From NCBI GenBank assembly GCA_963712115.1, contig CAVQGX010000043.1:64001-128000 (forward strand): a DNA stretch of 64,000 nt. Reading direction: 5' to 3'. Source of the stretch: an uncultured delta proteobacterium (GTDB taxonomy: Bacteria; Desulfobacterota; Syntrophobacteria; BM002). The notes beneath the pieces were generated by a model. It was not told the origin of the DNA. It searched no databases and worked only from the letters and a program-made list of their open reading frames with translations. A program made the translations under genes and the position numbers. Shown piece after piece: positions 1 through 64,000 of the stretch (position 1 is its first letter; each line of letters begins with the position of its first letter).

Positions 1-359
1 CCTATCTCCAAGAAATGGTTGACAATGTCCATCAGCAATTCGTTCGAGACGTGGCTAGAGGAAGAGGCATGAAGGTAGAGAAAGTGCGAGAGGTTGCCGA
101 CGGCCGTATCTTTACAGGAGAGCAGGCCATGGAATTGGGGCTGGTGGATGAACTGGGAAATCTTAAGGATGCCATAAATGCGGCTGCAAAAATGGCCGCA
201 ATTGAAGGTGAACCGAAGATTGTTTACCCAGAAAAGGAAAAGAAATCTGTATTTGACTATTTGTTCGATCGAATCACAGAGAAGATTGCCAATAACGTCC
301 AGCCCTATATGGGACTCTTACTGCTCCCGCCTCTTCCTGGGAAAGCCAGCCTTTCCTAA
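1..359 (+). CDS. sppA: Signal peptide peptidase SppA (S49), C-terminal part, 5'-truncated by window edge
   Basis: QFVRDVARGR...ADGRIFTGEQAMELGLVDELG is the S49 C-terminal motif. Confidence 0.9.
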   Translation, partial: YLQEMVDNVHQQFVRDVARGRGMKVEKVREVADGRIFTGEQAMELGLVDELGNLKDAINAAAKMAAIEGEPKIVYPEKEKKSVFDYLFDRITEKIANNVQPYMGLLLLPPLPGKASLS

Positions 360-425
360 GTATCGCCTATTAGTCTCCGAGTCTCACCAAACTGCAACCA
401 TCACATTCCCGCAAACCATCCCAAC

Positions 426-1037
426 TCACTCAAATACGCTCACATCTCCCTGTCCTTCTCGGATAATGTCCGGGGAATCGTCAATGAGTGAGACAACACT
501 TGAAGGCTTTAAAGATACAGGGCCACCATCGATAATCAAATCTAGAGCATGGCCCAACCTTGCCTCAATCTCAACAACAGACTCCAGTATCGCCCCGTCA
601 GGGTCAGTTGCACTGGTACTCAATATAGGATTGCCCAGTTCTTCTACGATGGCGAGACAGATTGTATGGTCTGGAACCCGGATACCGGCAGTTTTTCTCT
701 TGGTCAACATGATCTTTGGCACTAGCCGCGAGCCTTCCAAGATGAAGGTATATGGTCCGGGTAAGAGGCGCTTCATTGTTTTGTAGGCGTAATTGGTTAC
801 TTGGGCATATTGACTAATATTCTTTAGGTCCGAACAAATGAAGCTGAAAGGTTTGTGTTTGGATCTTCTTTTTAGCAAATAAACTCTTTCAATGGCTTTC
901 TTGTTCATGATATCACAGCCGATACCGTAGTAAGTGTCAGTGGGGTAGGCAATGATGCCACCGCCACGGAGAATCTCAGCTGCTCTACGAATGAGACGTT
1001 TTTGTGGATTCTGCGGATTGATCTCCAAAACCATCAT
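426..1037 (-). CDS. Sua5/YrdC/YciO family L-threonylcarbamoyladenylate synthase-like protein
   Basis: YPTDTYYGIGC, LPGPYTFIL, GIRVPD and STSA motifs; ATG at 1037 with GAGGTG upstream (ORF track starts at 1064). Confidence 0.9.
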   Translation of the reverse strand: MMVLEINPQNPQKRLIRRAAEILRGGGIIAYPTDTYYGIGCDIMNKKAIERVYLLKRRSKHKPFSFICSDLKNISQYAQVTNYAYKTMKRLLPGPYTFILEGSRLVPKIMLTKRKTAGIRVPDHTICLAIVEELGNPILSTSATDPDGAILESVVEIEARLGHALDLIIDGGPVSLKPSSVVSLIDDSPDIIREGQGDVSVFE

Positions 1038-1198
1038 ATCGTCACCTCTGTAAGCGAGTTGCATCAGGGAAAGGGAATATTCAGACTACTTTATTTTCGC
1101 AGAACAAAGGGTTGAGAACAAGGGGATTATCAGCCAGCAGCTAGCAGGAGGCAGCTGGCAGAAGAGCTCGGGACGGAGAACATTGAGCGCTCAATATC

Positions 1199-1338
1199 AA
1201 ATTCGAAATCCGAAGCATGAAATTCAAAACAAATCCGAAATTCGAATTTTCCAATGTTCTAAACGCGTCAGTGTTTCGGTCATTTGGATTTTGGTCATTT
1301 GAATTTGTTTAGGATTTCGATATTCGATATTCGGATTT
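1199..1338. repeat. Intergenic imperfect palindrome built from 7-bp units (AAATTCG/AAATCCG type)
   Basis: Left arm aaattcg-aaatccg-aagcatg-aaattca-aaacaaat pairs with right arm atttgttt-aggattt-cgatatt-cgatatt-cggattt; related to 19554-19751. Confidence 0.8.
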
Positions 1339-1385
1339 ATCTACGTCCAGAAATATCAAGAACTTCCGCGCCTAGTTCGCCATAA

Positions 1386-2243
1386 TTAGCGGATATGATT
1401 TGCCCATTCTGGCTCAAAGGTGGCAAGCCAGCGTTTTACTGCCTTCTTAAGTTCAGCGTAGTAAGCCTCCGAAGAGCCAAAGAATCTGCGGCCGAACCAA
1501 TAGTTAATTTCCAGGAAAAGTGGTTTCTTGGACTCATCATCTTTGTCGAACATCAAATCAATACCAGCTAGATTAATGCCTGTCTGTTTGCAAAAATGGT
1601 GGACAATCTCCTCGGCCTTTTCTAAAAGATGATAGTCAGAGTGGAGGTCTATTGTCCCACCTGCACTCAGATTTGTTAAAAACTGCCGGGGATCTCTCTG
1701 GACTCTCCAGTAGCTGATCAAGCGGTCATGGAGGACCACAACGCGGACATCCCGCCCGCCGTGGTCAATCCACTGCTGGATAATAAACCCCCGGGTTCCG
1801 CTACTTTCCATTGCTCCCAGTTGGTCAATAATGGTCTGCAGCTCTTGTCCACTATGAATTCTGTAAACCATGCGACCTTCGCCCCCGTAATTTCCTTTGA
1901 CCACAAAAGGAAAGGGAAAAGGCAAGCTATCTTCCTCTGCAGGGAAGTGTGAGTGGTAATCGGCCACATTCTGGAACAAAAACGTTTCGGGGTGAGGGAC
2001 TGTCGCGGTGCGGAAGAGTAAAATATCACCAATCTTTCCAGGGCTTTGAAAGCGCAGATCGTAGTTGGGAAAGACCCGGGTAGTATATTTGCGGCATAGA
2101 TCGTAAAGATCCTTTCTAACCCCTTGAGGAAGAATGATGGCGTCAGCTCGTTTCACCATTGATTCTTCTTCAGGCCCGGGAGGTCTACCTGCTACTATAG
2201 CGTTTAGATCAGCATCGATACACGGATGGAAAGATAGGATCAT
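1386..2243 (-). CDS. ATP-grasp (RimK-like) ligase family protein
   Basis: PFVVKGNYGGEGRMV, IIQQWI, DVRVVV, TNLSAGG, GIDL and LEIN motifs. Confidence 0.8.
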   Translation of the reverse strand: MILSFHPCIDADLNAIVAGRPPGPEEESMVKRADAIILPQGVRKDLYDLCRKYTTRVFPNYDLRFQSPGKIGDILLFRTATVPHPETFLFQNVADYHSHFPAEEDSLPFPFPFVVKGNYGGEGRMVYRIHSGQELQTIIDQLGAMESSGTRGFIIQQWIDHGGRDVRVVVLHDRLISYWRVQRDPRQFLTNLSAGGTIDLHSDYHLLEKAEEIVHHFCKQTGINLAGIDLMFDKDDESKKPLFLEINYWFGRRFFGSSEAYYAELKKAVKRWLATFEPEWANHIR

Positions 2244-2454
2244 GGTTCTAAGGGTCCTTTCGAGCTATCCATTCGGAACAGGGATTGCGGATCGCCCATT
2301 GAGGATCAGCAAAGGAACATGTATCCAGTCATTGCCAGGTAATCTCTATATTTCATTTACCACGAAGTAGATAGTGCAGCAATGCATAGAATCAATTGTG
2401 ACTGAGGAGAGTTCAAACCATCTCAGGCAAGAACAATATGAGGCCATTGCGACA

Positions 2455-3643
2455 ATGAAGGATCCCTGCCAGATTCCGACACGGCTTATTGCTACAACCC
2501 CCATGGGAGATATCCCCGTTGCGAGAGGAGAGAGGAGCAAGACATTTGCCTGTGGGCCCAGGAGAGTCAGATTTTGAGGCTGATTTACGCTATGAGCCCT
2601 ATCTGAAGGCCGTACGCTATCTGCTCTTGCAGAAAGGCTGTAAGAAGATTCTGGAAGCCCTGGCCTCCCGGTTGGGTCGGATTGTGCAGCTCGAGGAGAT
2701 TGAATGGATAGAGATCAGGACGGAAAAGCACGGTGCCTGTTATCACGTGGCTCGCGCCGATCTGAAAGTCGCAGAAAATGCAGTGTCCTTTGCGGTGAAC
2801 CTGGCTGTTTCCGATGCGACCAGATCCCTATTAGAGAGAGATTTTCGGCTGCTGCGGAGACTGGCGCAGCAATATCAAGGCCAATGTCTGCCCCAGGTAT
2901 ACTTCAAGGGTGCGGGACTGTACAAAGAGAGCGAAAAAAGATCAAGGTGGCTTCATATGTTTGTGGCTGAATGGTTCAGGGGCTACCACGAATTTCACCT
3001 GCACTACGACCAATCAGAGAGTTCTTTGCGTGTGTTGCTATGGGATCTGGATCGTGGCTGCCGCTTTTTATCTCGAAAACAGTGTGTGGAGCTCTACCGG
3101 CAGATGGCCAGGATCCTTACCCTCTATTACGATTGGAACACTTTTAGGCAAATCTACCCCTGGCACCATGCGGCTGGAGACTTTGTCCTGAAAACGGAAA
3201 AGGGTAGGGTAAATCTTCGTTTGATTACGGTAAGAAACTACGGGCCAATGGTTGATTTCAGGACCAGGAAAAGTTCGGGTAAACTTCTAGCCCTGATCCT
3301 CTTCTTTCTGCACTTGACTGTCCAGATGCGACTTGATCGTCTTGATGGTGTGGGTGATGTCGTCTGGGCAGAGGATTATTGTTTGGAAGGGGTGGTGGTA
3401 GGATTCCTAGAGGGCTTGGCCTTAGGGGATGAGAGATTCAGAAGAGGTATTCCATCAGGAGGAGAAATCCTGGATTTGCTTCGCAGTTTCACGAAAAAAG
3501 ATTGGCTGCAAATGCTAAAGCAATATTTGGACATATACGAATTATCACAGGAGGAATTGCATTTAATTCAAGGGCATGCCGATGCTCACTTAGACAAAAT
3601 GCAGCAGGTTATTGGGGAGTTTATTTCCACACATGTATTTTAG
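2455..3643 (+). CDS. Hypothetical protein, probably with a +1 frameshift near 2521-2535
   Basis: 384-aa ORF 2489-3643 begins at a TTG; overlapping frame gives ATG 2455 MKDPCQIPTRLIATTPMGDIPV running into GAGAGGAGAGAGGAG. Confidence 0.65.
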
Positions 3644-3848
3644 ATATATATATGTATTTTATAGTTAAAAAATATAAAACCTAGAAATAATATTAAATAT
3701 TTTCTGGCAGGTCATATTGACTTGACAGCAATCCATTGACTCGGAGGCAACGCTCTGATATTTTTCTCACGTTGTGCTATAAGTAGGGTATGAATGTGGA
3801 AGCGCAGAAGAGAAGTAAAGTGGCTAAATCTCTATAGAGGAGGTACGT

Positions 3849-4967
3849 ATGAAAAGGATTCTACTTTTTACGCTGGCTCTCTGCCTCGTAGCAGGGACGG
3901 CTCTTGCTGCAAACACCATCAAGATAGGTTTGATGGCTCCCCTGACTGGCCCGTGGGCAAGCGAGGGCCAGGATATGAAACAGATCGTTGAACTGCTTGC
4001 CGATGAATTAAATGGACAAGGGGGACTTCTGGGGAAGAAAATCGAAATTATCAGTGCAGATGACGGGGGCGATCCGAAGACCGCTGCCCTGGCAGCACAG
4101 AAACTTGTAACTCAAGACGTCGTAGGTGCAATCGGTACCTACGGGTCATCCATTACTGAAGCATCCCAAAACATTTATGACGAATCCAACGTCATACAAA
4201 TTGCCAATGGTTCCACCGCTGTCCGACTCACTGCTAAAGGTTTGAAGTACTTCTTTCGGACCTCTCCTCGCGATGACGAGCAGGGGAGGGTGGGCGTTCA
4301 GACTCTTCAGAAACTTGGATATAAAAATGTCGCCATTCTCCACGACAATACCACCTATGCCAAGGGGCTCGCTGAGGAGGCGAAGGCTCTTTTGCAGAAA
4401 AAAGGCGTGAAGATTGTCTTCTACGATGCCCTCACACCCGGCGAAAGAGATTATACCGCTATTCTCACTAAGCTGAAGTCCGCGCGTCCGGATGGAGTTT
4501 TCTTTACTGGTTACTATCCGGAATGTGGCCTTTTGCTTCGGCAGAAGAAAGAGATGAACTGGAATGTGCCTTTCCTCGGAGGTGACGCCAACAATAATCC
4601 TGATCTGATCAAGATTGCTGGTAACGACGCGGCTGAGGGCTTCTATTTTCTCAGCCCGCCGGTTCCCCAGGATCTTCCCTCCAAAGAGGCGTCGGATTTT
4701 CTTGCGGCCTATAAGAAGAAATATGGCTCTGCTCCCGGTTCCATTTGGGCGGTGTTGTCGGGAGACGGTTTCCGGGTGCTAGCAGCGGCCATCAAGGCTA
4801 CCGGCTCGACCGATTCCGATAAGGTGGCTGATTACTTGCACAACAAACTCAGAAATTATCCGGGACTGACCGGGACGATATCCTTTGATGATAAAGGTGA
4901 TCGAGTTGGCGAGGTCTATAGGGTCTACCGGGTAAATGCGAAAGGCGAATTCATTTTGCAGCCGTAA
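3849..4967 (+). CDS. livK: Branched-chain amino acid (HAAT) ABC transporter substrate-binding protein
   Basis: Signal peptide; IKIGLMAPLTG, DDGGDPKTA, FFRTSPRDDEQG and GLTGTISFDDKGDR motifs; RBS GGAGG. Confidence 0.92.
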   Translation: MKRILLFTLALCLVAGTALAANTIKIGLMAPLTGPWASEGQDMKQIVELLADELNGQGGLLGKKIEIISADDGGDPKTAALAAQKLVTQDVVGAIGTYGSSITEASQNIYDESNVIQIANGSTAVRLTAKGLKYFFRTSPRDDEQGRVGVQTLQKLGYKNVAILHDNTTYAKGLAEEAKALLQKKGVKIVFYDALTPGERDYTAILTKLKSARPDGVFFTGYYPECGLLLRQKKEMNWNVPFLGGDANNNPDLIKIAGNDAAEGFYFLSPPVPQDLPSKEASDFLAAYKKKYGSAPGSIWAVLSGDGFRVLAAAIKATGSTDSDKVADYLHNKLRNYPGLTGTISFDDKGDRVGEVYRVYRVNAKGEFILQP

Positions 4968-4983
4968 CCCTGCTCCTTCCATG

Positions 4984-5019
4984 ATCGGCTCACGGTTAAT
5001 TTGCCGTGAGCCGATTTTT
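4984..5019 (+). terminator. Stem-loop between the binding-protein and permease genes (partial terminator or mRNA stabiliser)
   Basis: 12-bp perfect stem atcggctcacgg/ccgtgagccgat followed by TTTT. Confidence 0.7.
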
Positions 5020-5039
5020 CTCAATTACTCCGCACGACA

Positions 5040-5945
5040 ATGGAAGAATTCTTTCAACAGCTCACCAATGGTCTGGCCGTTGGTGCCATTTATGCCCTGA
5101 TTGCCCTTGGTTACACCATGGTCTATGGTGTGCTAAAGCTGATCAATTTCGCCCATGGTGAGCTTTTCACCATCGGCTCCTACCTAGGACTGACTCTGCT
5201 AACCTCCCTTGGATTGAGCGGTTTATTCGGGCCAGTTCTAGGTGTGCTCCTACTCGCCGTAATGGTCATGGGACTGGTGGCAGTGGTGGGGGCGCTTCTG
5301 GAAAGGGTGGCTTACCGCCCCCTTCGGGAGTCACCCCGGCTTTCTGCAGTGGTTTCGGCGCTGGGAGCTTCCATTTTTTTCCAGAACGCGGTGATGCTTA
5401 TCTATGGGGCTCGCTTACAAGTATATCCCCTGGGAATCCTTCCCAGGACTGCGGTGAATCTTTTCGGTCTCTACCTTCCCCTAGTGAAGCTCCTAATATT
5501 ACTTGCCGCGGTAGTAATCATGACCGCACTCTACTTGTATATCCACAAAACCAGAATAGGCACGGCTATCAGAGCAGCGGCCATTGATCAAGGGGCAGCC
5601 AAGCTGATGGGTATTGATGTTGACCGGGTTATTCTCATTGTCTTCTTGATTGGGCCGGCATTGGGGGGAGCGGCTGGACTTATGGTGGGGCTTCTCTATG
5701 GGCAGATCAATTTCACCATGGGTTGGGTGTACGGGTTGAAGGCTTTTACCGCGGCTATTCTTGGAGGAATAGGCAACATCCCTGGTGCTATGGTGGGAGG
5801 GATCCTGCTCGGGGTCATCGAGGCCATGGGCGCGGCCTACATCTCCATTGCTTGGAAAGATGCCATTGCCTTTGTAGTGCTGATCTTGATTCTCATCGTG
5901 CGTCCTACAGGTCTGTTGGGCGAACGGGTGGCAGAAAAGGTATGA
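5040..5945 (+). CDS. livH: HAAT ABC transporter permease LivH
   Basis: NGLAVGAIYALIALGYTMVYGVLKLINFAHGE and GLKAFTAAILGGIGNIPGA. Confidence 0.95.
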   Translation: MEEFFQQLTNGLAVGAIYALIALGYTMVYGVLKLINFAHGELFTIGSYLGLTLLTSLGLSGLFGPVLGVLLLAVMVMGLVAVVGALLERVAYRPLRESPRLSAVVSALGASIFFQNAVMLIYGARLQVYPLGILPRTAVNLFGLYLPLVKLLILLAAVVIMTALYLYIHKTRIGTAIRAAAIDQGAAKLMGIDVDRVILIVFLIGPALGGAAGLMVGLLYGQINFTMGWVYGLKAFTAAILGGIGNIPGAMVGGILLGVIEAMGAAYISIAWKDAIAFVVLILILIVRPTGLLGERVAEKV

Positions 5946-6901
5946 AGGATCATAGGAAGATCGCCTACGGAATTGTCACAGCGCTTTTGGCAATCTCACC
6001 TCTATTTCTAAACAAGTACTGGGTAGATGTTCTTAACAACGTGGGGCTCTACGCCATCCTGGGGCTCAGTCTGAATATCATTGTAGGCCATGCTGGATTA
6101 TTCAATCTTGGCCATGCCGCGTTTTACGCCGTGGGGGCGTATACCGCTGCGATTCTCAACACCCGCTTCAATATTCCGGTCTTGTGGCTTCTACCCCTGT
6201 GTGCACTTTCTGCAGGACTCTTCGCTGCAATTGTGATGCGTCCTATTATCCACCTCCGGGGAGACTATCTCTGCATCGTTACCATCGGCCTGGGAGAAAT
6301 AGTTCGTATTGCCCTGATCAATGATGTTTTCGGCATAACCGGCGGCGCCAACGGCATTTTTGGCATTGGTCGGCCGTCAATTTTTGGAATCTCAATTCGG
6401 CGACCCCATGAATTCTTTTATCTTATTTGGGGATTCGTAGCTGTTAGCGTATTCTTCTTTCACAGGTTGGAGAATTCACGATTTGGCAGAGCCCTTAATT
6501 ACCTAAGGGAAGATGAGGTGGCAGCTGAGGGCAGTGGGATAAATGTTGCCCATTACAAACTAGCCTGCTTTGTCATCGGAGCGGCCTGGGCCGGAATGGT
6601 CGGTGATATCTTCGCCTCGAAAATGACCATCATATCACCGGAGTCATTTAGTTTTTGGGAGTCTGTGCTCTTGTTCACTCTCATTTTGCTGGGAGGATCA
6701 GCGAGCATTCCCGGGGTAATATTGGGTGCTTTGTTGATTGTTGGCCTACCTGAAGTGTTCAGGGGGATTGCCAATGCTCGGATGCTAATCTTCGGCGGCG
6801 CCATGATCGCCATGATGATCTTTCGAACCGAGGGAATTCTACCTCCCCGGCCGCGGCAGTACGCTTTGCCAGATGATTCCTCGGGGGAGAGTAGGGCATG
6901 A
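5942..6901 (+). CDS. livM: HAAT ABC transporter permease LivM
   Basis: [24 protein letters not shown] and [16 protein letters not shown]; ATG 5942 overlaps the livH stop (ATGA). Confidence 0.93.
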
Positions 6902-7662
6902 GTCTGTTGAGTATAAAGAATCTCACCAAGAGATTCGGGGGTGTGCAAGCGGTCAACGATGTCTCTTTCGAGGTAACCACCGGTTCCATCATGGGACTAA
7001 TCGGGCCCAATGGGGCAGGTAAAACTACTGTTTTTAACCTGATTACAGGGATTTATCGTCCGGATCAAGGAGAAATAATCTTTGATGGAAAGTCAATTGT
7101 CAATCTATTGACCCATAGCATTATCTCTCTTGGCATTGCTAGGACCTTTCAAACCATCCGGCTCTTCCAGAATCTCTCCGTTTTGGAGAACGTCATGGCA
7201 GGATGCCACAGTAGGATGAAGTCGGGCTCTTTGCAGGCCATGCTCCGGACTCCGTTCCAACGGGGGGAGGAAAAAGCTGCTCTTGCAAGGGCTGTGCAGG
7301 CATTAAACTTCGTCGGACTGAGACGAGATGCCGAGCAGTTGGCCAAAAATCTTTCCTATGGAAATCAACGACTCCTGGAAATTGCCCGAGCCTTGGTCAC
7401 AGAGCCTAGCCTACTGATTCTTGATGAGCCTGCGGGAGGGATGAACGAACAAGAGACAACAGGTCTGATAAGCCTTATCCGCAAGATCAGGGATAAGGGA
7501 ATAACCATTCTACTCATCGAACATGACATGAGTCTGGTAATGCGTGTTTGTGAGAATATTGTTGTGCTTGATTATGGGGCCAAGATTTCAGAAGGCACAG
7601 CTGAGAGAGTTAAGAGTGATCCCCTGGTAATTGAGGCTTATCTTGGCACAGATGAGGACTAG
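6898..7662 (+). CDS. livG: HAAT ABC transporter ATP-binding protein LivG
   Basis: Walker [10 protein letters not shown]; [15 protein letters not shown]; LDEPAGG; EAYLG. Confidence 0.95.
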
Positions 7663-7666
7663 GTTG

Positions 7667-8383
7667 ATGCTCCTACGCGTTGAAAACCTGCGAGTGAAAT
7701 ATGGAAACATTGAGGTTCTACACGGTGTCAGTTTGGAGGTAAACCAGGGGGAGATTGTTACTATTCTGGGGGCAAACGGCGCGGGAAAATCAACTACACT
7801 TCTTAGCATTAGCGGCCTAGTTAGAGTGGCGGCGGGAACTATTCTTTTTGAGAACGGTGAACTCCAAAAGCTCCGGGCTCATGAAATCGTTAAACATGGT
7901 ATTGCCCAGGTACCAGAGGGCAGACGCATATTCGACACGCTCTCGGTGCAGGAAAACTTGAACATGGGGGCCTTTGTCCGCAAGGACTCCCATCAAGTTA
8001 ATGAGACCAGGGAGTGGGTTTATCAGTTATTTCCCATCCTGGAAGAGCGTCGCCAACAACTGGCCGGAACCCTCAGTGGTGGAGAACAGCAAATGCTAGC
8101 CATCGGTCGGGGTCTGATGAATCAGCCAAGGATTCTCCTGCTGGACGAGCCGAGTCTTGGTTTGGCGCCACTGCTGGTTAAAGCGATTTTCCAGACGCTG
8201 AAACAGATCAATGAATCCGGCGTAACCATTCTTCTGGTGGAGCAAAACGCGAGAGCTGCCCTCAAACTGGCAAATCGCGGTTACGTGATGGAGGTCGGGC
8301 GGATTGTTCTGGAAAATACGGCGGAAGCCCTTCTGGCCAGTCCAGAAGTGCAGAAGGCTTATCTTGGAGGAAGCAGGGTTTGA
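7667..8383 (+). CDS. livF: HAAT ABC transporter ATP-binding protein LivF
   Basis: GANGAGKST, VPEGRRIF, LSGGEQQMLAIGR and LDEPSLGLAP; ATG 7667 preferred over 7631. Confidence 0.95.
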   Translation: MLLRVENLRVKYGNIEVLHGVSLEVNQGEIVTILGANGAGKSTTLLSISGLVRVAAGTILFENGELQKLRAHEIVKHGIAQVPEGRRIFDTLSVQENLNMGAFVRKDSHQVNETREWVYQLFPILEERRQQLAGTLSGGEQQMLAIGRGLMNQPRILLLDEPSLGLAPLLVKAIFQTLKQINESGVTILLVEQNARAALKLANRGYVMEVGRIVLENTAEALLASPEVQKAYLGGSRV

Positions 8384-8639
8384 ATTAAGCCAAGGTTAGA
8401 TTGTTGCCTTTAAAGAAGCAATATTAATTTATACATAAAACACTGTAATATATATATATTATAGTATTTTATTAAAGTATTACTTCAATAAAAATTTGCT
8501 GCAATATTTACAAATACGCGAACTCAAAGACTCATTTATTCTGGTTCCGGTCCCGCCATTAAATATTCCGAGCTGTCTTTTGATCAATAATTGCAACCAT
8601 CTGGATTTTTAAGTAAATTAAAGTTTTAAACTAGAATGC

Positions 8640-11600
8640 TTAAATATTATGATCCTGATCACTTATGGGTGTAAAACCTCTTCTCATTGTGTTTTCAGTG
8701 ATTGTACGGGGATGCATGAATTGCATGAGATAGTCAGGGCCTCCAGCCTTTGAGCCTACACCCGACATTTTGAACCCGCCGAAAGGCTGCCTTTCAACCA
8801 GGGCACCGGTAATGCCCCTATTAAGATAGAGGTTTCCAACTCTGAAATTCCTCCGGGCTTGTTCCAGGTGTTTTGGGCTTCGGCTGAAGACGCCCCCGGT
8901 AAGGGCAAACTTGGTGGAATTGGCCAATTTGATTGCTTGCTCAAAAGTCTTGGCTTTCATGACGGAAAGCACTGGGCCAAAAATTTCCTCCTGCGCCAGA
9001 CGATGTTCAGGCTTGATGTTGGTAAAAATAGTTAGAGGAACATAGTAACCTTGATTTGGAACATCTCTGGATATCAATATTTTACCTTCTTTTTTTCCTA
9101 TTTGGATATAGTCTAGAATTCTTAGCTGAGCCTGCTCGTCGATAACGGGTCCCATGTAGTTAGCTGGATCTTCTGCAGGACCTATGTTTAGCGATTCTGC
9201 CGCCTGTGCTAGGCGATGAACAAACTTGTCGTAGATGGGTTCCAAGACGATCACTCTGGAACAGGCTGAACACTTTTGCCCCTGAAAGGCAAAGGCCGAC
9301 TGAAGTATGTGGACAATGGCTTCGTCTAGGTCGGCATCATCGTCAACGATTATGGCGTTCTTGCCACCCATTTCAGCAATAACCTTTTTCACTTCCGCCT
9401 GCTGTGGTTGCACTTTACTTGCTCTCCCGAGTATGCGGAGGCCAACCTCCATGGAACCGGTAAAGGCGATGACACTCACATCAGGGTGGTCCACTAGGTA
9501 ATCGCCAATTACTTTGCCCCGTCCCGGGGTATAGTTGAAGACGCCTTGGGGTAGACCGGCCTGCTGGAAAATCTCGGCTAAGGTGAAGCCTGTAACAGAC
9601 GAGAGGCCGGAAGGCTTATATATCACGCAATTGCCCGCGACAATTGCCGCTGCAGACATGCCGCAACTTATAGCGAGAGGGAAGTTCCAGGGGGCGATGA
9701 CCACGGCCAGACCTTTAGGTTGATAAAAATAGTGATTCAACTCACCGGGGGCTCTTCCCAGGGGAGTTTCCTTGCCTAGTCGGATCATCTCTTTTCCGTA
9801 ATATTCCAGGAAATCAATAGCTTCTCCAACGTCGGCATAAGCCTGGTCCCATTGCTTACCCACTTCCAGCACCTGCCAGGCTGCTAAATTGTATATACGG
9901 TTACGGGCGATATCTGCGGCTCGGAAAAGATATTGGGCTCTATCTTTGGGTGACGTGTCCCGCCAAGAGGGGAAAGTCTCCTTGGCAGCTGCAATGGCGG
10001 AGTCAATCTCCTTGGTGCCAGCCTGACATACATGGCCGATTACTTCTGACGGTTTTGCCGGATTTAAAGAGGGCAGGGTGTCTCTTGTTCTCGTCTCTCT
10101 ACCTGCAATCAAGAGGGGATAAGTGCGTCCCAGCATCCCTCGCACCTGGGTAATTGCTTGCGGAAATGCTGACCTTATTTCGGACTTGGTAAAATCCACC
10201 GTAGGATGGTTAATAAAGGGACTTAAGCCATTTTTATTGTTTGTTGTTAATTCTTCGAATATACTAGCTTTTTCTGTATCAGACAATTGCTCAACTGGGT
10301 CCGCCAGGAGCTTGTCTATATCCAATTTTTCGGCAAAACTCTGGCGGAGAAAGGACTCATTTGCTGTATTTTCTAGAAGGCGACGGACCAGATAGGCCAT
10401 ACCAGGCAAAAGCTCACCGTAAGGGCAGTATAGTCTTACCCTTTTTACCACCTTTTGCAGTGCTTTTCTAACCGGTTCTGCCATGCCGTATAGAACCTGG
10501 AATTCATAGCGGTCTTCGGGCACCTGCAATGTATTCGCCGTCTCCAATACGGCGGAAATGCTTCGGATATTGTGAGAGCCGCAGGCTAAGTGGCAGATGT
10601 CGTGGTTTTGCAAAATTTTCTTTGCCTGGCGTTCGAAGGCGGCGTCAGTCTCAGCCTTGATTGTATAAACGGGCACTTTCCATCCGTGCTGCCTGGCAAT
10701 AACAGTTTCATAATCCCAGTAGGCTCCTTTGACCAGCCTGATAGAGAAGGGCAGACCCTCATCTCGCGACCAGTTAAGCAAGTCATCCAGGTCTTCATCT
10801 GTGTCACGCAAATAGCTCTGCAGCACTAAACCAAAGTTGGAATAATTCCTAAATTCTGGAGAAGAACGTAGCCTGCGGTACACTTCTAGGGTTATGTCCT
10901 TATATTTGTACTGTTCCATGTCGATTCTGACAAAAGCTGCCATTTCCTTGGCCTTAGATAAAATGGGCTTGAAACGATCGCTGATGGCTTGGACAGAACC
11001 CTCAAAATCGGCAGGATTGGCCTGGGAGTATAAACTTGAAGGCTTGACCGAGATGTAGACTTTGGCTGTATGGGCCCAATCCAGTCCTGAGGCTGCATCC
11101 CCAAGGCTTGTCCAGTTTTTTTCCTCCTTTTTCAGGTTATCGAGAAGATCGAGGTAGCTCAGCTGATATTGTTCAGCCTCTTTCTTGCTCACCGAGGCTT
11201 CACCTAGTATGTCGACGGTAAAGCCGAAGTTGTTTTTTCTTAGTTTTGTCAATACCTTAAGAGCCTCTTTGGTGTTTTCACCTATAATGAATTGTTTGGC
11301 CATACTTTCGATGTTGGCTCGGATAGTTTGAGCCAAAATTTTGCCGGCAACCCTACCACCTATACCAGCGGTCTTGGCGCCCCACTTAAGCACGGAGGGA
11401 ATGTCCTCGTCGTCGTCGGCGAAATATTCTTGAATGTGACGACTGAGAGATTCACTGGTGGTCAAGTAGGGCATTACATCGACAAAACGGAAAAGCTGGA
11501 CCTTGAAGTTATCATTACTCATGCACCAGTCTGTGAGTTTTCCGGTCCACCATCCTTTATCGAATATGGAGGGTGTTTCACCCCTGATTACCGAAAAGAA

Positions 11601-11672
11601 CTCTTGGCCTCGCGCTTTGATTCTCTTATCAAGATCTGGGCTGTCCATCTCTGATAGCCTCCATGAATTCAT
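8640..11672 (-). CDS. putA: Bifunctional proline dehydrogenase / glutamate-semialdehyde (P5C) dehydrogenase, ~1000-aa form with no DNA-binding domain
   Basis: LFRFVDV, RLVKGAYWDYE and YLVRRLLENTANESF (PRODH); EMGGKN, GQKCSACSR and EEIFGPV (ALDH). Confidence 0.95.
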   Translation of the reverse strand: MNSWRLSEMDSPDLDKRIKARGQEFFSVIRGETPSIFDKGWWTGKLTDWCMSNDNFKVQLFRFVDVMPYLTTSESLSRHIQEYFADDDEDIPSVLKWGAKTAGIGGRVAGKILAQTIRANIESMAKQFIIGENTKEALKVLTKLRKNNFGFTVDILGEASVSKKEAEQYQLSYLDLLDNLKKEEKNWTSLGDAASGLDWAHTAKVYISVKPSSLYSQANPADFEGSVQAISDRFKPILSKAKEMAAFVRIDMEQYKYKDITLEVYRRLRSSPEFRNYSNFGLVLQSYLRDTDEDLDDLLNWSRDEGLPFSIRLVKGAYWDYETVIARQHGWKVPVYTIKAETDAAFERQAKKILQNHDICHLACGSHNIRSISAVLETANTLQVPEDRYEFQVLYGMAEPVRKALQKVVKRVRLYCPYGELLPGMAYLVRRLLENTANESFLRQSFAEKLDIDKLLADPVEQLSDTEKASIFEELTTNNKNGLSPFINHPTVDFTKSEIRSAFPQAITQVRGMLGRTYPLLIAGRETRTRDTLPSLNPAKPSEVIGHVCQAGTKEIDSAIAAAKETFPSWRDTSPKDRAQYLFRAADIARNRIYNLAAWQVLEVGKQWDQAYADVGEAIDFLEYYGKEMIRLGKETPLGRAPGELNHYFYQPKGLAVVIAPWNFPLAISCGMSAAAIVAGNCVIYKPSGLSSVTGFTLAEIFQQAGLPQGVFNYTPGRGKVIGDYLVDHPDVSVIAFTGSMEVGLRILGRASKVQPQQAEVKKVIAEMGGKNAIIVDDDADLDEAIVHILQSAFAFQGQKCSACSRVIVLEPIYDKFVHRLAQAAESLNIGPAEDPANYMGPVIDEQAQLRILDYIQIGKKEGKILISRDVPNQGYYVPLTIFTNIKPEHRLAQEEIFGPVLSVMKAKTFEQAIKLANSTKFALTGGVFSRSPKHLEQARRNFRVGNLYLNRGITGALVERQPFGGFKMSGVGSKAGGPDYLMQFMHPRTITENTMRRGFTPISDQDHNI

Positions 11673-12010
11673 TCACAAGTATAGATGATTACAATTATAA
11701 GCTTTTTTCAATAACTGATCTTTTCACTTAATAACAAATTTGGCTAGTTTTAGCCTCCAATTACACTGCTATTATAACAGCCATTGTTCTTTGCCATCTA
11801 TAAAACCATTGAAGGGTGGTCTAGGATCGAAAGGATAATTTTGTTAAAGCAAGTCGGAAGTGCGAGGCCAAAAGGAGGGGTGTTGCGGGAGATCTCAGGA
11901 GGGTGCTACTAGCAGAATTATTATCACAGAAATTAAAGTTTACATAATATACATTATCAGACTATATTTCTCTGCCGAAAACGAATCATGGGAGCAACCC
12001 CCTTCCCACC

Positions 12011-12042
12011 AAAAAAAGAGGCCGGACAGGATCTCCGGCCTC
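12011..12042 (-). terminator. Rho-independent terminator of dsrABNC
   Basis: Minus strand GAGGCCGGA-gatcctg-TCCGGCCTC followed by T7, ~70 bp after the dsrC stop. Confidence 0.85.
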
Positions 12043-12114
12043 GAGCAAACACTAATCCTCTTTGGGAGAGTCTTATACTTCCCACCCCCAGTGAAAAAGT
12101 TGTAGAATCCCTAG

Positions 12115-12432
12115 TTAGACACAACCGGTGGGCTTGGGAAGCCCAGCCATCTTACAGGCGCCTTTGCCTGGTCCAGAGGGAAAGAGCTCGTAGATATATT
12201 TGAGCTTGTACCCCGTCACCTTGGTAAGGATCCGGACCATGGGTGCAATACCGTGCTTCTGATAGTAGTCCTGCAGTACGTGGATGACCTTCCAGTGCTC
12301 TTCGGTCAATTCCTGAATTCCCTCAGACGCCTTTACGTAATCGACCCACTCGGTGCACCAACTGTCAAAAGCATCGATGAAGCCGTCTTCATCAATCTCG
12401 AACGTTTTGCCCATGTGCTCAACTGTTGCCAT
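12115..12432 (-). CDS. dsrC: Sulfur carrier DsrC
   Basis: 105 aa; DEDGFI; C-terminus GPGKGACKMAGLPKPTGCV with both conserved Cys; RBS GGAGG. Confidence 0.97.
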   Translation of the reverse strand: MATVEHMGKTFEIDEDGFIDAFDSWCTEWVDYVKASEGIQELTEEHWKVIHVLQDYYQKHGIAPMVRILTKVTGYKLKYIYELFPSGPGKGACKMAGLPKPTGCV

Positions 12433-12453
12433 GAAATTCACCTCCTGATTTTA

Positions 12454-13920
12454 TTAGCGGACCCCGTCGCCAACCCCAGTGTTGGTAGTCCGGTGGTCCA
12501 TTTTTCTTTTTTTCTCCTTAGTATTACCTCTCAACTCCCGTTGGTATGCCAGGGCCCGTCGGATCAACCCCTCGGCCCATTCCGGTGTACCGATGGCGTG
12601 CACATGCGAATAGGTGGCCAGTATATTTTTATAACACACTCCATCCTTTCGATCCAAGATGCCGGACCCTCTCCTCATGGCGAATGCTAATGATTCAGGG
12701 CTAAGGTCGAAGCGGGTCACCCGGGAGTAATGAAATTCATGTCCCTTCAAGGTGGTTCCCACTGGATAAAAAGGATTTCTCTTCACCACTTCCAGCTCGG
12801 TGTAGCCGTGTCCTTGTGGCTTTTTCTCAAGCCGGAAGTCCATCGGCAGAGCTTGTACCATAGGATAGGTGTTGCCCTTGATCTCCAAGTTTCGTCCCAG
12901 GTACATGAGGCCACCGCATTCAGCGTAAACCGGCAGCCCATCTTCAATTGCCGATCTGAGTCCTGTTCTCAGTTGATCATTGACAGCCAATTGCTCCGCA
13001 TGTGTCTCGGGAAAACCGCCGCCGATATAAAGCCCGTCCAGTTCTGGAAGAAAGGTGTCTTGCAAGGCGTTTATGGTCACCAAGTTAGCCCCCCTTCTTT
13101 CAAGGGCCTCGAGATTCTCAGGATAGTAGAATTGGAAAGCAGAATCCCTGATAATCCCAATAGTTGGCTGGCGATAAGCTTTGCTCGCCCTCTTCCTGGG
13201 GTAAACTGGCTCCCAGGTCAACGGGGGAGCCTGGTCGGCTATTGTAAGTACCTTTTCCAGATCCAGGTAGCGTTCTACAACCTGAATGCGAGCGAAAATA
13301 GCCTCCCTTGCTTCCGGATGCTCAAGGGCGGTGACCAAGCCCATATGCCGCTCAGGGAAGTCATCTTCCTTGAGCTTGGGAATGGCACCTACCACTGGAA
13401 CCCTGCAATAACGCTCAATTGTGGTTTTCAGCATCTCCTCGTGGCGGGGTCCTGCCACCCGGTTCAAAACTACACCCTGGATAGCGACCTCAGGGTCGAG
13501 ATGCTGGCAGCCCAGGACAGCCGCAGCCGCAGTGCGAGTGACCATGGTACCATCTACCACCAAAATGACCGGGGCCTGGAGTAATTTGGCCAGTTCTGCG
13601 GTGCTACAGGAGCCGTCAGCGTCCATTCCGTCAAAAAGGCCACGATTACCCTCGATTACTGCGGCTTCAGCTTTCTGAACGTGTTGCCAGAATGAGTCGA
13701 GGATTTGCTCCCCGCTCATCATATACGGATCTAAATTGTAGCAAGGCTGGCCGGCAGCCAGGGCAAGCCAGCCCGCGTCAATATAGTCAGGGCCCTTTTT
13801 AAAGGGCACAACCTCCCCTACCCTTTGCCGCCAGGCGGCAACCAATCCAAGGGAAAGGGTGGTTTTTCCTGAACCCCCGCGTAGACCTGCAATCACTACG
13901 CGGGGTTTGCTGTTATCCAT
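12454..13920 (-). CDS. dsrN: Siroheme amidase DsrN (cobyrinate a,c-diamide synthase family)
   Basis: GGSGKTT, KKGPDYID, FQFYYPENL, AECGGLMYL and GHEFHYS; lies between dsrB and dsrC. Confidence 0.9.
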   Translation of the reverse strand: MDNSKPRVVIAGLRGGSGKTTLSLGLVAAWRQRVGEVVPFKKGPDYIDAGWLALAAGQPCYNLDPYMMSGEQILDSFWQHVQKAEAAVIEGNRGLFDGMDADGSCSTAELAKLLQAPVILVVDGTMVTRTAAAAVLGCQHLDPEVAIQGVVLNRVAGPRHEEMLKTTIERYCRVPVVGAIPKLKEDDFPERHMGLVTALEHPEAREAIFARIQVVERYLDLEKVLTIADQAPPLTWEPVYPRKRASKAYRQPTIGIIRDSAFQFYYPENLEALERRGANLVTINALQDTFLPELDGLYIGGGFPETHAEQLAVNDQLRTGLRSAIEDGLPVYAECGGLMYLGRNLEIKGNTYPMVQALPMDFRLEKKPQGHGYTELEVVKRNPFYPVGTTLKGHEFHYSRVTRFDLSPESLAFAMRRGSGILDRKDGVCYKNILATYSHVHAIGTPEWAEGLIRRALAYQRELRGNTKEKKRKMDHRTTNTGVGDGVR

Positions 13921-13938
13921 AGATTTCAGGTTTCTTTC

Positions 13939-15054
13939 TTACCACTTGAACTGAGTGGTGGTTCTCCAGGTGGTCATGGCCAACCGGTAGTCGTCAATGT
14001 GCTCATGCCGGAATTCCAGTTCGGCCTTTTCGAAGAACTTCTCCCAGCCGATTCGCTCTATCCATTCACCCACACGCTCGTAACGGTTGGCGTCGCTGGC
14101 GTAAAGATCCACAATCTTTTTTATGGTCTTGACCGTGGTGGGCCAGCGTGGCGGCTCGTTGGGAATGTAAGGCACAGCCAGCTTGGAAAACTTGGGAGCA
14201 CAGCGCGAGTTAGAAACCTTACCGCCTACCCATAAGGCAATGCCATCTCCCTCGGCGCTCGCTAGGGGCATAGCTGGACACATGGTGTAGCAGTTGCCGC
14301 AAAACATGCAACGCTCGTTTTTTACCGCCACGGTTTTGAGCTCGCCTTCCTTGGCCGGTTTGATGGCTGCGGTGGGACAAGCAGCGATGGCCAGCGGAAT
14401 CTCACAGACCTTGCCGACTCGTTCATGCTCAATGAAAGGCGGCTTTCTGTGAACGCCGAGGATGGCGATATCCGAGCAGTGCACGGCGCCACACATGTTG
14501 AGACAACAGGCCAGAGAAATCCGCACCTGGGCCGGAAGACGCATGCCACAGAAGTCATCATAGAGCTCATCCAGTACCGCTTTGACGATACCGGAAGCGT
14601 CGATGGCCGGGGTGTGGCAGTGGAGCCAGCCCTGGGTGTGAACGATGTTGGTAACACCGGCGCCAGTACCGCCAATGGGGAACTTGTTGCTGCCACCGGC
14701 GAACTTCCGGCCCTTGAGGTCCTTGATCAGCGGCTGCAGCTTGGCCTTGTTGTCGACCATGAACTCCACATTATTTCGAGTCGTCCAGCGAACATAGCCT
14801 TCGCAGTGCTTGTCGGCGATGTCGCAGATTTCCCGGATGATGTCAACGCTCATGAGTCGGCAGCCGCCCACCCTGACGGTGTAGACTTCCGCACCGGTTT
14901 CCGAGACATGGACGAGCACCCCCGGCTCGAGAATGTCGTGATATTTCCACTTGCCGTAGTTTTCCTTGATCACAGGCGGGAAAAACTGCTCGTAGTGCGG
15001 CGGCCCGATATCAGTGATTCGGTCTTTCATCGGTTCATTAGGATCATATGCCAT
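13939..15054 (-). CDS. dsrB: Dissimilatory sulfite reductase beta subunit
   Basis: [40 protein letters not shown] and [12 protein letters not shown]. Confidence 0.98.
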
Positions 15055-15066
15055 TGTGTTAACCTC

Positions 15067-16341
15067 CTAGGCATGGTGTTTCTTGCGGAAAGCTACTCCA
15101 TCAATCTCCCAACCACCGGGTACATCTTCGCGGTCGTAGAAGATGTAGGGGTTGTAGCGCGGTGTGTTGATCATCCGTGGATCGGGCTCCAATTCAACCG
15201 CTTTGAGGAATTCCCTGAGGCCTAGCCTCTGGATCAATTCGCCCAGGCGCTCGCGGTTCTTGCCCTCCTCCATCCACCAATCCCACATCTTTTCCACGAA
15301 GTCCTTGAATTCTTCGTACGGCTCTTCCATCTTGATGAAGGGGATGATCACGCTGGAAAGCTGCGCACCCTCAAGGATGGGGGCTTTAGCACCGCACAGG
15401 ATGGTGGCGCCCACATCTTTTCCCGGCCACAAGGCCCGGGGCATCACATTGATGCAGTGCATGCAGCGAGTGCAGTTCTCATCCCAGATCTTAAGGTTCT
15501 TGCCGTCCCAGTCGATGCAGCGGGTGGGGCACAAATCGCATACCTCTTTCTGAATATCCAGAGCGCTCGCTCCTGTGCCATGAGCATTGCCGTTGGGGGC
15601 GAACTCACCGGCGGCATAAGCCCTTACAGCCTTCTGGTCGATGCGGATGTTGTCACGCCAGGTGCCGATGATTGAGCAGTCGGCCCGGGCAATGGCGGCC
15701 ACACAGTCGTTGGGGCAGCCCGAGGTCTTGAACTTGAACTTGTATGGGAAGGCAGGTCGATGGAGTTCGTCCTGGTATGTGTGGGTGAGGTCGTAGGTGA
15801 TAGCCTGGGTGTCTATACAGGACCACTCGCAGCGGGCCTTGCCCAGGCAGCAACTGGGGGTACGCAGGTTGGAGCCTGATCCACCCAGGTCCATGTTAAG
15901 GTTATGGGTCAATTCGTAAAAAACCGGCTCCAGCTCGTCGGTAGTGGTGCCGAGGAGGATGACGTCACCGGTTGAGCCATGCATGTTGGTGAGGCCGCTG
16001 CCGCGCCTCTCCCACAGTTCACAGAGTTTTCTGAGCTGTTCGGTGGAGTAAAACTTACTTGCGGGCTGATTCACACGTAGGGTGTGAAAGTGGGCCACGT
16101 TGGGGAAAAGGTCGGGGCGGTCGCAATAGCGGCCGATAACGCCTCCACCATAACCCAGCACGCCCACGATGCCGCCGTGCTTCCAGTGCCCCTCTTTGTC
16201 TACATAGGACTGTTCCATTACGCCCAAGAGGTCATCGCACATGGGTTTTCTCTCGGCCATCTGCTTGATGTCCGAGATGAAGCTTGGCCAGGGCCCCTTT
16301 TCCAGCTCGTCCAGCAGGGGGGTCTTGTGTTTTAGAGCCAT
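15067..16341 (-). CDS. dsrA: Dissimilatory sulfite reductase alpha subunit
   Basis: GPWPSF, HWKHGGIVGVLGYGGGVIGRY, CLGKARC and YKFKFKTSGCPNDC; ATG 16341 with RBS GGAGGT. Confidence 0.98.
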   Translation of the reverse strand: MALKHKTPLLDELEKGPWPSFISDIKQMAERKPMCDDLLGVMEQSYVDKEGHWKHGGIVGVLGYGGGVIGRYCDRPDLFPNVAHFHTLRVNQPASKFYSTEQLRKLCELWERRGSGLTNMHGSTGDVILLGTTTDELEPVFYELTHNLNMDLGGSGSNLRTPSCCLGKARCEWSCIDTQAITYDLTHTYQDELHRPAFPYKFKFKTSGCPNDCVAAIARADCSIIGTWRDNIRIDQKAVRAYAAGEFAPNGNAHGTGASALDIQKEVCDLCPTRCIDWDGKNLKIWDENCTRCMHCINVMPRALWPGKDVGATILCGAKAPILEGAQLSSVIIPFIKMEEPYEEFKDFVEKMWDWWMEEGKNRERLGELIQRLGLREFLKAVELEPDPRMINTPRYNPYIFYDREDVPGGWEIDGVAFRKKHHA

Positions 16342-16532
16342 TCCATTTACCTCCTTCAAGTGGAAATCATTTCCTTGCCTAGTGAATGCGGATTTATCTC
16401 AACCGTGAAATTCTCACCTCCCCTCTCATGGCTGTTATTTGGATAAACAGCTTTATCTTTTTGCAGTAATTACAAATAGTTGCGCTATTCAAATTTAGGT
16501 GGGACAGGTCTGAGATGCAATCCATAGCGCTA

Positions 16533-16593
16533 TTCGTGAATCAATTCACTCAGTGATTTATGTTTGTATAAACCGTCTTTTGAATTTTGTCAA
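16533..16593 (-). promoter_or_regulatory. dsrA sigma70 promoter with a downstream Rex-like operator
   Basis: TTGACA (16593-16588), 17 nt, TATACA (16570-16565); palindrome GTGAA-TCAA-TTCAC at 16536-16549 fits Rex GTGAA-N4-TTCAC. Confidence 0.7.
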
Positions 16594-16952
16594 TCAAAAT
16601 AAGATCAGGGAAATAGCTGGGGGGCAAGGTGGAAGGATCTGGACCGCAGTTACCAGTGCCCTACCCTCTCAGATGCAGGTATTTAACTCACCCGCAGTTG
16701 TAGTCTCACTTATTGGTGCCTTAACAGAGAAGGCCGCCCCAATTTCCTTAAGAGTTGGTTGCGGCCTCGGGCTTAACGTGTTGAGGACAATGGTGAAGCG
16801 TTTTGTTCGAAGGCCAAAATAGGCTGTCAAGTTAAAATCAAGACCGACCTCAAGAAATCAAGTCGGCAAAGGTCTTTGGGGGGTCGAGCTCGTGATGCAT
16901 CCCTTGCATCAAGTGGTAAAACAGCCAGATTTGACACTGGCCAGGTGATGGC

Positions 16953-17195
16953 CTAGTCGCCCATCCCCTTCTCTTCTGCACCCAGGTCGGCATGTTCGGG
17001 AAGTAAGTAAAGTGTGGTACTGCCGCTGGACCAGTACTTCAGCTGACCGTCATTGACCATCTCGTTTATGACTTTCTTAACCTGGCGCATTTTCATGTCG
17101 GGTAGTGCCTTGCAGAGCTCATTGAAATAATGCTTGGTTTTCCCCTTTTTAGATTTCATGAAATCGATAATTGCCTGCTTCTCTGCCTCGCTCAT
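16953..17195 (-). CDS. dsrD: Dissimilatory sulfite reductase D protein
   Basis: 80 aa; KTKHYFNEL...VKKVINEMVNDGQLKYWSSGSTTLY DsrD signature; RBS GGAGG. Confidence 0.93.
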   Translation of the reverse strand: MSEAEKQAIIDFMKSKKGKTKHYFNELCKALPDMKMRQVKKVINEMVNDGQLKYWSSGSTTLYLLPEHADLGAEEKGMGD

Positions 17196-17234
17196 TTCTT
17201 CCTCCTTGAGGGGTAGTGAATGTCTAGACGAATA

Positions 17235-17288
17235 AGTGAATCAATTCACTCACTCATCATCTATAATCCGCAGCCTACCTTTTGTCAA
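17235..17288 (-). promoter_or_regulatory. dsrD sigma70 promoter with a downstream Rex-like operator
   Basis: TTGACA (17288-17283), 17 nt, TATAGA (17265-17260); AGTGAA-TCAA-TTCACT at 17235-17250. Confidence 0.7.
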
Positions 17289-17425
17289 TAAAAAAAGCTG
17301 GCAAGGATAACCTATCTTTTGTTGTCCGGAGCCTCTATATATTATATAAAGATTAGGTTTATCTGTCGCCCTCTGGAAGTACACAAACAGAAAGCCTACT
17401 AGGCTAGCGAAATCGAGGGTCTTGC

Positions 17426-18166
17426 ATGTCTCTCAAGAAACACCTGGAGGAATTAGAAGCTTTTCGGGCCACTGACAATGAGCCAGGCATTGCCAATGCC
17501 TGTTTCAAGATAGGCGACCTCTACCTCAGCAAAGGTAAGTGGAGTGATGCCAAAGAATATCTGAGAGAAGCAAAGGCCATATGTGGAAAACTGGGCAACG
17601 AAGAAGGATCCGCCATAACCGCCATTGGACTGGGAGATGTTTACCGTAATACCCGGAATCTTGAAACAGCCCGCAACCACTACGAGCAAGCCCTGGATTT
17701 TTTCGAAAAAGAAGGGAACGAAAAGAAAATAGCTAATCTGATGGAGAGATTGGGAGATCTTTCTAGAGAACAGGGAGATTTCTCCCGGGCAATGGAGGCC
17801 TTCGCCAGGGCACGGCTCATCTGTCAGAATCACGGCGACGAAGTTGGCACAGCCCATTTTAGCGAGAGAATGGCCCTGGTGCACAGGCAACAGGAGAACT
17901 TTGGTTCAGCAATCGAGTGTTTTCAACAAGCGCTGAGTTATTATGAGCAACACCGTGTTGCGGATCGACTTGCCTTTGTCCTCACTGGCTTGGGTGAACT
18001 TCAATACAAAATAGGACAACCACAGGAAGCTCTGGATTACCTGGGCAGGGCCTTGCACATCTACAAGAGGCTGGGGGCGGGCAAGCCAGCAGAATTGCTA
18101 GCAGCGGAAATAGATGCCATTCAAGCCACTTTGGAAGACGAGAAAAAGGAGGTGGATAAAGTTTGA
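17426..18166 (+). CDS. Tetratricopeptide repeat protein
   Basis: Repeated ~40-aa helical units (LGDVYR...ARNHYEQAL; LGELQYKIGQPQEALDYL). Confidence 0.85.
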   Translation: MSLKKHLEELEAFRATDNEPGIANACFKIGDLYLSKGKWSDAKEYLREAKAICGKLGNEEGSAITAIGLGDVYRNTRNLETARNHYEQALDFFEKEGNEKKIANLMERLGDLSREQGDFSRAMEAFARARLICQNHGDEVGTAHFSERMALVHRQQENFGSAIECFQQALSYYEQHRVADRLAFVLTGLGELQYKIGQPQEALDYLGRALHIYKRLGAGKPAELLAAEIDAIQATLEDEKKEVDKV

Positions 18167-18211
18167 GTATCCCCCTGCCCTCCCCTCATTTATACTTTAT
18201 TGAGTTTGCTG

Positions 18212-18240
18212 TTGACATGTGAGGGAGAGGTAGATAAATT
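18212..18240 (+). promoter_or_regulatory. Putative sigma70 promoter for the TPR-slyD cluster
   Basis: TTGACA-17 nt-TAAATT. Confidence 0.55.
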
Positions 18241-18261
18241 TGTTAATTCACGTATTTACGA

Positions 18262-18373
18262 ATTCAGGTATTAAGGGATTAAGGAATTGAGGGATTAGGG
18301 AATTTGGGTTCCCCAGTTCCAAAACCCCAAGATTTGAAATCCCTGAATTCGGCATTCCTAAATTTCCGAATTT
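18262..18373. repeat. Intergenic imperfect palindrome of 8-bp units (ATTAAGGG type)
   Basis: attaaggg-attaagga-attgaggg-attaggga facing aaatccct-gaattc...ttcctaaatttccgaatt. Confidence 0.65.
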
Positions 18374-18395
18374 ATTATTATGGAGTTAGATAGTT

Positions 18396-19025
18396 ATGGA
18401 AGAGAAAAAAAAGAAAGAGGTTTCTGAAGATACGGTTTTTCGGGCTCTGAGAAGGCAGCTTTTGGCGACGCCCTACTCGGCTCCGCTGCATTACAATTTG
18501 GGTCTTGCTTACGCCCGAAGGGGCCAGCTGGACGAGTCAGTCACAGCTTTCCAACAGGCCATTGTTTTTGACCCAAAGATGGTTGAGGCCTATATCAACC
18601 TGGGAGGAATTTATTTACGCAAAGGTAATTTGGAGGCTTGCATAGAGGCCAATCAGAAGGCACTTGAAATAAACCCCAGCCATCCTCTCGCCCACAGTAA
18701 CCTGGGTTTCTCCCTAATCCAGCAGGGAAAAGTGGATGAGGGCATGATTGAGTATGAGAAGGCCCTGGAAATAGATCCAAATCAAGCTGCGGTAAGGGCT
18801 AATCTAGGCGGGGCTTATTTCCAAAAAGGCAACTTTGAGGCAGCCATCAAAGAAAATCTCAAGGCCCTTGAATTAAATCCTAGCTTTGCTTTGGCCCACA
18901 ACAACCTGCTCCATGCTTATCGTGCAATCGACGACCAGGAGTCGGCCAAAATTCACTGTGAGAAAGCATTGGAACTCGGCTTTCAGGTAAATCCTGAGCT
19001 GGCTAAAGAGTTAGGCTGCGGCTAA
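18396..19025 (+). CDS. Tetratricopeptide repeat protein
   Basis: 34-aa TPRs (HYNLGLAY, AYINLGGIY, AHSNLG, ALEINP). Confidence 0.9.
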   Translation: MEEKKKKEVSEDTVFRALRRQLLATPYSAPLHYNLGLAYARRGQLDESVTAFQQAIVFDPKMVEAYINLGGIYLRKGNLEACIEANQKALEINPSHPLAHSNLGFSLIQQGKVDEGMIEYEKALEIDPNQAAVRANLGGAYFQKGNFEAAIKENLKALELNPSFALAHNNLLHAYRAIDDQESAKIHCEKALELGFQVNPELAKELGCG

Positions 19026-19040
19026 AGGGAGTATGGGTGC

Positions 19041-19553
19041 ATGGTGAAAATTCAACCCGAAAACAGTTACGTGGTGATAAAATACACGGTAAAATTGGAA
19101 GATGGCGAGGTTATCAAGGGTGACCCCGAGGAGGGATTGGCCCATATGGAGTTTGTCACCGGTTACAACCAGGTAATCCTAGGGCTGGAAAGAAGACTAA
19201 TCGGGATGTCCAAGGGAGACAGGGGTGAAGTTGCCGTACCACCAGAGGAGGGCTTCGGCTCATATGATCCCAAGCTGATACAGGAGAAACTTTACAAAGA
19301 ATTTCCGGAAGGTAGGAATCTGGAAGAAGGTCGCTGGGTTAGGGCCACCAACCCTGATCATCGGGTGACATTTGGATATCTGGTATTAGAAAAAAAACCG
19401 GACCGTATCATCCTTGACTACAACCATCCACTGGCCGGAAAGACTCTCATCTATGAGTTCACCGTTGAGAATGTCAGAGAAGCGAACCGAGAAGAATTAG
19501 AGATTCTCAGACCTTGTGAGTTTGGGCAAACAGAGGGGCCGCCTATGGAATAG
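19041..19553 (+). CDS. slyD: FKBP-type peptidyl-prolyl isomerase, SlyD-like without the His-rich tail
   Basis: GLERRLIGM, VPPEEGFG and LDYNHPLAGKTL motifs. Confidence 0.85.
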   Translation: MVKIQPENSYVVIKYTVKLEDGEVIKGDPEEGLAHMEFVTGYNQVILGLERRLIGMSKGDRGEVAVPPEEGFGSYDPKLIQEKLYKEFPEGRNLEEGRWVRATNPDHRVTFGYLVLEKKPDRIILDYNHPLAGKTLIYEFTVENVREANREELEILRPCEFGQTEGPPME

Positions 19554-19751
19554 GCGGAAATTCGAAATTCTAAATACTAAGCACGAAACAAATTCTAAAT
19601 CCAAATTTCAAATGTTCCAAAGGAAACTCGCTCCAATCTACAATTCAAAAGCTTTGATCATTTGAAACCGGGGCCCCGCCTGGAAGGTGGGGACTCCGAA
19701 GGAGAATTTGAGAATTGTTTCGGATTTTGATACTAGGATTTAGGATTTGCC
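19554..19751. repeat. 7-bp-unit palindromic element related to 1199-1338, with a 40-bp GC-rich insert at 19664-19703
   Basis: aaattcg-aaattct-aaatact-aagcacg-aaacaaattc facing gaattgtttc-ggatttt-gatacta-ggattta-ggattt. Confidence 0.8.
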
Positions 19752-19836
19752 GTGGGCTACTAGAGCCTCAGATAATGCTAGCCCGCGTATAATTTCAAGG
19801 AACATCTGGACGCGTTACGCTTAGGACCACGGAGCT

Positions 19837-20205
19837 ATGGCAAAGCTAACTCCCGAAGAAGAAGAGAAAAAAAGGGCAATTTTCGACGGAATGTCCCCCA
19901 AAACCCAGGAACGCATCCTCAAAAAGGGCTATGAAGAATGGGACCCCTTTATGATGCCCAAAGAACCATTGGGCTACAAGTTAAGACAAGAGGCCAGGGG
20001 TGAGGAGGTTAGCCTAGATTCCGGCCACGAGTTATATGAGAGGTTTTTCGCCGGACGTAAAATAACCGACTACTCGGCCGAATATGTCAAGGGGGTTTTG
20101 GAAATAGCAGAGGGTATTTTCCGTGAAAAAGATAGTTACCGAGGCATGTACGATTTCAGCTGCTGGTATGCGAATTGGCGCAAAAATAAGGAAAAGGAAG
20201 AATGA
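19837..20205 (+). CDS. Hypothetical protein
   Basis: 122-aa ORF with RBS GGAG, co-oriented with neighbours; motif QERILKKGYEEWDPF. Confidence 0.75.
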   Translation: MAKLTPEEEEKKRAIFDGMSPKTQERILKKGYEEWDPFMMPKEPLGYKLRQEARGEEVSLDSGHELYERFFAGRKITDYSAEYVKGVLEIAEGIFREKDSYRGMYDFSCWYANWRKNKEKEE

Positions 20206-20254
20206 CTAATACGGAGCCGTATTTGGATCTGTTTATTACGACAGGTGATTGAAC

Positions 20255-20971
20255 ATGAGCAAATTCGTGATCCATCCCTTGGTTGTGGGCATCAATGAGA
20301 CTGATCAGGGCATTATGACTTATCAGAAAGGTTACGGTAAGCGTATTTTTCTTCCCATATATGTTTTCTACCTAGAGGGCGGTGATCAGAGAATTCTCGT
20401 GGATACCGGTATGGAGGAGTTCATGGTTCCTCCCGAGGCCGAAGAACAGACCGGTTTGCAAATTATGAAGTTTGAAGACGCGCTGGCCACCGTGAATTTG
20501 AAGCCGGAAGATGTGGACATAGTAATCCAGACTCACCTGCACAATGATCACTGTGAGAATACCTACAAGTGCACAAATGCCAAGATTTACGTGCAGCAAG
20601 CAGAATTGGATTTTTTCAACGCGCCCCACCCTCTTGATCACCGCTACTATTCAGATCTTCTTGACGACTTGGAGGTGATTACTTTGGAGGGTGATGCAGA
20701 AATCGTTCCTGGCGTTCGCGTCATTTTGACTCCCGGGCACACAGCGGGTGGACAATCTGTTGCGGTGGAGACCCATAAGGGAACTGCAGTCATCACCGGT
20801 TTTTGTTGTAATGCTGATAACTTCCCCAGCGTGGGCCCTGCGGTAACACCGGGTGTACATATAAACGCCATTGACGCTTATGAAAGCGCTCAGCGCGTTA
20901 AAAAACTGGCAGATATTTTGATTCCAATCCACGATATTGAAATGGGACGCAGGGGAAAGATTCCAGCCTGA
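20255..20971 (+). CDS. Metallo-beta-lactamase-fold hydrolase (AHL-lactonase-like family)
   Basis: LVDTG, THLHNDH (HxHxDH), TPGHT and PIHD. Confidence 0.85.
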   Translation: MSKFVIHPLVVGINETDQGIMTYQKGYGKRIFLPIYVFYLEGGDQRILVDTGMEEFMVPPEAEEQTGLQIMKFEDALATVNLKPEDVDIVIQTHLHNDHCENTYKCTNAKIYVQQAELDFFNAPHPLDHRYYSDLLDDLEVITLEGDAEIVPGVRVILTPGHTAGGQSVAVETHKGTAVITGFCCNADNFPSVGPAVTPGVHINAIDAYESAQRVKKLADILIPIHDIEMGRRGKIPA

Positions 20972-21000
20972 GAAGACATTCCCCCCGAGAAGTGCTAGCG

Positions 21001-21201
21001 ATGAAACGGACTATAGAACTGCGAAAGGCAAAAAGGAAGAAATATATCTGCCATTGCTGCAGCAAAGAACACAAATTCTGCTGGACCTGCGACTGCGGCT
21101 TTCAGATATGTCTAACTTGTATGCAGGAGAATCAATGGGGTATAAGCGGTAACTCTGTGACCTGGATCTGCCCCGACTGTGGCGAGTTGCGGGGTATCTA
21201 A
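21001..21201 (+). CDS. Small Cys-rich (10 Cys) putative metal-binding protein
   Basis: CHCC, CWTCDC, CLTC and CPDC in 66 aa; fills the gap between co-oriented genes. Confidence 0.7.
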   Translation: MKRTIELRKAKRKKYICHCCSKEHKFCWTCDCGFQICLTCMQENQWGISGNSVTWICPDCGELRGI

Positions 21202-21212
21202 CCTTACCAAAA

Positions 21213-22749
21213 ATGACCTTCCACACAGATCGCTTCAAACTGCACCATCCGGAATCGTTTCCCAACGTCCTCAGGACGGTTAATCGCTATGTATATGAGG
21301 GAAATGTAGTTTACCGTTGGCAGGGTTCTCCGACTCCTTTTGCCCGCCCTGGAGACCTTTTTCTTGCTTCAGGGGCAAGCAAAGAGATCCCGGCTCCCTC
21401 TGAATCTGTAGAACTGCCAGAGTCGGCGCTCAATCACCTTGTGCCCCTCAAATCCGGACGGGTTGCCCTCCTGTGGGACAAGTCTTTTCTCTGGGGATTC
21501 CTAGCAGTTAGTACTTTCAGGGATCTCGGATTTTCTGTTGATCTGCTCACCGCCACCGATGTGAGAGCTGGAGCTCTGGCAAGCTACCAGTTGCTTATTG
21601 TGCCAGGCGGTTGGGCTAGTCTCAAGAGCGAAGAGCTGGGCTTTGGTGGCCGGGAAGAGCTCCGACGCTATGTGTATAGAGGTGGAGCCTACTTGGGAAT
21701 CTGCGGTGGTGCTGGGCTCGCTCTTCAGGTGGATGAAGGGCTGGCGCTAGTGCCTGTTGCACGGAAAGCGATAACCGATCGACTCCCCAATTTTAGCGGT
21801 TCCATCCGGGTGCGCCAGGCAAGCTCACACCCTCTCTGGTGGAGCCTTCAAGGGGAGGAAGTCTTTCAAGTTTGGTGGCCTTCGCAGTTTGATCTCGTGG
21901 AACCTAATGACATTAAAATTCTCGGACGATATGGCGAGCCGGAGAGCGATTTCTGCGTCTCGGACCTTAAGGTCGCTGAAACCCTGGCGGCTGGAAGAGA
22001 TTGGAAACAATTTGAGGAAACCTATCAGATCAATCTAGATCCCGAGCGTCTGATTAACGAGCCTGCAGTTCTTGAAGGTAGATACGGTGAGGGCCGAGTC
22101 TTACTCTCATATCCACATTTGGAAACCCCGGGTGATGCCGCGGGCAATACGGCCCTTTTCAATATTTGGTATGATTTACTGAATAATTCTGTTGTTGGAG
22201 CCGGTGGTGATTCTGATAAGGTCAGTCCTCTAACAATAAAAGAGGTGGATGGTAAGAGCTTGGAGCGGATAGGAAAAATAGCGCGCGAAGCCCTTATGTT
22301 AGTTGACTTGGGTGAAAGACATAACCTTTGGTCCTGGCGCAATTCCTGGTTGCTGCAGTGGAAAAGAGGTGTCCGCGGAGCTGAATTTGGCACAATTTCC
22401 GTACTTCTGAATGGACTTGCAGATGAGCTGGAACGGACAGGAGCAGTGGCAATTGTTTCCCACAGCTCCCGTTATAGTGGAAATGGGAGAGCAATGTGAC
22501 AGACTTGAGGAACTTTGGAGGCAATTTCACCACAAAGGGTGCGCTTTGCTGGAAGAGGAAGCACGGGGACTCAATGGCGAAAATGATATAAATACCGGCA
22601 AGATCACCCCTAGAGTTCGAACTTTGCGAACAGAAATTTTCAACTGCGTTGAGTGTTATGGGAGTAAGAGTTATGGCGGTCTTTACCGCCTACTCTTGGA
22701 CCAGATCGATTCTCTTTTGCTGGGTGCCTTGCTTGTCAGATCTACCTAG
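21213..22749 (+). pseudogene. Class I glutamine-amidotransferase-like / BPL_N domain protein split by a +1 frameshift at ~22456-22461 (or a sequencing error)
   Basis: LIVPGG, GGAYLGICGGAG and YPHLE; ORFs 21213-22499 and 22411-22749 overlap across TTTCCC. Confidence 0.7.
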
Positions 22750-22815
22750 GGAGGCAACCTCAATACCTTAAGTGTGGACATGGATGCGCAGTGTGCTCCC
22801 GCCAACGTCCTGAAA

Positions 22816-22923
22816 GGAGTAATGGAGTACTGGAGTAATGGAGTAGTACAAAATGGCAACTTAACATTCTAAAGAATTCAGCATCTTAACAACACTCCAA
22901 TACTCCAACCCTCCAATACTCCA
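22816..22923. repeat. Intergenic palindrome of 8-bp units (GGAGTAAT x4 / TACTCCAA x4)
   Basis: ggagtaat-ggagtact-ggagtaat-ggagtagt facing acactcca-atactcca-accctcca-atactcca. Confidence 0.85.
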
Positions 22924-22990
22924 TAAACACTTGAGGTGTATCATACCTTTTGAGCAACTTGTGCCTGCCAGGTGAGAGAGCTATGCGGCC

Positions 22991-23554
22991 TCAAGGAGAT
23001 TCATATAGGACAAATCTCCCCACAGATGGTGCACACTCAGCTATTCTTCTAAAATAACGGGGGGGAAAATGGGGACCATTTACAAGTAAGCGTCCCCTCC
23101 AGGTGGTAAGTAAGCGCTCCTCCAACTCGTAAAACGGCTTGTCCGGATACAGGTACAACAAGTCATGACCCCTGAGGTCGGCTCGGAGAAAATTTGCTCG
23201 TAAAAATGTGGCCTTGGACAAGTTAAGAGAATGCCAAAATTCGATTGACTTTTGATAGAGCCATTCGTCAATTTCGTAGCCCGTAGCCTGAGTGAATAAT
23301 GAAGCAATGGCCACCACTATGCCGTCTCCACTCCCCAAGTCAGCCATGTGGCTATATTGATCCAGCTGAAAATGGCAAAAACCGCGATAGACCTCTTCCG
23401 CGATAGAAGTGGCCCACATTCCCGACTTCGTACTACGGTATGGTGGCCTGTCTTCTAAGAGTTTGAGCCTTTGATAAAAGTCTTGGTAAGCGGTTTTAAC
23501 CTTCCTGAAGGTTAAATCTCTATCCCGTGACGGATCAGACATTTTGGTAGGCAA
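22991..23554 (-). CDS. Class I SAM-dependent methyltransferase-like protein
   Basis: ADLGSGDG motif I, GYEID, NFL. Confidence 0.75.
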   Translation of the reverse strand: MPTKMSDPSRDRDLTFRKVKTAYQDFYQRLKLLEDRPPYRSTKSGMWATSIAEEVYRGFCHFQLDQYSHMADLGSGDGIVVAIASLFTQATGYEIDEWLYQKSIEFWHSLNLSKATFLRANFLRADLRGHDLLYLYPDKPFYELEERLLTTWRGRLLVNGPHFPPRYFRRIAECAPSVGRFVLYESP

Positions 23555-23749
23555 GATTAAGCGGGCTTTTTATTGTAATGGCGAGTACTTATCTTGCGAA
23601 ACATGGGCAAGATCGAGTCGATAAGAAACTTACCCTCCCCTGCAGGTCTCCCAGAATTTCTATGGAGTTATCTTTTTCCGCAAATGCGACTATTGCAGCG
23701 GATGCTTGAATAGATGGGTGACTGATTTACAAATTAGAACTTCGAAGTT

Positions 23750-24028
23750 CTATTTGCTGTCAACGCGCTCCTTCATTTCTTTTCCAACTTTGAAATAAGG
23801 AAGCTTCTTTTCCTTTACTTGAATTATTTCTCCTGTCTTTGGATTACGTCCCTGATAGCTATTGTAGCTTTTGACTTTAAAGCTGCCGAAGCCTCGGATT
23901 TCGACCCGGTCGCCCTTGGCAAGAGAGTCTGACATGGAGTCAAACACCACATTCACCACGCTGGCAGCATTCTTGATCGTAATACCCTCCTCTTTGGCAA
24001 TTCGCTCGATGAGCTGGCTCTTGTTCAT
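23750..24028 (-). CDS. ihfB: Integration host factor beta / HU family protein
   Basis: MNKSQLI, GDRVEIRGFGSF, GRNPKTGE and PYFKVGKEMKERV; RBS GGAGG; TTGACA-17-TAGTTT promoter at 24153-24125. Confidence 0.92.
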   Translation of the reverse strand: MNKSQLIERIAKEEGITIKNAASVVNVVFDSMSDSLAKGDRVEIRGFGSFKVKSYNSYQGRNPKTGEIIQVKEKKLPYFKVGKEMKERVDSK

Positions 24029-24248
24029 CCTCCTTCCTCCCCGCTAAAATGTTCACCCAGGCATCCTCCTTTATTAATAAGGAGGGTACGACGACAATTC
24101 CTATCTCTCTGAAAGGTTCTTAACAAACTAGCCGAAGCTTTTACCTTTGTCAACGATATTTTTCGATAATTAACTAAAATAATTATAAAAAAATAAAGGG
24201 CGGGAATAATTGGTGTGAATAAGGCTTTGGCTCATGGCCGGATTGAGC

Positions 24249-25043
24249 TTAGCGCACAATCGAGCGATCTGCATAATATCCACTTTTGACCGATATGGCC
24301 GGGAACACTAAACAACGGCGACCCAGTAGGGTCCCGGGATTAGTAACTGAATTGCAGCCCGTTTCGGTATCGTCGCCGATAATGGCACCGAATTTTCGCA
24401 AACCGGTGTCGTATAACTTGTCGTTTATTCTTATCCCTACTGGTGTTCCGGTTATTTTGAGATTGGCCAATTTTGTGCCCGCCCCTAAGTTGGTGCGATT
24501 TCCAAGAATACTATCTCCAATGTAAGCAAAGTGGCCGGCTTTGGCACCATCCAACATAACTGAGTGCTTCATTTCGGTGGTGTGTCCTAGTACACAGCGG
24601 TCCCCCACAAGGCAATGTCCACGGAGATATGCACCTTGTCGAACCTCGCAGTAGGAGCCAATGATCGTAGGGCCTTTGATCAAGGCTCCAGGCTCTACCA
24701 CACTCCCTGGTCCCACAAAGATATCATCGTCCATCAGGCAGGCCCCTGCATAGAATACAATGGCGCCTTCGAGAACCTCTCCTTCGTGGATCACCTGAAA
24801 TTTGCCTTTGCAGACGTCTCCTGGGCGTAAATCAAAACCAGAGGTCAGGACATTCCCCCGGTGTAAAACCACTGTTTGCTGAAACACCGGTCCAGAGCTG
24901 ACAAGTCCCTGCAAATTGGGCTTCAAAGTTTGGGCTATGTAAGATTTAAGGCGAGTGAGGGCCTGCCAGACAGGCTCGTCCTTGTTGAAGAGTTCCCCAT
25001 GGGCCCAATCTTTAAGAGCGAAAAAATTTTCTGCAGAGAGCAT
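24249..25043 (-). CDS. Left-handed beta-helix (GlmU C-terminal-like) transferase
   Basis: Hexapeptide repeats; HFAYIGDSILG, NLGAGTKLAN and TGLRKFGAIIGD. Confidence 0.85.
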   Translation of the reverse strand: MLSAENFFALKDWAHGELFNKDEPVWQALTRLKSYIAQTLKPNLQGLVSSGPVFQQTVVLHRGNVLTSGFDLRPGDVCKGKFQVIHEGEVLEGAIVFYAGACLMDDDIFVGPGSVVEPGALIKGPTIIGSYCEVRQGAYLRGHCLVGDRCVLGHTTEMKHSVMLDGAKAGHFAYIGDSILGNRTNLGAGTKLANLKITGTPVGIRINDKLYDTGLRKFGAIIGDDTETGCNSVTNPGTLLGRRCLVFPAISVKSGYYADRSIVR

Positions 25044-25069
25044 TCTAACTCCAGTGGAATAATGATTAA

Positions 25070-25312
25070 TTACCGTGATCTCGAGTTGAAGAACTGCCTC
25101 GCTTCGTCTTTGAGAATGTCCAACAGAGTCATTCCTCTTTTCTTTGCAATCTCTCGGGCCTCATCCAGGAGGCGTGAGGCTGCGACATCGAGATCGCTGT
25201 TATTTGGTATAGGGGATCCTTCTTTCTGCAATTTCCAGCGCAGAATGGATTTGGCCAGCCTGAGTTCGCTTTGCCGGAGATGGTTCAACAATGAGTCGGG
25301 TAAAATCTTCAT
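25070..25312 (-). CDS. Hypothetical protein
   Basis: 80-aa helical ORF co-oriented with and 27 bp from the LbH gene. Confidence 0.65.
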   Translation of the reverse strand: MKILPDSLLNHLRQSELRLAKSILRWKLQKEGSPIPNNSDLDVAASRLLDEAREIAKKRGMTLLDILKDEARQFFNSRSR

Positions 25313-25450
25313 ATTATTAATTATTTAGAGTAATGACGGTCAGTGTAGCCAAAAAGCGTTGGACCGTCAAGGTAAATGAATCAGGCTTGAATTCAGCGGC
25401 CAGAATTAAGGGGCCAGAAGACAGCCAGCAGCTGAGAGCGGGCAGCAGAT

Positions 25451-25548
25451 AGAACTTAGAGGTCAGAGATCAGATGTCGAAGGTCAGGAGTAAACCTGAT
25501 CTCTGACCTCCGACTTCTGACCTCTTTGATGGACGACTTCAACGATTT
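25451..25548 (+). repeat. Dispersed 98-bp repeat, copy 1 (AGAGGTC-type 7-bp palindrome)
   Basis: 91/98 identical to 60889-60986 by manual alignment. Confidence 0.9.
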
Positions 25549-25593
25549 AAACGATTTGACGAATCGACTAATAACTCCTGGCACCTGACCTCT

Positions 25594-27099
25594 TTATTTC
25601 CACTTTATTAGCAACCGAGCGGCCTGATCAAGCGCTTCCTGCTGAGTACTTATGCGCCCCTCCCACTGGAGTTCAACCAGAGCGTCAAGAAGCCTTCCCA
25701 CCATAGGGCTTGGAGAGAGATGCAGAAACTTCATAAGATCGTGACCGCTGACTACAGGAGGCTCCATCTCCCTAGGCTTCAGTTGTTCATAGTAAAAATC
25801 TAGCCAGTCACGTATTCGCTGGCGCAGTGGCTGCAAATCGCTTCCAGCTGAGGTAGCGTCGTGAAATGCTTTGTAATTTGAGGCAAACAGCAGAATGAGC
25901 GGCCAAAAAAGCTCAGGTCCTAGTCTAAAGAAACGGGACAGGGCCCGTGTTGGAGTGCGAGTGAGGCGGAAGAGATGGACTGGACGCATATGCTGGCGAA
26001 CAAGCTGGCTGACAAAGTTGATTTCCTTGTTACTTAACAGTAGCCGGGTGCAAAGGGAAGCAGCCAACTCTGATCCTGCAACTTCGTGGCCGTAAAAGTG
26101 GACAGCACCGTTTTTGCCCAGGGATCTGCGACACGGCTTACCTATATTATGGAGCAAAACACCTAGTTTCAGGGCAGTTTGTCGCGTTCTTTCGCCTGCG
26201 AGCTTCTGTAAAAGAATAGCTGAAACGTCGTCAGCATAGTCTCCAAGCAACTCCTGCATGTTGGTTAGAAAGAACTCCATTGCTTCTAGGGCTGAGAGGC
26301 TATGCTGCCAAAGATCCCGATGCTGAGAATCATTCTGCCCCAGATTCCGCATGGCTGCGCACTCAGGCAGCAAAAGTTGCAATACACCGTCTTTGTCCAA
26401 CATTCTTAGGACTGATGCGGAACTCGCTGCCGAAAGAATCAGCATCATTTCATCCCTGATCCGCTCTACCGCTACCTGATTTAAACGGTGACATGCTTGG
26501 AGTATGCTTTTCCGGGTCTGAGCAGGGAGGACAAGACCGTAAGCTGACACTAAACGGTACGCCCTCAAAATGCGAAGCGGATCATCTGAAAGTGAACCTT
26601 GCGAGCAAACACGCAATCTACCGGCCTCAAGGTCCGTAATCCCTCCTAAAGGGTCGAGGAGATGGGCTCCTCTACCAGTCCACCAAGCTGATATATCAAA
26701 AGCCAGGGAATTTATTGTAAAATCACGCTGATAAAGATCATCAAAGATAGATGAACCTCTCAGGGGGGAAAGGTCAACTACGTACGGCTCTCCTATTCCA
26801 TCTGTATGGAGATAGGATATGAGGCGAACGGTCCCAAATTTCCGGTCTATGACCACTGGCTTGCTACCGGTTTGCCTCGCCACTAACTTTGCCAGTTCAG
26901 AAGCGTTGCTGCTTACAAAATCTACATCCTTACAACTCCTTCCGAGCAAGGCGTCGCGCAAGAAACCTCCCACCAAATAGAGTTGATACTCCTCCCTTTG
27001 CGCAACCTCCAGCAGAGCAGAAATGGTTTTGCAGCCCGCGATAAGGTTCTCAACGGAACTCTCAAGCTTGCTGAGGTGAATATTGACAGGTCTATTCAT
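25594..27099 (-). CDS. Class II tRNA nucleotidyltransferase (probable CC-adding enzyme) with a degenerate HD domain
   Basis: VGGFLRDALLG..KDVDF, RDFTINSLA, DDPLRILR and ERIRDE; HD is HN. Confidence 0.85.
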   Translation of the reverse strand: MNRPVNIHLSKLESSVENLIAGCKTISALLEVAQREEYQLYLVGGFLRDALLGRSCKDVDFVSSNASELAKLVARQTGSKPVVIDRKFGTVRLISYLHTDGIGEPYVVDLSPLRGSSIFDDLYQRDFTINSLAFDISAWWTGRGAHLLDPLGGITDLEAGRLRVCSQGSLSDDPLRILRAYRLVSAYGLVLPAQTRKSILQACHRLNQVAVERIRDEMMLILSAASSASVLRMLDKDGVLQLLLPECAAMRNLGQNDSQHRDLWQHSLSALEAMEFFLTNMQELLGDYADDVSAILLQKLAGERTRQTALKLGVLLHNIGKPCRRSLGKNGAVHFYGHEVAGSELAASLCTRLLLSNKEINFVSQLVRQHMRPVHLFRLTRTPTRALSRFFRLGPELFWPLILLFASNYKAFHDATSAGSDLQPLRQRIRDWLDFYYEQLKPREMEPPVVSGHDLMKFLHLSPSPMVGRLLDALVELQWEGRISTQQEALDQAARLLIKWK

Positions 27100-27215
27100 A
27101 GCGAAATCCCAGGAGGAAGCATATACCTACATAGTACAGAGAGAAGATTGCCTGTCAAGGAAGTAGAAGTCTATTAATTAATGGAGAGAACAGAGCTTAA
27201 AAGGATACAGACTTT

Positions 27216-27483
27216 TACTGTCTAAGCTAGGTGGTATTGAGTTAGACAGTATGGATGGGGTATATGGAAGATATTAGGTTATCTTACTATAATTATTTAG
27301 ACTTAGACTGTCTAAATGTATACGCAAAAAGACTTTTCCAAATGAGTCTTATTGGCAACTATACGCAAGTCTTTTTTAGTGTCTTAGACAGTATAAAATA
27401 CTAATATCGCTGCAAGTTTTATCTTATATTAATTTTTTTGAATTTTTTTCTTGACATTTATACAATATATTTGTACTGTCTAA
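27216..27483. promoter_or_regulatory. Array of five TACTGTCTAA boxes plus a sigma70 promoter
   Basis: Boxes at 27216-25(+), 27242-51(-), 27306-15(+, 1 mismatch), 27384-93(-) and 27474-83(+); TTGACA 27451-56, 17 nt, TACTGT. Confidence 0.75.
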
Positions 27484-27526
27484 ATCACTAGGTAAAAAAT
27501 GTAACCCAGTCAATCAAGGATAACTT

Positions 27527-29035
27527 TTGGACAACAATTTAAACAGTAGCACTATCTCTAGTAAGGAACTAATTGCCAAGACAGGAATATCCAGGGCTAC
27601 TCTGAATAATTATATTTCCCTCAATCTTATTCCCTCTCCTGCAGTGCGCAGGCCAGAAGAGCCTGGTGGTCCGACAAAAATGGGGTATTTCCCTGTGTGG
27701 GTTGTGAAAAGGATCGAGAGAATTCAGGAGATGAAATCTTCTGGAATGAGGATGGCAGAAATAGCCCTCCACTTTATGGATGAGGGTACTGAAGGAAAAG
27801 AAGTCCCACGGCAAGGGGTGCTTGATTTTACCTATCAATCAATTGAGCGGATAGTTTTTCCTGCCATTCTGGTCAACTCAAGTTGGGAGATCATTTGGAT
27901 TAACCAAAGTGCCGAGAGGGTGTTTTTTCAAGAGTCTGTTCGTGAAATTCCTACCGCAGCAAACCGGAATATCTTGAGACTTTTCCTGGAGAAAGGTTTG
28001 CTGGGACGGTTTAAAAACTGGAAGGAAATCCTGACGCTGCATTTGCGTCTGGCTAAGCGGGATCTGACTGAGGACCGGGTCGAACAGATCTGTCGCCAGA
28101 TAGAAACTTGTCCTCTAGAAGAGCTGAAGGAATTATGGCGTGAGGCTGAAGCCTTGCAGGAACGGCCTATTACCCAGCAAGACTTGATTTTGAGGCCTTA
28201 CAAAGGCAAGAATAGCAGACATACGCTTTTTTCCACTGATTTTCGTGAGGGCACGCTGCTACTATATACCCCTGTTAACATGCAGCTGGACCAGATTTTA
28301 AACCTTCTTATGGGTAGAGAAAGGCTGGTCAAAGCTCTGCTGTCACGGCGAATTCCTTCCCTTACATCACTTTGTATTCTCGCTGGTCGTTTAGAGTCGA
28401 GCCTTCATCTTCGTACTGCCCTGCCCCCCCACGAGTATTTTGATTTAATCAACCAAGTCATTTTGACCTCCCACCAATGCTTCAAGGATCACGGTGGTAC
28501 GCCAGGCCGTTCAATTCAAGAAGGCGTGGTGTGCTTTTTTCTTTCAGCCCCTGATTCACCCAGGGAATACCTTCACTCAGCCATACAATGTGCTCAGACC
28601 CTGAAACAGATTATCGCCACTCTCGACAAGCGCTGGAAATACAAAAAGGTGTGGAAAAACACCTTGCAGATGAATATGTCCATTCACTGTGGTGAGGAGT
28701 GGCTGGGAACCATACCGTCATCACTGGCCTTCGATTTCACCGTTATGGGCGAAAGCCTGATAGAGTCGGTCAAACTAAGCGAATTTGCTGAGGGTGGCTC
28801 TATCTGGGCCAGCAAGAAAGTGATTGAAAACATGTCGCCAGGAGACCGTCAGCGAGTTGAATTCGGAGTTCGACTTGGAACCGGCCAAGAGAGGTTCGTC
28901 AGCCCAGGTATTTATTCTCAAGTAAAGGAACTGGTCAGCGGTGACGAACTGCATCAGAGAGGACTGAGGGAGATAAGTAACCTTGCAGTCACGGAGATAA
29001 TCAACGTCCACCCACCAGAAGAGCAAGATTTATAA
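27527..29035 (+). CDS. MerR-like HTH - PAS-like - class III nucleotidyl-cyclase-like protein, catalytically degenerate
   Basis: SSKELIAKTGISRATLNNYISLNLIP (HTH); AILVNSSWEIIWINQSAE (PAS); MSIHCGE..GTI..FTVMGE (cyclase fold) with both metal-binding Asp absent. Confidence 0.75.
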   Translation: MDNNLNSSTISSKELIAKTGISRATLNNYISLNLIPSPAVRRPEEPGGPTKMGYFPVWVVKRIERIQEMKSSGMRMAEIALHFMDEGTEGKEVPRQGVLDFTYQSIERIVFPAILVNSSWEIIWINQSAERVFFQESVREIPTAANRNILRLFLEKGLLGRFKNWKEILTLHLRLAKRDLTEDRVEQICRQIETCPLEELKELWREAEALQERPITQQDLILRPYKGKNSRHTLFSTDFREGTLLLYTPVNMQLDQILNLLMGRERLVKALLSRRIPSLTSLCILAGRLESSLHLRTALPPHEYFDLINQVILTSHQCFKDHGGTPGRSIQEGVVCFFLSAPDSPREYLHSAIQCAQTLKQIIATLDKRWKYKKVWKNTLQMNMSIHCGEEWLGTIPSSLAFDFTVMGESLIESVKLSEFAEGGSIWASKKVIENMSPGDRQRVEFGVRLGTGQERFVSPGIYSQVKELVSGDELHQRGLREISNLAVTEIINVHPPEEQDL

Positions 29036-29040
29036 TCTTT

Positions 29041-31047
29041 TTGTTTAAAGCTTCGAGAGTTTATCTCGTGATAACAAATGATTATACAGATAGCGTGGGT
29101 AACCCATTGAGGGGCAGAGCCAGCCTTGTTATCAGGCACATTGCGAAGGCCATGGGGTTAGGCGAACATAGGGTTTACTACGGTCTGGTCATGGCCTTCG
29201 GCCTCCTGTTCGTCCTTCCCAGCCTGGGTTTTATCAATTTTGCCTTCAAGTATGACTTTTTCGCCGACCGAGACATAACTTACTACTTTCTCTCCATCCT
29301 CATCTTTTCCTATCTGGGGTTTTTCATACTTCGCTCGCATGCAGATAGAATCCGTAGCATTTCCGAAAACTTGGAACTGTCGCTACCAGAGGTTCAGCAA
29401 GACTCCAGCAAAAAGCAGACGAGCGAGCTAAATCGGATTGTCTTTTCCTTTCATCAGTTGATCGAGAGATTGGAGAAAAACAATCAAGCGCTTGAATCAC
29501 GTGCATGGCAGCTTCGCTCCTTTGGAGAAGTAATGCAGCTTAGTCCGGCCACCCCGAATACCACTGGTCTATTGAAGTTGGGTTTGCAGAAGGCCTGCGA
29601 AGGAGTTGGTGCCGGACGGGGTTGGGTATTATTGCTGGACGAAAGCCGTCGACACCACTTCAAAGTTGCCTGTGAGGTGGATACAAACGGTGGCCGCCAG
29701 AGCCGAGAGGGGTTCAAAATTGCTTTCAGCGATACTAAGGCAAAAGATGCTGTGATCCAGCGAAGCCCGAGATTCCTTAGTGCGCCTTTCTGGCAGGAAG
29801 AGGTGAATGAGCCAGATGACCAGATGGTGGATGACAAGGGAATCGCGCTTGTTGTGCCTCTCATAACGGGTAGAGACGTGTTTGGTGTCATGTGTCTCGA
29901 GGATAAGCAAGGAAGCCTATCTTTTTCGCCCGCAGATCTCGACTATGTCCTGCCGTTGGCCGCTTTTCTCTCCTACCGTTACGAAAATATTAAGCTTAGG
30001 AAGCTAATCGCCACCCAGTCCAGTCAATACAATTGCCTCGCCGCCTTCAACAATATTTGCAATAAGGGGCTGGTGCAGGGAAAAGTGTTTCAGCTGTTAA
30101 TCAAAGAACTACAAAATTTTGTACCGGTAACTGTGTCCTTTCTAGCTCTTTTTGAAAACGCTCAAGAACAATTGAAACTATTGGAAGTGGCCTCTAAGGA
30201 ACCAATTTCACTTCGCCGAGGTATGGCTTTGCCTCTCAACCAGAGTCTCTTGAGGTTGGTGCTGGAGGAAAACAGGGAAATCTATCGAGAGGACGTCACC
30301 GGGAAAGTTCACCCTCTGGAAGCACGCTGGTTCCGAGAATTAGGTATCAACTCATGTTACCTGGCTCCCTTCCGTATTCAAGGTGTCAATGCTGGAATTC
30401 TGTTCGTCGGAAGCGATACAAAAAGAGGTTTTTCCGATCCTCAGCGAGTCATCTTGAAGCAAGCATGCGATTATCTAGGATTGGCCGTGCACAATCAGAT
30501 GCTCTTGCAGCAGAGAGATGAGCAAGGTCGGGAACTTGAAGCTTTCAACAGAATAGGAAATGTAGTGACTTCATCTCTATTTGATTTGGACGACGTTTTG
30601 GATAAGGTTGGAACCCTGATTGGCCAAATGATAACGGTTGAGGCTGGCGCCATTTATCTTCAGGAGAAGGACGGTCTAGCTGTCAAAAAAAGCTTTGGAA
30701 CCAAGGGAGACAGAATTGAGCCATTTCGGATGAAAAGGATCGAAGGAATATGCGGTTATGTGATGTCTCGGGGAGAATCTGTGCTCGTGCGAGATGCCTC
30801 ACAAAACCCTCACCTGTCCTCAATGGTCAGAGATTTCGGTGGAACAAAAGCACGTTCAATTTTATGTGTGCCTATGGTGGTTGGTGGAGAGGTGATAGGT
30901 GCAATTCATATGTGGAACAAGGAACAGGGCCCATTTACTGCTCATGATAATAAACTAATTAAATCAGTGGCCGCCAGCCTAGCAACAGCTGTTGCAGGTG
31001 CTAGGTTCCGCCAGATCTGCCACGATTTTACCATAAATGAGGTTTAG
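29041..31047 (+). CDS. Membrane protein with two TM helices and three GAF-like domains, no output domain (true start may be ~29152)
   Basis: Two N-terminal hydrophobic segments; GAF ends VVPLITGRDVFGVMCL..F, LAPFRIQGVNAGILFV..F and SILCVPMVVGGEVIGAI..NK..PFT. Confidence 0.8.
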   Translation: MFKASRVYLVITNDYTDSVGNPLRGRASLVIRHIAKAMGLGEHRVYYGLVMAFGLLFVLPSLGFINFAFKYDFFADRDITYYFLSILIFSYLGFFILRSHADRIRSISENLELSLPEVQQDSSKKQTSELNRIVFSFHQLIERLEKNNQALESRAWQLRSFGEVMQLSPATPNTTGLLKLGLQKACEGVGAGRGWVLLLDESRRHHFKVACEVDTNGGRQSREGFKIAFSDTKAKDAVIQRSPRFLSAPFWQEEVNEPDDQMVDDKGIALVVPLITGRDVFGVMCLEDKQGSLSFSPADLDYVLPLAAFLSYRYENIKLRKLIATQSSQYNCLAAFNNICNKGLVQGKVFQLLIKELQNFVPVTVSFLALFENAQEQLKLLEVASKEPISLRRGMALPLNQSLLRLVLEENREIYREDVTGKVHPLEARWFRELGINSCYLAPFRIQGVNAGILFVGSDTKRGFSDPQRVILKQACDYLGLAVHNQMLLQQRDEQGRELEAFNRIGNVVTSSLFDLDDVLDKVGTLIGQMITVEAGAIYLQEKDGLAVKKSFGTKGDRIEPFRMKRIEGICGYVMSRGESVLVRDASQNPHLSSMVRDFGGTKARSILCVPMVVGGEVIGAIHMWNKEQGPFTAHDNKLIKSVAASLATAVAGARFRQICHDFTINEV

Positions 31048-31129
31048 ACTTCGATAATAGTCCAGGTTTAATTCCTAGGATGTTTGGCAGTGTTTGAGTG
31101 ATGATAACCTGATGATTGGGAGGACCCCC

Positions 31130-31570
31130 ATGCAGAACTCCAACCTTGAATCACCTCGAGCTCACATTTTGCTTGTCGAACGGAATCGGGGTGCTCTTGA
31201 GCTCCTTGAAACAATGCTTTGTTGGAAGGGTTATCGGGTGACCACAGCCGTAGATGGTCTTGACGGTTTGGAGAAATTCCGTCTTGGACATTTCAACCTC
31301 ATTCTCACCAATCTTTCTACTTCAAGAATATCAGGCTGGGAGTTAGGCCGTATAGTCAAGAGCAGCCCATCTTCAGTGCCTGTGGCCCTGATTACCGGTC
31401 TGGATTTCGGCACCAGACCAGACCACTCCCCCTTCGATGCCATTATCCCCGAGCCCTTTCCCTTTGATGAATTAGAGTTTATGGTTAATTCGCTGATTGA
31501 ATGTCGGAATGGAGGAGCTGCACCGGCAAACTCAGCAAAGAGCGTGCCGCTGGAGGAAGGCAGATTATGA
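31130..31570 (+). CDS. Single-domain pseudo-receiver (CheY-like)
   Basis: HILLVERN, TAVDGLDGL, LILTNL..ISGWEL, VPVALITG and PEPF; RBS GGAGG. Confidence 0.75.
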   Translation: MQNSNLESPRAHILLVERNRGALELLETMLCWKGYRVTTAVDGLDGLEKFRLGHFNLILTNLSTSRISGWELGRIVKSSPSSVPVALITGLDFGTRPDHSPFDAIIPEPFPFDELEFMVNSLIECRNGGAAPANSAKSVPLEEGRL

Positions 31571-32368
31571 TTGCTCCTTTGCGCGGTTATTCAGATATGA
31601 GATGAGCGATTTCTCAACTTCCTTTATTTCCTTTAGCGCAGGCAGATTACTGCAAAGCCTCTCAACATAATGTCTTTCTAGTACCTCACGGCATGAGATC
31701 GAAAAGTTGAGGTCAAATACCCATCCAAGGCGTAACAATATCATGTCGTTTCGGTTTTGCACTGAGCTAAAGTCCGGGATCTTTCTCTCCATAAGTTCAG
31801 TCACTATTCCACGGTTGAAAGAATTGCTAGTAGGTATGACACCCTCTAGGGTTTCCAATAGGTTACCATGTCCTTCCAGTTCGGTGATGACCACGCGCCA
31901 TATGTCCAGCTTGTCTGCATCCCGGAGGAGTCGGGAAAAAAAATCCTGCCTTTGGGAGAGATTCAGAGGTAGTTTTCGCACATTGTGATGGCGAATTGCT
32001 ATTTGGATCAGCTCCCGATCCTCTGCCTTTAGACCCATTAAGATCTCGTGTTGAGAGATTACCTCAAGACCTAGTAGAGCGTGATCCTCAGATGCACTAT
32101 CATTGAAAGTGGAATAATTCTTCCACTGAGGAAAGCGGCCGATATCGTGAAATAGAGCAGCTGTCTCAGCCAGTAGTAAATCCTTATCCCTCATACCTGA
32201 CTCTCGACCTAAAAAAACTATTTCTTTGCAGGTGCGTTTAGTATGCTGCTCTTTCAGGAGGATAGGCTTCAGCCCATCTCCCTGCAATTCATAGTAGAGG
32301 GCAACGTATTGCTTGAACCAGTCTTTGAAGTAATCCAGCTCTGTTTGTTGCATGATGATGGAATCCAA
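31565..32368 (-). CDS. HD domain phosphohydrolase
   Basis: KEQHT, LFHDIGRF, DHALLG, RHHN and RDADKLD. Confidence 0.88.
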   Translation of the reverse strand: MDSIIMQQTELDYFKDWFKQYVALYYELQGDGLKPILLKEQHTKRTCKEIVFLGRESGMRDKDLLLAETAALFHDIGRFPQWKNYSTFNDSASEDHALLGLEVISQHEILMGLKAEDRELIQIAIRHHNVRKLPLNLSQRQDFFSRLLRDADKLDIWRVVITELEGHGNLLETLEGVIPTSNSFNRGIVTELMERKIPDFSSVQNRNDMILLRLGWVFDLNFSISCREVLERHYVERLCSNLPALKEIKEVEKSLISYLNNRAKEQS

Positions 32369-32736
32369 AAAGCCCCTAAATCTCCCTTTTATCCTCCCCC
32401 ACCCCCCGGAAGCGGGGTCTTTGCCACAGGAGGGAAAAGGAGTTGGCTGACAAACTCCAAAAGGGGCTTGCTGCTAATGTCATGGCCTGGGACCGTCCGA
32501 TTATATTTACACTTGGACAGTATCTTAATAGTATAAAGAATTCAGTAGCTAGATGCCAGTAGTCAAAGAGCATATTAATTTGGCGAGACGTGCGAGACGG
32601 GGATATTCAGCTGGCAGCGGTCAGCTCGCAGCCAGCAGGAATGATTTTATAGACAAGATATCTTTCTCCTGCCCGCTGTCTGCTGCAAGCTGGATGATGC
32701 ACCATGCTCCATGCCCATTTTTCTGAAGGGGATTAT

Positions 32737-33666
32737 ATGACAGAGTCATTGCTGAATGCCAAATATTTGGGAGGTATGGTGGGTAGCGCTATCGGCGATG
32801 CCATGGGCGAGCTTGCTTTTCAGTATCCAGATAGAAATATGCTAATTGGCGCGGCAGAGAGAATGGCGGAACTGCGCTACACGGATGATACTGCCATGGC
32901 AATCGGCTTGGCCACGTCCCTCGTCAATAAAGGGCACGTAGAGGGGCACCACCTGGGTGAAACCTTTCACCGCAATTTTGAAAAGGAACCATGGAGAGGA
33001 TATGCAACAGGACCTCCAACAATATTTTCTCTGGTCCGTTCCAAGGAAATCACCTACGTGGATGCAGCCCAGATGTTGTTCGGCGGCAGTGGCTCTTTTG
33101 GTAATGGGGCTGCCATGCGCATTGTTCCCTTGGGTCTTCTCTTTCACAATTCCCGGCAGATTTATGAATTCGCCTGTAAATCGGCTGAGGTCACCCATGG
33201 GCATCCAATTGGAAAAGATGGGGCGGCAGTGCAGGCTTTGGCTGTGGCACAAGCTGTGAGGCTTGACTCGACAGAGGCATTTCGTCCAGAAGATTTTGTT
33301 CGTTACCTGATAGACTTTGCGCGTACCAGTGAGATAAGGGAAAAGCTCGAGCTCCTGAAAGAGCTGCTAAATGAGGATGTCCCTCCACCGATTGTGGCTA
33401 AACAACTAGGCCAGAGTGTTGCCGTGCATGAGTCGCTGCCTTTCGCCATTTATTCCTTCCTTCGATTTCCAAGTTCCTTCGAGGACTGCCTTTATTGTGC
33501 TATTATGCATGGCGGCGATCGAGACACCCTGGGTGCTATGGCTGGAGCTATATCAGGAGCTTATCTGGGGTTTGAGGCAATTCCGCTGTTGTGGCGTACC
33601 AAGCTGGAAAATCGAGAGAAAATAGAAAGGTTGGCGCTGGAGTTAGCCAGGAAAACACTCAGCTAG
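32737..33666 (+). CDS. ADP-ribosylglycohydrolase family protein
   Basis: AIGDAMG, YTDDTAM, GNGAAMR and GGDRDTLGAMAGAISGA. Confidence 0.92.
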   Translation: MTESLLNAKYLGGMVGSAIGDAMGELAFQYPDRNMLIGAAERMAELRYTDDTAMAIGLATSLVNKGHVEGHHLGETFHRNFEKEPWRGYATGPPTIFSLVRSKEITYVDAAQMLFGGSGSFGNGAAMRIVPLGLLFHNSRQIYEFACKSAEVTHGHPIGKDGAAVQALAVAQAVRLDSTEAFRPEDFVRYLIDFARTSEIREKLELLKELLNEDVPPPIVAKQLGQSVAVHESLPFAIYSFLRFPSSFEDCLYCAIMHGGDRDTLGAMAGAISGAYLGFEAIPLLWRTKLENREKIERLALELARKTLS

Positions 33667-33760
33667 ACAGGCGAGAAAAGCGAGAAATGATATCAAGCTT
33701 GGAGACATTAGTGCCTTTCTCGGGTTAAAGGCTATGTGATGATAACTTTAGGAGTTTATT

Positions 33761-34825
33761 ATGACTGAGTTGAAAAGCCAGGGAGAACCAACTGTTCTCG
33801 TTCAACGACATGGTCGCATGGTGAGTATAATTCTTAACCGTCCAAGGGTTCTAAACAGTCTTAATTTAGAGATGATTCGCTTGATCGACAAGGTCTTGGA
33901 CGAGGCTGAGGCAGATAAGCACTGCCAGTTTATTTTGTTCTATGGGGCCGGAGAGAGGGGGTTTTGCGCCGGGGGAGATATAAAGGCAATTGCCCGGGCT
34001 GTGCAGGAGAAAAGCACGCCGTCGGCTGAACAGATCCTGGAAGAGGAATACGATTTGTGCCTGAGGATTCATCGTTTTGCAAAACCCATAATCGTCTTGG
34101 CAGATGGCATTATTATGGGTGCAGGACTGGGGTTGGCCGCTGCGGCTGATCTGTTGGTGGCAACAGAGAAAACCCGCATGGCCATGCCGGAGACCAGAAT
34201 CGGTTTTTTCCCGGACGTGGGAGCAACAGGATGGATGTTCAGCAAATGCCCTAAAGGTTATCCGGAGTATCTGGGGCTTACCGGATACGAAATGGTTGGC
34301 GCGGAGGCAGTGCGCGTGGGCTTTGCCAGCCACTTGGTGAGATCCGAAAGGTTGCCAGAACTGGTGAGTGCACTTGAAAGATATTCCGGAAGCCTCTCCC
34401 AGACTAGATCGCATGGGGCGGAAGCTCTACTTGCAGAGTTAGATCATTTCTTCGACAAAAATATTCCTAGTAATCCGGACATGGACCAGTGGGTAGCGGC
34501 TTACTTTGCTGGTAAAAGTTCAATGGTAGAAATTATGGAATCGCTTCGCCAGTGTACCATTGAGGCCCAGTTATGCGACGGGGTTTTCACCAGGCTAGCC
34601 GAGCGCTCTCCGACGGCAGTGGTGCTCACTCTAAAGCTTCTGCGACACAATGAGATTCAACCTCTAGAGGAAGTTTTTCGAGCCGATCTCAAGGTTGCCC
34701 GTTTCATTTTGGCACATCCCGACTACGTGGAGGGTGTGCGGGCTCGCCTCGTGGACAAAGATGATAACCCTCAGTGGCAACCCGCTAACATTGAAGAAGT
34801 GGGTGATTTGGACATAGACCTCTAG
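33761..34825 (+). CDS. 3-hydroxyisobutyryl-CoA hydrolase-like (crotonase family)
   Basis: LNRPRVLNSL, FCAGGDI, AMPETRIGFFPDVG and EGVRARLVDKD..PQW. Confidence 0.88.
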   Translation: MTELKSQGEPTVLVQRHGRMVSIILNRPRVLNSLNLEMIRLIDKVLDEAEADKHCQFILFYGAGERGFCAGGDIKAIARAVQEKSTPSAEQILEEEYDLCLRIHRFAKPIIVLADGIIMGAGLGLAAAADLLVATEKTRMAMPETRIGFFPDVGATGWMFSKCPKGYPEYLGLTGYEMVGAEAVRVGFASHLVRSERLPELVSALERYSGSLSQTRSHGAEALLAELDHFFDKNIPSNPDMDQWVAAYFAGKSSMVEIMESLRQCTIEAQLCDGVFTRLAERSPTAVVLTLKLLRHNEIQPLEEVFRADLKVARFILAHPDYVEGVRARLVDKDDNPQWQPANIEEVGDLDIDL

Positions 34826-34905
34826 ACCCACAGCCGAATGATCGAGCTGGATAGTGCCAGGATGTGTGATAAGGGATATAGGTTGTTCGGGAGACAGGAG
34901 TCTGA

Positions 34906-36114
34906 ATGACAGAACAAGCCTTAATGCTAGGAGTAAACTATTGGCCACAAAAAACGGCCATGTTTATGTGGCGAGAGTTCGACAAAGCCGTCATGGACCA
35001 AGATGTGGAGATAATTAGCGGACTGGGTCTTTCCTTTATAAGGATTTACCTTCTTTGGGAGGATTTCCAGCCAACCCCTAAAACCGTTCCTGCCATTATG
35101 TTGGACCGGCTGGTGGAATTGTTGGAGACGGCGGATGAGAAGAATATCAAGGTAGTAGTGACCCTTTTCGCTGGACACATTTGTGGTTTGAACTGGCTCC
35201 CCCCGTGGATGCTTCTGGCTTCTGCTGATCGGAATCAATCTCAGGTATTTTCTTTGGGCAAAGTTCGTTTCAATGGAATAAGGAATCCTTACGCTGAACC
35301 CGACATCATGGAAAGCCAAATTTATTTCCTCGGAGAGCTGGAAAACGCTGTATCTGGGCACCCTGCCCTTTTCGGTTGGGATTTGGGCAATGAACCTTCA
35401 CGGTGGTCTTTTTCTGCCGACAACTTTGCAGTTGAAATTTGGCTGCAAGCGATGACTGAAACACTGAAAAAAAAGGACGATAGGGTGCTACTGACCTTAA
35501 ATTTGCATGTTAGCGATCTCGGGCGAAGTAAAGGTCTCACACCAAGTCTGGTAGCTAAATACTTGGATTATTTATCTATTAGCGGTCATCCGCAGGGTGT
35601 TCCCTGGGCTGAGGATCCTTTTTCTCCTGCTCTTCCTTGCTTTCTGGGTACTGTGGCCGGCTGGCTGGGAAAATTTCCGGTGATGATCCAAGAATTCGGA
35701 TTAGCCACTAAGAGCATTTTGCCCGGACCCCGGGATTCTGACCAGGGAAGCAAGGGTGATCAGCTGTTGGTCAGTGAGGAAGATGCTGCTATGTACGCAA
35801 CGGATGTCATATTGCACCTGCGAAGATTGCACTTGATGGGTGCATTCTGGAAGTCGTACGGAGACTACCATCCATCCATTTGGGAGTGGCCGCCCTTGAA
35901 CAACCATACAACCGAGCGCTTCTCCGGCCTAGTCCGGTATGACGGCACCCCCAAGGTTGCTGCTTCAGTGTTTAAGTCTGAGCCCAGCGGATTAGAGAAG
36001 GAAGGGATCTCTTCAAAATGGACCGATTTGTCCCAAGAAGAATACTACCGAGACCCAGATCAGCACTTGAGAAGGCTCTATGGACGTTTTCTGGACTATT
36101 ATTCTTTCCCATAG
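34906..36114 (+). CDS. Clan GH-A glycoside hydrolase (GH5-like), no signal peptide
   Basis: GVNYWP, WEDFQP, WDLGNEP (acid/base) and QEFG (nucleophile). Confidence 0.8.
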   Translation: MTEQALMLGVNYWPQKTAMFMWREFDKAVMDQDVEIISGLGLSFIRIYLLWEDFQPTPKTVPAIMLDRLVELLETADEKNIKVVVTLFAGHICGLNWLPPWMLLASADRNQSQVFSLGKVRFNGIRNPYAEPDIMESQIYFLGELENAVSGHPALFGWDLGNEPSRWSFSADNFAVEIWLQAMTETLKKKDDRVLLTLNLHVSDLGRSKGLTPSLVAKYLDYLSISGHPQGVPWAEDPFSPALPCFLGTVAGWLGKFPVMIQEFGLATKSILPGPRDSDQGSKGDQLLVSEEDAAMYATDVILHLRRLHLMGAFWKSYGDYHPSIWEWPPLNNHTTERFSGLVRYDGTPKVAASVFKSEPSGLEKEGISSKWTDLSQEEYYRDPDQHLRRLYGRFLDYYSFP

Positions 36115-36304
36115 CGCAAAGGTCAATGGCTTGAGGAGCAAGGCCAGTTGATCGAATTCAGCAGCCAGTATTCAGAAGCCAGGAGATTCTGAATTCTTTC
36201 TCCTTTACCCTGCGCCTTCAGCCTTGTGCCTGATAATTTTATGGTGGGCATTGCCCAGCAAGAGTGGCATTTTGTATAAATCTATCGACTGAGAGAATAG
36301 GTGG

Positions 36305-37246
36305 ATGATGAAAAAATGTCTTGTAACTGGCGGGGCGGGATTCATCGGCTCAAATCTGGTCGAGAATTTAGTCGGTGCATCCGCTCAGGTTAAGGTTCTG
36401 GACAACCTGAGTTCGGGGTTGTTGCAGAATCTAGAACCATTCCGGAAATATATTGAATTCAAACAAGGAGACGTGAGGGATCTAGGCACTTTGCAGGAAA
36501 TGATGTCTGGCGTTGAGGTGGTTTTTCACCAGGCTGCCCTGGTATCAGTTCCTCAATCTATCGAAGATCCCATTGAGGCGGCCATGGTAAATGATCTTGG
36601 CACGCTCAATGTTCTGGAAGCTGCCCGTCATAGTGGGGTTAAAAGGGTAGTATTTGCTAGTTCGTGCGCTGTTTACGGCGATCTACCCCAACTGCCCAAA
36701 AAGGAAGAGATGGACACCAAGCCGTTGAGCCCTTACGCAGCCAGCAAATTACACGGAGAGACCTATGCCAGACTGTATAGAAATTTGTATGGACTCGAGA
36801 CTGTCTGCCTTCGATATTTCAACGTTTACGGCCCCAGGCAAGATCCCAGCTCCCCCTATTCGGGGGTAATATCCATTTTCATGGACAAGGCTGCTAGAGG
36901 CAAACCGCCCACCATCTACGGAGATGGGGAACAGTGCCGGGATTTTGTCTATGTGGCCGATGTTGTTCAGGCCAATCTGCTGGCTGCTCAACGAGAGAAC
37001 ATCTCCTCCGTACTTATCAACGTGGGCACTGGCAAATCAGTGACGGTGAACAGTCTTTGGAAAAATATCGCTGAGCTTGCAGGTGTGCAAGATGAGCCAG
37101 AGAGAGCTAATTTTCGTCCCGGAGACATTCGGCAGTCGGTTGCCGAGATCTCCCGGGCCTACGAGCTGTTGGACTTCGAGCCTCGTTACAGTCTCGAGGA
37201 GGGACTAAAACTCACCTGGGATTGGTACCGGAAGCGCATAGGGTAA
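36305..37246 (+). CDS. NAD-dependent UDP-sugar 4-epimerase (extended SDR)
   Basis: TGGAGFIGS, YAASK, RYFNVYGPRQ and GDGEQCRDFVYV. Confidence 0.92.
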   Translation: MMKKCLVTGGAGFIGSNLVENLVGASAQVKVLDNLSSGLLQNLEPFRKYIEFKQGDVRDLGTLQEMMSGVEVVFHQAALVSVPQSIEDPIEAAMVNDLGTLNVLEAARHSGVKRVVFASSCAVYGDLPQLPKKEEMDTKPLSPYAASKLHGETYARLYRNLYGLETVCLRYFNVYGPRQDPSSPYSGVISIFMDKAARGKPPTIYGDGEQCRDFVYVADVVQANLLAAQRENISSVLINVGTGKSVTVNSLWKNIAELAGVQDEPERANFRPGDIRQSVAEISRAYELLDFEPRYSLEEGLKLTWDWYRKRIG

Positions 37247-39178
37247 TTATAGATTGTGGATTTCTATGGGTTCTACCGGTTCCGGGAGCTCGAAATCGAA
37301 AACTCTGGAATAAAAATATAATTCACTGTCCAAGGCGCGTTTAATAGTTTCAGCCCGGCGGAAACCGTGCTGTTCACCTTCAAAGGGAATATATGCCACT
37401 GGTAGGCCCTTGGATTGTAAAGCCTCTAGCATCATCTCTGCCTGATTTGGGGGGACCACCTCGTCCTCGAGTCCCTGGAACAGTATCAAGGGACAAGAGA
37501 GTAAATGGCTGTAATGTATGGGGGAACGTTGGCGATAGATGTCCAGCCTATCCGGATAGGGCCCCACGAGTCGGTCGAGGTATCTGGCCTCGAATTTGTG
37601 GGTTTCCTTAGCCAGGGCTTCGAGATCACTGATTCCATAGTAACTGGCCCCAGCTTTGAATGTATGGCGGAAGGTTAGAGCGCAGAGGGTAGTATATCCT
37701 CCGGCACTGCTGCCACGAATGGCAAGGCGCTCCCCGTCTACCCAGCCCTGCTCTACCAAAAAACGTGCGCCATTAACGCAATCGTTAACATCGACAATTC
37801 CCCATTGCCCTTCCAGCCTCTGCCGATAAGAGCGACCATAACCGCTGCTACCCCCGTAGTTTACATCCAACACAGCAAAACCCCTGCTGGTCCAGTACTG
37901 AATATCCCAAACGAGAGAGGTCGAGGTGGCAGCAGTGGGACCTCCATGAATCTTAACTAGCAGTGGTGGCAACTCGTCCGCCGGAGCTTGGTGGTCGCAG
38001 TTCTGGGGCGGATAAAAGAAAGCGTGTGAAGTTTTTCCATGTTCTGCAGGAAATTCAATGGCTTTTGGAATAGATATGTAGCCTTTGTCTACCTCGATAT
38101 CACTCGATGATCGCAGAGGGTGAAATTTCCTGCCCTCGAGATCAAATCGAATGATAGAGGCAGCTTGGGTTGGGGAGCCGGCGCAGAATACTGCTTGTTT
38201 TGAGGAGGCCCGCAGGTTCCAAATTTCGCTGAAAGGAGTTTCAATCTCCGCTAGATCGCCGAAAGCACAGTCAAGACTGGCCAGATGCCAGACCCCCTTG
38301 CTAGTATAAGTACAAATGATGCGATCTGTGGACTCGAATCCATAGGTAGACATGGAAAGCAGCCACTGCGGTCTGCCGAACTCCCAATCCCTCGGACAGA
38401 CTGGCTCTACCTGATCGTGGCGATAGCGGTACAAATTCCACCACTCGTTTCTATCGGAGACGAAATAAAGCACACCATCTGGGGACCATTCCGGCTGGAA
38501 GATGGATTCACTTATACCACCTGCCACCTTCAATCTCTCACCAATTGAGCTGTCGGATCTAATCTTTCCCACCCAGAGCTCGGTTCCATCCCAGGGGAGA
38601 TTGGGGTGATTCCAGGTAAGCCAGGCCAAAGATGAACCGTCGGGACTAATCCGAGGAGAACTATAAAAATCATTGTGGGCAACTAGAACGTGTTCTTCTT
38701 GGTTGTTGCGCATGTCTAAAGCAACTATGGTGTTAACTGGCTCTCTTGCTCTGGTGCTGTGGTCTTCCCTTACACAAATCAGCCGGTTTCGTAATTTGTC
38801 CACTGTAATGTCGCCATACCGTCTGGCTCCTGGAGAGTTTAAAGATCGTGGTTCAAGGTTTGATTTTTGCTGGTACAATCCCTGATCGGCGAAGTTGGAG
38901 AAATAAACAGTTCCATCCGAGACAACGAAGGCCCCACCCCCATATTCATGGACCCGGCTACGCACATCAAAGTGTTTTGGAGTGAGGTCTTCTATTTTGC
39001 CACTGGGACTCCACCTGACAATGACATTGCGGCCACCTTCTGCCGGCCGAGACTCGCTCCAGTAAACGTCACTGCCATCGAGAAAAATCTGTACTAGTTT
39101 TATGGTCTCGGAGACAATTAATTCTGAGGTAATGGGGGATCTCCATGATCCATAGGGCGCCACTTGCACACTACTCAT
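37247..39178 (-). CDS. S9 family (acylaminoacyl/dipeptidyl) peptidase
   Basis: [25 protein letters not shown] and EQHGF triad motifs; ATG 39178 preferred. Confidence 0.92.
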
Positions 39179-39261
39179 CCTAGACTTCCTCTTAAGCAGT
39201 GTAAATAACACACTGATATAACATTAATATTAATATTACTCTTTATAATTTACATTAATTC

Positions 39262-39703
39262 CTACTTAATTCCCAAATTCTTCTTGGCTTGCTGGATGTC
39301 GCCTTGATTGAAAAACTCCGGATAGTAATCCAGGGCAATTCTCTCCAAGCTCAGTCCACCCTCCCTGTCCAATTTTGTGGCAACTTCCTCATTTCCAACT
39401 CGGAGTCCGCCATTGAACAAAAGGGATGACTCTCAGGTAATTACCTTCAAATTCTCTCCATTTTCCAATTCTCTTTGCTTCGGCTGAGCCGATTATCCTC
39501 TCAGTGTCCTCCTCGCATTTATAGAGTAGTTCCTCCAGAGTCGGCTTGCTCCCCGTAAGGTGGTTTTGTTGCTTGTCCACATATTCGCCCAGGGATTTCA
39601 AGATAAGCTCTCTCAAGGTTATTCCCTCAAGTGCCGCAGTGGCTTTCGCCTTTCGGTGCAACTCCCGTGGAAAGGGTCTTATAGTGTAGGCCGAGTCTGC
39701 CAT
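39262..39703 (-). CDS. Ribbon-helix-helix-like protein, probably with a +1 frameshift at ~39419-39425
   Basis: YTIRPFPRELHRKAKATAALEGITLRELIL (RHH pattern), RBS GGGAGG; ORF stops at 39389 but the next frame continues LLFNGG...LSLERIALDYYPEFF...AKKNLGIK to 39262. Confidence 0.6.
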
Positions 39704-39929
39704 TGTGTCCCTCCCTTCTGTATTTACTATTTTAATAGTAGATGTAGCTTAAATAGTCAACATCTAAAGCCTAGGTGGTCTTGGCATGGATGGTTTTGCC
39801 ATTACCAACTTCTCATAACACCTTGAGATCACATATAACGTGATTATACTAACCAATAAGAAAAGTTCATCCCCTGCCGCCGGGGAAGGGGAAAGCTAGT
39901 TGTCGGACAGCATACTAAAGGAGATTGTC

Positions 39930-41459
39930 TTGATTCACGGATTTGCCACCAAGGAAGGCACGAGATCATATGCGGAGCGGAACAGTTCACTTGGCTATGG
40001 TGAATTGGATGGAACCGGTTTACTCGCTAGTCAGGCGGGGTTCGGCTGCTACCGGGTGGATATTACCGATCCCGGGCATGAAAGATCTTTGCGGAAAGCA
40101 ATGCTCTCCGGGATAAATCTCATAGATACAAGCTCCAACTACGGAGATGGCGGCGCGGAAAAACTGGTGGGAGAGGTTCTGGAACAGATGGGTGCATCAG
40201 GTGAAATTGCCCGAGAGTCGGTAATAGTGGTTTCCAAGGTGGGCTATCTTCAGGGACAAAATTACCAGCTCAGCCAGGAGCGCAAACGCCAGGGGAAACC
40301 ATTCAAGGAGTTGGTTCTTTACGCAGACGGACTCGAACACTGTATCCATCCGGAGTTCATAGATGATCAACTTACCCGGAGTTTGGAGCGGCTCAAACTC
40401 GACACTTTGGATTTCTACCTTCTGCACAACCCCGAATATTATCTCAGCTGGGCTACTAAAACCGGAGTTTCTCTAGAGAAAGCCAGGCAAGAATACTACA
40501 GTCGCATAAAACAGGCCTTCGAGCACCTGGAAACCGAGGTGAAGCGTGGGAGAATCAGGCTTTACGGCATTAGCTCCAACACCTTCCCCTCCCCTGCTGC
40601 TGATCCTGAATTTACCTCTTTGGAGCAGATCTGGGAAATAGCACAGTCCCTGTCCTCTGATCATCATTTTCGCGTGATTCAGTTGCCAATGAATCTCCTG
40701 GAAACGGGGGGAATTACCGAGAAAAACCAGGCAAAGGGGCAGAGTGTTCTCGAGTTTGCTCGCGACAAGAATCTGGCTGTGCTGATCAACCGACCGTTGA
40801 ATGCAATCGCCCATAATAAACTCCTGCGTCTGGCTGAGGTCAGGCCAACGCGCCGAGTTAGCGACAAGGATATTGCTGACCTTATTGATGCCCTTATTTA
40901 TTCGGAAGGAATTCTAAAGGATAAAATTCTTCCCCAACTCGGCCTTCCGCCGGCTACACAATCTCAGGTTATGGAGCAAGTTGCCACCGGTGCAGTCCTT
41001 AAACAACATTGGCAAAGCTTTGGTACCTATGAGCGCTGGCAGGAGCTTCAAGAATACTATTTCTTGCCTCGGGTTAAAGGAGTGTTTCAGTTTTTGAAAC
41101 AACAGGTAAATTTGGCAGAAGAAATTTCCTCGTGGGTGAACTCACACCTGGAAAAACTTGAGGCAGTACTTGAGGCTGTGGCGTCAATTTATCGGGAAGA
41201 AGCAGCCGAAAGATGCGGTCAGATCAAAAACCGGCTCGCCTCAGCGGATGTGGACTGGTCTGAGGCTGTGACCTTGAGTCAGATGGCAATCCGCGCACTG
41301 CGGTCTACGGCAGGAATAACCACAGTTCTGGTAGGGATGCGCAGGGAAGCCTATGTTGAGGATGTGCTAGAGGAGCTTGCCCGTCCAGTTGAGAACAAAG
41401 AAAGAACAGAATCCTGGAATGAGCTACGGAAAATAATAGATCTCAACACCCCCTTCTAG
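39930..41459 (+). CDS. Aldo/keto reductase family protein with a long insertion
   Basis: GFGCYR, NLIDTSSNYGDG, VSKVGY and LDFYLLHNPE; TTG 39930 with RBS AAGGAG. Confidence 0.88.
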   Translation: MIHGFATKEGTRSYAERNSSLGYGELDGTGLLASQAGFGCYRVDITDPGHERSLRKAMLSGINLIDTSSNYGDGGAEKLVGEVLEQMGASGEIARESVIVVSKVGYLQGQNYQLSQERKRQGKPFKELVLYADGLEHCIHPEFIDDQLTRSLERLKLDTLDFYLLHNPEYYLSWATKTGVSLEKARQEYYSRIKQAFEHLETEVKRGRIRLYGISSNTFPSPAADPEFTSLEQIWEIAQSLSSDHHFRVIQLPMNLLETGGITEKNQAKGQSVLEFARDKNLAVLINRPLNAIAHNKLLRLAEVRPTRRVSDKDIADLIDALIYSEGILKDKILPQLGLPPATQSQVMEQVATGAVLKQHWQSFGTYERWQELQEYYFLPRVKGVFQFLKQQVNLAEEISSWVNSHLEKLEAVLEAVASIYREEAAERCGQIKNRLASADVDWSEAVTLSQMAIRALRSTAGITTVLVGMRREAYVEDVLEELARPVENKERTESWNELRKIIDLNTPF

Positions 41460-41565
41460 CTTAGCTAAATATTCTGAACTAGTCATTTTATCTTCTAGTC
41501 TGAATTTCTATTTTCGTCGTCTAATGAAGGCCTAAATTTTTCCTTACCGAGAGCAAGGTATTTCC

Positions 41566-42693
41566 CTATTGCAGTTTTCCGATTTGTATTGCACAAGGAG
41601 TCCACGATTTGAGGGGCCTCTTGCAGCCTTTACAGCTATTTTGGCCCTGTCTTATTTTGCAGTAGCTATCAACCACATAATCAAAGAGTTTCGCATTTTT
41701 GATTGCTAATGCCACTTCGTCTGCAATGGCGGTGAGCAGTCGCTTATCTTCTTCATCAAAACCATCTTTTCCAATCTTGTTTATGGCCTCAATAACTCCG
41801 ACGGTTTCTTCTCCCGATATAAGGGGAGCCGCTAGGATAGACCTAGTTTGAAAATCGTGATCTTCATCTATGGAGCCGTAGAAGTCGGGTGAGCTTTGAA
41901 CGTCATTTACTACGAGTGTACTGCGCTCTCTCAGAGCACGACCTGCAATACCTTTGTCGGCTGGAAAACGCAATTTTACCAGCTCTGCGCCAGTCTCACC
42001 CACAGCAGTGAAAAATTCGAACTCATTGGTCTCTTCATCGTGCAGGAGGATCGAGCCTTCTTCTGAGGGAAGCTCCGCCGTAACAATGCTTACTATGGTA
42101 GTTAAAAGCTCCTGCAAATCGCCCACATAGCCCAAGGCAGAACTCACTGTCTGGTATAATCTCAAAAAACGTATTTTCTCGGCGTTCTGTTCTTGAGAAA
42201 TGGTATTGTACAACAAGCTAGATATTGTCGTTGTGAGCCAGGGCAACGGCGATTTTCCTCCGGTCAAATGATGAACCTTTTCCAGGTCAGTGACCAGGGC
42301 CAGGCTTCCTAACAAGGTATCTTTGGCGTTTAATTGGGTAGTGAGCACTATTGGTTTTGAGGATGGAGGGTGTTCCTTCGGATCAAAAATGGTCATTGTT
42401 CCCTCATCTAAGGAAAAGACCATGAATTCGTCGGCTGCTGTTTTGCTGAAGTCGAGTTCCGGAAGAATTTTCTCAAAAACCTCAATAGTACCTGTTGGAA
42501 CCTCTTCCATATGAAGGTAAGGTTGGCTAGAGCCAGGCTCCTTGAGTAAAAAACCAATCCCCTGCACAGGAAAATGCTGTTTGAACCACCTGGCTATGTT
42601 GCCGCATTGTTTTCTCACATCTACTTCCAATACCATCTGAGCCAAGTTCAACATCAGCTCTGTTTGATCCATAGTCGATAGTTCCTGTTTCAT
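41566..42693 (-). CDS. GAF domain protein with a Cys-rich C-terminal tail
   Basis: GIAGRAL..VVNDV, TRSILAAPL..GVIEAINK..F..ED; tail YCKIRQGQNSCKGCKRPLKSWTPC. Confidence 0.82.
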   Translation of the reverse strand: MKQELSTMDQTELMLNLAQMVLEVDVRKQCGNIARWFKQHFPVQGIGFLLKEPGSSQPYLHMEEVPTGTIEVFEKILPELDFSKTAADEFMVFSLDEGTMTIFDPKEHPPSSKPIVLTTQLNAKDTLLGSLALVTDLEKVHHLTGGKSPLPWLTTTISSLLYNTISQEQNAEKIRFLRLYQTVSSALGYVGDLQELLTTIVSIVTAELPSEEGSILLHDEETNEFEFFTAVGETGAELVKLRFPADKGIAGRALRERSTLVVNDVQSSPDFYGSIDEDHDFQTRSILAAPLISGEETVGVIEAINKIGKDGFDEEDKRLLTAIADEVALAIKNAKLFDYVVDSYCKIRQGQNSCKGCKRPLKSWTPCAIQIGKLQ

Positions 42694-43179
42694 TGTAGTT
42701 CCTCAATCACCAACTTTGATGTTCTGCCAACCCTCCGGTTCGGCCTCCAAAGATTGACCGACCAATGTCCAAAGCAACTGCACCGAAAGGGCTATCCGCC
42801 TACCCTGCAAAACGTCTGAATATCTTGCACCACTTGTTTATTAGCAGAAATGATTGGGACCGACTGATAGTGCTGGTAAAAGATGCCCGCAGCAAACCGG
42901 AATGGTGATTGGAATTCCAAAAGAGTACCTCAGAATAGAGGAGGAAAGTCCCAAGAGATCACTTTCCAAACTCCCAACAGAACAGTCTTGTCCTATTGGG
43001 AGTCTGTCCGGCAGAATTTGGGCTTCATTTTTGTCACTCTTCTCTTTGTAACAACAAAAGCAAAAAAGGTGGTGGATCTGGGAAAATAGGCCTTTCCCGA
43101 TCACGCAGAGCTATGCTCTGTTTGCCGAGTCATATTAGCATACTAGCGGGCAATGTAAAAAAAAACAAGATTGAATAAG

Positions 43180-43314
43180 AAATGATGGAATAACGGAATA
43201 CTGGACGGTTTCCACACAACTCATAAATAGCTTAGTACTTTTGGACCCAATATTGTTCGCGCTCGCTTTGCTCCGCTCAGTCCCGCAAGCGGGTTCCCAG
43301 TTTTCAGTATTCCA
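43180..43314. repeat. 8-bp-unit palindromic element (GGAATAAT type) with a GC-rich hairpin insert at 43255-43295
   Basis: aatgatgg-aataacgg-aatactgg facing cccaatatt[insert containing cccgc-aa-gcggg]cccagttttcagtattcca. Confidence 0.6.
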
Positions 43315-43338
43315 TGAAGGCGAGCTTTTGGATCAAGT

Positions 43339-44064
43339 TTAGATGCCAAAAAACAGCTTGGCATTGTTGGAAGTGATGAACCGAACATCCTCGAAAGGTA
43401 TGCCTTTTAGCCTAGAGAGTTCTTCTAGGGTGATCATTAGGTCGGCAGGCTCAGAAATCCTTCCCTGGTATTCAACCGGAGAATCAGTCTCAACTAATAT
43501 GCGCTCCATGGGTGCAACTCTCATAGCTGCCTGGTGCGGTGGGCTGTAGGCTAGAGCAGGGGTGGCGGAGACGTAGTAGCCGTCGCCAATGATCTTTTCG
43601 AGAATCTCCAGTGGGCCGCTATACCAGTGGAACACACCCTTTTCAATTCCCGAATCCTTTACCATCTGATGAGACCTTTTGTGGGAGAAGCGTGAATGGA
43701 CAACAACTGGGCGGTTGTACCGGAATGCTATGGAGAGTAGTTTTGAAAAAACCTCCCACTGAACCGGCTTCTTCACCTTTGCCTTGTAATCGATTCCCAC
43801 CTCACCCAAGGCTATGCAGCTGGCCAGGTTTTTCTCGATGAACTTTACGTTTTCCTCTATGGTGTCCTGGCTTATTGACCAGGGGTGATAGCCAATTGCA
43901 GGATGCACCATTCCAGGGAATTGTCTGGCGAGATCGAGAGTCCTTTGGTTTGAGAGCAGATCCATTCCCACCGCCACAATCCCCTTGATGCCCACATCTT
44001 TGGCCCTTAGGATTGCCCGGTGGATATCTTCAATCTCGTTCAGATGTGCGTGAGTATCTATCAT
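43339..44064 (-). CDS. tatD: TatD family deoxyribonuclease
   Basis: MIDTHAHL, GYHP, GEVGIDY, VVHSR, VFHWY and VETDSP; ATG 44064 (the upstream ORF extension is repeat DNA). Confidence 0.9.
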   Translation of the reverse strand: MIDTHAHLNEIEDIHRAILRAKDVGIKGIVAVGMDLLSNQRTLDLARQFPGMVHPAIGYHPWSISQDTIEENVKFIEKNLASCIALGEVGIDYKAKVKKPVQWEVFSKLLSIAFRYNRPVVVHSRFSHKRSHQMVKDSGIEKGVFHWYSGPLEILEKIIGDGYYVSATPALAYSPPHQAAMRVAPMERILVETDSPVEYQGRISEPADLMITLEELSRLKGIPFEDVRFITSNNAKLFFGI

Positions 44065-44104
44065 AAGTGAGATTTTGGATTGCGGAGTTCTAATTTCGAA
44101 ATTG

Positions 44105-44143
44105 TCCTTCGGACTCCCACCCTTCGGGCGGGTTCCCGGTTTC
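44105..44143 (-). repeat. ~40-bp GC-rich hairpin element, second copy of 19664-19703
   Basis: gaaaccgggaacccgcccgaagggtgggagtccgaagga vs gaaaccggggccccgcctggaaggtggggactccgaagga. Confidence 0.75.
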
Positions 44144-44206
44144 GACATTTGAAATTTCAACTCTATGCTCGTTGCCCTTTGCCAACTGGACTACTGACTC
44201 CTCAAG

Positions 44207-44848
44207 TTAGAGTGGCCAGAGGCAACAAGGTCGTGGTTTTTCAAATTCGTTTTCACAGGAGGCCAGTTGGCTCGAATAACTTCTGCTGCGGTTTTGGACT
44301 TTGCCCGCCACTCTTTTCAACCAGGATTTCTTATTATAGGTTCCTCGGTTGAAGCCGTTGTGTCCCTCATGGTAGGCAAGATAGAGATTATAGGCGTCAT
44401 TTTGAGCAATTCCACAGATAGAATAGCTGAGATCGCAATACCAGCCGATAAAATCAATGGCATCAGCGAAGTTATCCCTGTCAGCTCCCCAATTACCAGT
44501 AGCACTCTTATACTTCTCCCAGGTTTCGTCCACCGCCTGCGAATAGCCATAAGCAGAGGAAGGTCTTGGGCCTGGGAGAAAACAAAAACAGGTGGTCCGG
44601 GGTGGTTTTGCCTCGGCTTTGAATTTTGACTCCTGATGCACAATGGCCATAAGCACGGGAATGGAAACTGACCATTTTCTAGATGACCGGTAAGTACGCT
44701 GGTACCAGTCACGGTTTTGCCGAAAGATCTGGCAAATATTGTCTATTTCCTCTGGGGGTTTCTGGAGATGAGCACACCCCAGGACCAAAGCAGGGAGGGT
44801 GCAGATCAGCGAGAGGATGATCATAGCGTACGGGTTTCTTCGACTCAT
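44207..44848 (-). CDS. Lytic transglycosylase (SLT-like) lipoprotein
   Basis: Lipobox VLGC; MAIVHQESKF, SSAYGYSQA and YLAYHEG. Confidence 0.82.
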   Translation of the reverse strand: MSRRNPYAMIILSLICTLPALVLGCAHLQKPPEEIDNICQIFRQNRDWYQRTYRSSRKWSVSIPVLMAIVHQESKFKAEAKPPRTTCFCFLPGPRPSSAYGYSQAVDETWEKYKSATGNWGADRDNFADAIDFIGWYCDLSYSICGIAQNDAYNLYLAYHEGHNGFNRGTYNKKSWLKRVAGKVQNRSRSYSSQLASCENEFEKPRPCCLWPL

Positions 44849-44887
44849 CTCATTTAGAATCTGGCGGGTGGAAGTTGAATTCCTTGG

Positions 44888-47113
44888 TTAAAATAGTCTT
44901 CCTGGAAGAAACTCCTGAAACTTTTTCAAAAGGCTATGAAGTTTCTCCTCATAGTAAGCCACGTTTTCATCCGGATGATTTGGATCATAGTCTGAGGTGA
45001 GTTTGGAATTTTCATACACCCTAACCCTCTTGGCCTTGCCGGTTACATAATAGGAGACTTGATCTCCGGCTCGGTATGGCCGAGTTGAGGCAAGGGCCAA
45101 TTCGTAGGTTGCTGCAGGGTTGCGCTTTTTCGCTGCTACCTTTTCACCGTAAGTGTCCAAGGATTCGGTAAGAGTTTCAGTCTTAGCTAGCCAGGAGATT
45201 CCCATCTGGTGCTGTTCGAGCCTATTCAAGCAGTCTTTGAATAAAGAGTGAATTTCTTTTTCCTTTCCTTGCAACAAAAGCCTAATCATGCTGGAGAGAA
45301 ACTCCCGCAGGTACTTCTCCATCCCACGGGAGCGCAGCCCGCTTCCTTTTATGGTTACATTACCCTTGTCATCCATTAGAGCATAGTTTTTCTTCTTGTA
45401 AGAGAACATGGCCTGGTATTTCCCAGCCATTTCCACTTCTATACCGGATGGTAAGCTGTCTGATAAACGTTCAATGAGCTCCTCTGCCTCCTCATCGGTC
45501 CTTACCCTTGGAGGCGGAACAAAATAGATGCCGTCAGTATCTATCTCGATTGGTTCGCCACCCTCTTTCCTTAGCCACTCTACCATCTGACCAATGATTT
45601 CTCTACCGCGACGAGTCACCTCGCCTGCCAGTTGGGGATCGGCAAAGTTATGGAGTCTGGTGCCAAGGTAGCCGTAAAATGAGTTGATCAAGATCTTGAA
45701 GGTTTGCTGCAGGGCTTCGTAGTAGTCTTTTTGGTGTGGGTCTTCAGCTGTTAGTGCTCTTTTTTTCGCTTCCATGCGAAAGTCTCGCAGGTCGCGGAGT
45801 AAGGGTAAGAAAACATCCAGAGTGTCGGCTGAAGGCTTGAGGCTGTTGGAGATCAGAATGGAGGGATAAAGAGAAGCTACGTCGCAAGAGACCACGGGGC
45901 TAACGACACCATGGCGGAAAACATCTGTGTGGCCGCCGGCAAAAGCTTCAGCCTCGCCCGGTTTGGGCACGGAGGTTCGCTGTCTGAGATATTCTCGGAT
46001 GAATAGAGCATTGATTTTTGTGGCATTTCCCCGCACGAAAATGTTCTGGTATGAGAAGGGAAAGATACGTGTTTGCAGGAAAAAAGGATAGGCTAGAAGT
46101 TCAGACAGGGCTAAAGTTTCTCTGACGTCGTCGAGATTGTATTGCTTCAGTTCCTCGGGTTTGTTCTCATAATACCACTGGATTTCCTCGGGCTCTATGT
46201 AGGTCCTATCTGGCGCTGCCAGCCCAAAATGACGGGCTGCAGCCTTTAGTGCGTAACTTTCCAATTCCCTCGCCACAATGTCATAATACTGTAGAAGAAA
46301 AAGGGTATCGACCACATGCCGGCCAAAAATGTCCATGCGGGTGTAGTCGATTACCCGCTCAGCTACGCTGAAGCGAGACCTTCTGATACGAGGTTCGCTC
46401 CCGTCCCTGCCCCATTGGAGCTTGACCCCATACATTCGGGCTCGGGTGACTATATATTCCAGATCGAAATTGAACAGGTTATGCCCCTCCAGAACATCTG
46501 GATCGAGGCTTTGTACTTTAGCGCCCAGGGCCTCAAGCATTTCCTTTTCTTCATATTCCGTAGCGAAGAGAACTTCTTCGTTACCGCGATTATCCATTAG
46601 AGCTACGGAGAGAATGCGGTCCTCTTGGCGGGAAGGATTGGAGAAAGCATAGCCAGGAGCGGTGGCTGTCTCTATATCAAGTGCTAGCCGGTGAAGGTCC
46701 TTGAAAGGAAGTCCTTTGAAAAGGGTTTTGCCCGTCAGCAACAGGAACTGATGTACGGGATCTGAAAGGAAAAGATAGGGAGCATAAGGAGAGGATGATG
46801 GTGCCCCAGTTGTTTTGTAGAGGTGCTTTCTGGCCTTGATACAGTCTCCCCAATCTTTGAACAGTGCCAGAACCCTGAATTCGTTTGTGGATGAAAGGGA
46901 TTCATATCTTGATGTTTCGCTGAAATTCTGGAGCAATTTGCCTTCTTCTACCAGAACAAAGGGGGTAAAAGGCTCATCACGCGTTTCCAGCCGACCGTCT
47001 GACCGCAGGAAAATGCGCATTGAATTTCCCCCAACGGGCTCAACCGCCACTATGCCCTCGGTGGGGTCAGCACCGAAGAGTACCGGGTTTTTTTCGAAAG
47101 ACGGCTTTTTCAT
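44888..47113 (-). CDS. polB: Family B DNA polymerase with a 3'-5' exonuclease domain
   Basis: ExoI LDIET, ExoII HNLFNFDLEY, ExoIII YNLDD; polymerase motifs DVASLYPS, KILINSFYG and IDTDG. Confidence 0.9.
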   Translation of the reverse strand: MKKPSFEKNPVLFGADPTEGIVAVEPVGGNSMRIFLRSDGRLETRDEPFTPFVLVEEGKLLQNFSETSRYESLSSTNEFRVLALFKDWGDCIKARKHLYKTTGAPSSSPYAPYLFLSDPVHQFLLLTGKTLFKGLPFKDLHRLALDIETATAPGYAFSNPSRQEDRILSVALMDNRGNEEVLFATEYEEKEMLEALGAKVQSLDPDVLEGHNLFNFDLEYIVTRARMYGVKLQWGRDGSEPRIRRSRFSVAERVIDYTRMDIFGRHVVDTLFLLQYYDIVARELESYALKAAARHFGLAAPDRTYIEPEEIQWYYENKPEELKQYNLDDVRETLALSELLAYPFFLQTRIFPFSYQNIFVRGNATKINALFIREYLRQRTSVPKPGEAEAFAGGHTDVFRHGVVSPVVSCDVASLYPSILISNSLKPSADTLDVFLPLLRDLRDFRMEAKKRALTAEDPHQKDYYEALQQTFKILINSFYGYLGTRLHNFADPQLAGEVTRRGREIIGQMVEWLRKEGGEPIEIDTDGIYFVPPPRVRTDEEAEELIERLSDSLPSGIEVEMAGKYQAMFSYKKKNYALMDDKGNVTIKGSGLRSRGMEKYLREFLSSMIRLLLQGKEKEIHSLFKDCLNRLEQHQMGISWLAKTETLTESLDTYGEKVAAKKRNPAATYELALASTRPYRAGDQVSYYVTGKAKRVRVYENSKLTSDYDPNHPDENVAYYEEKLHSLLKKFQEFLPGRLF

Positions 47114-47302
47114 CTTCTTCCTTTTGCCTAAAGAGCCCCATCGTCCCAGCGACACGCAGAAGTTAGCCGTTATTTGTTAAAGGTTATACGTATCTTCCAC
47201 ATGGAAGCAAGTCTCTATCAATATCCCGGGTCTCAAAATCGAGTTCAACCCTAATAACTGATAACAAATAACCTATAACCTGCTCGTGCCTAATTTGCGA
47301 AA

Positions 47303-47953
47303 CTATAGAAGCTCCAAAACGTCTCTCGGATGTTTGACGAGTACTTCCGCCCCAGCATGCTCAAGCTCCTCGGCGGTGCGAAAGCCCCATAGGGCCCCTA
47401 CAGCAAACATGCCGGCACCTTGAGCTGTTCTCATGTCAGTACCGGTGTCGCCCAAATAAAGGAATTGCTCCGGAGGGACCCGGAGCTCCTGCGATATCTG
47501 TATTGCTCGAGTGGGATCAGGCTTTTTGGGCACAGACGGTTGAGCGCCTGCAACGGGATGGAATCGCCATTTGGAGAGGATTTCAGCCACCATCTCCTTG
47601 GTGGAGTCATCCGGCTTATTGGAGAGTATTGCCATCTTTAGGTTTTGCAAAGTTAGTTCGTCCAACAGTTGGGGGATGCCGTCATAGAGGCGCGTTTTCT
47701 TCGCCCAACGCTTACTATACTCCTCACGCATAAGAGCAGCGCATTTGGTTACCATGGCTTGGTCTCGGCTGTGTTCGGGTAGAGCGCGAAAGGCGAACAT
47801 CTCCACACCATCACCTACGAACATCTTGCATGTCTCAACATCGTGGCCGGGGAAGCCAAAATGATTTAGTGCCATGTTCATAGCGTCAGTGAGATCTGCT
47901 ATGGTGTCAAGTAGGGTCCCGTCCAGGTCAAATATTACCGCCTTAAAGTTCAT
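47303..47953 (-). CDS. HAD-superfamily phosphatase (phosphoglycolate phosphatase-like)
   Basis: FDLDGTLLD, LSNK, KKPDP and GDTGTD. Confidence 0.9.
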   Translation of the reverse strand: MNFKAVIFDLDGTLLDTIADLTDAMNMALNHFGFPGHDVETCKMFVGDGVEMFAFRALPEHSRDQAMVTKCAALMREEYSKRWAKKTRLYDGIPQLLDELTLQNLKMAILSNKPDDSTKEMVAEILSKWRFHPVAGAQPSVPKKPDPTRAIQISQELRVPPEQFLYLGDTGTDMRTAQGAGMFAVGALWGFRTAEELEHAGAEVLVKHPRDVLELL

Positions 47954-48157
47954 CTGATTAACCTCTAAAAAGAATCGCGGTTTTTAAAGAGCAATTTATC
48001 AATATGTCACGTAATGATGCAAGGAGGAGGTGAAATAGTTTTCACTTTATGGATATATTCTTATTGTGTCCAGAAGCTGCTATACTGTTCAAATTGGAAG
48101 GTGTTTGGTTAGTATGAATGGAAGGTTAGAGTAGTTCCCTGACCGAGAGGACGGACA

Positions 48158-48382
48158 ATGAAGTTGGAAATAAAGCTTTTTGCAAGTTTGCAGAAATTCA
48201 TGCCCAATGTGCAGAAAGTGGAACTGAATGACAACTGTACAGTACTTGAATTACTAGAAAAAATCGGTATCAATTCCTCTGAAGTAGCGATCACCCTTGT
48301 CAATGGCCGACATGTACAGTTTGACCAGAAGTTGCATGACGGCGAAACGGTTGCAATTTTCCCACCCATTGCAGGAGGATAA
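48158..48382 (+). CDS. MoaD/ThiS ubiquitin-like sulfur carrier
   Basis: 74 aa; IKLFASL; ends AIFPPIAGG. Confidence 0.92.
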   Translation: MKLEIKLFASLQKFMPNVQKVELNDNCTVLELLEKIGINSSEVAITLVNGRHVQFDQKLHDGETVAIFPPIAGG

Positions 48383-48383
48383 C

Positions 48384-49211
48384 TTGGCCAAGATCAGCGA
48401 AAATGAAGAGTACCTATCCCAACTGCTAAAAGAACAACTAGAACTCACGGGAGAAGTGGAGAAAGCCATACAGGTGTTGGTGGCCGAGCAGAGTATTCCA
48501 AAGCGGATTGCAGAGTCACTGGCTTGCGGTCTCCACATCTTCCCAAAACGCTACGAGCTTAATGCCGGCACTTTTGGAAGTACGGGTCAGAAACACCTTT
48601 TGCGCTCCAAGGTCATGGTTGCTGGCTTGGGCGGTCTTGGTGGTTATGTTGTGGAGCAACTGGTGAGGTGTGGTTTGGGCATTTTGGTGGGTGTAGATGC
48701 GGACCTATTCGATGAGACCAATCTCAACCGGCAACTCTACTCTGATCTCAACACAATTGGGTTGAGGAAGACAGAGGCAACTCAAAGAAGAGTTGAAGCG
48801 ATAAATGACGCGGTGGAGTTTCATCCCTTCCTTCGCAGGGTTGAAGACCTTGAAGATGGAGCCTACGACGGGGTGGATCTGATTTTCGACTGCCTCGATA
48901 CCATACCCTCCAGGCTTCATCTGCAGGAAGTGGGAGAACGTCTCAGTATTCCCCTTATTCACGGTGCCATAGGAGGATGGTACGGGCAAGTGGCAATTGT
49001 CTGGCCTGGAAGTAAACTTCTAAGTAATGTCTATGGGACAAGACAGGAGGGCATCGAAAAGGCCCTGGGTAACCCGCCTTTTACTCCCGCCTTTATTGCC
49101 GCTCTCATGGTGAGCGAGGGAATAAAGCTACTGCTGGGGAAAAAAGAACGAGAAAACACTGTCCTCTTCGTAGATCTTCTAAAAAACCAGTGGCATTGCG
49201 TGAGTCTTTAG
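48384..49211 (+). CDS. ThiF/MoeB/HesA family adenylyltransferase (E1-like)
   Basis: GLGGLG, DADLFDETNLNRQ and DCLD; TTG 48384 using the GGAGG in the moaD GG codons as RBS. Confidence 0.88.
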   Translation: MAKISENEEYLSQLLKEQLELTGEVEKAIQVLVAEQSIPKRIAESLACGLHIFPKRYELNAGTFGSTGQKHLLRSKVMVAGLGGLGGYVVEQLVRCGLGILVGVDADLFDETNLNRQLYSDLNTIGLRKTEATQRRVEAINDAVEFHPFLRRVEDLEDGAYDGVDLIFDCLDTIPSRLHLQEVGERLSIPLIHGAIGGWYGQVAIVWPGSKLLSNVYGTRQEGIEKALGNPPFTPAFIAALMVSEGIKLLLGKKERENTVLFVDLLKNQWHCVSL

Positions 49212-49538
49212 CCCCCGATTGTCGACGAAACAGCTGCTACGACCACAGATGTGGCCATCCCTTTCTTCGATCACAGGTCTTCCGCAGCTGAGCCTGTCCT
49301 TGCCGCACATTCACCACAGCGGATGGGCAAATGCCAAAGAAAAAAAATGGGAAAACTCCTGTTAGTTTTTGGATTTACATTGCGGATATTGAAATGTAGT
49401 ATTAATGGTCTGAGGCCTCTAACTACCAAACTCATTTTTACTGTCGTTTTCAAAAACCACCAATTTGTTAAGCCATGAAAGGTTGATCCATTGGGTGTGG
49501 TGAGAGTCAACAGCCACGCCTTATAAGAGGGTACGTTT

Positions 49539-50042
49539 ATGGAAGAGGGGCGAGCCAAGCGTAAGTGCCCGCGAATCCCAGTGTATATGGATGTGCGGGT
49601 TGATCTTAAAGACGGAACCGTAGTGAAGGGGAAGGTCATAAACCTCAGCACCGAAGGTATTTGCATTAAGACGGACGATCCGATTTTCGCCAAAGAAGAG
49701 ATAACAGCAGAGTTTTTACTTCCGGACACCCTCAATTCTGTTCGCTTGGGTGGGGAAGCGGTGTGGTACCGCTTTGATAAAAAAGCTGCAGCAAAACAGG
49801 AGAGGGTTCATTTTTCTGGTGTGAGATTCCTTGACCTAGGAGAAAGTTACAGAAGCTTGATCCGTTACTATACCCTAAAAATGCTCCACGATGCGGAAAT
49901 GGTGCGAGAGCAGGGAATAGAACGAGTGCTAAACGATGTTCTCAACTTACCTTCCAAGGAAAAAAATGATGCTCTTCGTATCCTTCTGCAGAAAGGATTG
50001 ATTACTGAGGAGCGGAAGATGAATCTTAGTCGCTCCCAGTAA
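49539..50042 (+). CDS. PilZ domain protein (putative c-di-GMP receptor)
   Basis: RKCPR (RxxxR), NLSTEG (D/NxSxxG) and GVRF. Confidence 0.85.
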   Translation: MEEGRAKRKCPRIPVYMDVRVDLKDGTVVKGKVINLSTEGICIKTDDPIFAKEEITAEFLLPDTLNSVRLGGEAVWYRFDKKAAAKQERVHFSGVRFLDLGESYRSLIRYYTLKMLHDAEMVREQGIERVLNDVLNLPSKEKNDALRILLQKGLITEERKMNLSRSQ

Positions 50043-50280
50043 CCCACATATGCCCGCGGCAACCTATTGTCACAGCTTTTTATTTAATCCTAGGAAACCT
50101 GGCGCTCTGGGCCAGGTCAGATCGCATAGAGCATGGCGCATAGCGTAAAAAAGAGTAAATGGATATGGTGAACAGTTGCGAAGCCAGCGCATGATCGGTT
50201 TACTGTTCACCAAACGCTTTGCGCTCTGCGCTTAGCGTCGCGGGGATGCCTAGGGACCGGTTTCTCTATTAAAGATATTT

Positions 50281-51030
50281 TTAATTTCTTACCATTATGT
50301 TTTCAACTTCGCTTACTAACTCGGTCACCATTTCACTGGCCTTACCCTGAAGAAAGATATCTGTTAGATACTCGGTGAGTACGGTTGGTTCAACATTAAC
50401 CTCAATGATAGTTGCCCCAGCCCTCTTGGCCGTTTCAGGAATGGTATTTGCGGGAGCCACCTCTCCCGAGGTGCCCACTATCAAAAGGGCTCTGCAGCTT
50501 GAGGCTAGTTCGTAGGACTCCTGCAGGGCCCTTATTGGGATTGGCTCTCCAAAGAACACCACATCTGGTTTGAGGATTTTGCCGCAGCTGCACTTAGGGG
50601 GTATTTGCCCTCCCAGTTCATCTGAGTCGTATCGTTGGTTACACCAAATACAGGCGAGGGTTTTGGCATTACCGTGATATTCGATGACGCGGGTAGCACC
50701 ACCTTCCTGGTGCAGGTAGTCTACGTTTTGGGTGATAATGGTGTGGAGCAATCCCAGCTCCTGAAGCCTGCCCAGACCCTTGTGTGCTGGGTTGGGACGA
50801 GCACTGGCGAGTAAATAAGAGACCTCTTGAAGCATCTGCCATACTTTTTCCGGATTAGCTTGAAACGCTCCAATGGTGCCGTACTCTATGGGGTTGAACC
50901 GCTCCCAAAGTCCACCGGCGCTGCGAAAGTCGGGAATCCCAGATTCAACTGAGATGCCCGCTCCGGTGAGAGCTATGGTCTTTGTGGATTGGCAAATTTC
51001 CCGGGCAGCCTTCTTGACTGTCTCCCCCAT
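50281..51030 (-). CDS. cobB: NAD-dependent protein deacylase (sirtuin)
   Basis: TGAGISVESGIPDFR, TQNVD, HG, CxxC..CxC, KPDVVFFGE and GTS; RBS GGAGG. Confidence 0.93.
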   Translation of the reverse strand: MGETVKKAAREICQSTKTIALTGAGISVESGIPDFRSAGGLWERFNPIEYGTIGAFQANPEKVWQMLQEVSYLLASARPNPAHKGLGRLQELGLLHTIITQNVDYLHQEGGATRVIEYHGNAKTLACIWCNQRYDSDELGGQIPPKCSCGKILKPDVVFFGEPIPIRALQESYELASSCRALLIVGTSGEVAPANTIPETAKRAGATIIEVNVEPTVLTEYLTDIFLQGKASEMVTELVSEVENIMVRN

Positions 51031-51257
51031 TGGCTCCTCCAACTTGAGATCACAATAAACCAAGCAACCTAAGGAGCTTCAACCCAAAAGCTGGATGCGT
51101 GTTGTTAATGATCATTAGATGATTTAGGCTTGAGGTTATCTAATTAGGCAAGCCTGCAATCTTTTGCTTGCGAAATGTTCTAGGCTCCGGTAGGTTACCA
51201 TGGATTCAAAGAAATCGGTTACACAACTTCTCTTCTGCTGGATTTTAGTTCAGCTGT

Positions 51258-52169
51258 TTGAAAGGAAGCAAGATTTTGCCGACCCAAATAGAGAATTGCT
51301 TGGCCTCTGCTCTTGTAGCCGCCAAAAAGGCTGGGGATGAAATACTCGAGGTCTATCACGGTGAAATTGACGTCACATATAAAGAAGATAATTCACCTTT
51401 GACCCTGGCTGACGAAAGGGCTCATCGAACTATCCTCAAAATCCTGTCCTCATTTTCCAAGAATGATATCCCCATTCTTAGTGAAGAAGGCAAAGACATT
51501 CCCTATGAACAAAGGGCGGAGTGGAAATATTTCTGGCTCGTAGATCCTTTGGATGGCACTAAGGAATTTGTAAAACGACGGGACGAATTCACTGTAAATA
51601 TAGCCCTGATTGAGAAAAACAGACCAGTGGTGGGAGTTGTCTTCCTCCCGGCCGTAGGCTCCTTGTATTTCGCTGCGGAGGGGCTGGGTTCCTATAAGTT
51701 GGAAAAGGTCGAAACAGTTGGCCACCTCCTGGATGAGGCAGGGAATTCTTCGGAAAAGGCCTTAGATTTGGGGGTTGTGGTGCAAGGGGCGCTAAGATTA
51801 CCAAGCCGTCAGGCAGTTGGGAGACCCTCAAACCAGATTAATCTAGTTGGCAGTCGATCCCATGGCACAGAAGCTTTGTCTGATTTCGTCGAGAAGATGC
51901 AAGAGAATTACGACAAGGTGGAATTCGTTCCAGCTGGCAGTGCCCTCAAGTTTTGTCTTGTGGCAGAAGGCAAGGCAGATCTGTACCCGAGATTCGGGCC
52001 TACTATGGAGTGGGACACGGCGGCCGGTCATTGCGTGGTGGAACAGAGTGGTGGGGCAGTTGTGCGAATGAGTGAGAAAACCCCCCTTGCTTACAACAAA
52101 AAGGATCTGCATAATCCTCACTTCGTCTGTTTAGGAAAAAGCTTCAAAAACGTTAGCCTACCGCTCTAG
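51258..52169 (+). CDS. cysQ: 3'(2'),5'-bisphosphate nucleotidase
   Basis: SPLTLAD, LSEE, WLVDPLDGTKEF, SRSH, GSALKFC and MEWDTAAG. Confidence 0.93.
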   Translation: MKGSKILPTQIENCLASALVAAKKAGDEILEVYHGEIDVTYKEDNSPLTLADERAHRTILKILSSFSKNDIPILSEEGKDIPYEQRAEWKYFWLVDPLDGTKEFVKRRDEFTVNIALIEKNRPVVGVVFLPAVGSLYFAAEGLGSYKLEKVETVGHLLDEAGNSSEKALDLGVVVQGALRLPSRQAVGRPSNQINLVGSRSHGTEALSDFVEKMQENYDKVEFVPAGSALKFCLVAEGKADLYPRFGPTMEWDTAAGHCVVEQSGGAVVRMSEKTPLAYNKKDLHNPHFVCLGKSFKNVSLPL

Positions 52170-52213
52170 CTCCTGATTATTGCCTATTATCGTTTTTAGG
52201 AGTAGATGAATCT

Positions 52214-52798
52214 ATGCGGCTGAACATGAGATTATTTTTGGCCTTGACCCTGGTAACTCTCATAGCGCTCAGCTGTGCAGGGAGTAAACAGGGAAAGAGC
52301 ACGGGAGATCGACCAAAAAGTGGACCTGTCACCATACCGGACAACATCTCTGCCAGCTTGCTGCCTACCCTCGCGGTAGGCTTGGAATCCTGCTACGTAT
52401 TCCTGCAGCCCGATGGAGACTCGTCTTTCTTTGGCCCTTTGATTGGAGGAGAACTAGTAAAAAGAGTTGATGGTACAAGACTCTGGACCTTGATCTGGAT
52501 CCCGAGGCTGAGGATTTCTGGTTGGGTGCGGGTAAATCAGCTCTATCGTGTCAAAGGAAAAACCTCAGACGAGGATACTGTGCCCACGCAATATCTCACC
52601 ATCCTCAATATCTTAAAGTCAAGGGTAAACATCAGAAAAGGACCCTCTACCAAGAGCAGAATTATCTTCAAGGCTAAACAGCGTCAGGAGTTCGTAATGC
52701 TGGATGAGAGGAGGGGCTGGTACCAAGTGTGGCTACCCCCCCTAAAGCAAAAGGGCTGGGTAGCAGGGAACATAGCGGTGAAGCAGCGCAAAAAATAG
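52214..52798 (+). CDS. Lipoprotein with bacterial SH3 domains
   Basis: Lipobox ALSC; VNIRKGPST...GWYQV...GWV. Confidence 0.78.
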   Translation: MRLNMRLFLALTLVTLIALSCAGSKQGKSTGDRPKSGPVTIPDNISASLLPTLAVGLESCYVFLQPDGDSSFFGPLIGGELVKRVDGTRLWTLIWIPRLRISGWVRVNQLYRVKGKTSDEDTVPTQYLTILNILKSRVNIRKGPSTKSRIIFKAKQRQEFVMLDERRGWYQVWLPPLKQKGWVAGNIAVKQRKK

Positions 52799-52807
52799 AT
52801 AATATAT

Positions 52808-52839
52808 TAGCCCGGATAATTCATGAATTATCCGGGCTA
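52808..52839. repeat. Perfect 32-bp palindrome between convergent genes
   Basis: tagcccggataattca|tgaattatccgggcta. Confidence 0.9.
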
Positions 52840-53286
52840 GGTAATCAGTGTTTCAGCAGTCTCGGCAGTTCTTTGGACAATTTCACTTGCTGTGGCCTTA
52901 TCCCGTTTTACCATGCCTTCTCCCGCCTTGATCTTGATACGGGTTACGCTAGGAGTGATTCTTTTCAGTTCTATGACAATTTCTAAATCCTCTGCCTTGG
53001 CATAGATTTTTTCACCGTTCTCCACCTCTTTTACCTTCTCGACATCAATTACCATTTTGCATAAGGTCACTAGTAGGGCTTTTTTCACCCGATCATAGTC
53101 GTAACAAACAGTCTTAGAGGCAGGTTCTGACGCAAGGTAATCTGCGCCACCGACAACCCCAGATCCCAAAGTGCCTAAAGCTCCTACAGCCGCGGCACAT
53201 CCGCTGAGGGTCAAAAGAAGAAAAAGGCCCATTATCAGGGGCCTAGCTGACTTGTTTTTGTCAATCTTCATAGATAGTTTTTGCAT
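52837..53286 (-). CDS. Lipoprotein (DUF3568-like)
   Basis: Lipobox LSGC, Gly/Ala-rich segment, IELKRITPSVTRIKI..DKATASEI. Confidence 0.7.
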   Translation of the reverse strand: MQKLSMKIDKNKSARPLIMGLFLLLTLSGCAAAVGALGTLGSGVVGGADYLASEPASKTVCYDYDRVKKALLVTLCKMVIDVEKVKEVENGEKIYAKAEDLEIVIELKRITPSVTRIKIKAGEGMVKRDKATASEIVQRTAETAETLIT

Positions 53287-53348
53287 CTGAAGGGCAAGTT
53301 GATCTTGTCCAGGTTGCAGCTCCCTGGGTAATCAGAGTGCAAAACAGC

Positions 53349-53999
53349 TTACCCTTCAAATATATTTTCTAACCGTTCAAGGTCATTGACCACTCGCCAA
53401 GTACCACCGCCGGCCTCAACCCGATTTCTCCAGTCTTCGACCCTTTTATAGTAGTCCCGGGGGTCAACATTGTCGCTGCGCAGTTTTGTGACATTGAGGG
53501 CAACGACATTGCAACCGTCTACCTGTATGGGGAAGTTGCGGACATGGCCTTTGACCAGCTCTTCTTTGAGATCAGAGAAGATAAGTATGTATTTCCGACC
53601 AGCTCCAGCTTCGTTCAAAAATTCCACTGACTGCAGTACCCCACCGGTAATATCCGTGTAAGCACTGCCTTTTGCAGTCTGGACGAAATCATCCACTTTC
53701 TGCTTGAAGAGGCGTTTCTGTTGGTTGGCTACCGATGGGCGCTTGTCAAAAGTCATCTTTGCTACTATGTCCTTTTCGCTGAAGCTACCACTGTCGATAC
53801 GTGCCACCGCCAGGCTGTCTCCAGGTTGCAAAGTCCCTAAAAGGTAGTTGATGATCGCCTCAGCACGCTTGAGCTCCACCTTATAAGTACCAGAGGTGTC
53901 CAGCAGCATGTAGACTCCCCTGGAGTAACTTGTCGTGTCAGGACAGCCCCAAAGCAATGCTGAAAGAATTATCACTAAGGCCAGATATTTCTTCATCAC
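53349..53999 (-). CDS. VWA-domain lipoprotein
   Basis: Lipobox LWGC; MIDAS-like DTSGT, TDI and FSD. Confidence 0.8.
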   Translation of the reverse strand: MMKKYLALVIILSALLWGCPDTTSYSRGVYMLLDTSGTYKVELKRAEAIINYLLGTLQPGDSLAVARIDSGSFSEKDIVAKMTFDKRPSVANQQKRLFKQKVDDFVQTAKGSAYTDITGGVLQSVEFLNEAGAGRKYILIFSDLKEELVKGHVRNFPIQVDGCNVVALNVTKLRSDNVDPRDYYKRVEDWRNRVEAGGGTWRVVNDLERLENIFEG

Positions 54000-55426
54000 G
54001 ATGCCTCCTCCTCGACGATAATCTCAGAATGATGCTGTCTCTTGTCCCTGATCAGATTTTCCACCCACAACGGTGGAAAGATGAACAGGTCGTAGATATT
54101 AACCAGCAATTCACCCAAATAACGGCTGATATTTCCTAGCAGACGGAGGAAAAAGGAAAGCCACCTTAGGACAGCTGTACCGGCAACGCCCAATACAGTA
54201 CGTGTAGAATGAACAAAGGACTCAAGCGGTATGGCAACGAATGTGAGAGCAAAGGGCAAAACAAAGCCCATTACCATCTGTCCAACTGTGGGAATCCAGC
54301 TGTTAACTGCAACACCGGTTGCCTCTACAGCAGCGAGTGATTGCCTCAAAGCCTGCATATCAGCGGCGATCTGGTCCCGCATGTAAGCCAAGGCCGATTC
54401 AACGCTGGCCAGGACAAGAAGAATGCTGAAAGTGATCCAAATCATGCGGGTACGCATCTTGTCATCCATTTGCCCTATGATGGGAAACAATCTGGTGATG
54501 CGGAGTGATTCCATCAAATAGAGGCCCATGGCGACCTCGACTAGAATAATGACCATAGCGGCAACGTTGGCGGTCTTGAAGTTGCCGATGTAACTACCGC
54601 CTCCCACCATCTCCGACATGGGAAGGGCAATAAGGTTAAAGTTAATTACCGCTCCCCCTACGGCGATAAGCAGAACAAAACCGGAGATAAAAAACTGGGT
54701 AAGTGACGAAGCAGTTAGCATCCGTGCCGACTTATCAGTCTTCTCCCGAATCTCTTCATACTCAGCCATGCGGTTGTCAATCACATTGGCTCGTTCGTGT
54801 AGACCGGTTATGGTCTTTCCTACCTGTTCCAGGGTCTGGGCCATCCGGCGCCAATACGGCATCATTTTCTTCAGTAGATTGTGACGCTCAGCCACAGATT
54901 TGCGGTACTCTTCCATGGTGTTCTTGTACTGACCAACGGAGGTCTTGTGTATTTCGTTTAAAATATTGACAACCGTTCCATCACCCTGGGAGGGAAGTTT
55001 GGCAACTGCCTCCATAGCATTTATCCACCCAGGAGGAGGCGGTGGCGTCTCGGAACTATCCCTGTAATCCTCATCTATTTTAGTGGTTTGGTCCGACAGA
55101 GCGCGGTGCAGAGTAGGATAGCCACTAAGGTCTCGCTTTACCACGGAATTGACCCGGTGGAATTCCCGTTCGATCAAACGCTCTACTGATTCGATTCCGG
55201 CACTGAGCAATACTTCCTTGTTGCGCTGCACCAGCTTTTGCTCCGCCAACATAACGGACCGAGACATCAAGCGGAAACCGTTATGGAGAACCCGAGTCAG
55301 GGAGTGTATTGCCCTGTGTGCTGGTGTTCGCGCCAGATAGAGCAGAACCACCATCACCACGATCCATATAAGCATGGAGATGACTGGGGATCCAGGCCAA
55401 ATTATGAGTAATTTCGTCAAGGACAT
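53996..55426 (-). CDS. Multi-pass membrane protein with a long coiled-coil region
   Basis: N-terminal TM, ~200-aa helical region, 4-5 C-terminal TMs; ATG 55426 with RBS AGGAGG; stop overlaps the VWA start. Confidence 0.8.
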   Translation of the reverse strand: MSLTKLLIIWPGSPVISMLIWIVVMVVLLYLARTPAHRAIHSLTRVLHNGFRLMSRSVMLAEQKLVQRNKEVLLSAGIESVERLIEREFHRVNSVVKRDLSGYPTLHRALSDQTTKIDEDYRDSSETPPPPPGWINAMEAVAKLPSQGDGTVVNILNEIHKTSVGQYKNTMEEYRKSVAERHNLLKKMMPYWRRMAQTLEQVGKTITGLHERANVIDNRMAEYEEIREKTDKSARMLTASSLTQFFISGFVLLIAVGGAVINFNLIALPMSEMVGGGSYIGNFKTANVAAMVIILVEVAMGLYLMESLRITRLFPIIGQMDDKMRTRMIWITFSILLVLASVESALAYMRDQIAADMQALRQSLAAVEATGVAVNSWIPTVGQMVMGFVLPFALTFVAIPLESFVHSTRTVLGVAGTAVLRWLSFFLRLLGNISRYLGELLVNIYDLFIFPPLWVENLIRDKRQHHSEIIVEEEAS

Positions 55427-55734
55427 TGGAACCTCCTCCTTTTTTACCGGCACTTTTGCCTTGGCAGCAGACCCGTGGTTCTACCTCTGGTGGGGTAAAA
55501 ATTACCAAGATTCAATAATGGGCCCGCTGAGGTGTTGTGTCTTTTTTTGTACTTTCCCATACACAATTCGACTCAAGATTATTTAGTTTCAGCCAACCTC
55601 TGCCAACGCTGAATTCGTAGGATTTTGGCACCTTTAAATCATTTTTTCTGCACCCATCCGGGCAGCGAAAATTGTTTCTAGCTCCTAGAGTTACTCCCCC
55701 TTGCCAACAAAAAAATTGTTAGGTGGAGAGTGCA

Positions 55735-55749
55735 GCAAGATCTGTACCA
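55735..55749 (-). promoter_or_regulatory. Putative sigma54 (-24/-12) promoter
   Basis: TGGTACAGATCTTGC matches TGGYAC-N5-TTGC with correct spacing. Confidence 0.6.
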
Positions 55750-55973
55750 TCTGTACCAAAGAGATTACGGATTGCGGATTTTAGATTGTGGCCTGAAGTT
55801 TCTTGCTTTCCTAATCTGCAAGAAAGCTTTTCAATCTGTATTGTGCAATCTAAAATCAGCAATCGCTAAGACTCCAGTCGCGCTGGCAGAGCGGTTATAA
55901 TAAGTCGTTGAAATCCAGGCTGGATCTGTCCTATAAAAGGTGAATCTTTGCAGAACATGGGGAGGAATTAGGC

Positions 55974-57683
55974 ATGCCACAGAAAATTGTTGTCATCGGT
56001 GCTGTTGCCCTCGGACCAAAAGCTGCTTGTCGGTTCAAAAGGTTGGAGCCAGATTCCAAGGTGGTAATGGTGGACAAGGATGACATTATCTCTTATGGCG
56101 GTTGCGGTATTCCCTATTTTATTTCTGGTGACGTGAGTGATCCTAGTCAGCTCCAGGAAACGAGCTTCCATATGCTTCGGGATAAGACATTCTTTCAAGA
56201 AGCAAAAGACATCGAGGTTTTGACTAAAACAGAGGCTGTGAAAATTGATCGACAGGAGAAGCATGTCCTGATCAAGAACCTCATCACTCAAGAAGAGAGC
56301 ACCCTGCCCTACGACAAACTGGTGCTTGCCACCGGAAGCCGTCCCAGGCTATTGGATATACCGGGAACCGATCTAGACGGGGTCTTCGCTGTGAGCAACA
56401 TGAATGCGGCCATTGCCATCAAGGATAGAATTTCTTCCGGTCAGGTGGAGAAAGCGCTCATCATTGGTGGAGGGTTCATTGGTCTGGAGATGGCAGAGGC
56501 TTTGACTGATATGTGGGGGATAGAGACTACGGTAGTGGAAATAACCGACCAGCTTCTCCCTGGTTTAATCAGTCGCAACATGGCTCAGATTGTCAAACAT
56601 CACATGGAGGAAAAGGAGGTCTCCTTTCTGCTTGAGCACAGGGTCGAGTGTCTGGAGGGCAATGGCAAAGTTGAACGGGCCGTAACCGCCGAGAAGACCA
56701 TTGAAACGGATATGGTAATCTTGGCTGTGGGAGCTGAACCAAACTCTGATTTGGCCAGGGCAGCCGGGCTGGACATTTCACCTAAGGGAGCCATAGTGGT
56801 GAACAGTAGGATGCAAACTTCCGACCCGGACATATATGCTGGTGGAGACTGTGTAGAAGTTACCAATCTAATAAGCGGCAAGCCGGGTTACTATCCCCTG
56901 GGCTCCATGGCTAATCGTCAGGGACGGATCATAGGAACTAATCTGGCCGGTGGAAATGCAGAATTTCCCGGTGCTGTGGGAAGTTTTGTAGTTAAAGTAT
57001 TCGATCTGTCCGTTGCAGCCGCTGGTTTGAGTATCGAGGCGGCACAGCGGGAAGGTTTCGACGCAGCAAGTGCTCTGGTGATCCAGTTCGATCGAGCCCA
57101 TTTTTACCCCGAGAAAGATTTAATGACCTTGGAGCTAGTAGTAGAAAAAGCTAGCGGAAGGGTTTTGGGGATTCAGGGTGTGGGTCCAATGGGCGAGGGT
57201 ACAGTCGGCCGAATAAATGCGGTGGCGTCAATTCTAAAATACAAACCCACAGCAGAAGATATCGGTAATTTGGAACTGGCCTATTCTCCTCCATTCTCGG
57301 CGGCAATGGATATTGTCAATGCCCTCGGGAATACTGCGGAGAACATTCTGGCAGGAAAGAACAGGGTTGTGGATGTAGACGAATTCGATGAACTCTGGAA
57401 GCAGAAAGAGAGCGGCGATGTGGTCTTTCTGGATTGCAGGGGTTGGGGCAATGCGGAGCCTTTTGTCAATAAATATCCCCACCACTGGAAGAGCCTTCCT
57501 CAGGACGAGCTAAGGGCCAGGATGGCGGAAGTGCCCCGTGATAAAAAGCTCGTGCTAATATGCAACACCGGTGTGCGTTCCTACGAGGCCCAGGTGATCC
57601 TTGACGAGATGGGCATAACGGATAGTTGTAACCTACAAGGGGGAGTGGCGTGCCTGAAGAAGTGGGGACTGGATCTCGCTTAA
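55974..57683 (+). CDS. CoA-disulfide/persulfide reductase-rhodanese fusion (Npsr/CoADR-RHD-like)
   Basis: SYGGCGIPY redox Cys, LATGS, GGGFIGLE, AGGD, LAYSPP; rhodanese CNTGVRS. Confidence 0.87.
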   Translation: MPQKIVVIGAVALGPKAACRFKRLEPDSKVVMVDKDDIISYGGCGIPYFISGDVSDPSQLQETSFHMLRDKTFFQEAKDIEVLTKTEAVKIDRQEKHVLIKNLITQEESTLPYDKLVLATGSRPRLLDIPGTDLDGVFAVSNMNAAIAIKDRISSGQVEKALIIGGGFIGLEMAEALTDMWGIETTVVEITDQLLPGLISRNMAQIVKHHMEEKEVSFLLEHRVECLEGNGKVERAVTAEKTIETDMVILAVGAEPNSDLARAAGLDISPKGAIVVNSRMQTSDPDIYAGGDCVEVTNLISGKPGYYPLGSMANRQGRIIGTNLAGGNAEFPGAVGSFVVKVFDLSVAAAGLSIEAAQREGFDAASALVIQFDRAHFYPEKDLMTLELVVEKASGRVLGIQGVGPMGEGTVGRINAVASILKYKPTAEDIGNLELAYSPPFSAAMDIVNALGNTAENILAGKNRVVDVDEFDELWKQKESGDVVFLDCRGWGNAEPFVNKYPHHWKSLPQDELRARMAEVPRDKKLVLICNTGVRSYEAQVILDEMGITDSCNLQGGVACLKKWGLDLA

Positions 57684-57699
57684 AGCGAGATCGAACGGG

Positions 57700-57892
57700 T
57701 AGCAGGCAGCTGGCAGCAGACAGGGGAGACTAAGCACTAGGCAGTGAACACTAAGCACCAAGTACAAGAACGCATAGCTTGCAGTCAAATCCGAGACAGC
57801 TGAAATCTGGAGTGAGATATGAGATCTGAGATGTGGGATACTAAATCCGAAAATAGCGAACCTCATATCACATATCGCATATCCCACATCTG
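57700..57892. repeat. Composite intergenic 7-bp arrays (GCAGCTG, CACTAAG and GAGATAT palindrome)
   Basis: gagatat-gagatct-gagatgt-gggat facing ctcatat-cacatat-cgcatat-cccacatct. Confidence 0.75.
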
Positions 57893-57937
57893 ATGCTCAG
57901 AATTGGCGATTTGTGAAAGGGAAAAATAATTGTTTGG

Positions 57938-58930
57938 TTGGCAGAAGGAGCATTCGCCATAAAGCGATTGCAGTCGGGAGGGATAATAACAAACTATTAC
58001 TGCACGTCTGCCTGTGGCCACTGTCTCTATAATTGTAGTCCTCGCTGGAAAAGGGAATACATTGGCAGGGAAAAACTGCGGCAGATACTGCAAAAAGTCA
58101 AAAACCTGGGCTGCCACTCGGTTCACATTGGCGGCGGCGAGCCATTTCTGAACTTGGATGGCCTAGAAATGGTTGTGGAAGTGGCTCGCTCCATGTCGGT
58201 TAACCTTGAATACGTAGAGACCAACTCCTCTTGGTTCAGAGGAAGACAACCCGCGCTCGATGTTTTGTCTGCCCTGAAAGGGAAAGGCCTTTCCACCCTC
58301 CTCATATCCATGAGTCCATTCCACAACGAACACATACCTTTTTATAGAGTAAAGGGTGTTATTGAAGCGTGCAAAGAGGTCAAGATAAACGTCTTTCCCT
58401 GGATTTCAGAATTCTATCCGGAGATAGATTCATTTGACGACCAGATTACTCACGCCCTATCCGCCTATGAAAGTAGGTACGGTGAAAACTACCTGGCGAA
58501 AATCCCCTCACGTTACTGGGTCCATTTTGGCGGAAGAGCTCTCAAGACTTTTGCCAGGATCTATGGCACCAAGGACTATAGAGACATTGTCTCCGTGAAC
58601 AAGGGGGGTTGCAGCGAACTGTTGGATGTGAGTCACTTTCACATTGACTTATTTGGCAATTATATTCCTGGACTTTGCTCGGGCCTTGCTATTCGATACG
58701 AGGATCTCGGAGACAGGGTGGCCCGAGAAGAATATCCCTTCCTGACCACTCTTTACCACTATGGCATTAAGGGATTTTTGGATCTAGCAGCCAATGATTA
58801 CGGTTTTAAGCCCTCACGAGAATACTTGTCCAAATGTGATCTCTGTTTTGACATCAGGCACTATCTCACCATGGAAATGGGGGTTAATTCAAAAGAACTG
58901 CAACCCAGGGGTTATTACCAAAATTCTTAG
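57938..58930 (+). CDS. Radical SAM protein
   Basis: CTSACGHC (CxxxCxxC), GGGEPF, ETN and C-terminal CDLC. Confidence 0.88.
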   Translation: MAEGAFAIKRLQSGGIITNYYCTSACGHCLYNCSPRWKREYIGREKLRQILQKVKNLGCHSVHIGGGEPFLNLDGLEMVVEVARSMSVNLEYVETNSSWFRGRQPALDVLSALKGKGLSTLLISMSPFHNEHIPFYRVKGVIEACKEVKINVFPWISEFYPEIDSFDDQITHALSAYESRYGENYLAKIPSRYWVHFGGRALKTFARIYGTKDYRDIVSVNKGGCSELLDVSHFHIDLFGNYIPGLCSGLAIRYEDLGDRVAREEYPFLTTLYHYGIKGFLDLAANDYGFKPSREYLSKCDLCFDIRHYLTMEMGVNSKELQPRGYYQNS

Positions 58931-59210
58931 ATAGACTTACGCAACCTGCCTCAGACTCCACTGTACAAAGGTTCAAAAAACCCATCAAACACATAACCTT
59001 CATACCCCCTCATGCCATTAAACCAACTTTCCAATATTGCCATGCTTTCTCCTGTCTCCTGAATTCTGACTCCTGACTTTTGTTTTTGGCTCTTTGACCA
59101 AGTTGATTTCCGGATTTGGCCAGATTTAGTCATTTGGCAAGATTCACCATGGGTGAGTGGTTGATATTAAATATTTGATTTTATTAATTTAAGTGTATTT
59201 TTACAGTTCT

Positions 59211-59329
59211 TGGCATCTTTTCTGCCTATGTTAACAAGGCAGACTCCAAAACTCCTTTTCTTGCTCAACTCTTTATGGCCCTTGCCCCCATCAGAATCGG
59301 GCGCGATATCTGGCGGGGGCTTCCTTTTT
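59211..59329 (+). ncRNA. Candidate sigma54-dependent small RNA (span includes the promoter)
   Basis: TGGCATCTTTTCTGC at 59211-59225, CU-rich segment, then hairpin 59284-59320 plus U-tract; no credible ORF. Confidence 0.45.
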
Positions 59330-59366
59330 CAATTTAATCAAAAATGGTCAGTACCCCAATCTACAA

Positions 59367-59620
59367 TCACTCCCCTTCTCCCCATGCCTTCCGACTGCGC
59401 TCTATCTTTTTCCGCACTGTGGCCCAGGTTTTGGTGGTAAGGAAGGACTCCGGCCAGCGGTTCACCATTCGTTTAAACATTTCAAAGGGAACGGTAAAGG
59501 TAATTTCGTCGGTCTTGAGAAATTTTCGATCAGACGAATCCCAGCCGCCTAGGACCGCCTTGAGCCTTCCTTGATCGAGATATCGCAGGGGCCAGGTGAC
59601 GATATTGGAACAGCCGGCAT
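59367..59620 (-). pseudogene. C-terminal remnant of a DUF169-like gene
   Basis: AGCSNIVTWP...AVLGGWDSSDRKFLKTDEITFTVP resembles a DUF169 C-terminus; upstream sequence unrelated. Confidence 0.55.
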
Positions 59621-59933
59621 CATTTCTAAAGGCCGCTAATTCCCCCTGAATCCCCCTCACGCAATTCAGGGTAGCGTGATATACTCCAGCGGGAAGATGG
59701 AATAAACTAAATTTGCCTCTGCCTCCCCAATTTGCCATTTCCTAGCTCAGATCGCAAGGTAACGGTACGATGAATTAGAGAATTAGTTAAATAGTCAAGT
59801 GGTTAACGGTTTACCGCTCACCGCTTACTGCTCACTTTTTACCTTTCATCCTCTAGCCAGAACAACCTATAACAAATTGACTAATTAACTAATCAACCAA
59901 TTGACGCTATGCGCTTTACGCAAAGGAGAGACC

Positions 59934-60770
59934 ATGACCGATTTCACCGGCAAAGTGACTTTGATTACTGGTGGCGCCTGTGGTCTGGGGCGGCTGGTTG
60001 CTCAGAAGATGGCTGCAAAGGGAAGTCACGTCGTCCTCTGGGATATCGCCCATGAGAGTTTAGCTAATACAGCCAGAGAAATTTCTGCAGCTGGCTACAA
60101 GGTGACGACTTATCACTGCGATGTTTCTGACCGTGATATGGTCTATGGTCTTGGAGAAAAAGTGAAAAAAGATGTTGGCAAAGTAGATATCATTATTAAT
60201 AACGCCGCGGTTGTCTCTGGAAGACCTTTCCTGGAGTGCAGTGACGAACAAATAGAACGAACTATGAGGGTCAATGTGCTGGCCCACTTTTGGACGGTGA
60301 AGGCTTTCCTTCCGGATATGGTCCAGACAAATAGCGGACACATCGTCACAGTCGCTTCCGCTGGAGGTATTGTGGGCAGCTCAGGATTGGTTGATTATGC
60401 TGCCAGCAAATTTGCCGCTTTCGGCTTCGATGAAGCCTTGCGAGCTGAGTTGAAAAAGCAGAAACTGAAAATCCACACCACCGTGGTCTGTCCATATTAT
60501 ATAAGGGGCGAGATGTTTGCAGGGGTTAAGACACGATTTTCGTTTTTATTGCCTATTTTGGATGCTGAGAAGGTGAGCGAGCGGATAGTCAAAGCCATTG
60601 CCCGGAAAAAACAACGGGTGATTATGCCTCCGCTGGTCTATGCTACCTGGCCCCTTAGGCTGCTCCCGGTGTCCATATTTGATAAGGTGGCTGACTTTTT
60701 GGGGATCAACGACGCTATGGATGAGTTTCGGGGCCAGCGGCCCGAAGAAGCACTAGGCACTAGGGACTGA
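59934..60770 (+). CDS. Short-chain dehydrogenase/reductase (17beta-HSD11/retinol dehydrogenase-like)
   Basis: TGGACGLG, NNAAV, HFWTVKAFLP and YAASK; ATG 59934 with RBS AAGGAG. Confidence 0.9.
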   Translation: MTDFTGKVTLITGGACGLGRLVAQKMAAKGSHVVLWDIAHESLANTAREISAAGYKVTTYHCDVSDRDMVYGLGEKVKKDVGKVDIIINNAAVVSGRPFLECSDEQIERTMRVNVLAHFWTVKAFLPDMVQTNSGHIVTVASAGGIVGSSGLVDYAASKFAAFGFDEALRAELKKQKLKIHTTVVCPYYIRGEMFAGVKTRFSFLLPILDAEKVSERIVKAIARKKQRVIMPPLVYATWPLRLLPVSIFDKVADFLGINDAMDEFRGQRPEEALGTRD

Positions 60771-60888
60771 GCACTAGCCACAGGTGGAGGACGCGGGGAT
60801 GGGGAGAAACGGCGAGACGTGGGTTAGAGGTCAGAGGTCAGATCACAGACGAGAGCAGGCAGATTGCAGCTGGCAGCGGACAGCGCGC

Positions 60889-60986
60889 AGAACTCAGAGG
60901 TCAGAGATCGGATGTCGGAGGTCAGGGGTAAAGCTGATCTCTGATCTCCGACTTCTGACCTCTATGATGGACGACTTCAACGATTT
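60889..60986 (+). repeat. Dispersed 98-bp repeat, copy 2
   Basis: 91/98 identical to 25451-25548; embedded in further 7-bp arrays (60750-61030). Confidence 0.9.
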
Positions 60987-61064
60987 TGACCATTTAACTA
61001 ATTGACCGGCTACGCTATGCTCTATGCTTCCTCCGTGATGACCGAAGCAATAAGGAATAGCACT

Positions 61065-62657
61065 ATGACTGACCAACAAACGAAGCAAAAGGTTGAGGCA
61101 ACGCTTTGTCGCAATCCTGCCACAGGAGGAATCTTGGGATATTCTCCCTTGACCGACCTTCAAGAGTTTGAACAAATTATCTCCAGGGCGAAAATTGCGC
61201 AGAAATCGTGGTCGAAACTGGACGTCAGAGAGCGAGTTAGACATATGCTCCGGGTTCGGGATTATCTGGTGCAGCATGCCGAGAAAATCTCAGAGGTTAT
61301 TTCCAAGGACAATGGCAAAACCTGGATGGATGCCCTGGCAACAGAAGTGCTCCCTGCCGCGATGGCAGTTAGTTATTACGCCAAGCACGCCAAGAAGTTT
61401 TTGAAAACTCGATACATCTGCCCGGGAAATATCCTGTTATTATACAAGCTCTCAAAAATAGTACGAATGCCCTACGGGGTTGTCGGGGTGATTTCGCCCT
61501 GGAACTATCCCTTTTCCATACCTTTTTCGGAGGTGGTAACGGCACTTCTTGCCGGAAATGCTGCGGTTGTTAAAACTGCTTCAGAAACTCAATGGGTTGG
61601 CCGAATTTTGGAAGAATGTTTCTTGGCAGCGGAACTACCACAGGGAATTTTTAACTATGTCAACATCCCCGGCAGTTTTGCCGGGAGTGCTTTTCTGAAA
61701 AACGGAATTGACAAGCTCTTTTTCACAGGCTCGGTGGCAGTGGGTAAACAACTTATGGCTGAAGCCGGCGAGACCCTAACTCCACTTGTCCTCGAGTTGG
61801 GGGGCAATGATGCCATGCTTGTCTGTGAGGATGCTGACCTATTCCGGGCAACCTCTGGTGCTGTATGGGCGGGGTTCCAAAACAGCGGCCAATCCTGTGG
61901 TGGGGTTGAGCGTGTATATGTCCATGAAAACGTCTACCATTCATTTCTTCAGCTACTAAAAAAGAAAGTAGAGGCTTTACGGGTGGGCCTTGGTGAGGAT
62001 TTCAAGGTGGACATTGGAGCCATGACCACCGAACGCCAGGTTTCCACAGTCAAGAGCCATCTAGAAGACGCACTGGCCAAAGGAGCACTAATTTACGCCC
62101 GTTCAGCTCCACCGCAAGGTAAAGAGTCGGGTACCATTGTCCCAGCCATGGTTTTAACTGGAGTCAACCATGAGATGTTAATCATGCAGGAGGAGACCTT
62201 TGGCCCCTTGGTGGGAGTAATGAAGGTAAAGGATATGGATGAAGCCGTTGCTCTCGCCAACGACTCTCAGTATGGTCTCACCGGTTCAGTATGGTCACGA
62301 AATAGAAGACGGGCTGAGACACTGGCCAGGCAAATTCAGGCCGGCGCGGTTACGATTAACGATCATCTAATCAGCCATGGTCTGGCTGAAACTCCCTGGG
62401 GTGGGGTAAAACAGTCGGGAATCGGCCGCAGCCACGGTGCCATTGGTTTTAATGAGATGACCCAACCCCAGGTGATAGTCCATGATATTCTGCCCTTTGC
62501 AAGACAGAATATCTGGTGGCACCCGCATACCCCCAAGTTATTTCAAGGACTCCTAGGGGCTACAAAATTTCTTTATGGCAAATCCATTGCTCAACGAGCT
62601 AAGGGACTTTATCATTTACTCAAAGTCATACCTAGATACTTCTCGACACGAGCCTAG
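61065..62657 (+). CDS. NAD(P)-dependent aldehyde dehydrogenase
   Basis: SPWNYP, FTGS, LELGGND, GQSC and EETFGP; ATG 61065 preferred. Confidence 0.92.
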   Translation: MTDQQTKQKVEATLCRNPATGGILGYSPLTDLQEFEQIISRAKIAQKSWSKLDVRERVRHMLRVRDYLVQHAEKISEVISKDNGKTWMDALATEVLPAAMAVSYYAKHAKKFLKTRYICPGNILLLYKLSKIVRMPYGVVGVISPWNYPFSIPFSEVVTALLAGNAAVVKTASETQWVGRILEECFLAAELPQGIFNYVNIPGSFAGSAFLKNGIDKLFFTGSVAVGKQLMAEAGETLTPLVLELGGNDAMLVCEDADLFRATSGAVWAGFQNSGQSCGGVERVYVHENVYHSFLQLLKKKVEALRVGLGEDFKVDIGAMTTERQVSTVKSHLEDALAKGALIYARSAPPQGKESGTIVPAMVLTGVNHEMLIMQEETFGPLVGVMKVKDMDEAVALANDSQYGLTGSVWSRNRRRAETLARQIQAGAVTINDHLISHGLAETPWGGVKQSGIGRSHGAIGFNEMTQPQVIVHDILPFARQNIWWHPHTPKLFQGLLGATKFLYGKSIAQRAKGLYHLLKVIPRYFSTRA

Positions 62658-62675
62658 AAACAGGAGGAGAGGTGC

Positions 62676-64000
62676 ATGGCCGGTAGAGTGGTGAGAAGCT
62701 CCTGTCGCGCTTGCCACGGCGGTTGCGGAGTACTGGTTGAAGTGGAAAACAACAAGGTCACCAGTATAAAGGGCGATCTAGATTGTCCGGTGAACAGAGG
62801 ATGGCTGTGCATTAAGGGGAAAAGATACAACACAATAACCCATCATCCCGACCGTTTAACCGATCCTTTACGAAAAACAAAGGGTTCCTGGAAGAAGATA
62901 TCCTGGGAAGAGGCTCTTGAAGAAATAGCTGAAACATTTCTACACATAAAGGAAAAACTCGGCCCGGAATCTCTTGTATTGGGATACGGAACCGGGCGCG
63001 ACAATGAATCTTTCATCTACCGTTTCGCCAACACCTTCGGCACCCCAAATGTGCTAACCGCCGGCCACATGTGTTATGGGCCGCGGATTGCTACTGGAAT
63101 AACCCTCTGTGGCAACCTGCCGGTGGTAGATTACCAGGGTAAGCCAGCTTGTATTATCGTCTGGGGGGCCAATCCACTCGTTTCCCATCCCGACGAATAC
63201 AAGGGTCTCTACTTGGCTCAAGCAATGAAGGGTGGCGCAAAGATTATCTGTGTTGATCCACGGCGATCCATGGTGGCCAGACAATCTCACCAATGGCTTC
63301 GAATCAGGCCCGGAACAGACGGTGCTCTGGCCTGGGGAATGGCAAATATTATAATTGACCAGGGGTTATTCGACCGTGAGTTCGTGGAAAACTTTGTCTA
63401 TGGCTGGGAGGAGTTTTGCCAGAGGGCTAAAAAATATCCCCTTTCCTGGGCGGCAAGTAAGACTGGGCTGAGGGAGGAGGAAATCCACTCTGCCGCTGAG
63501 ACCTTCGCTGCCACCAAGCCGGCAGGCATCCACTGGGGTGTGGCTCTGGAGCAGTCCAAGAACTGCGTAAACACAATAAGCTTGCTAATTTGCTTGATGG
63601 CGATGACCGGGAACCTGGATCGACCTGGTGGCAGCGTCTTCTATGCAAATCCACCAGTGATAAACGCCTCGCAGTTAGGCGCGCACCGGATGTTGTCGCC
63701 CGAGGCGCGTCAGAAGCGATTGGGCGGGGATTTGTTTCGTCTGGCGAATCGCATCGGCGTGATCAACCCGAAGGTTGTTTGGGATGCCATACTGGATGAA
63801 AAACCTTACCCGGTTAAGGGTTTGTATCTGATAAGCACCAATCCGGTGATTTCCCGGGCCAACTCCAGAGAGGTCAAGGCAGCCCTGGAAAAAGTGGACT
63901 TTCTGGTGGTGCAGGACTTTTTCCTCACGCCCACGGCTCAGGAGGCGGATATAGTGCTCCCTGCCTCCACCTGGTTGGAACACGACTATGTGGCTGATCT
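62676..64000 (+). CDS. Molybdopterin (DMSO reductase family) oxidoreductase, acetylene-hydratase-like subgroup; 3'-truncated and absent from the ORF track
   Basis: RBS GGAGG; MAGRVVRSSCRACHGGC...LCIKG (4Fe-4S), HPDRL, ISWEEAL, GHMCYGP, WGANP, IRPGTD and GNLDRPGG. Confidence 0.9.
   Translation, partial: MAGRVVRSSCRACHGGCGVLVEVENNKVTSIKGDLDCPVNRGWLCIKGKRYNTITHHPDRLTDPLRKTKGSWKKISWEEALEEIAETFLHIKEKLGPESLVLGYGTGRDNESFIYRFANTFGTPNVLTAGHMCYGPRIATGITLCGNLPVVDYQGKPACIIVWGANPLVSHPDEYKGLYLAQAMKGGAKIICVDPRRSMVARQSHQWLRIRPGTDGALAWGMANIIIDQGLFDREFVENFVYGWEEFCQRAKKYPLSWAASKTGLREEEIHSAAETFAATKPAGIHWGVALEQSKNCVNTISLLICLMAMTGNLDRPGGSVFYANPPVINASQLGAHRMLSPEARQKRLGGDLFRLANRIGVINPKVVWDAILDEKPYPVKGLYLISTNPVISRANSREVKAALEKVDFLVVQDFFLTPTAQEADIVLPASTWLEHDYVAD

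Follow-up and report, generated by a model that had tools for sequence, protein, structure and literature searches.

Three uninterrupted open reading frames (ORFs) lie on one strand of the 64,000-nt stretch of DNA analysed here (the window), at 27527-29035, 29041-31047, and 31094-31570, as an earlier sequence-only reading of this DNA had described. Gene 1 (27527..29035, + strand) encodes a 502-aa protein in which a MerR-type winged helix-turn-helix (HTH) is followed by an MmyB/PAS-like domain and then by a domain homologous to class III cyclases; the pseudo-cyclase core of the last (residues 278-450) is encoded at 28358..28876 (+). A gap of 5 nt separates the gene 1 ORF from that of gene 2 (29041..31047, +; 668-aa ORF), which encodes a two-helix membrane hairpin followed by a helical linker and by three GAF domains. 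Gene 3 (31130..31570, +) encodes 146 aa from an ATG at 31130, within an ORF open from a TTG at 31094 (158 aa). This ATG is most likely the start of gene 3, as in orthologues and most of the 85 database relatives, and the true start of gene 2 is probably a GTG at 29068 (659 aa), as in most of its database relatives. Divergent from gene 1 is a gene (25594..27099, -) for an HD-domain enzyme of the CCA-adding or poly(A)-polymerase type, as assigned by Pfam. The two share an intergenic region that carries an array of the motif ACTGTCTAA. Of the 14 orthologous loci, 10 have the CCA-type gene in this upstream position; in three of the four without it, no more than about 550 nt of contig sequence precedes gene 1. 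A convergent gene for a 267-aa HD-domain protein (31565..32368, -; Pfam HD, 39.3 bits) shares 6 nt with the 3' end of gene 3. The HD gene occupies the same place at 12 of the 14 orthologous loci, and the remaining two contigs stop before it. No specific similarity was detected between this protein and the PAS-HD_5 proteins encoded downstream of distant gene 1 homologues.

Gene 1 divides into a winged HTH (residues 9-86), an MmyB/PAS-like domain (103-250), helices (254-273), and a cyclase-homology domain (275-497). Its AlphaFold2 model (pLDDT 82.4), which has a disordered linker at about residues 86-102, matched CyaC (1wc1) in Foldseek with an E-value of 6e-11. Structural alignment with VIA-align paired the cyclase fold with CyaB (3r5g, Z 22.6), residues 8-85 with the SoxR DNA-binding domain (Z 11.0), and residues 105-277 with the MmyB-like PAS protein 3pxp (Z 10.6). 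These methods agree on the MerR-like HTH, PAS-like domain, and class III cyclase fold that the sequence-only reading had proposed, and in the predicted structure the cyclase fold is confirmed. The profile search proposed alongside structure prediction did not recover it: Pfam detected no cyclase domain in gene 1, its only hits being MerR_1 (19.7 bits, cut-off 21.6) and MLTR_LBD, both just below their cut-offs. MerR_1 exceeds the Pfam cut-off in relatives of gene 1. For the isolated N-terminal domain, the Foldseek matches listed were mostly MerR-family DNA-binding domains, with E-values all above 1e-3. Compared with MerR-family regulators (SoxR 2zhh, MtaN 1r8d, TnrA 4r22, CadR, and BmrR), the gene 1 HTH matches that of SoxR (rmsd 1.6 A over 70 residues); unlike them, gene 1 lacks the long dimerisation helix after the HTH and has the disordered linker there in the model.

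A PDB sequence search aligned gene 1 residues 284-444 with the Cya2 cyclase 2w01 (E 1.1e-5). The stretch ILAGRLESS falls opposite ILTSDLRGF and SIQEGVV opposite FMGDGIL, placing R288 at the first metal-binding Asp and E332 at the second, the two substitutions already recognized from the letters of the sequence. All six canonical catalytic positions are replaced (R288, R328, E332, E409, I412, and K416), in a domain with the same fold as the catalytic domain of GAF class III adenylate cyclases (Z 21-23).

This dead form of gene 1 is derived: of 42 distant full-length homologues (29-36% identity), 39 have all six catalytic residues (D, K, D, D, N, R) intact, and of the exceptions L066 and L079 deviate and L067 is cut short. 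The Asp pair is kept in none of the 29 dead-clade rows, and the dead clade forms a single branch (support 100) on a long stem of 1.35 substitutions per site. The uncharacterised family of active cyclases (L028-L080), from Beta-, Alpha-, and Gammaproteobacteria and Desulfobulbales, has the same three-domain architecture end to end, and the HTH motif S22-RATLNNYI-30 is invariant between it and gene 1. The database holds 754 relatives of gene 1, and no NCBIfam model was found for either the dead or the active form of the family. A search of open-access papers and bioRxiv did not find a dead cyclase domain fused to a DNA-binding domain.

Gene 2 contains three GAF stretches and no other domain according to Pfam, together with two hydrophobic segments (about residues 45-70 and 79-97), in agreement with the earlier description of two transmembrane segments, three GAF domains, and no output domain. 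The third GAF spans residues 515-651, and the protein stops about 17 residues further on. Gene 2 aligns end to end with GAF-cyclases of 846-934 aa, terminating where their cyclase domain starts; residues 40-656 are colinear with an 866-aa GAF-cyclase (27% identity, E 1e-71). A scan of the phylum located matches to about residues 29-659 at 14 places in 13 genomes of other genera, in open frames of 856-946 aa, and the short form only in the genome of the window and in a single congeneric genome. A canonical cyclase domain is present in all 15 long forms examined. Judged by these alignments, the output missing from gene 2 is a lost cyclase domain, which the sequence-only reading had not recognized. 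Among solved structures, its GAF domains come closest to those of PDE2A, PDE5, and PDE10A, which bind cNMPs. In Anabaena, CyaB1 and CyaB2 are activated by cAMP through their own GAF domains. Relative to CyaB1/CyaB2-type GAF class III cyclases (PDB 1ykd is among the matches) and the membrane GAF-GAF-GAF-cyclases of the same phylum, gene 2 shares the hairpin, linker, and three GAFs colinearly but is without any cyclase domain. Gene 1 is without all six catalytic residues, and the operon cannot make cAMP.

Gene 3 is recognized as a receiver by Pfam (Response_reg, 35.0 bits against a cut-off of 30.2). In alignments to solved receivers, E29-R30 stand at the acidic pair, N73 at the phospho-acceptor Asp, T101 at the conserved Thr, and E120 at the Lys (E17, R18, N61, T89, and E108 in 146-aa numbering), which bears out the earlier claim that the phospho-Asp and Lys are gone; of the acidic pocket, one residue is lost. 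All three components, then, have lost catalytic or phospho-acceptor residues, as had been proposed, and the losses are conserved in relatives. Among 86 members of the gene 3 family the phospho-site is N in 76, D in 9, and a gap in 1, and the active site reads DQ-D-T-K in basal members versus E(R/K)-N-T-E in derived ones. The pattern across the family indicates that the decay was stepwise, a further point beyond the sequence-only reading. A survey of aspartate-less receiver (ALR) domains has reportedly been published (PMC4395418). Such ALR or pseudo-receiver domains are defined in PMC12632262, and like them gene 3 is detectable as a receiver and keeps the Thr but has neither the phospho-Asp nor the Lys nor the second residue of the acidic pair. 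Unlike the domains defined there, gene 3 is a single-domain protein whose operon also encodes a pseudo-cyclase and a GAF protein without a cyclase domain, and its decay from DQ-D-T-K can be followed in steps.

Across the 64-kb window the 9-mer ACTGTCTAA has five exact copies, against a chance expectation of 0.2, and every one lies upstream of gene 1. They form an operator-like array at 27217..27483 on both strands (27217-27225 (+), 27242-27250 (-), 27307-27315 (+), 27384-27392 (-), and 27475-27483 (+)), and one-mismatch copies occur at 27303 (-) and 27539 (-), the latter within codons 5-7 of gene 1. The 4.9-Mb genome contains 11 exact copies, including the five of this array. Between -300 and +30 relative to the gene start, ACTGTCTAA is present at all 14 orthologous loci, at 18 of the 40 distant active-type loci, and at 8 of the 10 loci of relatives with only the HTH and PAS domains; at the active-type loci there are 22 matches in 12.2 kb inside this zone versus 12 in 389 kb outside. 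Exact copies were absent upstream of 22 of the 40 active-type homologues and of all gene 1 paralogues (0/14). Family members with the upstream motif reach into other phyla, which marks ACTGTCTAA as the putative operator of the family and gene 1 as a candidate autoregulator, and the earlier view of gene 1 as a transcription factor gains support. A factor other than the gene 1 HTH could, however, bind these sites. Both the array and its distribution in the gene 1 family are new in this analysis. Within the same region, a -35-like hexamer, TTGACA (27452..27457, +), is followed 17 nt later by TACTGTCTAAAT. All 11 aligned upstream regions have CTTGACA and the downstream motif in invariant or nearly invariant form, and the hexamer is a putative promoter element; a promoter consensus scan returned sites no more numerous than in shuffled sequence.

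Of the 14 orthologous loci, 13 have gene 2 after gene 1, and gene 3 is present in all 13 of sufficient length. Gene 2 is lacking in L011, which retains genes 1 and 3. The locus of the same-genus genome has an identical gene order, the order is kept among orthologues down to 67% identity, and the frames are intact in all orthologues. Nei-Gojobori dN/dS values are 0.05-0.11 for gene 1, 0.10-0.33 for gene 2, and 0.08-0.41 for gene 3, with dS near or beyond saturation in the more distant pairs and ratios for the short gene 3 noisy in the closest ones. Conserved synteny and purifying selection on all three genes, both of which the sequence-only reading had suggested checking, argue that the three-gene feature is not due to chance. 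RNA-library contigs from four metatranscriptome libraries in three studies cover all three genes. They span the gene 1/gene 2 junction in four of four runs and the spacer between genes 2 and 3 in two of four; these contigs are assembled, come from close relatives, and may include DNA carry-over, and a contig with two genes is not proof of a single transcript. All sequences are from metagenome-assembled genomes, and the window's own genome has an estimated contamination of 5.99%.

The reading that we favour, as probable though by no means secure, is that of a conserved regulatory operon derived from a cAMP-signalling module, in which enzymatic and phospho-acceptor functions are gone and the scaffolds are kept, gene 1 being autoregulatory and genes 2 and 3 acting by binding only. 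The operon is kept under strong selection in a sediment bacterium. Gene 1 would be an autoregulatory MerR-type DNA-binding protein whose winged HTH is predicted to bind the ACTGTCTAA sites across its own promoter. These occur singly and as inverted pairs, with one right after TTGACA plus 17 nt. Class III cyclase domains are obligate dimers, so in gene 1, which is without the MerR coiled-coil, the dead cyclase-homology domain probably provides dimerisation. Its re-tooled, conserved pocket (R288, R328, S329, E332, and acidic 409) probably takes a ligand or a partner, and the MmyB/PAS-like domain would be a second input. Gene 2 would be what remains of a membrane-anchored GAF-GAF-GAF adenylate cyclase, its sensor half, after loss of the cyclase domain; because the output domain is gone, it could signal only through binding another protein. 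Its third GAF appears to be of the cNMP-binding type, judged by the nearest solved relatives. Gene 3, a receiver minus the Asp, the Lys, and one acidic-pocket residue, may serve as a phosphorylation-free adaptor or modulator. Contacts among the three proteins, through which the sequence-only reading had genes 2 and 3 control gene 1, are putative. The operon cannot make cNMP. The module may still sense cAMP, since the gene 2 GAFs resemble GAFs that bind cNMPs and since 13 further matches to the cyclase domain in the genome exceed the Pfam cut-off. For these two reasons, the earlier description of the relay as cNMP-independent is unsupported as worded. As a whole, the sequence-only reading is partly supported.

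An unlikely but credible alternative is that the gene 1 pocket receives a nucleotide (ATP, cAMP, or a related compound) and thereby gates DNA binding. The operon would then be a circuit for sensing cAMP that has lost the ability to make it, with arginines in place of metal ions at the phosphate site and the gene 2 GAFs as a second cNMP input, consistent with the PDE-type relatives of those GAFs and the other cyclase-domain matches in the genome. Former active-site positions are conserved in new identities across the dead clade, R288 in 26 of 29 rows, R328 in 28, E332 in 29, and an acidic residue at 409 in every row; only the former transition-state Asn position varies (I, V, M, T, A). The dead domain is also the most constrained part of gene 1 (dN/dS 0.025-0.125). 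Yet such conservation is equally compatible with dimerisation or partner binding, and likeness to PDE GAFs does not establish the ligand of gene 2. Binding without catalysis is familiar from LapD and FimX, which are degenerate GGDEF/EAL receptors. A Pseudomonas aeruginosa protein annotated "Class III adenylyl cyclase-like ATP-binding protein" (PDB 6yii) likewise keeps the cyclase fold without catalysis for binding and matches the gene 1 model (Z 15.7). However, the PDB sequence search detected no similarity between 6yii and gene 1.

It is also possible, though we regard it as doubtful, that the three genes are co-transcribed and serve separate pathways, gene 1 being a stand-alone one-component regulator like its paralogue and genes 2 and 3 acting on unrelated targets. 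Neither gene 2 nor gene 3 lies beside gene 1 in the paralogue clade (0/14 loci), an arrangement that the sequence-only reading had missed, and both are absent from the 10 HTH-PAS-only relatives. Together with the loss of gene 2 in L011, the paralogues imply that gene 1 has no strict need of either partner. Long GAF-cyclases, moreover, are mostly not beside a gene 1 homologue (0/13), and only two of five checked genomes with a long GAF-cyclase have a full-length gene 1 family member. Against this stand the 5-nt spacing of genes 1 and 2, the gene order preserved among orthologues, and the fact that neither of these two genes has kept an enzymatic output anywhere in the clade. In L064 and L078, furthermore, a long GAF-cyclase gene lies directly 3' of an active-type gene 1 homologue, with a 7-nt overlap.

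Residual catalysis by the gene 1 cyclase-homology domain, as a cyclase or otherwise through non-canonical residues, is very improbable: E332 might still bind metal and the domain is strongly conserved, but the first metal-binding Asp has become Arg, the transition-state Asn and Arg are gone too, and two-metal catalysis in the class III cyclase fold requires both Asp residues. That the three genes are decaying relics on the way to pseudogenes, as the loss of all catalytic residues might suggest, is contradicted to near certainty by the intact frames and dN/dS of 0.05-0.41 in orthologues, the abundance of database relatives of genes 1 and 3, and the coverage of all three genes by RNA-library contigs.

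Three open reading frames for signalling proteins lie on the same strand where the sequence-only reading had placed them, and they form an operon that is real, conserved, and under selection. Gene 1 (27527-29035, forward strand, 502 aa) is separated by 5 nt from the gene 2 ORF (29041-31047, forward strand, 668 aa), and gene 3 follows (31094-31570, forward strand, 158 aa). Alignments of orthologues and database relatives place the probable start of gene 2 at a GTG at 29068 (659 aa) and the start of gene 3 at an ATG at 31130 (146 aa). The flanking genes are a divergent gene for a CCA-adding-enzyme-like protein on the left (25594-27099, reverse strand) and a convergent HD-domain gene on the right (31565-32368, reverse strand). 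In NCBIfam the latter has only generic HD matches, all below cut-off. It was considered as a phosphodiesterase partner and rejected, because it does not specifically resemble the PAS-HD_5 proteins found downstream of distant gene 1 homologues (E 0.12).

The three-gene order is conserved among relatives. Of 14 orthologous loci, all but L011 have gene 2 downstream of gene 1 (13/14). Gene 3 occurs in every one of the 13 that extend far enough, and the HD-domain gene comes next in 12; a same-genus genome has the same gene order. In L011, genes 1 and 3 are separated by 232 nt (L011:7525-7756) with no trace of gene 2. Ratios of dN/dS (Nei-Gojobori, with dS saturated in distant pairs) are below 1 for all three genes, at 0.05-0.11 for gene 1 (0.025-0.125 for its pseudo-cyclase domain), 0.10-0.33 for gene 2, and 0.08-0.41 for gene 3, where the estimate is noisy because the gene is short. 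Neutral decay of the operon is ruled out by the intact frames together with these ratios. Metatranscriptome contigs from four libraries (three studies) span genes 1, 2, and 3, bridging the junction of genes 1 and 2 in 4/4 runs and the spacer between genes 2 and 3 in 2/4; these contigs are assembled from close relatives with possible DNA carry-over, and a bridging contig is no proof of a single transcript. The interval 27181-27361 has no RNA-library contig cover in any of the four runs. At window position 31065, in the spacer between genes 2 and 3, an insertion of 26 nt is seen in the contigs of close relatives, in two sequence variants.

The description of gene 1 as a MerR-like HTH joined to a PAS-like domain and a class III cyclase fold was correct throughout, as follows from the alignment and from model matches for all three domains. 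In an AlphaFold2 model built with 70 homologues as input (pLDDT 82.4) and compared with solved structures by VIA-align, residues 8-85 match the SoxR DNA-binding domain (Z 11.0, rmsd 1.6 Å, 70 residues), residues 105-277 the MmyB-like PAS protein 3pxp (Z 10.6, 145 residues aligned), and residues 275-497 the cyclases CyaB (3r5g, Z 22.6), Cya2 (2w01, Z 21.5), and CyaC (1wc1, Z 21.3). Foldseek also recovered the cyclase-homology domain (E 6e-11), and phmmer against PDB sequences aligned Cya2 2w01 to residues 284-444 (E 1.1e-5); Pfam PF00211 has no match in the window's protein. The Pfam matches of gene 1 (MerR_1, DUF4004, and MLTR_LBD) are all near-threshold. MerR_1 scores 19.7 bits, below the 21.6 cut-off, with relatives at 23.6-34.6 bits, and MLTR_LBD (PF17765), which is precomputed for many close homologues, scores 25.7 bits vs a cut-off of 26.3. 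When the N-terminal domain was folded alone, MerR-family DNA-binding domains made up most of the matches listed by Foldseek, all with E >1e-3. The MerR-type long antiparallel coiled-coil helix after the HTH is absent from the AlphaFold2 models, in which the N-terminal helices stop at residue 86 and a low-confidence linker (86-102) follows.

The metal-binding Asp pair is missing from gene 1, as had been read from the sequence. In the alignment to 2w01, R288 and E332 occupy the two metal-binding positions, R328 and E409 those of the substrate-defining pair (Lys/Asp or Glu/Cys), I412 that of the transition-state Asn, and K416 that of the Arg. We take these six to be the canonical catalytic positions of class III cyclases, cross-checked with 39 homologues reading K, D, N, R. 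When one genome per species was scanned, 539 relatives emerged; the analysis kept the best 80 loci. Among these best 80 of 539, the six positions read D, K, D, D, N, R in 39 of 42 distant homologues with full-length rows. These 39 active-type proteins, at 29-36% identity to gene 1, belong to Beta-, Alpha-, and Gammaproteobacteria and Desulfobulbales. Of the three exceptions L067 is truncated, and two Desulfobulbaceae proteins, L066:6004-7554 (S, R, N, T, K, Q) and L079:5995-7566 (V, N, D, D, T, R), have lost some catalytic residues independently of the window's clade.

Within that clade the Asp pair is missing from 29/29 rows. The clade forms a single branch of the gene 1 family tree (support 100, stem 1.35 substitutions per site), in which L014 is basal and the remainder divides into an orthologue group and a paralogue group; the window's genome has one copy of each. 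The replacement residues are kept, with R288 in 26/29 rows, R328 in 28/29, and both E332 and an acidic residue at 409 in 29/29, and the former transition-state Asn position varies (I, V, M, T, A). These comparisons show that gene 1 lost its catalytic residues secondarily and that its dead form is under constraint. A whole-library search places the dead clade as a small island, with representatives at 61% and 47% identity and the next at 36%, within a family that forms 763 clusters at 50% identity.

Gene 2 has the architecture that the sequence-only reading assigned to it, namely two membrane segments and three GAF domains without an output domain. The two hydrophobic segments are separated by a loop of about 10 residues, the GAF domains occupy three stretches (GAF_2, E 1e-35 in Pfam), and the protein ends about 17 residues past the third GAF, both in the window and in 12/12 complete orthologues. 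Among 401 genomes of the phylum, 23 contain matches to gene 2, and the short form occurs only in the window's genome and one same-genus genome. Long forms were found at 14 places in 13 genomes of other genera, where open frames of 856-946 aa cover approximately residues 29-659 of gene 2. An 866-aa Syntrophorhabdus protein is colinear with residues 40-656 (27% identity, E 1e-71) and continues into a Pfam cyclase domain, and a C-terminal cyclase domain with canonical catalytic residues is present in all 15 long relatives examined. The simplest reading of these alignments is that gene 2 is a GAF-cyclase after loss of its cyclase domain. A gene 1 homologue lies beside 0/13 long forms and is found anywhere in the genome in two of five genomes checked. 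In two distant loci, L064 and L078, a long GAF-cyclase directly follows an active-type gene 1 homologue with a 7-nt overlap, so the order of a gene 1-like gene followed by a gene 2-like gene occurs among active forms too. In Syntrophorhabdus a dCache-PAS histidine kinase (L078:4374-6440) comes after the active pair, where the dead clade has the pseudo-receiver. In another genome a full-length gene 1 family member with one in-frame TAA (G243:C58:46363-47892) lies 7.5 kb upstream of the long GAF-cyclase on the same strand. By sequence, the solved GAF domains nearest to gene 2 are the cNMP-binding GAFs of PDE2A (GAF-A/B, E 1.1e-11), PDE5, and PDE10A. The third GAF reads NK..F...DN (DE in the dead-clade loci L012-L014) and resembles NKFDE, the motif of cNMP-binding GAFs.

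Gene 3 is a receiver by Pfam (PF00072, 35.0 bits vs a cut-off of 30.2), and its best match among solved receivers is 3a0r_B (E 3.2e-9). Alignment to solved receivers bore out the proposed replacements: the DD, D, T, and K positions read E-R, N, T, and E, with the Thr retained. By the definitions in PMC12632262, gene 3 is a pseudo-receiver of the aspartate-less kind. No HisKA or HATPase_c domain of a partner histidine kinase is encoded in the five genes between 25594 and 32368. The phospho-site of 86 family members is N in 76 and D in 9; the commonest pattern is E-R-N-T-E (53), D-Q-N-T-K intermediates are found in two, and D-Q-D-T-K (5) occurs in the most divergent members. Although genes 1 and 2 of L014 are already in the dead or shortened state, its receiver still reads D-Q-D-T-K; therefore the receiver decayed later than the cyclases. 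In the 146-aa numbering, Arg or Lys at position 18, the second of the acidic pocket, pairs with Glu at 108, the Lys site, in 58/86 members, and Gln at 18 pairs with Lys or Arg at 108 in 10/86. Such a pairing could reflect a charge swap locking the fold, but because of the members' shared ancestry it does not count as independent evidence.

The AT-rich region upstream of gene 1 contains five exact copies of the 9-mer ACTGTCTAA in both orientations (27217-27483). These are the only exact copies in the 64-kb window, vs 0.2 expected, and the genome total is 11. We counted exact copies between -300 and +30 of the gene start in relatives, and found them in 14/14 orthologous loci, 0/14 paralogous loci, 18/40 loci of distant active-type homologues, and 8/10 loci of HTH-PAS-only relatives. 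In the active-type loci the zone has 22 hits in 12.2 kb; the 389 kb beyond it have 12, mostly just past its edge. Because intergenic DNA is not conserved by descent at 30-36% protein identity, the 9-mer travels with the gene 1 family, in which the HTH motif S-RATLNNYI is invariant (70/70 aligned members). The extended consensus is approximately tTnTACTGTCTAAaT, and inverted pairs are frequent. We read ACTGTCTAA as the putative operator of the gene 1 family and as evidence of autoregulation. A wider regulon was rejected, since each of the genome's six other exact copies either stands alone or falls within a coding frame, and the adjacent genes (an OmpA-family protein, carA, and two unknowns) have no common theme; these copies are taken as chance. 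The 9-mer is absent upstream of stand-alone long GAF-cyclases (0/13 loci).

A TTGACA lies 17 nt ahead of TACTGTCTAAAT, at the last 9-mer copy, and both elements are conserved in 11/11 aligned upstream regions. The conserved region has no clear candidate for a -10 element downstream of TTGACA, and a scan with promoter and terminator consensus sequences gave counts no higher than in shuffled sequence. MerR regulators have their operator within an over-long (19-20 bp) spacer between the -35 and -10 elements. A reverse-orientation copy with one mismatch also lies within codons 5-7 of gene 1 (27539-27547); it is exact at about +12 in seven orthologues (L002, L004-L008, and L010), where it encodes Leu-Asp-Ser. 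A constraint at the DNA level on the N-terminal codons is possible.

We hypothesize that the three proteins form a contact relay, as the sequence-only reading had suggested. Gene 1 would bind its own promoter as a dimer, its dead cyclase domain substituting for the absent MerR coiled-coil, and would take its inputs through the re-tooled cyclase pocket and the PAS-like domain. Because gene 2 has lost its output domain and is membrane-tethered, it would act only through binding, and gene 3 would act independently of phosphorylation. Retention of genes 1 and 3 in L011, where gene 2 is lost, hints at a joint function of these two genes. The further claim that the relay is independent of cNMP is not supported as worded: the window's genome has 13 other cyclase-domain matches above the Pfam cut-off, and the module may therefore still read cAMP. 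It is also conceivable, if rather improbable, that the dead cyclase domain has become an ATP/cAMP receptor controlling the fused MerR-type domain, with genes 2 and 3 as obligate tuning partners, and that the active family consists of DNA-bound, autoregulated adenylate cyclases sharing the ACTGTCTAA operator across phyla. Such a receptor would be the cAMP counterpart of the degenerate GGDEF/EAL receptors for c-di-GMP.

Signalling by c-di-GMP and by kinases offers well-known examples of pseudo-enzymes, and degenerate GGDEF/EAL receptors are among the nearest kinds to this operon. Others are the GAF-regulated class III cyclases, MerR regulators (for gene 1), and aspartate-less receivers (for gene 3), and the gene 1 model matches PDB 6yii, in which a cyclase fold is kept for binding (Z 15.7). 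Our searches of open-access papers and bioRxiv turned up no bacterial pseudo-cyclase joined to a DNA-binding domain, although subscription journals may differ; nor did they turn up the trio of such a fusion with a pseudo-receiver and a GAF partner that lacks a cyclase domain. The whole operon appears to have given up making and relaying signals in favour of binding alone, and intermediate stages are visible in living relatives, from the pair of an active MerR-cyclase and an active GAF-cyclase, through a dead cyclase with an Asp-retaining receiver, to the fully dead trio. Such a natural series lends itself to the question of how signalling modules built on catalysis acquire new roles. In addition, the conservation of ACTGTCTAA suggests that the active MerR-cyclases, a large and unstudied family (763 clusters at 50% identity), bind DNA at their own promoters.

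Relatives of gene 1 also occur in other arrangements. In seven Desulfobulbales-type loci (L045, L048, L057, L058, L062, L066, and L079) a gene downstream of the homologue, in the same orientation, encodes a protein with PAS and HD_5 (HD-GYP-type) domains, an order that suggests a putative pair of cyclase and phosphodiesterase under one operator. Stand-alone HTH and PAS-like proteins of 265-283 aa are found in ten loci (L036, L038, L041, L042, L051, L055, L060, L065, L068, and L072), and there are short MerR-cyclases of 305-384 aa that lack the PAS-like domain. The paralogues of L082 (G000:C55:46224-47678) and L015-L027 often lie between a small cupin gene, upstream on the opposite strand, and a 97-aa gene that matches no Pfam family. 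The upstream region of the paralogues has conserved elements of its own, such as AATCTGGTAAATT, and a weaker CTTGTCTA is present at about -58 in 8/14 of their loci.
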